Origin: Caedibacter taeniospiralis | GTDB lineage: Bacteria > Pseudomonadota > Gammaproteobacteria > Francisellales > Francisellaceae | Assembly (NCBI RefSeq): GCF_002803295.2 | Contig: NZ_PGGB02000007.1 | Coordinates: 9,365-41,364, forward strand | Length of the DNA: 32,000 bases | Reading direction: 5' to 3' | Shown: positions 1 through 32,000 of the stretch, piece after piece | Position numbering within the stretch: position 1 is the stretch's first letter | How the letters are laid out: each line of letters opens with the position of its first letter | Notes under the pieces: model-generated | The model's database searches: none | Seen by the model: the letters and a program-made list of their open reading frames with translations, nothing else | Told to the model about the DNA's origin: nothing | Translations under genes and position numbers: made by a program

Positions 1-707
1 TTCAGATATCCAGGAACCCATTGCCTTTTCAAAATAGTTCCCAGCAGGAAACCCGCGATCAGTCCGCCAATTCCTCCCACAATAAACACCAGCAAGATAT
101 GTGTGATAATATTCCAAAGCGCATTGTATTGGGACGCAGTAATCGCCGTAAAAACAATCACTGCCAAAAGTGCACCAATTGGATCAACCAGCATCCCTTC
201 CCAGCGAATGACATTCGCAAGCTTTTCTGTTGGTCTTACACTGCGCAAAATCGGTACAACTACTGTGGGACCACTCACCGAAGAGATTGCACCAATAAGA
301 GCCGAGACCTGCCAGGAAATATTGAAAATAAAATGCACCAGAAGCGTAGTTAAAATCGCTGTGACCAGGAGTCCAATGGTTACAATATTTCTCACTGTTC
401 CGCCTAAGCCTTTAATTTCTTTAAACTTCAAGCTCATGCAGCCTTCAAACAGGATGACTGCCACGCAAATAGAAACAATCGGATAGAGTGTGTCTTTAAA
501 GAGGAAAGTTGGACGTAAAAATTGGTAATGCTCACCCAAAACAAGCTGGCTCACAGGACCCAATACAATTCCAACGACCAATAAAAACAGGATTGCTGGC
601 AATTTCATCCGCCATGCCAGCCATTGACAAATAAAGCCCAGCAATAAGATCACCATAAATACAACTGGGATATATGTGGTCGATGCGAAAAAATTATTTA
701 CTCCCAT
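1..707 (-). CDS. Cation:proton (Na+/H+) antiporter, CPA1/NhaP-like; 3' end runs off the window
   Basis: Absent from the ORF track because it is open to position 1. I translated the minus strand from the ATG at 707-705: MGVNNFFASTTYIPVVFMVILLLGFICQWLAWRMKLPAILFLLVVGIVLGP...VILFEGCMSLKF...VRPTEKLANVIRWEGMLVDPIGALLAVIVF. It is multi-TM with NhaP-type motifs and has no stop through position 1. Confidence 0.8.
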   Translation of the reverse strand, partial: MGVNNFFASTTYIPVVFMVILLLGFICQWLAWRMKLPAILFLLVVGIVLGPVSQLVLGEHYQFLRPTFLFKDTLYPIVSICVAVILFEGCMSLKFKEIKGLGGTVRNIVTIGLLVTAILTTLLVHFIFNISWQVSALIGAISSVSGPTVVVPILRSVRPTEKLANVIRWEGMLVDPIGALLAVIVFTAITASQYNALWNIITHILLVFIVGGIGGLIAGFLLGTILKRQWVPGYL

Positions 708-774
708 CTAAGTGTTCAACCTCAAATTTAAACTAAGCGTCATTGTAACAAACCACCTCGTAAGCGAAAATGCT

Positions 775-877
775 GGCTTAGGCAAATAATTCGCCCAAGT
801 GTGCCAGTGTGAGTAATCAGTGTCACACTCACAGCGACAACTCACACTTAGTGATGGGCAGAAATGTAGTCATTGCC
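775..877. mobile_element. MITE-like palindromic element, copy 1 (103 bp), between the mlaA stop and the nhaP start
   Basis: GGCTTAGGCAAATAATTCGCCCAAG...GTGTGAGTAATCAGTGTCACACTCACA...CTCACACTTAGTGATGGGC...GTCATTGCC. It aligns along its whole length with 5041-5149 and 31265-31365. Flanks are AAAATGCT (767-774) and AAAATGGC (878-885), 6 of 8 identical. Internal stems include AGTGTGAG/CTCACACT. Confidence 0.8.
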
Positions 878-891
878 AAAATGGCACTGCC

Positions 892-1644
892 TTAATTCTC
901 TTGTCCATCAAGAATATCAAGAACCGCAGCATCACTATCAAAACCACCTTCTGGTACTTTCTTAGGTTTTACCTGTAAGGTTTTCTCCAGCTCATAATCA
1001 TAATTTTGCAAATACACATTACGTATGGCAACATACGGATCAATGGCACTATTCACCAATTTTTCATAGCCACCAAGATATTGAACGCCTTCATTCACCT
1101 TATAAATACCCCAAGCCCCCCAGATAACTGCTTCTGGAAGATGCCCAACATAATTCAATGGATTAAACACGCCATCTATCAAATCACCTGTTGCGGCAGA
1201 AAACGTATAGGGTCCCAAAATGGGCACAACAAAATAAGGCGAATAACGATAACCCCATTTTGCAAGCGTAAACCCAAAGTTTTGCGTTCTTCTGGGCAGT
1301 CCCATGTTTTTAGCCACATCAAACAAACCAAACACTCCAAAAACACTATTGGCTAGAAGTCTTGCGGTATCTCGCCAGAGATAGTCAAAATTCCACTGCA
1401 ATAAATCGTTGGCAACTCGCCCAGGTTCCAGAATGTTATTATAGGTGTTATTAACCCCTTGCTGCACCTGATCTGGCACCATATAATCGTAACCCTTAGC
1501 CACAGGGATAAGCGCATAATCATAAGTCACCTGATTAAATTTAAATATAACCCGATTGTACCCTTCCCACGGGTCTCTATCCTGCTGGGTTGCACAACCA
1601 CTTAGCAAAAACATTGCCCAAAAACCTATTGCCTTATATTTCAT
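892..1644 (-). CDS. mlaA: MlaA/VacJ family outer-membrane lipoprotein
   Basis: 250 aa. Lipobox LLSGC near the N-terminus, followed by DPWEGYNRVIFKFN, typical of MlaA/VacJ. ATG at 1644-1642. Confidence 0.85.
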   Translation of the reverse strand: MKYKAIGFWAMFLLSGCATQQDRDPWEGYNRVIFKFNQVTYDYALIPVAKGYDYMVPDQVQQGVNNTYNNILEPGRVANDLLQWNFDYLWRDTARLLANSVFGVFGLFDVAKNMGLPRRTQNFGFTLAKWGYRYSPYFVVPILGPYTFSAATGDLIDGVFNPLNYVGHLPEAVIWGAWGIYKVNEGVQYLGGYEKLVNSAIDPYVAIRNVYLQNYDYELEKTLQVKPKKVPEGGFDSDAAVLDILDGQEN

Positions 1645-1752
1645 TTTTTACTGATTTTCCTCCTGTTGGCTGGCAGTATAACTTATTTTTCTATAAGACA
1701 TCACTCCATTCTAAAGCTTTTACACATAATGTCTGGGGGATAACACAGCTCA

Positions 1753-1837
1753 TAGGATGGATAAGCCGAAGGCGCATCTGCCAATACCCAACCTGTTTGC
1801 TTTCTCGCGTGGATGCGCCTTCGGCTTGACCACCCTA
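1753..1837. repeat. REP/BIME-like GC-rich inverted pair (two ~26-nt units, 33-nt spacer)
   Basis: TAGGATGGATAAGCCGAAGGCGCATC (1753-1778) against the reverse complement of 1811-1837 (TAGGGTGGTCAAGCCGAAGGCGCATCC). The 16-bp core AAGCCGAAGGCGCATC is a perfect match. It is a GC-rich island in AT-rich intergenic DNA. Confidence 0.6.
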
Positions 1838-1982
1838 CACGAAGTGCGTCATTAAGTTGACGGTCTATTGTGCGTTGATTGACACATAAATCAGTAAATG
1901 CCTTTACTGTTTGTAACTGGCTATACAACCCACAAAATTACTTTTACAATCTGGTGTTTTAGCTTTAGGTGCTTTTACTTTA

Positions 1983-3503
1983 ATGACACAACAACACCCT
2001 CTCTCATCAACGATGAAATGGCTTATTACTGTCACGGTGATGCTTGCTGCAATGATCGAGATTATTGATACCACCATCGTCAATGTTGCCTTACAGGATA
2101 TGGCTGGCTCTCTTGGTGCAAGTACGGAAGAGATATCATGGGTAGTAACTTCTTACATCGTATCTGCTGCCATTTGCATGCCATTGACAGGTTTCTTTGT
2201 CCGCACCATGGGTCGACGACGCTTGCTACTCATTAACATTGTTGGGTTTTTAATTTTTTCAATGCTCTGTGGCTTAGCAAGCTCTTTGAACGAAATGGTT
2301 TTCTTTAGAATTATGCAGGGAATTTTTGGCTCCTCTTTAGTCCCTCTGTCTCAATATGTGCTAAGAGATACCTTTCCTCCTAACGAACAAGTAAAAGCCA
2401 TGGCTGTTTGGGGAGTAGGCATTATGGCAGCACCTGTACTTGGTCCAACACTGGGTGGCTACATTACTGATTGGATGAACTGGCGTTGGATCTTTTATAT
2501 CAATATCCCAGTCTGTATTATTGCAATCATTATGGTCATCATGTTTATTAGTGAAACCAATCGTGAAAGACTCAATATAGATTGGATTGGTTTGGGACTG
2601 ATGACATTAACTATTGCCACCTTACAAATTTTTCTTGATCGAGGTAACAATGACGGCTGGCTGTCTTCACAGTTTATTGTTGCCATGCTGATGTTTTGGG
2701 TGGTTACAGGTCTCATCTTTATTTTCCGTGGCTGGTTTAATCCTAAAAATATTCTTAATTTACATTTATTCAAAGATAGAAACTATGCAGCCTCTTGCGT
2801 TCTTCTGGTCTTTTACACCACAGGGATCTTTGGATTAATGACGGTTCAACCTCTTATTATGCAAGGGATTATGAATTACTCTGCGGCTTTATCTGGTGAG
2901 CTTATGATGCCTCGGGGTATCGCCGCAGCAATTGCAATGATGACGATCGCACCACTTGCTAAGCGGATTGATCTACGAATTATTATTTTCTTAGGCATCG
3001 TGATTACCGCCTATGGCAATTATCTTTACGCTCAAATCCCACTGATGAGCGACACCTGGAACTTAATGTATCCTGGGATTATTCAAGGCATTGGCATGGG
3101 TTTTTTCTTTGTTCCTGTTTCAACCATGGCACTGCAAACCTTAAAACCACATGATCTTGCTGAGGGTAGCGGAATGTTTAGCTTTTTTAGAAACTTAGGG
3201 ACCTCAGTAGGCACATCGGTGATGATTACGGTATTAACTCAACAAGCACAAGTCGCCTGGCACAGCATGATTAAATACATTAATCCCAGCAATCCAAACT
3301 ACCAACTCTGGTTACAACACATTAACTGGCAAGCTCAGGATCCCACAACACTTAGCGTAATCGCCCAAAGCATCAGCACACAAGCCAATATCATCGCTTT
3401 TGATGATGTCGCTTATTTGTCTTATTTGTTACTCACCCTTTCCATTCCATTTATCTTTATGCTTAAAAAACCCACAAGTACAGGGCTTAGCATGGATCAT
3501 TAA
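1983..3503 (+). CDS. DHA2-family MFS multidrug efflux permease (EmrB/QacA-like, 14-TM type)
   Basis: 506 aa and highly hydrophobic. The N-terminal IDTTIVNVALQDMAGSLGAS motif and overall layout are typical of EmrB-type transporters. No emrA-like partner is adjacent. Confidence 0.85.
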   Translation: MTQQHPLSSTMKWLITVTVMLAAMIEIIDTTIVNVALQDMAGSLGASTEEISWVVTSYIVSAAICMPLTGFFVRTMGRRRLLLINIVGFLIFSMLCGLASSLNEMVFFRIMQGIFGSSLVPLSQYVLRDTFPPNEQVKAMAVWGVGIMAAPVLGPTLGGYITDWMNWRWIFYINIPVCIIAIIMVIMFISETNRERLNIDWIGLGLMTLTIATLQIFLDRGNNDGWLSSQFIVAMLMFWVVTGLIFIFRGWFNPKNILNLHLFKDRNYAASCVLLVFYTTGIFGLMTVQPLIMQGIMNYSAALSGELMMPRGIAAAIAMMTIAPLAKRIDLRIIIFLGIVITAYGNYLYAQIPLMSDTWNLMYPGIIQGIGMGFFFVPVSTMALQTLKPHDLAEGSGMFSFFRNLGTSVGTSVMITVLTQQAQVAWHSMIKYINPSNPNYQLWLQHINWQAQDPTTLSVIAQSISTQANIIAFDDVAYLSYLLLTLSIPFIFMLKKPTSTGLSMDH

Positions 3504-3552
3504 ATCAGTGTCACCTACGCTAAGACACTACCCCGTCGACCTGCGGTCGCCA

Positions 3553-3572
3553 CCCCTTCGCTTGCGAAGGGG
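3553..3572 (+). terminator. GC-rich hairpin 50 nt downstream of the MFS pump stop codon (possible intrinsic terminator)
   Basis: CCCCTTCG-CTTG-CGAAGGGG, a perfect 8-bp stem with a 4-nt loop. The U-tract is poor (AATTAAATCCATGTTTTT), hence the low confidence. Confidence 0.35.
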
Positions 3573-3670
3573 AATTAAATCCATGTTTTTGCCAGAGATT
3601 TTAATTGTTTCAGTCAGCTGCTTCCGCTTACAATAAAGCCACTGATTGAGATCTAACTGATGAAGTTAAT

Positions 3671-6487
3671 ATGCAGTTTGATGAATTTTGCCAAAGCTTT
3701 GAGTTGACACACTTAGATATAAAAGTTTCAGCAAAATTATTGAATACTTTTAACACCAGCTGCTTTTTTGCTCGTTTTATCCAACAACATCCCCAGCTTC
3801 TCAAGCATACCGATTGGTTTCTCATTGATGACATCAGTGTTTTGCAACAAGAAATTAAAGCTCTTTTTGCACAGAGCAAAAGTTATGATGAGCTTGCAAA
3901 GACTTTACGCAACTATCGCCAACAAGTGCATGCCAAACTTGTGTTCCAACAGCATCATAAGATTGCCAACTTTGAGACTATTGCCGAGACTATTTCTGCT
4001 ATAGCAAAGCATATTTTATTTTACGCACAACAATATTTATTAAAAAAACTAAGTGAAACTAAAACCCTCCATAAACTCCCGCAAGATCTCGGTATCATCA
4101 CCATGGGAAAGCTCGGTGGAAATGAGCTTAACTTCTCTTCTGATATTGACCTTGTGTTCATCCAGGTAAATAACGACCCATTGACAGACCACCTTGGTAA
4201 AACCTATAGCGCCATGCGTTTTTATACTGAGCTTGGTCAAAAGCTTATTGCCTTACTTAATGAAACGACAATCGATGGATTTGTTTATCGAGTTGATATG
4301 CGTTTGCGTCCCTTTGGTGAGGGCGCACCTTTAGTCATCGATATAGAAAGCTTTAAACATTATCTTATGAATCATGCGCGAGCTTGGGAGCGCTATGCTT
4401 ATATTAAAGGCGACATTTTACATCCATCTCATCAGGTTAAAGAGATATTAGATCACATGATCAAGCAGTTTGTTTATCGCCATTACCATGACTATCGCAT
4501 GCTGAATGCTATTCGTGAGATGAAACAAAAAATCTTATCCGAAATGAAACAGGTAAACTTAACAGACAACATAAAATTAGGTCGTGGTGGCATTCGTGAA
4601 ATCGAGTTTATCTGTCAATGCTATCAGTTGATTTATGGCGGTCAAAATATCACTTTGCAACATCGTAAGCTAAAACAAGCACTGCGTTCATTAACCCATG
4701 CTGAGGTTATTTCTGTCGATACTCAAAAATATCTCTATCAGCACTATGTTTTTTTGCGCAACGTTGAAAATGCCCTGCAAATGTTTGATGATCAACAAAC
4801 GCATCAGCTGCCAAGCAGCAAGCACACACAGAACGCCATCGCCTGCTTATGCGGTTTTGATGACTGGCAAATGCTTATCACACAAATCACCCAGACAAGG
4901 GAAAAAGTGGCAGGGCTTTTTGACAAACTCACCCGCTTTAACCTCCATAACGTTGAGCAAATGCAAGACTCAGCAATCTCTGCCACCTTGATGACGGACA
5001 ACACTCTCCCCGCCTGCGCTTATAATCATACGGAAATTAAGGCTTGTACAAATAATTCGCCCAAGCGTATCGGTGTGAGTAATCAGTGTCACACTCACAC
5101 TCACACTCACAACTCACACTTAGCAATTGGCGGAAATATAGTCACTGCCGAAATTAACAACTTCTTTGCTGAACATATCCTTGCTCAAGAAGTTCTACCC
5201 GCTATTGAAGACTTAATTAACCTGTGTGTAGAGCGCTATCCACAGCTTTTAACCAATCTACTAAAGCTGCTGCATAACTTGAGCAAACGACAAACTTATT
5301 TATTTTTGTTCCTTGAATATCGCTCACATCATCTGGATTTTTTGACCTTACTCAATCAAGGCGCACGAATCGTAGAAATACTAACGGAACACCCGTTTTT
5401 ACTTGAGCGCGCATTCATATACAAACACCATGACGAAGTCTATATCGATATTGCTTATCTTCGCAGCAAACTGTACAGACACCTCCAAGCTATTAACCTT
5501 GAGGATGTCGAGGCTTTCTTAGAATGTTTGCGTCGATTTAAGCTTGAACAGATATTTAACATTATCGTCAGTGAATCACAAGGGCACATATCCTTAATGG
5601 AAGCCAGTGATTTATTCAGTCATCTGGCAACCGTTTTAATTGAAATTGCCCTTGATGGAGCATGGCGTGAGATTTTTCGATATGTCGATATAACATCCGA
5701 TCTACAGCAAGCTTATCGAGACTCTCTAGCGGTCATTGCCTATGGCAAACTTGGCGGGCTTGAGCTCAGTGTTGCCTCTGACTTGGATCTGGTGTTTATT
5801 CATGATAAAACCCATACGGAATTATCCTCACGCTTTTTTGTGCGCGCTGTGCAAAAATTTGTCCATTTTATGCAAATTAAAACCTATCACGGCGCCCTGT
5901 ACGATATTGATTTACGCCTGCGTCCTGAGGGAGATAATGGTTTTATTGCCCCAGGTTTTGATCGCTATGAGGAATATCTTTATCACTCTGCCTGGACTTG
6001 GGAGCACCAGGCATTAACACGCGCACGCTTCATTTGTGGAGCCTCCCGTATTCAACAGAAATTTGATCAACTGCGTACTCAAGTTTTGTGTCAATCTCGT
6101 GCGCTTCCCGCGCTCAAAAAAGATATTCGTGAGATGCGCCAAAAAATGCGCACTCATCTACTTAAAGCTCCTTCGCATCTATTTGATTTAAAACAAAGCC
6201 CAGGTGCTATGGTGGATATTGAGTTTATTGCCCAGTTTTTTGCGCTTTATTATAGCCATAAAGTTCCTGCAATAGGTTACTACAGCGACAGTATTCGCAT
6301 TATCCAAACCATCGAATCTGCACAGTTACTTGATACTAAAACGGCAAACGTGCTGATTGATAACTATTGCTATTACCGTGATTTAGGGTTTAAATGCTAC
6401 CTTCGCAAACAAGAAGCCGTTGTTCCCTTAGATACTTGTAAACAGAGAATGTTAGAAGTACAGGAAATATGGAGCAATCTATTTTAG
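3671..6487 (+). CDS. glnE: Bifunctional glutamine synthetase adenylyltransferase/adenylyl-removing enzyme, carrying a 39-codon in-frame repeat insertion
   Basis: 938 aa with two nucleotidyltransferase modules: GKLGGNELNFSSDIDLVF at ~4100 and GKLGGLELSVASDLDLVF at ~5750. Each is followed by Y.VD.RLRP.G. This is the GlnE architecture. Confidence 0.9.
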   Translation: MQFDEFCQSFELTHLDIKVSAKLLNTFNTSCFFARFIQQHPQLLKHTDWFLIDDISVLQQEIKALFAQSKSYDELAKTLRNYRQQVHAKLVFQQHHKIANFETIAETISAIAKHILFYAQQYLLKKLSETKTLHKLPQDLGIITMGKLGGNELNFSSDIDLVFIQVNNDPLTDHLGKTYSAMRFYTELGQKLIALLNETTIDGFVYRVDMRLRPFGEGAPLVIDIESFKHYLMNHARAWERYAYIKGDILHPSHQVKEILDHMIKQFVYRHYHDYRMLNAIREMKQKILSEMKQVNLTDNIKLGRGGIREIEFICQCYQLIYGGQNITLQHRKLKQALRSLTHAEVISVDTQKYLYQHYVFLRNVENALQMFDDQQTHQLPSSKHTQNAIACLCGFDDWQMLITQITQTREKVAGLFDKLTRFNLHNVEQMQDSAISATLMTDNTLPACAYNHTEIKACTNNSPKRIGVSNQCHTHTHTHNSHLAIGGNIVTAEINNFFAEHILAQEVLPAIEDLINLCVERYPQLLTNLLKLLHNLSKRQTYLFLFLEYRSHHLDFLTLLNQGARIVEILTEHPFLLERAFIYKHHDEVYIDIAYLRSKLYRHLQAINLEDVEAFLECLRRFKLEQIFNIIVSESQGHISLMEASDLFSHLATVLIEIALDGAWREIFRYVDITSDLQQAYRDSLAVIAYGKLGGLELSVASDLDLVFIHDKTHTELSSRFFVRAVQKFVHFMQIKTYHGALYDIDLRLRPEGDNGFIAPGFDRYEEYLYHSAWTWEHQALTRARFICGASRIQQKFDQLRTQVLCQSRALPALKKDIREMRQKMRTHLLKAPSHLFDLKQSPGAMVDIEFIAQFFALYYSHKVPAIGYYSDSIRIIQTIESAQLLDTKTANVLIDNYCYYRDLGFKCYLRKQEAVVPLDTCKQRMLEVQEIWSNLF
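5041..5149. mobile_element. MITE-like palindromic element, copy 2 (109 bp), inside the glnE reading frame
   Basis: Same element as 775-877 and 31265-31365. It is flanked by a perfect 8-bp direct repeat GAAATTAA (5033-5040 and 5150-5157). It translates in the glnE frame as KACTNNSPKRIGVSNQCHTHTHTHNSHLAIGGNIVTAEI. Confidence 0.85.
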
Positions 6488-6529
6488 CGTAAGTTCAAAG
6501 CAAGTATTTTCAAGTGGTTCCAGGTCTTT

Positions 6530-6590
6530 ACTTCTCCCTTGATGGGAGAAGTCGCCAAAACGTGTTTTGGCGGATGAGGGAGAATTTTTT
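6530..6590 (+). terminator. Compound GC-rich stem-loops followed by a T-run, downstream of glnE
   Basis: ACTTCTCCC-TTGAT-GGGAGAAGT (6530-6552), then CGCCAAAAC-GT-GTTTTGGCG (6553-6572), then GATGAGGGAGAATTTTTT. TCTCCC (6533-6538) can also pair with GGGAGA (6578-6583) directly before the T6 run. Confidence 0.5.
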
Positions 6591-6668
6591 ACCTCAAAAA
6601 TAAACTCGCATTTTACCCTTTATAAATCCATTTAAATCTATCAGAATATTGACATTCAAACCTTCTGT

Positions 6669-9600
6669 ATGAGTAGAAAGATGTTACAAATTTTTGGCAA
6701 TAACGCACTATCTTCGTTTGATCAACAAAGAATATTATCTAAATTGCAAGGCATCATCCCTGGTATTGAACAGGTTCAGGCGGAATATATTCACTTTATT
6801 GAGTCTAAAGAGACACTCACAGAAGATGCCATGGGCAAACTCAAGGCACTTTTAACTTACGGTGACAAGGGTGTACTGACCGAGAAAACAGGACAGGCAA
6901 TTATTGTCACACCGCGCTTAGGAACGATTTCACCCTGGTCATCGAAAGCTACCGATATCGCGCATAACTGTGGACTTAAAGAGATTATACGTATCGAGCG
7001 TGGCATCGTTTATTACCTCCAAAGCAAACACTCTTTGGAGCAGAATACTTTAACGCAACTTACGGCAACGTTGCACGATCGCATGATGCAAAGCGTTACC
7101 TTTTCTCTGGCTGAAACCAATCCCTTCACAAACACACATGCAGAAGGAAAACTACGCATTGTTCCCTTGTTAGCCCAAGGGCGCATAGCCTTAGAGAAAA
7201 TCAATGATGAGCTTGGTCTTGCTTTATCCAACGATGAAATTGATTATTTGCAGACTGGATTTCTTGAGCTTAATCGCGATCCCACCGATGTTGAACTGAT
7301 GATGTTTGCACAAGCTAATTCTGAACATTGTCGCCATAAAATCTTTAGAGCCGATTGGATTATCGATGCTCAAGCACAGACACACGGATTGTTTGCAATG
7401 ATTAAAAATACCTATGAACACCATAAAGAAAATATCCTGTCCGCCTATCATGACAATGCTGCGGTTATTGCAGGTTATGCCGCTGAGCGTTTGCAGCGCC
7501 ATAAAGATGGACTCTATCACTTTAAGCGTGAGCCTATTCATATTCAAATCAAAGTGGAAACACATAATCACCCCACGGCGATTGCACCATACCCAGGGGC
7601 AGCAACGGGAGCAGGAGGCGAGATCCGTGATGAGGGCGCTACTGGACTTGGCGCTAAGCCAAAGGCTGGACTCACAGGCTACACCGTATCAAACTTAAAC
7701 ATTCCTGATGATATACAAGCCTGGGAACTCCCTTATGGCAAACCTGATCGCATTCGTTCAGCGCTTGATATTATGATTGAAGCACCTTTGGGAGGAGCTG
7801 CTTTCAACAACGAATTTGGGCGCCCCAATTTGTGCGGCTATTTCCGCACGTTTGAGCGATACTATAACGGCGAAGTTTGGGGCTACCATAAACCTATTAT
7901 GATTGCTGGAGGTTATGGCAATATCAAAGAAGAACATATTGAAAAACGTAAAATTCCCGCGGGTGCCAAAATTATTGTCCTGGGCGGACCAGGCATGTTA
8001 ATTGGCTTAGGTGGCGGAGCTGCTTCTTCCGTGAATGCAGGGGACTTACACGAAACACTTGATTTTGCCTCAGTTCAACGCGATAACGCTGAGATCGAGC
8101 GTCGCGCACAAGAAGTCATCGATAGTTGCTGGTCAATGGGACTGGATAACCCGATCATCAGCATTCACGATGTGGGTGCTGGTGGTTTATCCAATGCGCT
8201 ACCCGAGCTTGTTGTTGATTGTGAGCGCGGTGCCATTTTTGATCTTAACAAAATTGGAGTTGCCGAAAAAGGCTTATCCCCTTTAGAAATATGGTGTAAT
8301 GAATCTCAAGAGCGTTATGTTCTCGCTATTTCAGCGGATGATTTGGCTACGTTTGACCAGATTGCTCGGCGTGAGCGTTGCCCATACAGCATCGTTGGTG
8401 AAGCAACCACAGAACAGATGCTTATTCTTAAAGATTCAAACTCCACCGTTGATCTAATCCATATGCCTTTATCTTTGTTACTGGGCAAGGCGCCTAAAAC
8501 AGTAAAAAATGTCACAACAACCGCCCATGCTTATAGCAATTGGGACTACAGTAAAATCAATTTGACTGATGCAGCAAAACGCATCTTGCGTTTACCTGCT
8601 GTTGGCAGTAAGAAGTTTTTAATTACCATAGGCGATCGCAGCGTTGGTGGGATGACCCAACGCGATCAGATGGTGGGACCATGGCAAATTCCTGTGGCTG
8701 ATGTTGCCGTAACAGCATCAAGCTTTACCGACTATCACGGCGAAGCCATGGCAATGGGCGAGCGCCCAATTTTGGCGATGATGAACCCTCAAGCCGCTGC
8801 AAGAATCACTATAGGTGAAGCGATTACCAATATTGCCGCGGCCTATATCTACCATTTATCTGATGTTAAGCTTTCAGCCAACTGGATGGCAGCCTCTTCA
8901 CATCCAGGCGAGGATGCAAGACTTTATGAAATGGTTAAAACGGCTGGGTTGGAATTTTGTCCAGCACTGGATCTCACCATCCCTGTTGGTAAAGATTCCT
9001 TATCGATGAAAACCACATGGCGTGACGAAGACGGCGAAAAGGCGGTTACCTCTCCTGTCTCTTTAATTGTCACGGCCTTCGCCCCTGTGCAGGATATTCG
9101 TCGTACACTGACCCCACAATTGCGTCTGGCATTTGAAACTGATCTTATTTTCATTGATCTTGGTTTAGGCAAAAACCGTTTAGGTGGCTCTTCATTTGCT
9201 CAAGTTTATAACGAGTTTGGCAATGAAACACCAGATATTGAACCCGTACTATTGCAGAGCTTCTTTGCCGCCATTCACAAACTGGTTAAAGAAGATAAAA
9301 TTTTAGCCTATCACGATCGCTCCGATGGTGGTCTATTTACCACCCTGTGTGAAATGATGTTTGCGGCAAAATGCGGACTTGACGTCGATATCGATGCCTT
9401 GGGTGACGATCCTCATGCTGTGCTTTTTAACGAAGAGCTGGGGGCTGTGATTCAAGTAAGAAATACCGATTGCGACATCGTGATGCAGATGCTTGCAAGC
9501 TTTCAACTCAAAGCACATCACATTGGTAGACCCAATGCTTCAACAGCCGATGCCAAATTGATCATCAGCCAGGATATTGATGAGCTATTTTCCATGACGC

Positions 9601-10568
9601 GCGCCGAACTGCAGACACTTTGGTCACAAACCTCCTATCAAATCCAGAGAATGCGTGATAATGCGAGGTGTGCCGATGAGGAACATGAGCTGATCAATCG
9701 GCTTAATGATCACGGTTTATTTGCCCAGGTTGCATATGACTGCAAAGAAAATATTGCAGCAGCTTACCTTAATTTTGGTATTAAACCCAAAGTTGCTATT
9801 TTGCGCGAACAAGGGGTCAACAGCAATAACGAAATGGCAGCTGCGTTTACCCTAAGCGGTTTTGATGCCATTGATGTACATATGACTGATTTACAAAACA
9901 ATCGTATTAACCTGAACGATTTCAAGGGCCTTGCTGCCTGTGGCGGATTTTCTTATGGTGACGTACTTGGTGCGGGAGGCGGCTGGGCAAAATCGATTTT
10001 ATTTAATCCTAAGCTTTTAGATCAATTTGCTGCATTTTTTGCTCGTCCTGATACCTTCAGTGTTGGTATGTGTAATGGCTGTCAGATGTTATCGCAATTA
10101 AAAGACATTATTCCAGGGGCAACACACTGGCCTCGCTTTGTCAGAAACCTCTCTGAGCAATTTGAAGGACGCTTATCAATGGTCGAAGTGCTTAAAAGCC
10201 CTTCAATTGTCTTTGCAGGCATGGATGGCTTAAAAATGCCCATCGTTGTTTCACATGCTGAGGGGCGAACGCAGTATCGCGATGCCAATGACTTAAACAC
10301 TTTAATTGCCAATAAGCAAACCGTGATGCGTTTTATCGACAGCCACAGCAATCCCACCGAGTATTATCCACTTAATCCTAATGGCTCTAAAGACGGTTTC
10401 ACGAGTTTCACCTCTACTGACGGGCGCGCCACAATCATGATGCCACATCCTGAACGTGTCTTTAGATTAGTACAAATGTCATGGTATCCTGCGGACTGGA
10501 AAAATAAAGATATCGAATACTCACCATGGATGCGTTTATTTATGAATGCACGCAAGTGGGTTGGGTAA
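6669..10568 (+). CDS. purL: Phosphoribosylformylglycinamidine (FGAM) synthase, large single-chain form
   Basis: 1299 aa. It has the N-terminal, FGAM-synthase and C-terminal glutaminase parts (GVCNGCQML-like [13 protein letters not shown]). The start may be the second ATG at 6681 ([13 protein letters not shown]). Confidence 0.95.
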
Positions 10569-10608
10569 CAGATATTTAACGCCCCATGTTGCTAATAAGT
10601 ACTCAATC

Positions 10609-11193
10609 ATGCAAGCTACTATCCGCAGGCAGTTGTGCCATAAAAGGCAAGCCATTTCTTTAGCACAGAAACAGCAATATGCGAAAGATCTATGCGCACA
10701 ATTTTCCCGCTGTTATGCTGACCTTTTAAAATCCAAGGCTAAAAAAATTGCCAGTTACTATGCTTCCAGCGAAGAAATTTCACCCCATTTGATTGACCAG
10801 GAGCTCAAAATGCAACATGAAATTTACTACCCTATGCTGCATCCTTTTAAAAAGCGCAAGCTTTTATTTGTGAGAGAATCTATAAGGCATTGCCATAACA
10901 GATATGGCTTAGAAGAGCCTTTGTTTATTGCTGATAAAACGATATCACCATGGGAGCTTGATATGATCATTGTGCCATTAGTCGGTTTTGATTTGGCAAA
11001 AAATCGCATCGGCATGGGGGGTGGTTTTTATGACAGCTCACTTACGCTTTGTAAAGCTTTCAACAACACGGAGTTTGTTGGTATCGCTTTTGATGAACAG
11101 CAATTTGAGCAATCACAGCATCATCCTCTTGCAATGAATGAATGGGACATTAAAATGGACGCCATTATTACCCCAACACGAATCATTCGCTAA
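10609..11193 (+). CDS. 5-formyltetrahydrofolate cyclo-ligase
   Basis: The ORF-track ORF starts at 10546 and overlaps the purL end. I prefer the ATG at 10609 (MQATIRRQL...). The motifs DMIIVPLVGFD and RIGMGGGFYD are typical of the family. Confidence 0.8.
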   Translation: MQATIRRQLCHKRQAISLAQKQQYAKDLCAQFSRCYADLLKSKAKKIASYYASSEEISPHLIDQELKMQHEIYYPMLHPFKKRKLLFVRESIRHCHNRYGLEEPLFIADKTISPWELDMIIVPLVGFDLAKNRIGMGGGFYDSSLTLCKAFNNTEFVGIAFDEQQFEQSQHHPLAMNEWDIKMDAIITPTRIIR

Positions 11194-11200
11194 ATTGAAT

Positions 11201-11455
11201 ATGACACTCTATGACACAATTATTGAAAGGCTTGATAAAAAATTCGCTCCGACCTTTATTGAACTAATAGATGAGACAGATAAACATAAGCAGCACAAAC
11301 AATTTCAAACTGGGAAATCACACTTTAAATTACACATTGCTAGTGTCAGATTTGCAACCCTTAGTACACTCGAAGCACACCAGGAAATCTACGCCTGTTT
11401 AGAAGATCTCATGCACAATAGTATTCACGCCCTATCGATCCATATCCACAAATAA
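11201..11455 (+). CDS. BolA-family protein
   Basis: 84 aa from the ATG at 11201. It has SHFKLHIASVRF...EAHQEIYACL...IHALSIH, the BolA signature (HF..i.S..F....RH..vy..l..iHAL). Confidence 0.75.
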   Translation: MTLYDTIIERLDKKFAPTFIELIDETDKHKQHKQFQTGKSHFKLHIASVRFATLSTLEAHQEIYACLEDLMHNSIHALSIHIHK

Positions 11456-11611
11456 CCATCATAAAAAGGAGGAAATACGCCCGGGGGAAAGTGCAAAAGC
11501 CCTGAACTGCTTAAAAATACTTGCTTTGAGCGTGTGTTTCAATGTTTCTTGCATCGAACTCACGTTATACTAAGGCGCAAAAGTGTAGGACGATTCCTTA
11601 AAAATTCTTCA

Positions 11612-12238
11612 ATGTCGAAAAACAAACACAGTAAAAGCAGTAAACGCTGGTTAGATGAACATCATAGCGACCATTATGTTGCGAAGGCGAAAAAAGATGG
11701 CTTTCGCTCTAGAGCCGCATACAAGCTTCTTGAGCTCCAGGAGAAAGACAGGCTATTTAATCAGGGTATGACGGTGGTTGATCTTGGAGCTGCGCCTGGT
11801 GGCTGGTCACAAGTCTTAACTGAATGTGTAGGCAGCCAGGGCAAGGTGTTTGCGCTGGATATTCTTGAAATGGATCCCTTGCCTGAAGTTACTTTTATCC
11901 AGGGTGATTTCACTGAAGATGAATCCTATCAGGCATTGATGCAGCTTACCGCAGGTGAATCGATTGACTGGGTTATTTCGGATATGTCACCTAATATGAG
12001 CGGTAATCGCAATACCGATCAGGCAGGCTCCATGTATCTGGTGGAGCTTGCTCTTGATTTTGCTGATAGCGTGTTAAAATCTCATGGCAATTTTTTGGCA
12101 AAAGTTTTCCAGGGCGAGGGCTTTGATGCTTTTGTTAAGAAAATACAACAACAATTTCAGAAAGTGGTAATTCGCAAACCTGATGCTTCACGTGCCCGTT
12201 CGCGCGAGGTGTATGTTATTGGTTTTAATAAACGTTAA
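11612..12238 (+). CDS. rlmE: 23S rRNA (uridine2552-2'-O)-methyltransferase RlmE/FtsJ
   Basis: 208 aa from the ATG at 11612. It has SKRWLDEHHSDHYVAKAKKDGFRSRAAYKL and VVDLGAAPGGWSQV (SAM motif). The GTG-extended track ORF from 11534 is unlikely. Confidence 0.9.
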   Translation: MSKNKHSKSSKRWLDEHHSDHYVAKAKKDGFRSRAAYKLLELQEKDRLFNQGMTVVDLGAAPGGWSQVLTECVGSQGKVFALDILEMDPLPEVTFIQGDFTEDESYQALMQLTAGESIDWVISDMSPNMSGNRNTDQAGSMYLVELALDFADSVLKSHGNFLAKVFQGEGFDAFVKKIQQQFQKVVIRKPDASRARSREVYVIGFNKR

Positions 12239-12248
12239 TGGAACAACT

Positions 12249-12806
12249 ATGGGCTATCGATTATCAAAAATTTACACAAGAACTGGTGATCAGGGAACAA
12301 CAGCATTATCTAATAACATCCGTATTGAAAAATGCGCACCCATTATTGAAACCATTGGGCAAATTGATGAGCTTAATGCTGCCATTGGTGTGATCGTCGC
12401 TTTTTCTCATGACACTGTCATTAATGAACAGCTTCAATACATTCAGCAGCATTTATTTAATATTGGCGGTGAGCTGTCTTTTCCTGAATTTAGTCAATTG
12501 AATACTGACTCGATTACAATGCTTGAAAAACAAATAGATGATTGGAATGAAAGTCTTGCTCCCTTGAAAGAGTTTATCTTACCAGGGGGCTCGCAATGCT
12601 CGGCACTGTGCCATCAGGCTCGCACCATAGCGCGCAAAACCGAAAGAAGCTACGTGGCTTTGATACAAGATAAAACGCAGCCTAATAATCCATTGATTCT
12701 AAGTTTCCTTAATCGACTATCAGATTATTTGTTTGTATTAGCACGCTTTATTAACCTTAACGATCACCATCCCGAAATACTATGGGCAAGTCATCGAGGT
12801 TGTTAA
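12249..12806 (+). CDS. ATP:cob(I)alamin adenosyltransferase, PduO/MMAB type
   Basis: 185 aa from the ATG at 12249. The N-terminal KIYTRTGDQGTTAL motif and a helical bundle with FILPGG are present. Confidence 0.85.
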   Translation: MGYRLSKIYTRTGDQGTTALSNNIRIEKCAPIIETIGQIDELNAAIGVIVAFSHDTVINEQLQYIQQHLFNIGGELSFPEFSQLNTDSITMLEKQIDDWNESLAPLKEFILPGGSQCSALCHQARTIARKTERSYVALIQDKTQPNNPLILSFLNRLSDYLFVLARFINLNDHHPEILWASHRGC

Positions 12807-12886
12807 AATAAACAATCAGAACTCAGGAGAGCTTAGTTTCTAAAAAATTTGGCACACTAACGATCCAAAGTGCCATTAAACTTGAA

Positions 12887-13780
12887 ATGAACAAAAACTG
12901 GAGCAAACACGTGGAACTTCATATGCAAAATCTCAATCAATACCTTCAGTGGATTATTTCTTTAATCTTGGAGCATTTACCTAATGTGGTACTGGCAATC
13001 ATTATTTTTATTGCGGGCTTCATCATCGCCAAAATCGTTAAGAATAGCACCCAAAAGCTGCTGCTTAAAACCAAGTTAGACAAAGCCGTAACTATGTTTT
13101 TGATGCAGATTCTGCATATTTTTTTGATTATCTTTGTTATCTTAATTGCTATTAGTGAGCTAGGCATATCAACAACTCCGCTAACCGCGGCAATTACTGC
13201 TTTAATCGTTGGGATTGGCATGTCGTTAAGAAACTCAGCCAATATCGTTGTATCTGGCATTATGCTTGTTTCCACACGCCCATTCAAAATTGGCGAGTTT
13301 GTTGATCTTGGGGGTGTCACTGGTACTGTGGAAAGTATCAGCTTTGTATTTTGTACTTTGCGCACTACCGATGGACTGGAAGTTAAAGTTCCTAATAGCT
13401 TGGTGACTGCACGCATTATCACTAATTTCTCCAACAATGAATTCAGACGGAACGATTTTACTGTTGGTATTAGCTATGATAGTGACTTGAAAATGGCAAA
13501 AGCGCTATTGCAATCACTTCTCGAACGCCATGATAAAATCATCAAAGACGACAGCAAAGCCCCCATTGTTCGTGTTGATGTGCTTGCCGATAGCAGTGTG
13601 AATTTACTTGTGCGCTATTGGACTAAACGCGCTGACTTCTTTGAAACCAAATGGGCGCTAACAGAACAAGTCAAACTCTGTTTTGATGAAAACAATATCG
13701 AAATCCCTTTCCCACAAAGAACACTGGATATTAAAGCCAATCAAGCCGAAGGCATAAGCTATAGCGTTGATAAGAAATAA
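12887..13780 (+). CDS. Small-conductance mechanosensitive channel (MscS family)
   Basis: 297 aa with three N-terminal TM segments. It has RPFKIGEFVDLGGVTGTVESISFVFCTLRTTDGLEVKVPNS, the classic MscS beta-domain. Confidence 0.85.
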   Translation: MNKNWSKHVELHMQNLNQYLQWIISLILEHLPNVVLAIIIFIAGFIIAKIVKNSTQKLLLKTKLDKAVTMFLMQILHIFLIIFVILIAISELGISTTPLTAAITALIVGIGMSLRNSANIVVSGIMLVSTRPFKIGEFVDLGGVTGTVESISFVFCTLRTTDGLEVKVPNSLVTARIITNFSNNEFRRNDFTVGISYDSDLKMAKALLQSLLERHDKIIKDDSKAPIVRVDVLADSSVNLLVRYWTKRADFFETKWALTEQVKLCFDENNIEIPFPQRTLDIKANQAEGISYSVDKK

Positions 13781-14451
13781 TTTGCCAATACTAAATCTAT
13801 GGGCATTGTGATTTTTATATTTCTCTTATCACCATTGACAATAAGTGGCTGATGATCCAACGCCTCAATGGCTGAAGCTTCGTCGGTTACCATGATGTTG
13901 TTATGTAGACAGAAATAATATCCCATAAGCAAGGTGCGATAGCGAAAAGCCTGTGGAGTTTGCGCAAGGTAAATACACCTGCGATCCAGGGTTTTGACAA
14001 TATTCTGTTGTTCATCAACTAATTTTACCGTATCAGATACCGCAGTTGCCAATATCCCACCTATGGTGTTCTCTATACGGATTGCTGCATACAGTCTTCT
14101 CACATCGTCTAAATTCACGCAGGGTCTTACAGCATCGTGGACAAATATCCAGTCATCATCTTCAGCCACATTTTTTAACGACATCAGTGCATTACGCACG
14201 CTATCACCGCGTTCCTTGCCTCCTGCGCATATCCTAACGCGTGCATTACTAATGTGAATGGAGTTTTTCCAATGACGATCTCTTGAATTAAGCACAACCA
14301 CCACTAAATCAAAAAAAGGCTCATTTAATAAACGAAAAATTGCCGTGTCCAGAATGGATAAGCCATTATCCAGCTTAATGTACTGCTTAGGCAACTCTTG
14401 CTGCATTCTACTTCCAATACCACTTGCTGGAATAATCAGGATTCGCCTCAT
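13759..14451 (-). CDS. ispD: 2-C-methyl-D-erythritol 4-phosphate cytidylyltransferase
   Basis: It has IIPASGIGSRMQQELPKQYIKL. The ATG at 14451-14449 overlaps the ftsB TGA by 1 nt; the track start at 14454 is a TTG one codon upstream. The 3' end overlaps the convergent mscS gene by 22 nt. Confidence 0.9.
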   Translation of the reverse strand: MRRILIIPASGIGSRMQQELPKQYIKLDNGLSILDTAIFRLLNEPFFDLVVVVLNSRDRHWKNSIHISNARVRICAGGKERGDSVRNALMSLKNVAEDDDWIFVHDAVRPCVNLDDVRRLYAAIRIENTIGGILATAVSDTVKLVDEQQNIVKTLDRRCIYLAQTPQAFRYRTLLMGYYFCLHNNIMVTDEASAIEALDHQPLIVNGDKRNIKITMPIDLVLANYFLSTL

Positions 14452-14767
14452 CAATTATCTTCCTGTAGTGAAACTTTTTTATTTTGAACCATTACAATTT
14501 GATAAAAAACTTCACCTTCCTTGATAAACCCCAGGTTTTCTCGTGCCATACCTTCCAAAACTGAATTATTCTGGCGCAAAGAAAGAATTTCAGCATACCA
14601 GTGCTTATTGCGCACTTCTAAGACGCCATTGTCCGCCTGCTTGATATTAACAGCTTCTGTTAGGGACCGCGTTGCAAAAAAACCCGTTTTACTCCACCAA
14701 AAGTCATACTGTAAGGTTGCTATACCAATAAGCAGAATTGCAATAAACAGAGTATAACGCGAAATCA

Positions 14768-14768
<1 letters not shown>
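14451..14768 (-). CDS. ftsB: Cell division protein FtsB
   Basis: 105 aa with a single N-terminal TM segment. It has LQYDFWWSKTGF...RNKHWYAEILSLRQNNSVLEGMARENLGFIKEGEVFYQIV, matching the FtsB pattern. It sits in the conserved eno-ftsB-ispD context. Confidence 0.85.
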
Positions 14769-16318
<1,550 letters not shown>

Positions 16319-16408
16319 TTACCCTAAATGCCTAGCAGATTAAGCGTTAGATTGTGTTGTCAGGTGAAAAGACAACAACATGTAAAACAACCCTACCTTT
16401 TCCCATCG

Positions 16409-17041
16409 CTAGTTTTCCTCTATCCCATCATTAAGTTCAATAAATGGTAATTCATACCACGCATCCAGTTTTTGCTTAAATTTCTCTAAGCCTGTACCTG
16501 TTTGCGCTGAAAACAATTGAAAACTGATATTATCCCGTACCCTTAGCTGTTTTAGATAATCACGCATCAAGCGTTCAGCTTTAGCCTTCTCAGCATTCTT
16601 AAGCTTGTCGGCTTTCGTTAATAGAACATGTAGATTCAGGTCACGCCCAACAGCAGCTTCGATCATCATACAATCGAAGTCTTTAATGGGATGGCGTGAA
16701 TCAACCAGTAATACAATTCCCTTTAAGCATTGCCTTGTGGTGAGGTACATCTCAAGTGTTTTTTGCCAACTGGCTTTGATTTTTTCTGATACTTTGGCAT
16801 ATCCATAACCTGGCAAGTCGACCAGGCGTTTGTGCTCTTCCAAAGTAAACAGGTTAATCAACTGCGTTCTACCTGGGGTTTTACTGACTCGTGCCAGTTT
16901 CTTTTGTTCAGTCAGCGCGTTTAATGCACTTGATTTCCCTGCATTTGATCGCCCTGCAAATGCTACCTCAATCCCATAATCATCAGGCAACTGCTCCACT
17001 AAAGATGCGCCCATTAAATATTTTGCATTACGATAATTCAT
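16409..17041 (-). CDS. engB: Ribosome biogenesis GTPase EngB/YihA
   Basis: It has [14 protein letters not shown] (G1), DLPGYGYA (G3) and TKADK (G4). I prefer the ATG at 17041 ([13 protein letters not shown]); the track start at 17053 is a TTG. Confidence 0.9.
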
Positions 17042-17049
17042 TATTGCTC

Positions 17050-17559
17050 TCAATTATTTGACTTATTTAAATTTGCTTTTAACTGATCCAGTAGATGTCT
17101 GCATGCTGTATCGATCATTAGATACACTTGATCAAAGCCATCGTTATAGTAAGGGTCAGGCACATCATCAATAGATAACTCAGGAGCGTAATCCAAAAGC
17201 TTGACAATTTTCACCATGCCAGACTTTGGAGCTATAGACAGCATGTCACGGATATTTTTATCATCCATTGCAATCAAATAATCATAGTGCTCAAAATCTG
17301 ATGTAACCAGCTGTCTTGAGCGTAAATCACCAATATCGCAATCAAATTTCAAGGCAGTTGCAATCGTTCTTGGATCAGCTGCATCCCCTTTATGCCATCC
17401 ATCTGAGTGCGTTCCTGCAGACTCTATTTCAAAATAATCCGCTAAATCTGCCTCTTCTACTAACTGGCGAAAAATCCCATGTGCCGTTGGCGAGCGGCAA
17501 ATATTTCCCATACAGACAAACATTACTCTAATTTTTTTCATTTTTTTCACTCTTTTCAT
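17050..17559 (-). CDS. Low-molecular-weight protein-tyrosine phosphatase
   Basis: It has [10 protein letters not shown] (the CX5R(S/T) P-loop) and a DPYY-like motif (VPDPYY). The start is ambiguous among ATGs at 17559, 17541 and 17523. Confidence 0.85.
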
Positions 17560-17649
17560 TCTGACTCTAAAAAAATATCGCCTACAAATTGCAGCATTTT
17601 TTGCTGTGCATCAGTGTATTACATTTTTATAGAGGATTGACAATACTAT

Positions 17650-18123
17650 TTATTTACGCCATAACCTTGCATCGACTAAAAAGGGAAGCTGTTCAACGCT
17701 CTTCACAACCTGACTAAATTTCTCATGTTCAGGATTTAGTAAGTAATTCCATTCCCTGGGGACAACCGCACTTGGCACTGCAAGCACCATGCTTTGACAG
17801 GATCTAAGCCAGTCATCACCCAAAGCAGCGGTTTCAGGTGGAGCAGGCTGATCTTGCCAGCATTTGGGTAGATGTTCTCGATCAACATACTGAATTTCTG
17901 ATTGTGGCAATTTAACTTGCAATAGTGTGTAATTTTGCAGTAAGGAATAATCTTCTAGATGGACGAAAATTTCTAAAATAGCAAGTGATTCAGAGCTTGC
18001 TACATATACACATGGCATGCCTTTACTATTCCATCTGCCTCCATATAGTTTTGCACCATCGCCAGTAAAAGCATTACTCAGCCATTTGGTTTTAACTAAC
18101 CTATACGCATAAACAGTACTCAC
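17650..18123 (-). CDS. RES-domain toxin (NAD+-targeting RES family)
   Basis: 157 aa. It has YGGRWNSKGMPCVYVASSESLAILE (R...E...S signature). The GTG start overlaps the upstream antitoxin stop (GTGA). Confidence 0.85.
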   Translation of the reverse strand: MSTVYAYRLVKTKWLSNAFTGDGAKLYGGRWNSKGMPCVYVASSESLAILEIFVHLEDYSLLQNYTLLQVKLPQSEIQYVDREHLPKCWQDQPAPPETAALGDDWLRSCQSMVLAVPSAVVPREWNYLLNPEHEKFSQVVKSVEQLPFLVDARLWRK

Positions 18124-18548
18124 GCAAAAACACCATGCTCAAGGCGCCCAATTAAATCTAAAACAGCTTCGGTTTCCGCTGATGTCCTTAACATCTCCAC
18201 AGGGCGTTTTCCGCCTAAGCCAGCAACAGAGGTTTGCAGCCAACTTTTTGCTTTTTCATTATGACCTTCAAATAAGTCCAGCGTCGCTTTGTATACTTCA
18301 GCGTAGCGATATAACCTATCACTTTCTGCTTCTGTGAAGAACCCAGATTTAAATCTTCTATTAAGAGATGCTGATGGAATGGTGGTGATTTCTGCCAGTT
18401 GTTTCTTCTCAAGACCAGAAATGACCGCAAGCTTGCTAAAAACATCGCAGCTAAAGCCATTGTGTATCGCTTGATATAAATCCTGACCACGGGAAGGCAT
18501 GCCGACAAATGCCCAAAAATCGCCTTGCTTTACTGATGTTGCTATCAT
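18120..18548 (-). CDS. Xre-like antitoxin with a DUF2384 (ParS/MbcA-type) C-terminal domain
   Basis: ATG at 18548 preceded by GGAG (tggagtttataATG). It has LAEITTIPSASLNRR...LTEAESDRLYRYAEVYKATLDLFEG...AKSWL...GLGGKRPVEMLRTSAETEAVLDLIGRLEHGVFA, which is typical of DUF2384. The track start at 18656 would run into the MNT gene. Confidence 0.8.
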   Translation of the reverse strand: MIATSVKQGDFWAFVGMPSRGQDLYQAIHNGFSCDVFSKLAVISGLEKKQLAEITTIPSASLNRRFKSGFFTEAESDRLYRYAEVYKATLDLFEGHNEKAKSWLQTSVAGLGGKRPVEMLRTSAETEAVLDLIGRLEHGVFA

Positions 18549-18561
18549 TATAAACTCCACA

Positions 18562-18594
18562 ATCATATGATATATCAAAATAATATCATATGAT
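18562..18594. promoter_or_regulatory. Two copies of the 10-bp palindrome ATCATATGAT, 23 bp centre to centre; candidate operator of the Xre/RES cassette
   Basis: ATCATATGAT occurs at 18562-18571 and 18585-18594, starting 14 nt upstream of the antitoxin ATG. Confidence 0.5.
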
Positions 18595-18609
18595 TTTATA
18601 AATACCAAC

Positions 18610-18936
18610 TTAGCACTTGCTTTGATTCCAATAAAAAAGCTGACCACACTGATCAATATGCTCTAAAAGCGCCAGATTACTAATCGTATGATAGTTACAT
18701 AAATCGATTAAATAAGGGGTGTTTAACGAATCCAATTCTTGAGAGACTCTATCCAGTATTTCTTGATTGATATTTTGTCCTTTTAACACCAGATCAATAT
18801 CTGATCCTGCTCTTTCTTTATTCATTGCACGTGATCCGTAGATAATTACTTGCTCTACTTCAGGAAACTGGGTAAAGACATTAGCAAAAATATTTATCAG
18901 GCTCTGCGCCAGACCAAACTTTACTGGTTCTGTCAT
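18610..18936 (-). CDS. Minimal nucleotidyltransferase (MNT, HI0073-like) antitoxin
   Basis: 108 aa. It has IYGSRAMNKERAGSDIDLVL (the GS-x10-DxD NTase motif) and ...PYLIDLCNY...LLEHIDQCGQLFY. ATGA overlap with the upstream HEPN gene. Confidence 0.85.
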   Translation of the reverse strand: MTEPVKFGLAQSLINIFANVFTQFPEVEQVIIYGSRAMNKERAGSDIDLVLKGQNINQEILDRVSQELDSLNTPYLIDLCNYHTISNLALLEHIDQCGQLFYWNQSKC

Positions 18937-19343
18937 AACTTTAAACTCATCGTTTGCGCCAATTGCTCAAAACAAAGGAGATAAATATCATGAACTTTAG
19001 TGAATTCTTGCTGTAATAAATTTATATCATAAGTATGTACAGTTCGATTGCGACTTTCTATCATATCCATCCATATCTGCCCTTCTTTAATTAAGCCAAG
19101 ATTAAATGCCAGTCGAGTTGCACTTCGTGAACCAGTAATATTCTGATGACCTTCAAATTCCAAAAAATCTTTAAGTACTTTCCAAGCCAGCTCATGTGTG
19201 AACTCAAAGCGCTGAAGCACCCCTTCTTTAACTATATCTGGAGCGCTATCATCATAATCTTGTATTGCTTGGCGTAACTGCGCTAACGCTTTTCGATAAT
19301 TAGAAAAACGCTGTTGCCAACGTATATTTTCTTTATAACTCAT
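18933..19343 (-). CDS. HEPN-domain protein, HI0074-family nucleotidyltransferase substrate-binding protein (toxin)
   Basis: It has QRFEFTHELAWKVLKDFLEFEG and ESRNRTVHTYD (the Rx4-6H HEPN motif). The ATG at 19343 overlaps the eamA TGA by 1 nt (TGATG); the track start at 19346 is a TTG. Confidence 0.85.
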   Translation of the reverse strand: MSYKENIRWQQRFSNYRKALAQLRQAIQDYDDSAPDIVKEGVLQRFEFTHELAWKVLKDFLEFEGHQNITGSRSATRLAFNLGLIKEGQIWMDMIESRNRTVHTYDINLLQQEFTKVHDIYLLCFEQLAQTMSLKL

Positions 19344-20242
19344 CAAACTCTCCCACTTAGTATTGAAACTTTTCTTCGCTTAACGTAACGCAAAATAGGC
19401 TCAATCGCAATTGATGATAGAATCAATACACATGCAAAAATCATATTTATGCTGATATGATCTCCCATAATGATGACACCAAATAGACTCCCAAATAATG
19501 GCACCAAATAATTAGATAATGAGCAAAATCCTGCCCCCGCACGCTTGATTAAACTGACATATAGCACATAAACCAGACCTGAGCAGAATACCCCAAGCGA
19601 CAATGAAGCAAGAAATGGAGATATTGAAAAGTGAATATTTGATAGCGAACCGTTGCTTGAGTTAATAACGCACATGACAATACTGCCCACAATAAACGCA
19701 TCGCGTGATAGTACAAAAGAATCCTCCTGCGGCAAACTACGAATCACAATAAGGGCTAAGGCAAATGACAAAGCTCCCATCAAAATGGCTATTTGTGGCA
19801 TGTATGACATGGATAATCCGTTGCGTAAATCTGGAAGAAATAAAACGATAAGACCTGCAAATCCCACAAGTACACTAAGAAATTTAACACCTGTTGCACG
19901 CTCAACTCCCGTTAAAAGCATCAGAACAATCGTGAAAAATGGAATAGTTCCCATTAAAATCGATGCCATACTCCCTGAAACAAATTGCTGCCCCCACATT
20001 ATCAAAACAAACGGGATAACAACCTCAAGCAGTCCAATGATAATTACTTTTAACCAGCTCAGGAGATCTCTTTTTGCATATTTTCTTCTGGTTATAAGAC
20101 AAAATATAATCAAGAAAACTGCGGCATAGAAGGTTCTAAGAAAAGATAACTGCTCAGGTGTGTATGTAGACAAAGATAAATCAATCAGAATAAATTGCCC
20201 GCCCCAAATCAGTCCGATAATGAGTAATAGCAGGTAGTTCAT
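19343..20242 (-). CDS. EamA/DMT-superfamily transporter
   Basis: 299 aa with ~10 TM segments and a duplicated EamA-like layout. It starts only 15 nt downstream of the greA stop. Confidence 0.8.
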   Translation of the reverse strand: MNYLLLLIIGLIWGGQFILIDLSLSTYTPEQLSFLRTFYAAVFLIIFCLITRRKYAKRDLLSWLKVIIIGLLEVVIPFVLIMWGQQFVSGSMASILMGTIPFFTIVLMLLTGVERATGVKFLSVLVGFAGLIVLFLPDLRNGLSMSYMPQIAILMGALSFALALIVIRSLPQEDSFVLSRDAFIVGSIVMCVINSSNGSLSNIHFSISPFLASLSLGVFCSGLVYVLYVSLIKRAGAGFCSLSNYLVPLFGSLFGVIIMGDHISINMIFACVLILSSIAIEPILRYVKRRKVSILSGRV

Positions 20243-20257
20243 TGCGCTATTTTGAAT

Positions 20258-20737
20258 TTATCGGTATTCTACCGAAATGATTTCATAATCAACAATTCCA
20301 GCTGGGGTAGCGATCCTGGTCTCATCACCCTCTTCTTTGCCAATAAGTCCTCTTGCCAGAGGGGAACTTAGTGAAATCTTATTTTCTTTAATATCAGCTT
20401 CATCCTCGCCAACAATCTGATACGTCATTTCAGTTTCAGTTTCTGTATTAAGCAGCCTAACCGTGGCACCAAAGATGACTTTGCCTGTATTGGTTATGCT
20501 GGTAACATCAATAACCTGCGCATTACCAAGCTTGGCTTCCAGCTCTTGAATACGCCCTTCAATAAAACTTTGCTGCTCACGTGCGGCGTGGTACTCTGCA
20601 TTTTCTTTTAAATCACCATGCTCACGCGCCTCAGCAATAGCTGCTATTACTTTAGGTCTTTGCACACTTTTTAGATCTTGCAATTCTGCTCTTAATGCCG
20701 CCTCACCACTTACTGTCATTGGAATTCTTACTGCCAT
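20258..20737 (-). CDS. greA: Transcription elongation factor GreA
   Basis: 159 aa. It has [59 protein letters not shown]. Confidence 0.95.
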
Positions 20738-20853
20738 TATTCACCTTCTGGTCTATTTTATATTCTTGCTAAATGGCGTTGATCACATTTCTGCCCACAA
20801 AAGCATACTGAATACGCGCCAGCGTTTATTGGCTCTGACTATTTTTCTGCCCT

Positions 20854-20923
20854 CTGTCATCCTGCGCTAGGGGCGAAATATTTTTCGTCCCTGGCTGGAT
20901 TCCCGCCTTCGCGGGAATGACAG
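20854..20923. repeat. Composite GC-rich structured element with two hairpins enclosed by CTGTCAT/ATGACAG; it includes ATTCCC-N8-GGGAAT
   Basis: GGGGCGAAA-TA-TTTTTCGTCCC (20870-20891) and ATTCCCGC-CTTC-GCGGGAAT (20899-20918). The outer inverted repeat is CTGTCAT (20854-20860) with ATGACAG (20917-20923). Confidence 0.5.
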
Positions 20924-21301
20924 CAATAAAAACGCCTGATATAAGAGATTACATCAGACCTTTTTCGCTTGATTTTTATGGAAGGCTATTATACCTAAGC
21001 AGGTATTGTTTGCAATTTTCAAACAGCAAATCTTACCAAATTTGGCGTAAACTGATAGAAAGTGGGATTCCCCTTTGCGATAGCGTTTATATTAACCATT
21101 TGCAATTGCCAGGAAAAAACAACCGTGAACAAAAGAGTGCTTACCAACATTGCCAGAAGACATTGTTTTAATTTCATAAGCTTTCAAACTAACCGCTAAA
21201 ACATTCTGACTCACATTGCGTGCTTGTGTGCCAGAACTCATGCCAATCAGATTAAACAGGTTTCTTGCTGCTAAGGTATTCTGTGCATAATCGATTACTC
21301 A

Positions 21302-23896
21302 TCAGTTTTCCGTACCAGTATTACCCGTTTGTTTCGAGAAAACAAAACCGTCGCTCTCACTGGTCACCTGGATGACATCACCTGGGACATAACGCCCTTC
21401 GAGCAAATAAGTTGCTAAGGGGTTTTCTATGTAATGCTGAATCGCGCGTTTAAGCGGTCTTGCACCAAACACAGGATCGAAACCATGATCAGCCAGTTCG
21501 TCCATGGCAACGGCAGAAACCTCCAGTTTTAAATCACGTTCATGCAAACGTTTACGCACGCGATTAATCTGAATCTCGGCGATTTGTTTGATCATTTCCT
21601 TACTCAATGGTTCAAACACAACCGTTTCATCAATACGATTAACAAACTCTGGTCTAAAGTGCTGCAGCACAATCTGTAAAACGGCTTGTTTAACTTTATC
21701 ATAACCTTCACGGTGGAGTTTTTCCTGAATTAAATGTGAACCCAAGTTTGAGGTCATAATAAGTAGCGTATTTTTAAAATCTACTGTACGCCCCTGGCTA
21801 TCGGTTAAGCGTCCATCATCCAGTATTTGCAACAGAATATTAAACACATCAGGGTGTGCTTTTTCTACTTCATCAAGCAAAATAACTGAATAAGGCTTAC
21901 GTCTGACATGCTCCGTTAAATAACCTCCCTGCTCGTAACCCACGTAGCCTGGAGGTGCACCAATCAGGCGCGCAACTGAATGTTTCTCCATAAACTCGGA
22001 CATGTCCACTCTTAGCATCGCATCTTCACTGTCAAACATAAACTCGGCTAATGCTTTAGTAAGCTCAGTTTTACCGACTCCTGTTGGTCCCAGAAATAAA
22101 AAGGAACCCGTTGGGCGATTAGGATCGGATAAACCAGAGCGGGCACGCCTTACCGCATTGGATACCGCAAGAATTGCTTCTTTTTGCCCAATGACACGCT
22201 TAGCCAAAAAATCTTCCATATGTAAAAGTTTCTCACGTTCACCTTCCATCATTTTATTGACAGGAATCCCAGTCGATTTAGATACCACTTCAGCAATTTC
22301 ATTTTCAGTGACTTGTGTGCGTACCAGTTTGGTCTTAACAGGATCTGCTTTTGCTATCGACTTAATCTGCTCTTCCAGTTGCGGGATAAGCCCATATTGT
22401 AACTCCGCCATTTTTGATAAATCACCAACACGTTTAGCCGCATCAAGGTCAATTTTTGCCTGGTCAAGCTGCTCCTTGAGCTTTTGAGAGCCTTGCATCT
22501 GTGCCTTTTCAGATTTCCAGATTTCCTCAAAGCCTGAATACTCTTTCTCAAGCGCTTTGATTTCATCTTCCAATACATCTAAGCGTTTTTTGGTTGCCTC
22601 ATCTTTTTCTTTTTTTAGCTGCTCACGCTGCATTTTTAATTGAATGATTTTGCGATATAATTTTTCCATTTCCTCAGGGCGAGAATCTATCTCCATCCTG
22701 ATTTGGCTTGCGGCTTCATCCATTAAATCAATTGCCTTATCAGGCAGTTGCCTGTCGGTAATATAACGATGCGATAAAGTCGCCGCAGCGACAATTGCAG
22801 GGTCAGTAATATCTACTCCATGATGCACTTCATAGCGCTCTTTAAGCCCACGTAAAATCGCAATCGTATCTTCAACCGTGGGTTCATCAACAAGCACTTT
22901 TTGAAATCTGCGCTCCAATGCGGGATCTTTCTCCACATGTTCGCGATACTCATCCAGTGTGGTAGCCCCAACGCATCTTAACTCGCCACGCGCCAAGGCA
23001 GGTTTAAGCATGTTCCCCGCATCCATTGAACCCTCGGCTTTTCCAGCACCCACCATCGTGTGAAGCTCATCAATAAACAGAATCACACTGCCTTCCTGCT
23101 TAGAAAGCTCTTTAAGCACTGATTTTAAGCGCTCCTCAAAATCCCCTCTAAACTTTGCCCCTGCTAACAATGCACCTAAATCCAATGACAAAATACGTTT
23201 GTTACGCACACCCTCTGGCACCTCATTATTCACAATGCGTTGCGCCAAGCCTTCAACAATAGCCGTTTTACCAACACCCGGACGCCCAATGAGCACGGGG
23301 TTGTTTTTGGTTCGCCTTTGTAAAACCTGGATTGTGCGGCGAATCTCATCATCGCGCCCAATCACAGGATCAATCTTACCAAGACGCGCACGTTCAGTCA
23401 GGTCAATGGTGTATTTCTTCAAAGCGCCTTGCATGTCCTCAGCATTTTGACTCTCAACACGCGCACCTCCTCTGACCTTATCTACCGCCCTTTCGAGCAC
23501 TTCTTTTGTGAGATTTGCTGCTTTAAATATTCCGCTTATTGCCCCATCAGTAAATCCTGCAATCAAAAACAGATCGCTTGAAATAAATTCATCCTTTTTC
23601 TCAAGTGATAGTTTTTCCATTTGTTGAAGTATTTTAATGAGATTGTTTGATGCGCCAATCTGACTCACAGCAGTACTTCTGGCAAGATTATTAAGGGTGC
23701 TGTTTAACTCCATATTCAGCGCACCTAAATTACCACCTGCCTGAGTAATAATTGAGGCAATCATTCCCCCTTCCTGATCCAGCAATGCTTTTAATATATG
23801 CACGGGTTCAAGCATGGTATGGCTTTTGCTGATCGCTAAACTCTGCGCTTCGCTAAGCGCCTCCTGTAATTTATGAGTAAATTTTTCTGCTTTCAT
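21302..23896 (-). CDS. clpB: ATP-dependent chaperone/disaggregase ClpB
   Basis: 864 aa. It has two AAA+ modules ([15 protein letters not shown] and [15 protein letters not shown]) and a long coiled-coil M-domain between them. Confidence 0.95.
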
Positions 23897-23956
23897 TTTT
23901 TCTATCCATTTATATTGAAATATATACCAAACGGTACGGTGAATTTAATGCCTAAC

Positions 23957-23984
23957 AAGTGCGGATAAGAAAGTTTTTTTCAAG
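23957..23984 (-). promoter_or_regulatory. Sigma32-type heat-shock promoter candidate for clpB
   Basis: The minus strand reads CTTGAAA (23984-23978), a 13-nt spacer, then CCGCACTT (23964-23957). The consensus is CTTGAAA-N13-15-CCCCATNT. It lies ~60 nt upstream of the clpB ATG. Confidence 0.5.
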
Positions 23985-24103
23985 AGAATTTTGGGGTTAT
24001 CTATAGCAACTCCAAGTCTTCTGAAAAATCACTCAAAGTAACAAAAGTGTAAATATTCAGACCCTCCACCTATTGAATGCGCCCCACGCAAGATCATTTT
24101 TTT

Positions 24104-24131
24104 CTTGAAATCTATTTCTCAAGCCTTATTT
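24104..24131 (+). promoter_or_regulatory. Sigma32-type heat-shock promoter candidate for the ibpA-like gene
   Basis: CTTGAAA (24104-24110), a 13-nt spacer, then CCTTATTT (24124-24131). It lies ~100 nt upstream of the ATG at 24234. Confidence 0.5.
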
Positions 24132-24208
24132 ATCTCCACGTAATACGCCAAGAGGGTATTACGCAACGTGCTAAGTCGCAGACTTATCGGCTTAGTTCTT
24201 CACATAAA

Positions 24209-24226
24209 ACTTGCTAAATTAGGAGT
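24209..24226 (+). promoter_or_regulatory. ROSE-like RNA-thermometer candidate masking the ibpA Shine-Dalgarno
   Basis: ACUUGCU-AAAUU-AGGAGU. The UUGCU motif (24211-24215) can pair with the SD AGGAG (24221-24225) leaving one bulged G. An upstream 8-bp hairpin CGTAATAC/GTATTACG (24139-24163) lies in the same leader. Confidence 0.4.
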
Positions 24227-24233
24227 AAAAATT

Positions 24234-24668
24234 ATGAACACATTAGACGCACTCGTAAGAAATGCCATCGGCTTTGATCGCTTATTCGCTTTGGCTGAGA
24301 CAGGCAAGCCAACAAGCTATCCCCCTTATAACATTGAGGTTTTAAGTGAGCACGATTACCTGATCAGCATGGCGATTGCTGGATTTAAAGAATCTGAGAT
24401 TGACATTACCGTGCACCAGGGGAAACTCACAGTTACTGGCAACAAAGCGGATGATAACAAAGAACGTAAGTTTATCCATCGTGGCATTGCTGAGCGCTCA
24501 TTTACCCATACTTTCGAGCTTGCTGATCACATTGAAGTCAAAAGTGCACACTTTGAAAATGGTATTTTAAACATAGGCTTAGTCAAAGAAATCCCCGAGG
24601 CAATGCAGCCAAAGAAAATTAAAATAAACACCATGACTTCGTCAAAAACGATTGAGCAGGCAGAGTAA
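24234..24668 (+). CDS. ibpA: Small heat-shock protein, IbpA/Hsp20 family
   Basis: 144 aa from the ATG at 24234, preceded by AGGAG. It has NAIGFDRLF...YPPYNIE...Y.I..A.AGF......I....G.L.V.G, matching the IbpA pattern. The track start at 24168 has no support. Confidence 0.9.
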   Translation: MNTLDALVRNAIGFDRLFALAETGKPTSYPPYNIEVLSEHDYLISMAIAGFKESEIDITVHQGKLTVTGNKADDNKERKFIHRGIAERSFTHTFELADHIEVKSAHFENGILNIGLVKEIPEAMQPKKIKINTMTSSKTIEQAE

Positions 24669-24694
24669 GTTGCTTAAACACTGAAGTTACGCAA

Positions 24695-25447
24695 TCAATG
24701 CCTTTCAACTAACTTCCAGGCTTGTTCTTTGTACGACAAGGCTGCTTCAGCTGGTTTGTATGCGGCATAAATCCCACGTCCTACAATAATAATATCTGAC
24801 TTTTTCTCACCAATAACATACTCAGGGGTATTATAATTTTGTCCTAGCCCATCCCCTTTAGCATCAAAATTCACCCCTGGCGTCATCGTAATGAGATCAT
24901 TATCCTGAGTTAATTTTTCCTGAGCGATAAAGCCGATGATAAAATCCTTATTTTTTTCAGCTTCACTTACTGTTTTTGCGGTATATTCAGGGCTAAATAA
25001 ATTGCCTTTACTACTCATTTGCGCCAACAGCAATAGTCCGATATCGCGTCCCTTACACCCTTCTTTTAAGCCATCAATAATGCCCACACCAGGCAAAAGA
25101 TGGGCATTGATAATGTCTGCCCATTCAGCAATATGATAAATGCCATCTCTGACCTGGTGACAAACGGTATTACCGATGTCGGCAAACTTACGATCTTCAA
25201 AAATCAAAAATCCCGCCTCATCAGCAAGTTTGCGTAAACGCTGTGTTAATAGTGAAGTAAAATCAGTAACAATATCAATGTGGGTTTTCAAAACAGCGAT
25301 ATGATCCGCCGTTTGCTCAACAAGGCGAATTAACGCCTCACTATCGGTCACATCAGCTGACAAGGCCAGATTGGTTTTTTTACTGGTAACGATATGGTGT
25401 AATTTCTCTGTAACAGGGTGATGGGATTTAGAAAAAGAAAGCTGCAT
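24695..25447 (-). CDS. pyrF: Orotidine-5'-phosphate decarboxylase, eukaryote-like (URA3-type) subfamily
   Basis: It has KKTNLALSADV, LKTHIDIVTDF, FLIFEDRKFADIGNTV, IAEWADIINAH, LLLLAQMSSKGNL, DFIIGFIAQ and IIIVGRGI. It is collinear with yeast URA3 as I recall it. I prefer the ATG at 25447; the track start at 25465 is a TTG. Confidence 0.9.
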   Translation of the reverse strand: MQLSFSKSHHPVTEKLHHIVTSKKTNLALSADVTDSEALIRLVEQTADHIAVLKTHIDIVTDFTSLLTQRLRKLADEAGFLIFEDRKFADIGNTVCHQVRDGIYHIAEWADIINAHLLPGVGIIDGLKEGCKGRDIGLLLLAQMSSKGNLFSPEYTAKTVSEAEKNKDFIIGFIAQEKLTQDNDLITMTPGVNFDAKGDGLGQNYNTPEYVIGEKKSDIIIVGRGIYAAYKPAEAALSYKEQAWKLVERH

Positions 25448-25654
25448 ATTGCTCAAATCCTTCAATGACGATTTGAGCGCGAACTATAGCATAGTTGTTA
25501 TTGCAGGTCTATGCTGGACTTGCTGCATACACGACTAGAGTTGACAAGGGCGTTTCTATTGATGCTGAAGTTTAAAAGATCTCAACTAAGACACACAATG
25601 TTTCGCTCTGGTAGAGTAAGCCCAAAATGTTTATTGTTATTGCCGTTTTGTCAA

Positions 25655-27844
25655 TCAATTATTTGGCAGGCTGAAGTAGGGATTAGGGTTGCCTGTAGAG
25701 TTAAATTGGATAGTATTTGCTGAATTATCACCAAATTGCAACGATTGATAATTATTGTATTGGCAGTTACCACCCATTTGTGAGACGCATTGCAAGGCAA
25801 AATCCCAGGTAATCTGATCGTGTCCATCGACGTCATGCGCTTGAGATGCGAGGTTAAATACGCCCAGATATCCATCGGGAAAGGCAATAGACTGATAGGT
25901 GCTGTATTGATACGCTCCGCTATGCGAATGGACAAAGGCATTGGAGTCAACGGTCATGGGATAGCCACAACCGCCACCACTTTGACAGAGTCCTGAATCA
26001 AGGGCTGCAATCCATGGGGAAGATGACCATCCTCCAAAGCCTTGTTGATTAAGCGTGAAATCATTATCACTGCCCTTGAAGCTGATCTCAAAATATTTGA
26101 CATATTGTGGCGAACCAACGGGTGAGTATCCATAGTGTTGATTGTAGTCATAGGGTTGTAACTGGCTGGTCATGCCGTTGTAAGTCATGTAGTATGACAG
26201 AGCGGTATCTTGTGCAGCCCTTAAATTTAAGTCGAACGAATCACATGAAGCCTTGAGCGTGCCGTTGCCATATTGTCCTGTAAAAGGATTACTGACTACC
26301 CCCTGCCAAGTAAAGACATTACATTTTTGCGTCCATGGATATGCGTTACAAGTCGTGGCTCCATTTACGCATAAATTGTCGGTTTGTGCTGGAGGCATAT
26401 TAGCTTGTACCTTGGCATATTGTGGCTGATAGTTAGCAGCATAGGCATAAGAGTATTGTGGCAAACCAGTGTCTGACCAATCGCTTGGGTAGCTTGCCGT
26501 AGCATTAAAATCATCACTGATAAGATAAGACGAAGTAACATCGAAAATACCAGGAGCCCCTGTTAGGTTATTGTTTGAATCTCTGGATCCCATGATAAGA
26601 TTCTCAAAATATTGATTAATGACCGCCTGCTGGTTGGCAAAAGAACCAGTCGCCCCTTCAATGGGCGAGACCAAATCCTCAAAACCTGCGACATTGGCTT
26701 GCAGATAAGCCGCTGTAAGAAGGATGTTATAGGTTTGCTGGATTGAAACCAAAGAGCTCATATAAATATTCATCAGGCTCTCATTGTAGCCATTAATAAA
26801 TTGAACAGGGTCTGTGCCCATGCCGTAATTACTGGCAACAAATTGCGCTTTCATTTGTTCATTTAATGAATTGACAAATGTGTAATAAAAGCCATCTTTT
26901 GAATCTGTGCTGGTTAAGTCACGAATATTATCGGCTAGACTTGCCAAATAGCTGTTTGTCAGCAAGGCTTGCAGTTGAGCCTGTGCCTCTGTATTCGTAC
27001 TTAAATCAGACAAGCTATGAATATTTACTGTGGCGTTAGTAAACTGATCCCACTGGGTTTGAATCCCAGTAGCTAGCATCTTTGCCTCTACCGCGTAATT
27101 TGTCGATTGATCAGCAAGAACCTGATTGTAAAGTGCTGCAAATCCACCAAGTAATTCATTGAGATCGTTTTGAATGGTGGCAAGATCAGCCAGCGCCTCG
27201 TTCATCTCACTATTGAGCTGATTTAAGTCGCTTTCAATTGCTGCACTAGGGGAGCTGGGATTAATGCCAAACTTCTTAGCTATTTCAGAAGTTGCCCAAT
27301 CCATAGTCTTGCCCACCGCCCAATCCACAAGACCATCAACGACAGGACCGTTTGGTGGAGTTGTTGTCTTTTCAGCTGACAAAGGTGACAATTTACTTAA
27401 CTGTTTAAGATCCGTAGCTTGCAATCGCCCATCTAAGGAAAAACTCACGCTAAATTGATCCTTGGCCGATTGAGGTTGAGCTAACTGACCATAGATTTCA
27501 AGCCCTGCTGTGGTTGTTCCAGAAACAGTAATCATATCGTCATTAAATGCAATATGATCAGGGATGATAGTCGCTTGTGAATTGCGACGAGCCACTTCCA
27601 GGTTTTTGCGCCACAATAACGTTTTGCCATTTTTTGCATCTACAGCGACGACAAATCCTGCGGTTTTCCCTTTGGGCTTGATTCCGCCAAATGCCTCGTG
27701 CAGTGTGCCTGTAAAATAGCCTGCAAGATAAATTGTATGGTCTTTGATTGCCATCGCTGTTACGTGAATGGCGCGACTATTATCAAGCGCTAAGCTCACC
27801 TGCCAGTCAATGGCAGAATGATATATCAAAACTCTCAGGCTCAA
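25655..27844 (-). CDS. Orphan 729-codon ORF, probably 5'-truncated, with beta-propeller-like, helical Q/N-rich and Cys/aromatic-rich parts
   Basis: This is a long open frame in AT-rich DNA. The first possible start is a TTG (27844) with no SD, an in-frame stop lies 5 codons upstream, and the first ATG is at 27754. There is no signal peptide. All 8 Cys fall in the last ~250 aa. I recognise no family. Confidence 0.55.
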   Translation of the reverse strand: MSLRVLIYHSAIDWQVSLALDNSRAIHVTAMAIKDHTIYLAGYFTGTLHEAFGGIKPKGKTAGFVVAVDAKNGKTLLWRKNLEVARRNSQATIIPDHIAFNDDMITVSGTTTAGLEIYGQLAQPQSAKDQFSVSFSLDGRLQATDLKQLSKLSPLSAEKTTTPPNGPVVDGLVDWAVGKTMDWATSEIAKKFGINPSSPSAAIESDLNQLNSEMNEALADLATIQNDLNELLGGFAALYNQVLADQSTNYAVEAKMLATGIQTQWDQFTNATVNIHSLSDLSTNTEAQAQLQALLTNSYLASLADNIRDLTSTDSKDGFYYTFVNSLNEQMKAQFVASNYGMGTDPVQFINGYNESLMNIYMSSLVSIQQTYNILLTAAYLQANVAGFEDLVSPIEGATGSFANQQAVINQYFENLIMGSRDSNNNLTGAPGIFDVTSSYLISDDFNATASYPSDWSDTGLPQYSYAYAANYQPQYAKVQANMPPAQTDNLCVNGATTCNAYPWTQKCNVFTWQGVVSNPFTGQYGNGTLKASCDSFDLNLRAAQDTALSYYMTYNGMTSQLQPYDYNQHYGYSPVGSPQYVKYFEISFKGSDNDFTLNQQGFGGWSSSPWIAALDSGLCQSGGGCGYPMTVDSNAFVHSHSGAYQYSTYQSIAFPDGYLGVFNLASQAHDVDGHDQITWDFALQCVSQMGGNCQYNNYQSLQFGDNSANTIQFNSTGNPNPYFSLPNN

Positions 27845-28040
27845 GTACCAACGAATGAATCACTGAACCTAACAACATATCAGGCGTTTGTACCATCGGT
27901 TCCTTACGCAAGAACAAATGCGGATTATCTAACAATAACTTAACCTGTGAAGCTGACAACGCCTCATGTGCAAGATAAGCATCATGAGTCATTTTGTTTA
28001 TTTTTCCTATTTTACCTGTTTTTTCTATTGTAGCTTTCAT
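27807..28040 (-). pseudogene. N-terminal fragment of a RecE-like PD-(D/E)XK (DUF3799-type) nuclease gene
   Basis: AGGAG-N7-ATG at 28040. MTHDAYLAHEALSASQVKLLLDNPHLFL...MLLGSVIHSLVLEPESFD matches the N-terminal pattern of this family (EYHA..aiSsS.LK.l..sP..f......G...H..iLEP..F). It stops after 77 codons, before any catalytic D/E-K motif. Confidence 0.55.
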
Positions 28041-28135
28041 GCGATTGCTCCTTTTTGTCGAGTAGACATTTCTGTTTCTCCTATTTATATTTGTTTATAT
28101 TCAATACAATGTGAAGACGCACAATGCCCCTCACA

Positions 28136-28168
28136 GAACCGTACTTGTAGATTTCCCACATACGGCTC
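28136..28168 (-). ncRNA. Group II intron catalytic domain V
   Basis: GAGCCGUAUGUGGGAAAUCUACAAGUACGGUUC. It has the AGC triad, a lower helix GAGCCGUAU/GUACGGUUC identical to the classic yeast ai5-gamma DV as I recall it, a 2-nt AA bulge and a GAAA-type loop. Confidence 0.85.
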
Positions 28169-28179
28169 TTCAACTTAAC

Positions 28180-29514
28180 TCACAGCGCTACCAACGTGTA
28201 AAATATGTGATTGATTCGTGGTCGCGGTAACGGATGGCGCTCTACATATTTATTAAAGTCCCACCAGTTCATTTTCCGCTTCTGGCTTCTTCGATTTAAC
28301 CACTTCAGCGTCTGTCTCATGGCTATCGAATAATACTTCGCTATCGAGGGGTAGTTTCCACTCACTCCGTAATATTCAAAATGCCCTCTTAGCTTCGCTT
28401 TCAGTATTTTCCACCACTCTTTTGTCGGGAGTACATTCCTAATCGATTTCAGCCACAAGTTCAAATCTTTGCACTTGGCTCGAAACTTCTTAGCGCTCGT
28501 TTTCCGACCCAGTTTGAAATACCCCTTTCTTGTCTTATCACAAAAATGGGTAAATCCTAGAAAATCAAACGTATTCGCCTTGCGTCCAGCATTCAAAGCA
28601 TTCAGCTTCTCAAACCGTCCAAAGCTTATGTTCCGACTCTTCTCTGGATGAAGCTGTAGTTCATGCTTGTTAAATCTATTCGCCAATGCCCGCTCAATCT
28701 TGCGGGCATCTTCCTGATACTGTATCAAGCACACAAAGTCATCTGCATACCTCACCAGCCTGCAAAATCCTTCAACGTGCTGCTTTACCGTATCTTCAAA
28801 CCATTTATCTAATACATAATGCAAAAATATATTCGCCAACATCGGACTTAATATACTCCCTTGTGGCGTACCTTTCTCCGTGTCGATCAATACCCCTTTA
28901 TCTATGTACCCCGCCCTTAAAAAGCAGTCTATCAGATGTAGCAAACTCGTATCCTTCACCCGTATCTTCACAAAGTCCTTCAGTTTCTCGTGCGATACGT
29001 TATCGAAGAACCCCTTTATATCCGCTTCCACCAAATGGTTCACAGGTTGGGTCATGATCGCCTTATCGACTTCATTTAACGCCTGATGAGTATTCCTTCC
29101 TGGTCTAAACCCATACGAGCATTCCAGAAAGTCCTGTTCATATATGCTTTGCAGAATCAGCATTATACCGCTCTCAACAATCTTGTTCTCAATTGCAGAG
29201 ATACCTAACGGGCGGCTTTCACCATTTCCTTTAGGGATATATACCCTTCTACTTGGCATTGGCTTAAATGTCTTGCGCTTTAATCGCATGACCAGATTCT
29301 CTATCTTATCCGCTACGTCCACGCCATATTCTTGCCAACTTACTTTGTCTATTCCTACCGCCTTGTTTCTATCAAGTCCATAGTAGCAATAGCTGAGAAA
29401 CTCCGCGTCAAGTAAATGAGCCAGGCTCGTAAACTCAAAACTTCGATTCCCTCGCGCGCACTCTGCTATAGAAGACAACTTCAACAATGTTTTATTCAAC
29501 TCTGCGTTTGACAT
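28180..29514 (-). CDS. Group II intron reverse transcriptase/maturase (no endonuclease domain)
   Basis: RT blocks are present, including RPLGISAIENKIV, GTPQGSILSPMLANIFL and RYADDFV (YADD), plus an X/maturase region FLGF...RGHFEYYGVSGN. It ends without an HNH/En domain. The ATG is at 29514; the track start at 29517 is a GTG. Confidence 0.9.
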   Translation of the reverse strand: MSNAELNKTLLKLSSIAECARGNRSFEFTSLAHLLDAEFLSYCYYGLDRNKAVGIDKVSWQEYGVDVADKIENLVMRLKRKTFKPMPSRRVYIPKGNGESRPLGISAIENKIVESGIMLILQSIYEQDFLECSYGFRPGRNTHQALNEVDKAIMTQPVNHLVEADIKGFFDNVSHEKLKDFVKIRVKDTSLLHLIDCFLRAGYIDKGVLIDTEKGTPQGSILSPMLANIFLHYVLDKWFEDTVKQHVEGFCRLVRYADDFVCLIQYQEDARKIERALANRFNKHELQLHPEKSRNISFGRFEKLNALNAGRKANTFDFLGFTHFCDKTRKGYFKLGRKTSAKKFRAKCKDLNLWLKSIRNVLPTKEWWKILKAKLRGHFEYYGVSGNYPSIAKYYSIAMRQTLKWLNRRSQKRKMNWWDFNKYVERHPLPRPRINHIFYTLVAL

Positions 29515-30200
29515 CACTCAAACTATCCTCTTGCGTTAAATTGCCAGCCCCTTCGAGTGGATTAGCCTCTGACCCTTCTCAGAGCTTCAATCTATCCTCG
29601 ATAGGCATTACCCTACCTACTCCTCTACTACGAACCAGTCCGACTACCTTGCTAAACCATCACCTCGTTTCTTCAACTTGCATGACAGCATTCAGAAATA
29701 GCAAGGTTCTCCCAAGTTCCAAAACAATCAGTTCATCTACCCGCTACGGACTCAGACCCCGACACCTCCGCGCATACTCGCCTGTTTACTTTGGGTTGTG
29801 CCAAACTTTTTTAAAAAAAAAAAAAAAACACATGCTCTAGTTTCGTATACAGCAGTTCTGATTTCAGGCAAATGAAAACCCTGATCAGGTGTGACGTTGA
29901 TTTATTACGGGGCTCAATACCTTCACTTGCGTTGTGGCTGATAGACCGCCCTTGCTACAGCTTCATACGCTGCGAGCCATGGACCTATGTGTAGTTCGGT
30001 TCCAGACCGGTGGCTAACCTTTATCTGGGCTGGATTGTCCAGCTTGATTGCCTTAGCTTTGCTTGGCGCACTCATAATTTTCTCCTGGGTTTGATTGATA
30101 ATTAACGTTTAGTTGTGTGGATGATAATGCCTTCAAAACGATCACATAAGAGCAAAATTTGGTCAATTGTGATAAAAATTACCATTGCTTATTTTTAACC

Positions 30201-31184
30201 TTAAACAATTATTGTTCCATTGCTCACATCCTGTCGCCAACAGCTGAGCATGAATTTTTCTACGTCTAAATAGCGCCCTTGTGATATGACAAAGGTATCC
30301 AAATTCCGCTCTATTTCCCAATTTTTGAGGACTTGTACCAGGGGGACTGTCTGCATATCGGTCAAACTAACAAGTCCGTTATCTAACATGGCAAACCCTA
30401 AATGCTGCCTTATAAGCTCACTCACCGATAAGTGCATTGACACCCGTGCTATCAAATTCAGCTGTACCGTTTTATGTTGATTGTCTTGTGAAAAGGTAAT
30501 CATCCCAGTTTCAAAAGGAGTCGCAATATAATCTAAATGGCGCAGATCTTCTGGCTGTTCAATCGGGTGACCTAAGGTGTCTAAAAAGCTTTGACTGCAA
30601 TATAGACCAAACTTTCCCTGCAAAGTAATCACTACTTTCCATTTGTCTTGATCAATTAAGTGGAGATTTTTTCTAGGCATCATTAATAAATCAAAGCTTT
30701 GTGCCAGACCCCTGATATGTGAACCAAAGCGTTCAAACATCGCAGGTGTGATCATTGTAATGTCAAAAATAATGTTGGGGAACTGAGTACGCAACGGAGC
30801 GAGCATGTACTTCACAAAGTAATGGTAAGACAAAGGAAACACGCCCATTTTGTAGGTGATTTTATCTCCAAAATTGTATAGGGTATCGACGTCTATATCC
30901 AGTTGTTCAATTTTAGGATAAATGGTTGCATATAGGCGTTGCCCAAACTCTGTTAATACAATTCCTTTGATACCACTGTCGTCTGAAATGATTTTTTGAT
31001 TAAAGGCAGACTCTAGCGTACGAATATACTCCCTGGCTGTTTTGATATTTACATTGAGCTTTTCCGCTGCACTCTTACGCGTTCCAAGTTTAACAAGTTC
31101 AGAAAAGTAAACCAGCTCGCGAGAGTAGCGAAAAATATCAATTTTGGATGCGCTCATTGCCAAATTTTCCCTGTTGTGAATCAT
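30201..31184 (-). CDS. LysR-family transcriptional regulator
   Basis: It has an N-terminal wHTH (LVYFSELVKLGTRKSAAEKLNVNIKTAREYIRTLESAFNQKI...LTEFGQRLY) and a ~200-aa substrate-binding-like C-terminal part. An alternative ATG lies at 31157. Confidence 0.8.
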   Translation of the reverse strand: MIHNRENLAMSASKIDIFRYSRELVYFSELVKLGTRKSAAEKLNVNIKTAREYIRTLESAFNQKIISDDSGIKGIVLTEFGQRLYATIYPKIEQLDIDVDTLYNFGDKITYKMGVFPLSYHYFVKYMLAPLRTQFPNIIFDITMITPAMFERFGSHIRGLAQSFDLLMMPRKNLHLIDQDKWKVVITLQGKFGLYCSQSFLDTLGHPIEQPEDLRHLDYIATPFETGMITFSQDNQHKTVQLNLIARVSMHLSVSELIRQHLGFAMLDNGLVSLTDMQTVPLVQVLKNWEIERNLDTFVISQGRYLDVEKFMLSCWRQDVSNGTIIV

Positions 31185-31264
31185 AACAGTGAGAGATATA
31201 GCTCAAAGCTTTAAGATTTACAAGTCAAGTCAAAGCATAATAGGGCGCATTTCAGAGAAATCTT

Positions 31265-31365
31265 GGCTTGTGCAAATAATTCGCCCAAGCGTGTCGGTGT
31301 GAGTAATCAGTGTCCGTCACACTGACAACTCACAATTAGTGATGGGCGTCAATATAGTCATCACC
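31265..31365. mobile_element. MITE-like palindromic element, copy 3 (101 bp), upstream of the lysR start
   Basis: Same element as copies 1 and 2. It is flanked by a perfect 8-bp direct repeat GAAATCTT (31257-31264 and 31366-31373). Confidence 0.85.
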
Positions 31366-31537
31366 GAAATCTTCCATTACAAAATGGTCGTTTATTAGCA
31401 AAAATTTGGTAAATGTTATAAGAAGCTCTTTTATCAAAATGGCGCACAGATGCACTGGCAATTTCCTCCCAAGATCGCTACCATGTCCCAAAGCTTCTAT
31501 TTTACGTGGCATCACCTATGGCTAAGAAAATTTATAA

Positions 31538-32000
31538 AGGACGGATGAGTTATTATATGAATGCCGGGTGAAACTGCCTAATATCGAAATTGTGCATCTG
31601 CTAAATTACTACTTCAAAATCTGGTTTAACACGCGCTTAGGTGTGCAATATCAATCGTTTTTAAATAATCTGGTCGAAGGCAAGGTAGAGAAGTTCAGTG
31701 AGCAATTAAATACTTATCTCACCGAAGCCTTAAGTGTCAGAGACACGGGTTACACCGCCGAGAAGTTTTATCACGGATTAGTTTTGGGTTTGATTGCCTC
31801 ATTAAGAGCGACGCATCTTATCCACTCCAATCGTGAATCAGGGGATGGTTATCCCGATGTGCTTATTTATCCTTTGGCAAATAATCAAAAGCACGATTTA
31901 GGCATTGTGATGGAATTTAAGCATGCCAGGGAAGATGGCAGCGAAAACCTGGAGAAACTCGCCAAGCAAGCGTTAAGCCAGATTGAGCAAAAAAATTATG
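31538..32000 (+). pseudogene. 3' fragment of an AAA-ATPase-like/PD-(D/E)XK (DUF1703-type) gene; open to the window end, no start codon
   Basis: Absent from the ORF track. The frame is open from 31538, after a TAA at 31535. My translation is ...VKLPNIEIVHLLNYYFKIWF...FYHGLVLGLIASLRATHLIHSNRESGDGYPDVLIYPL...LGIVMEFKHAR...ALSQIEQKNY. The pattern (PN.EV, FYHG..LGL, SNRESG.G..D, hhhE.K) matches the C-terminal nuclease domain of this family. The expected upstream ~350 aa are missing. Confidence 0.55.

Follow-up and report, generated by a model that had tools for sequence, protein, structure and literature searches.

Results and Discussion

A repeated element in the C. taeniospiralis chromosome

The DNA analyzed here (the window) is a stretch of 32,000 bp from the chromosome of Caedibacter taeniospiralis, a bacterium that produces R bodies, lives as an obligate endosymbiont in Paramecium tetraurelia and has a genome of 1.3 Mb (PMC5773718). 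The genes of the window are gammaproteobacterial housekeeping genes (mlaA, an MFS transporter gene, glnE, purL, eno, ispD, greA, clpB, pyrF and others). An element of 101-109 bp occurs three times among them, and the copies can be aligned end to end:

775..877, plus strand: copy 1 of the element, 103 bp (nhmmer E 8e-28)
5041..5149, plus strand: copy 2, 109 bp, in frame in the interdomain linker of glnE, with an open translation
31265..31365, plus strand: copy 3, 101 bp (nhmmer E 7e-27)

Pairwise identity of the copies was 84-86%, and a repeat search of the window returned them as its top two direct-repeat families. The positions and common orientation given for them in a preliminary description of this DNA were thus confirmed. 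The count of three in 32 kb given there holds for well-preserved copies, but degenerate relatives on the minus strand, described below, are also present in the window. The cores CAAATAATTCGCCCAAG and GTGTGAGTAATCAGTGTC were each found exactly 3 times in the window when up to 3 mismatches were allowed, against 0.25 and 0.01 chance matches, respectively, expected from shuffled sequences. Similarity among the copies ends exactly at the element borders, and the flanks are unrelated.

Copy 1 is found 3' of mlaA (892-1644, minus strand; MlaA Pfam match), at 15 bp from its stop codon. Copy 3 is intergenic, with a LysR-family regulator gene (minus strand, 30201-31184) on one side and a PDDEXK_9 gene fragment (plus strand, from 31568) diverging from it on the other. 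The LysR-family protein has 100% identity to an NCBI protein with the name Caedibacter taeniospiralis. The genomic contexts (after mlaA, in glnE, upstream of the LysR gene) are mutually unrelated, as are those of other family members, one of which follows a dot/icm cluster while another has an ABC ATPase gene and a DUF4143 gene as neighbors. All copies except copy 2 lie in intergenic DNA, and copy 1, like those in the related contigs L001 and L002 (copy L002a), is found just past the 3' end of a gene. The orthologous site of copy 1 in contigs L006 and L011 carries an identical copy, and orthologues of copy 3 are present in L004, L007, L012 and L013.

The earlier statement that the element encodes no transposase was upheld, as no copy contains an ORF of at least 60 aa and no transposase domain was detected in the window ORFs scanned. 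The element has a single open frame among six, which encodes no more than a low-complexity peptide of about 36 aa.

Target-site duplications

Each of the three copies is bracketed by direct repeats of 8 bp, the presumed target-site duplications (TSDs):

767..774, plus strand: left TSD of copy 1, AAAATGCT, 6/8 match to AAAATGGC at 878-885
878..885, plus strand: right TSD of copy 1, AAAATGGC, paired with 767..774
5033..5040, plus strand: left TSD of copy 2, GAAATTAA, 8/8 match to 5150-5157, read in glnE as Glu-Ile and the first two bases of a Lys codon
5150..5157, plus strand: right TSD of copy 2, GAAATTAA, the native Glu-Ile-Asn codons of glnE, where homologues have (E/K)-I-(N/D) and then F-F
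31257..31264, plus strand: left TSD of copy 3, GAAATCTT, 8/8 match to 31366-31373
31366..31373, plus strand: right TSD of copy 3, GAAATCTT, paired with 31257..31264

These octamers are those noted in the preliminary description and differ between copies, as it had claimed. Among random position pairs with the same spacing in this window, a match of 8/8 occurred at a frequency of 5.5e-5 and one of at least 6/8 at 6.5e-3.

A search of a metagenome collection with the strict core pattern returned seven contigs representing five distinct loci. One of these loci (L001/L005) was new, being located 3' of a dotG/dotH-like type IVB secretion cluster, and its copy served as the refuting test for the proposal of transposition with target duplication. 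This copy differs from the others in its flanks and in the direct repeat that brackets it (CGTACTTT / CGTACCTTT), supporting transposition and indicating that the flanking repeats are TSDs and not the result of segmental duplication.

The three window copies are each preceded by (G/A)AAAT, and the duplications run 3 nt past GAAAT, with differing bases (TAA, CTT). It had been suggested that these five bases might be part of the element, leaving a TSD of only 3 bp; since GAAAT is missing from the L001 copy, this idea was rejected. The other suggestion, a target preference, can be retained in part: the duplication is of 8 bp, and (G/A)AAAT reflects at most a preference for AT-rich targets. No TSD was recognizable for the most divergent copies (L002b, L007b and the 61-bp mini version).

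Structure of the element

The termini are imperfect inverted repeats composed of GGC, an A/T-rich stretch and CGCCCA. In each of six copies a gapped alignment of the two ends matched at 15-17 of 24 nt (p 0.0003-0.008 relative to shuffles), so that the weak inverted ends reported earlier are statistically real but imperfect. The left 28 nt form a hairpin of their own, and in the center an 8-bp stem that does not vary (GTGTGAGT/ACTCACAC) encloses a variable CACACT tract. This stem and a GCCC/GGGC pairing were found in all copies, in agreement with the internal self-complementarity described previously.

A TATAGT/TGTAGT motif is common to the three window copies. In the right end of copy 3 (31329-31358, plus strand) a weak sigma-70-like match, CTCACA-18-TATAGT (9/12), faces the PDDEXK_9 gene and may be regarded as a putative promoter.

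Insertion of the element in glnE

The gene that carries copy 2, and the part of the copy that varies in length, are as follows:

3671..6487, plus strand: glnE, encoding glutamine synthetase adenylyltransferase of 938 aa, host gene of copy 2 (Pfam GlnE twice, and GlnD_UR_UTase)
5090..5107, plus strand: (CACACT)3 hexamer tract in copy 2, encoding a His-Thr run, with a length that varies between lineages

Copy 2 is read through in frame, which the preliminary description had not noted, the element plus one TSD making up 117 bp or 39 codons, and the one open frame among its six is the frame used in glnE. The insert corresponds to aa 457-495, between the Pfam domain matches at 282-420 and 559-800, and hence occupies an interdomain linker position. 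Excision of 5041-5157 restores an intact GlnE ORF of 899 aa, compared with 891-910 aa in the twelve closest homologues outside the lineage, all of which have a gap in place of the element. One octamer, GAAATTAA(C), remains after excision, and the E-I-N that it encodes aligns with the conserved (E/K)-I-(N/D) that precedes F-F in the homologues. Judged against these homologues, which are 47-61% identical (the nearest named GlnE is that of Cysteiniphilum, with 60% identity), the reconstructed sequence probably represents the empty site. The insertion is also a trivial explanation of the 39 aa by which the annotated GlnE exceeds its relatives.

L003 shares this insertion, as does L010, a contig of the sister lineage (GlnE 93% identical, DNA about 96%), in which the octamers are identical too. 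The elements of the glnE orthologues in the window and L010 are 94.8% identical, against 84-90% for paralogous copies. Since the insertion is shared with the sister lineage and orthologues are closer to each other than paralogues, the spread of the element must predate the split of the lineages, indicating that the family is old. All five substitutions between the orthologous glnE elements change an amino acid, which would fit an unconstrained passenger peptide, although five are too few for significance. The CACACT tract is shorter by 6 nt in L003 and by 12 nt in L010, both of which keep the frame; in copy 3, which is non-coding, the difference is 8 nt.

A profile of the element-encoded peptide scored nothing among 5.8 billion proteins, and phmmer against 1.84 billion representatives returned two low-complexity matches only. 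There is therefore no evidence for other in-frame insertions. The survival of the glnE copy may be explained by its landing in the sole open frame of the element and in a flexible interdomain linker, to which it adds 39 residues.

Further, degenerate and variant copies

Five of the seven contigs (L003, L004, L006, L007 and, by way of L011 and L012, the MAG GCA_031972495.1) represent the same loci as the window with 97-100% identity (98.6-100% for the MAG contigs), and each of the three sites is filled in them. Members of the family beyond the window loci were identified in L001, L002 (L002a and L002b), L007 (L007b) and L012 (L012b). The variant L002a matches the family over its left 50 nt and at the right terminus, with a different interior between them. 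A profile search recovered divergent or truncated copies from three more places: L002, where smpB and recA are the neighbors, L007, and the part of L012 just past the right end of the window. The degenerate relatives within the window are all on the minus strand:

20831-20891, minus strand: 61-bp mini relative, in which 18 nt separate GGGACGAAAAATATTTCGCCC, similar to the left end, from GGGCAGAAAAATAGTCAGAGCC, similar to the right end; no TSD discernible
20775-20796, minus strand: solo right-end fragment GGGCAGAAATGTGATCAACGCC, 83% complementary to 855-878
about 24047-24079, minus strand: right-part remnant of a divergent copy; L007 (2531-3296) retains the rest together with a DUF4160/DUF2442 cassette, both lost from the window by deletion

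The ends of the mini relative are inverted repeats (p 0.0003). A perfect hairpin, ATTCCCGCGAAGGCGGGAAT, adjoins it at 20899-20918, and 15 nt of this hairpin (GCTGGATTCCCGCCT) recur in the variant interior of L002a (L002, about 4384-4440). The shared sequence may represent a second small repeat family or a product of recombination.

The family was restricted to these contigs in the collections searched. The strict core pattern had 0 matches in 185,579 species genomes and 0 in viral contigs, and blastn of the element against plasmids and phages produced short chance matches only. A looser 17-mer core gave 9 matches in the species genomes, which were discarded as chance matches limited to the seed and belonging to unrelated taxa. 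No copy or terminus-like sequence was found on the Caedibacter plasmid pKAP298.

Search for a parent insertion sequence

The window, pKAP298 and related contigs amounting to about 70 kb contained no autonomous element whose ends match those of the family, and fuzzy matching of both termini against all Caedibacter-related loci returned the known copies only. Two mobile elements of pKAP298 were considered as parents and rejected: the ends of IS4502 (IS256-like) are unrelated to those of the element, and a Tn3-family transposon also has unlike ends.

Insertion sequences that produce 8-bp duplications belong to the IS6/IS26, ISL3, IS1595, IS256 and IS66 families. The element likewise has an 8-bp TSD and ends that start with GG, and the ends of ISL3 and IS1595/IS1016 may resemble its own. 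The left end, GGCTTGTGCAAATAAT, is loosely similar to the IS26 inverted repeat GGCACTGTTGCAAATAGT, the sequence of which was verified, though not significantly so (p 0.04-0.09), and the right end has no similarity. Assignment to IS6/IS26 would be based on the 8-bp TSD and on a left end that resembles the family repeat (GGCACTGTTGCAAA-like) at this nonsignificant level, the right end having no counterpart.

The PDDEXK_9 nuclease gene fragment (178 aa) downstream of copy 3 extends from 31568 to 32000 of the window (plus strand) and on into L012 (7511-8047). An inverted, internally deleted copy of the element (L012 7464-7529) is located at its 3' end and supplies the last codons of the gene. The possibility that copy 3, this gene and the inverted degenerate copy form an autonomous unit was rejected, because copy 3 is bracketed by a TSD belonging to it alone, the outer flanks are unlike each other and no TSD surrounds the whole unit, and because the gene is a single-copy fragment with no homologue on pKAP298.

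Origin and spread of the element

The members of the family are small and dispersed, with sharp borders, unrelated flanks, copy-specific 8-bp duplications, inverted termini that are preserved in a variant whose interior differs, and no coding capacity, and one of them is inserted in glnE. This is the make-up of a MITE, and we consider it very probable that the element represents a family of non-autonomous DNA transposons of about 100 bp in the chromosome of C. taeniospiralis and its close sister lineage. Three other origins were weighed against this one.

Duplication of a local segment, or gene conversion, might account for the presence of three of the about five known well-preserved copies within 32 kb and in the same orientation. 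However, similarity stops at the element ends, flanks and contexts are unrelated and each copy has its own 8-bp duplication, which makes the likelihood of such an origin negligible. The hairpins at the left end and center, and the (G/A)AAAT that precedes all three window copies, would also suit a REP/BIME-like or IS200/IS605-type hairpin element (PATE), spread by a Y1 (HUH) transposase or RAYT beside a fixed (G/A)AAAT. Elements of the REP and PATE type make no target duplication, and REPs measure 20-40 nt. Here, on the other hand, the duplications are of 8 bp and copy-specific, with that of L001 (CGTACTTT) lacking GAAAT, the element is about 100 bp long with inverted termini, and no RAYT or TnpA gene was seen in the window or the loci examined. 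Spread of this type is therefore very unlikely.

The copies could also be structured non-coding RNA genes or cis-regulatory RNA motifs (a terminator, a stabilizer or an sRNA), with the structure under selection and the dispersal secondary. Folding of the RNA had been recommended as a check in the preliminary description, and on either strand the energies obtained were below those of shuffled sequences, most copies having z values of -3 to -4. In addition, the copies mentioned above (copy 1, L001 and L002a) follow gene 3' ends, and MITE-derived sRNAs are known in Coxiella (PMC5896051). Against this, consensus folding found 0 compensatory pairs on the plus strand and only one on the minus strand, with an unfavorable covariation term. 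There was no Rfam match on either strand even at E<=1 and no intrinsic-terminator pattern; one copy is inside a coding sequence, and an RNA gene does not explain the TSDs. We regard an RNA origin as improbable, and a function of the RNA could at most be secondary to the MITE origin.

The MITE is likely to have been moved by a transposase-mediated cut-and-join reaction. A transposase supplied in trans would bind both ends of the element and cut AT-rich targets, often (G/A)AAAT, with a stagger of 8 bp; the element would then be joined in, and repair would yield the 8-bp duplications. The transposase partner may have been lost through genome reduction.

The orthologous sites recovered were all filled, or the contigs ended before the site (the mlaA and LysR loci and homologues). 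As no strain has an empty site for any copy, the evidence for mobility consists of the TSDs and the glnE reconstruction. The difference between L007 and the window at 24079 was considered as an empty site and rejected, being a deletion that took part of a divergent copy and not a clean excision. The family has the appearance of a fossil, given the divergence of paralogues, the presence of the glnE copy in a lineage that has diverged by about 5%, the truncated copies, the small number of intact ones and the filling of all checked sites in all strains seen. Thus it is old and probably now inactive.

Comparison with known elements

The family shares with other bacterial MITEs, such as the Correia elements of Neisseria, the enterobacterial ERIC/IRU and the pneumococcal RUP, a size in the range of about 100-150 bp, the lack of transposase coding, inverted termini, self-complementarity and dispersed copies with TSDs that are mostly intergenic and near gene ends (PMC10969869). 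It differs from them in its very low copy number and in that no parent IS was found. The TSD of Correia and RUP elements is TA, whereas that of the Caedibacter family is of 8 bp, variable and AT-rich.

By description, the closest analogue of the family is QMITE2 of Coxiella burnetii. Both are small elements of intracellular gammaproteobacteria with terminal inverted repeats and copy-specific direct repeats (7-11 nt in QMITE2), located mainly 3' of ORFs or in intergenic regions, conserved and linked between strains, and present in full-size and truncated forms (PMC5896051). QMITE2 is 150-190 bp long and has about 50 copies, contains a GTAG REP targeted by IS1111 and gives rise to an sRNA (PMC5896051), none of which was seen in the Caedibacter family.

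The Rickettsia palindromic elements (RPEs) are selfish palindromic sequences of about 100-150 bp in an obligate intracellular host, inserted in frame in genes and translated as extra residues. They are by description the closest analogues of the glnE copy, which is in frame in a housekeeping gene with the ORF kept (PMC10969869). In-frame insertion is the rule for RPEs, whereas the Caedibacter family, in a gammaproteobacterial host, has only one intragenic copy out of about 5-10 known. Since this is the only intragenic copy and the peptide was found in no other protein, the family is not RPE-like in the strict sense. It is unlikely that the element is an RPE-like "translatable" selfish element, in which the single open frame is kept by selection for surviving insertion in genes and the glnE copy is domesticated as a functional linker whose slippage-prone His-Thr tract tunes GlnE activity between lineages. 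A weaker variant of this reading would have the MITE still mobilized by an unrecognized class of transposase encoded elsewhere in the Caedibacter genome.

The preliminary description had called the family undescribed, and within the reach of the searches this was upheld, as the Rfam, species-genome, plasmid, phage and viral collections yielded no match. No paper containing the core sequences was found, and two Caedibacter genome papers mention neither MITEs nor chromosomal IS elements. We conclude that this is a real, apparently undescribed, low-copy MITE family, a known kind of element and not new biology, and one that leaves unchanged the thinking on how MITEs work. Chromosomal repeats of this type do not figure in the published descriptions of the reduced (1.3 Mb) genome of this obligate endosymbiont, to which a MITE family is now added. 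The glnE copy provides a clean example outside Rickettsia of a MITE tolerated in frame in a housekeeping enzyme and kept across lineage divergence, with a His-Thr tract of variable length. The MITE copies and the polymorphic hexamer tract can serve as strain-typing markers, and the copies help to trace rearrangements, one of them marking a deletion end-point.

Other strain and lineage differences in the window

The deletion in question is at 24079/24080 of the window. In L007 a segment of about 740 bp (2555-3296) carries a DUF4160/DUF2442-like pair of small genes beside a divergent copy of the MITE; the deletion has removed this pair and most of the MITE from the window, and L014 (4775-4932) keeps a different remnant. 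Such a pattern suggests a hot spot for deletions.

A complete group II intron (28057-30038, minus strand; Rfam RF02005 and RF00029) with an RVT_1 ORF (28180-29517) is present in the window. It is absent from L007 and L012, which are otherwise 97-99.8% identical and have 234 bp in place of 2249 bp, and hence the intron is polymorphic for presence and absence between strains.

Two segments are shared by the window, the MAG and L010 and missing from L006: 1758-1809 (52 bp, within a region of 26-nt inverted repeats) and 3493-3663 (171 bp, between the MFS gene and glnE). The latter contains the inverted repeats AATCAGTG/CACTGATT and a CCCCTTCGCTTGCGAAGGGG hairpin, and in L006, which lacks it, the stop of the MFS gene overlaps the start of glnE. 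Between glnE and purL the sister lineage carries purT (396 aa; L010 3594-4790), whereas the window has only 181 bp (6488-6668), indicating gene loss or gain between close lineages. Where the window has an ORF of 729 aa without a Pfam match (25655-27844, minus strand), four short ORFs are called in the sister lineage (L014/L015), which suggests a possible pseudogenization there.

Two adjacent toxin-antitoxin-like pairs are located at 17650-19346 (minus strand), one with a RES domain protein and an Xre/MbcA-like antitoxin and the other with a Polbeta nucleotidyltransferase and an NTase substrate-binding (HEPN-like) protein. At the left end of the window, about 700 bp (90-775) separate copy 1 from a Na+/H+ exchanger gene situated just off the window. 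This interval has no called gene in the MAG annotation, and neither of its two ORFs (21-353 and 103-486) matched Pfam. At 150-189 the sequences of L011 and the window differ by a replacement of 40 versus 57 bp.

Follow-up and report, generated by a model that had tools for sequence, protein, structure and literature searches.

The glnE locus and its insertion

The window, that is, the whole stretch of 32,000 nucleotides analysed here, carries glnE on the + strand (3671–6487), the gene that hosts the insertion. It encodes the bifunctional glutamine synthetase adenylyltransferase/adenylyl-removing enzyme. The 938-aa product was intact according to the ORF list, Pfam and PDB alignment, and the identical RefSeq protein, WP_100550996.1, is annotated as intact. 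Pfam detected PF03710 (GlnE; E = 3e-108) and PF08335 (GlnD_UR_UTase) twice each, giving the GlnE architecture, in which each of two nucleotidyltransferase domains precedes a helical domain of the GlnD_UR_UTase type. PDB entries 1v4a and 3k7d aligned to residues 74–420 and 524–907, respectively. The residues invariant across 73 aligned GlnE proteins, including the G-K-L-G-G and D-x-D stretches, were kept in both modules.

Within glnE lies a 109-bp element (5041–5149, + strand; nhmmer E = 4e-32), flanked by perfect 8-bp copies of GAAATTAA at 5033–5040 and 5150–5157 on the same strand. The distance between the two repeat starts is 117 bp, corresponding to 39 codons, and ORF 3671–6487 continues through it uninterrupted. 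These features had been claimed in an earlier note on this DNA and were all verified by sequence. The inserted peptide, KACTNNSPKRIGVSNQCHTHTHTHNSHLAIGGNIVTAEI, occupies GlnE residues 457–495, and the gene with the insert removed reads HTEINNFFAEHIL. The right copy of the duplication encodes E-I-N, which aligns with the conserved EI[DN]xFF of orthologues. Alignments of alleles defined a hexanucleotide tract, (CACACT)x3 (5090–5107, + strand), which encodes (His-Thr)n, and the insert contains the His/Cys-rich stretch CHTHTHTHNSH. The central hairpin of this copy is formed by GTGTGAGT/ACTCACAC (RNA fold z = −3.6). Predicted translation indicates a single stop-free frame in this copy, namely that read through by glnE. 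Scans for promoters and terminators near the insert gave no more than background.

We evaluated the position of the insert in the protein using Pfam, PDB alignment and an AlphaFold model (mean pLDDT 89.3, pTM 0.84). All three agreed with the proposed location between the two nucleotidyltransferase modules, at about residues 457–495 of 938, in a linker that is predicted to be disordered. Residues 433–486 were the sole segment with a pLDDT below 50 and contained most of the insert; the final ~10 insert residues were modelled as the start of a helix spanning 485–501. The linker from F417 to R540 measures 123 aa, the longest among the 73 sequences compared (range 75–123 aa). Sequence-level alignment of the linker gave no match for the equivalent residue of E. 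coli GlnE, and the sole match in a literature search on the GlnE Q-linker concerned NifA. Jaggi et al. are said to have described Q-linkers of E. coli GlnE in 1997.

Absence of the insert from GlnE orthologues

The orthologue alignment suggested in the earlier note showed that Cysteiniphilum and Fangia of the family Fastidiosibacteraceae, the nearest named relatives, have a GlnE without the 39 residues (48–62% identical). These residues were also lacking in the Cysteiniphilum-like orthologues P0002–P0005 (60–62% identical) and in more distant ones; the closest GlnE without the insert is only ~60% identical. The linker in the nearest relatives is 84–89 aa long, matching 123 minus 39. At the target, where the duplication sits here, Cysteiniphilum and Fangia GlnE have a single EI[DN]xFF. 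The orthologous DNA of Cysteiniphilum (L002) reads a single ATT GAA ATA GAT CAG TTT TTC and holds one GAAATAGA, resembling the target site. The pre-insertion (empty) allele is expected to read ...ACGGAAATTAACAAC....

A family of dispersed palindromic repeats

Two further copies of the element, both mentioned in the earlier note, were verified in the window. Copy 1 (767–885, element 775–877, + strand) lies ~15 bp downstream of the mlaA stop codon and has the imperfect flanking repeats AAAATGCT/AAAATGGC. Copy 3 (31257–31373, element 31265–31365, 101 bp, + strand) lies 80 bp upstream of a LysR-type regulator gene, within the perfect 8-bp duplication GAAATCTT. At approximately 24050–24079 on the − strand, a divergent family member survives only as its final ~30 nt; this remnant was recognised by comparison with the near-identical contig L009, where nhmmer located a fuller counterpart at 2542–2623. 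The chance expectation for repeat matches within the window was 0.

In addition to the three full copies and the remnant in the window, copies were found at L003/L007, L004 (two) and L009, loci from the same or a near-identical organism. The family comprises at least five well-conserved loci and two degenerate ones; 8-bp target duplications flank most of them. One of the at least five well-conserved loci is genic, and three of the four full-length intergenic copies are near a gene end or start.

The copies are 97–109 bp long (canonical length, 103 bp), carry no transposase gene and leave no room for an ORF beyond the read-through peptide. The four target duplications compared were all ~8 bp and differed in sequence: those in glnE and at copy 3 were perfect, and those at copy 1 and in L003 (CGTACTTT/CGTACCTTT) were imperfect. 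Three of the four start with (G/A)AAAT, which implies a target preference or some end structure. [quoted passage not shown] The terminal inverted repeats are weak, consisting of GGC/GCC tips and subterminal TTCGCCC/GGGCGGAA, with ~14 of 23 positions paired by eye; a repeat search of the element reported the central hairpin and not terminal inverted repeats. The family consensus, as DNA, folds end to end (z = −4.3).

Searches for relatives and a parent element

An exact-match scan of 185,579 species genomes, a collection from which the source genome is apparently absent, gave 0 matches to the core pattern TTCGCCCAAG-N7-GTGTGAGTAATCA. A blastn search of the element against 72,556 plasmids returned one 28-nt chance match, in guaB, and Rfam reported nothing at any element copy. 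Elsewhere in the window, Rfam detected a group II intron. The ends that a parent IS would share are GGCTTGTGCAAATAATTCGCCC...GGGCGGAAATATAGTCACTGCC. The end pattern GGCTTNNNCAAATRATTCGCC had 64 exact matches in the species genomes, all from unrelated taxa; as none continued past the pattern region at useful identity or had a matching right end, they were dismissed as chance. Neither the species-genome pattern scans nor the plasmid blastn found an autonomous IS with matching ends. L004, considered as a full-length IS end, was ruled out, being a truncated intergenic copy without a transposase ORF. By inspection, the ends show neither the GTTRRRY/RYYYAAC signatures of an integron attC site nor the GTAG signature of REP sequences, and both identities were dropped. 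The statement that the element is not a recognised described family held across species genomes, plasmids and Rfam. Overall, the in-frame insertion in glnE is real, and the MITE-like element responsible appears to be undescribed.

Alleles in close relatives and the reading frame

The same insertion, at the same site and with the same duplication, was present in three more independent assemblies, L005 (NCBI metagenome contig JACCDZ011266985.1) and L001 and L074 (both JGI). The insertion is therefore old, with ancestry shared among close relatives. The element in glnE is 109 bp here, 103 bp in L005 and 97 bp in L001 and L074, adding 39, 37 and 35 codons, respectively. The alleles contain three, two and one CACACT units in the same order and differ by 6 or 12 bp, so that slippage of the CACACT (His-Thr) hexamer accounts for the three lengths. 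Accordingly, "exactly 39 codons" applies to the glnE allele of the window and not to its relatives. The glnE ORF was intact in all four independent assemblies, with no frameshift or stop. The orthologue of intergenic copy 1 in L074 has indels of 1, 1 and 13 nt, whereas the genic copy gained only the 12-nt indel between the same two lineages.

The earlier note had further held that only the genic copy is open in the glnE frame. This was correct within the window, where copy 1 has a TAG at element nt 5–7 and copy 3 a TGA, but it did not extend to the L003 intergenic copy and the family consensus, which are also open. The stop in copy 1 arose from a point mutation and that in copy 3 from a 2-nt deletion; both are secondary decay. 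One of the six frames of the consensus is open, and composition-matched shuffles average 1.0 open frame of six. Because the consensus is open at chance level, the stops in intergenic copies say nothing about selection at insertion. An element built to be coding-competent was rejected on the same ground, as the number of open frames equals the shuffled expectation.

Selection on glnE and the insert

We compared the window with L001 to estimate dN/dS. The value for glnE was 0.38 overall, 0.40 in the N-terminal half (p = 0.003 versus neutrality) and 0.30 in the C-terminal half (p = 0.0004). All five substitutions in the insert were non-synonymous (0 synonymous), and its dN of 0.064 was compared with a whole-gene dS of 0.075. 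Both halves of glnE are under purifying selection, and the insert drifts.

For the same genome pair, dN/dS was 0.079 for purL and 0.08 for an MFS gene, and the non-synonymous/synonymous ratio of glnE was 4.5 times that of the neighbouring purL (p = 5e-10). Constraint on glnE may therefore be relaxed to some degree. The dN of glnE (0.0285) was similar to that of purL (0.0226), and dS was 0.075 in glnE versus 0.285 in purL. The lineage of the window has lost purT, the neighbour of glnE.

Discussion

Taken as a whole, the observations are very probably explained by a MITE-like element that moved in trans, entered glnE in frame and has been tolerated as linker. A non-autonomous palindromic element would have been mobilised by the transposase of a parent element, an enzyme that makes 8-bp target duplications, with GAAATTAA as its target in glnE. 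An element of 103 bp plus an 8-bp duplication would add 111 bp, or 37 codons, keeping the frame, and the orientation and frame entered would be the sole stop-free one of six. The target probably fell within the disordered and poorly conserved segment between the N-terminal adenylyl-removing module and the remainder of GlnE, and the extra loop, presumably translated, would be tolerated by the enzyme because of this location. Tolerance of an insertion between the modules is also suggested by H. seropedicae GlnE, which without its N-terminal domain is still an active adenylyltransferase (bioRxiv 10.64898/2026.09.02.748916). The enzyme studied here would have retained activity. Fixation would have preceded the divergence of two lineages of an uncultured Fastidiosibacteraceae-like bacterium. 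Since then, the insert may have behaved as an unconstrained linker, its length shifts limited to 6-bp CACACT slippage, while the flanking catalytic modules remained under purifying selection.

The persistence of an open insertion in four assemblies (two lineages and a near-identical strain) could also mean that the insert has been co-opted, with a His/Cys-rich loop or longer linker altering GlnE regulation through metal binding or inter-module tuning and with slippage as a length switch. The length polymorphism does sit in the His-Thr tract, and the last ~10 insert residues are modelled as the beginning of a helix. We consider co-option unlikely, however, because the exclusively non-synonymous substitutions, at a dN close to the dS of the gene, are the pattern of neutral drift, pLDDT remains below 50 up to residue 486, and the consensus is no more open in the glnE frame than expected by chance; selection against frameshifts in a needed gene sufficiently explains the open frame. 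A broader scenario, in which an undescribed, frame-neutral palindromic family (103 + 8 = 111 bp, one stop-free frame) repeatedly donates protein loops in Francisella-related Fastidiosibacteraceae, as palindromic elements do in Rickettsia, and the glnE His-Thr tract acts as a tunable linker or metal site altering nitrogen signalling, seems decidedly improbable.

It is very unlikely that glnE is instead decaying, its enzyme impaired by the insertion and the gene an early pseudogene that has so far acquired no stop. The far higher dN/dS of glnE than of purL and the MFS gene, and the loss of the adjoining purT, would fit such decay, but both halves have a dN/dS significantly lower than 1, every assembly has an intact ORF, the invariant GlnE residues are kept in both modules and the AlphaFold model is confident outside the linker. 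Moreover, dN is near that of purL; it is the unusually low dS of glnE that raises the ratio, a pattern suggestive of recombination or a short divergence time and not of decay. Misassembly is common at repeats and GlnE linkers naturally differ in length, so a chimera in which a repeat collapsed into glnE, or a lineage-specific linker expansion that merely resembles the other copies and is unrelated to transposition, was also weighed. Either is hardly credible given that the same junctions recur in four records that were assembled independently and have differences of their own, that similarity to the other copies stops exactly where the perfect 8-bp duplication lies, and that no repeat matches were expected by chance. 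We therefore favour the tolerated in-frame insertion of a MITE-like element.

The genic copy, with indels only in multiples of 6 bp, the intergenic copy, with indels of 1, 1 and 13 nt, and the drifting peptide together separate selection to keep the frame from selection to keep the peptide. For annotation, genes with such inserts should not be split or called pseudogenes. The CACACT hexamer tract provides a ready strain marker.

Comparison with known systems

E. coli GlnE (ATase), represented by PDB 1V4A (N-terminal domain, 1–440) and 3K7D (449–946), has homologous modules and a similarly poorly conserved linker, and differs from the protein described here in that the element has made the present linker the longest of the 73.

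The earlier note compared the insertion to Rickettsia palindromic elements (RPEs; Ogata et al. 2000, 2002, as summarised in PMC10969869), which integrated 44 times in R. conorii genes (PMC10969869). The likeness holds for the outcome: a short palindromic repeat lies in frame in a housekeeping gene, and the extra peptide that it would encode occupies a fold-tolerant place, here the interdomain linker predicted to be disordered. It does not extend to membership, as the host here is a Fastidiosibacteraceae-like gammaproteobacterium rather than Rickettsia, and RPEs are mostly genic, whereas only one of at least five loci is genic here. The present element also has clear 8-bp target duplications, its peptide is not conserved, and its open frame is at chance expectation.

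QMITE2 and QMITE1 of Coxiella burnetii are likewise small non-autonomous palindromic repeats of an intracellular-type gammaproteobacterium, with copies that predate strain divergence. QMITE2 is 150–190 bp long with variable-sequence direct repeats of 7–11 nt and occurs mostly in 3′ UTRs and intergenic regions, and QMITE1 had no orthologues in other genomes by BLASTn (PMC5896051). Compared by description, the present element is shorter (97–109 bp); by inspection, it shows no GTAG REP motif. Described overlaps of QMITEs with functional genes are C-terminal, whereas the insertion in glnE is internal and in frame.

The present element resembles ERIC/IRU, Correia (NEMIS) and other bacterial MITEs (reviewed in PMC3184786 and PMC10969869) in its size class, in its potential to form a hairpin over the whole length, in having target duplications, in lying mostly between genes and in the occasional in-frame fusion with an ORF. 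Its sequence family is different from theirs. Correia and ERIC elements make a TA duplication, unlike the 8-bp duplication here. In-frame fusion of MITEs with genomic ORFs is described as "not unusual" in a review of such elements. The phenomenon itself is already known: in-frame MITE fusions are documented in several bacteria, so that the glnE insertion is one more example and contributes little in the way of new mechanism. It is a clean, datable case outside Rickettsia of selfish DNA joined to an essential-type regulatory enzyme without destroying the gene.

Insertion of the element in glnE

The glnE ORF (3671-6487) encoded 938 amino acids without interruption, and its product was identified as GlnE by two GlnE nucleotidyltransferase and two GlnD_UR_UTase domains (Pfam). 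RefSeq records this exact protein as intact (WP_100550996.1). The 109-bp element (5041-5149) starts with GGCTTGTACAAATAATTCGCCC, finishes with GGCGGAAATATAGTCACTGCC and is flanked, as the earlier note described, by the direct repeat GAAATTAA (5033-5040 and 5150-5157). The net insertion of 117 bp adds the peptide KACTNNSPKRIGVSNQCHTHTHTHNSHLAIGGNIVTAEI at GlnE residues 457-495.

The closest named GlnE proteins, from Cysteiniphilum and Fangia (family Fastidiosibacteraceae), were 48-62% identical, 899-910 aa long and without the 39 residues. The span from F417 to R540, two conserved anchor residues, was 123 residues in the window, the longest among 73 GlnE sequences, and 84-89 residues in the closest relatives, agreeing with 123 minus 39. 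Orthologues had a single EI[DN]xFF where the window reads E-I-K, the insert and then E-I-N-N-F-F, and the Cysteiniphilum genome carried one target-like GAAATAGA at the site (ATT GAA ATA GAT CAG TTT TTC). The orthologue alignment, proposed earlier as a check, thus indicates that the insert is lineage-specific, with its target recognizable in orthologues.

An AlphaFold2 model built with the 73-sequence alignment was confident (mean pLDDT 89.3, pTM 0.84). Residues 433-486 formed one low-confidence segment, and a helix (485-501) took in the last ~10 inserted residues. The two halves of E. coli GlnE in the PDB aligned to residues 74-420 and 524-907; therefore, the insert lies in the unalignable linker between them, which bears out its reported position between the two nucleotidyltransferase modules.

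The same element, at the same glnE site and with the same duplication, was found in L005 (NCBI metagenome contig, 99.5% identical to the window) and in L001 and L074 (JGI contigs of a second lineage, ~96% identical in glnE). Misassembly is ruled out because four independent assemblies agree. The open insertion of 39 codons held for the window allele, but the element was 103 bp (net 37 codons) in L005 and 97 bp (net 35 codons) in L001 and L074. These lengths differ by whole units of the hexamer CACACT, which encodes His-Thr. The canonical element is 103 bp, as in L005, in copy 1 and in the metagenome contig L003, and 103 + 8 gives 111 bp, or 37 codons, probably the original insertion. The insertion is old and common to both lineages.

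Selection on glnE

We compared the window with L001. The dN/dS of glnE was 0.38 overall (Fisher p = 6e-6 against neutrality), 0.40 in the N-terminal half (p = 0.003) and 0.30 in the C-terminal half downstream of the insert (p = 0.0004). These values, including that of the downstream half, therefore suggest that reading through the insert has been important to the gene ever since the two lineages diverged. Within the insert, all five substitutions were amino-acid-changing and none was synonymous, and its dN (0.064) was close to the dS of glnE (0.075). The insert thus retains its reading frame and not its peptide. Indels between the same two lineages provide a direct control supporting this reading: intergenic copy 1 (775-877) had indels of 1, 1 and 13 nt and the glnE copy a single one of 12 nt, although the numbers are small and slippage itself favours multiples of six.

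Some relaxed constraint on glnE is possible, as its non-synonymous/synonymous ratio exceeded that of purL 4.5-fold (p = 5e-10; dN/dS 0.079 for purL and 0.08 for the MFS gene). However, this arises mainly because the dS of glnE is four times lower (0.075 vs 0.285) at similar dN, a pattern more readily explained by local recombination or a shorter coalescence time than by decay. Nucleotide identity fell from ~96-97% in glnE (3671-6487) to ~93% in purL (6669-10568) across a purT indel; together with the dS step between these adjacent genes, this suggests a recombination boundary.

The second lineage carries a 396-aa purT between glnE and purL (L001 3588-4790; L074 12831-14021), and the window has only ~100 bp there (6484-6587); purT was therefore lost or moved. 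A 35-nt inverted repeat, 80% complementary, with arms 5 kb apart (6495-6529 and 11495-11529), encloses purL and the 5-formyl-THF cyclo-ligase gene.

Element family

The window contains two more copies of the element (zero chance matches expected for a 27-nt probe from it). The flanking repeat of copy 1 has decayed (AAAATGCT/AAAATGGC), and copy 3 (31265-31365) has its own perfect 8-bp repeat, GAAATCTT. Similarity between copies begins exactly at GGCTT and stops at the terminal GCC or ACC, with otherwise unrelated flanks. In a metagenome scan, seven contigs matched a conserved core, five of them corresponding almost identically to the three copies in the window. A new locus in L003 and L007 follows a TrbI-like gene at a distance of 9 bp (flanks CGTACTTT/CGTACCTTT), and truncated or divergent copies occur in L004 and L009. 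The well-conserved loci therefore number at least five, besides two degenerate ones. Of the four target duplications in the family, three open with (G/A)AAAT (767-774, 5033-5040 and 31257-31264 in the window), suggesting a target-site preference or an unrecognized feature of the element ends.

As single-stranded DNA, the 103-nt consensus folds over its whole length (z = -4.3), with a hairpin at its centre (GTGTGAGT/ACTCACAC), but it has only weak terminal inverted repeats of the classical type (GGC/GCC tips and subterminal TTCGCCC/GGGCGGAA); the element is therefore accurately described as a "MITE-like palindromic repeat".

The stops noted earlier in the intergenic copies are present: the TAG at element nt 5-7 of copy 1 is a point mutation, and the TGA of copy 3 results from a 2-nt deletion. 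The further argument, that an open frame in the genic copy alone is evidence of selection at insertion, fails, as the glnE-equivalent frame is also open in the consensus and in the intergenic copy of L003. Shuffled sequences of the same composition averaged 1.0 stop-free frames of six, exactly as in the consensus. A canonical copy preserves frame at any landing site, and about one-sixth of intragenic insertions would read through.

Other features of the window

A group II intron occupies 28057-30038 (- strand), where Rfam families RF02005 (D1-D4, 29747-30038) and RF00029 (domains V/VI, 28057-28170), both on the - strand, flank a 445-aa reverse-transcriptase ORF (28180-29517). Relative to the window, the near-identical contig L009 has ~745 bp of extra DNA (L009 2542-3296 vs ~24050-24085), which includes most of the divergent element copy and two small ORFs (93 and 107 aa); of that copy, the window retains just the final ~30 nt. 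A segment of 52 nt (1763-1814) bordered by a GGAT repeat, located between mlaA and the MFS transporter gene, is missing from the 99.8%-identical contig L008. The first 16 nt of this segment match the adjoining flank in reverse complement, creating a 26-nt inverted repeat (1753-1778/1812-1837).

Comparison with known elements

No relatives of the element were found in 185,579 species-representative genomes, plasmids or Rfam, nor a parent IS in these genomes and plasmids, and the family appears undescribed and limited to this lineage. The parallel drawn earlier with Rickettsia palindromic elements (RPE) stands for the in-frame genic insertion; membership was rejected given the different host, one genic locus among at least five and the unconserved peptide. 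The finding is real and its core interpretation was right: a MITE-like element is inserted in-frame and tolerated in the linker between two domains. Its interest lies mainly in offering a clean natural experiment on selection for the frame alone. A 2024 review calls it "not unusual" for intragenic MITEs to be fused in-frame to host ORFs, RPEs being the extreme case, with further examples in ERIC, BOX, QMITE1 and Anabaena MITEs (PMC10969869). QMITE2 of Coxiella is similar in its variable direct repeats of 7-11 nt, its location near gene ends and an origin predating strain divergence (PMC5896051). The glnE element behaves like these known elements.
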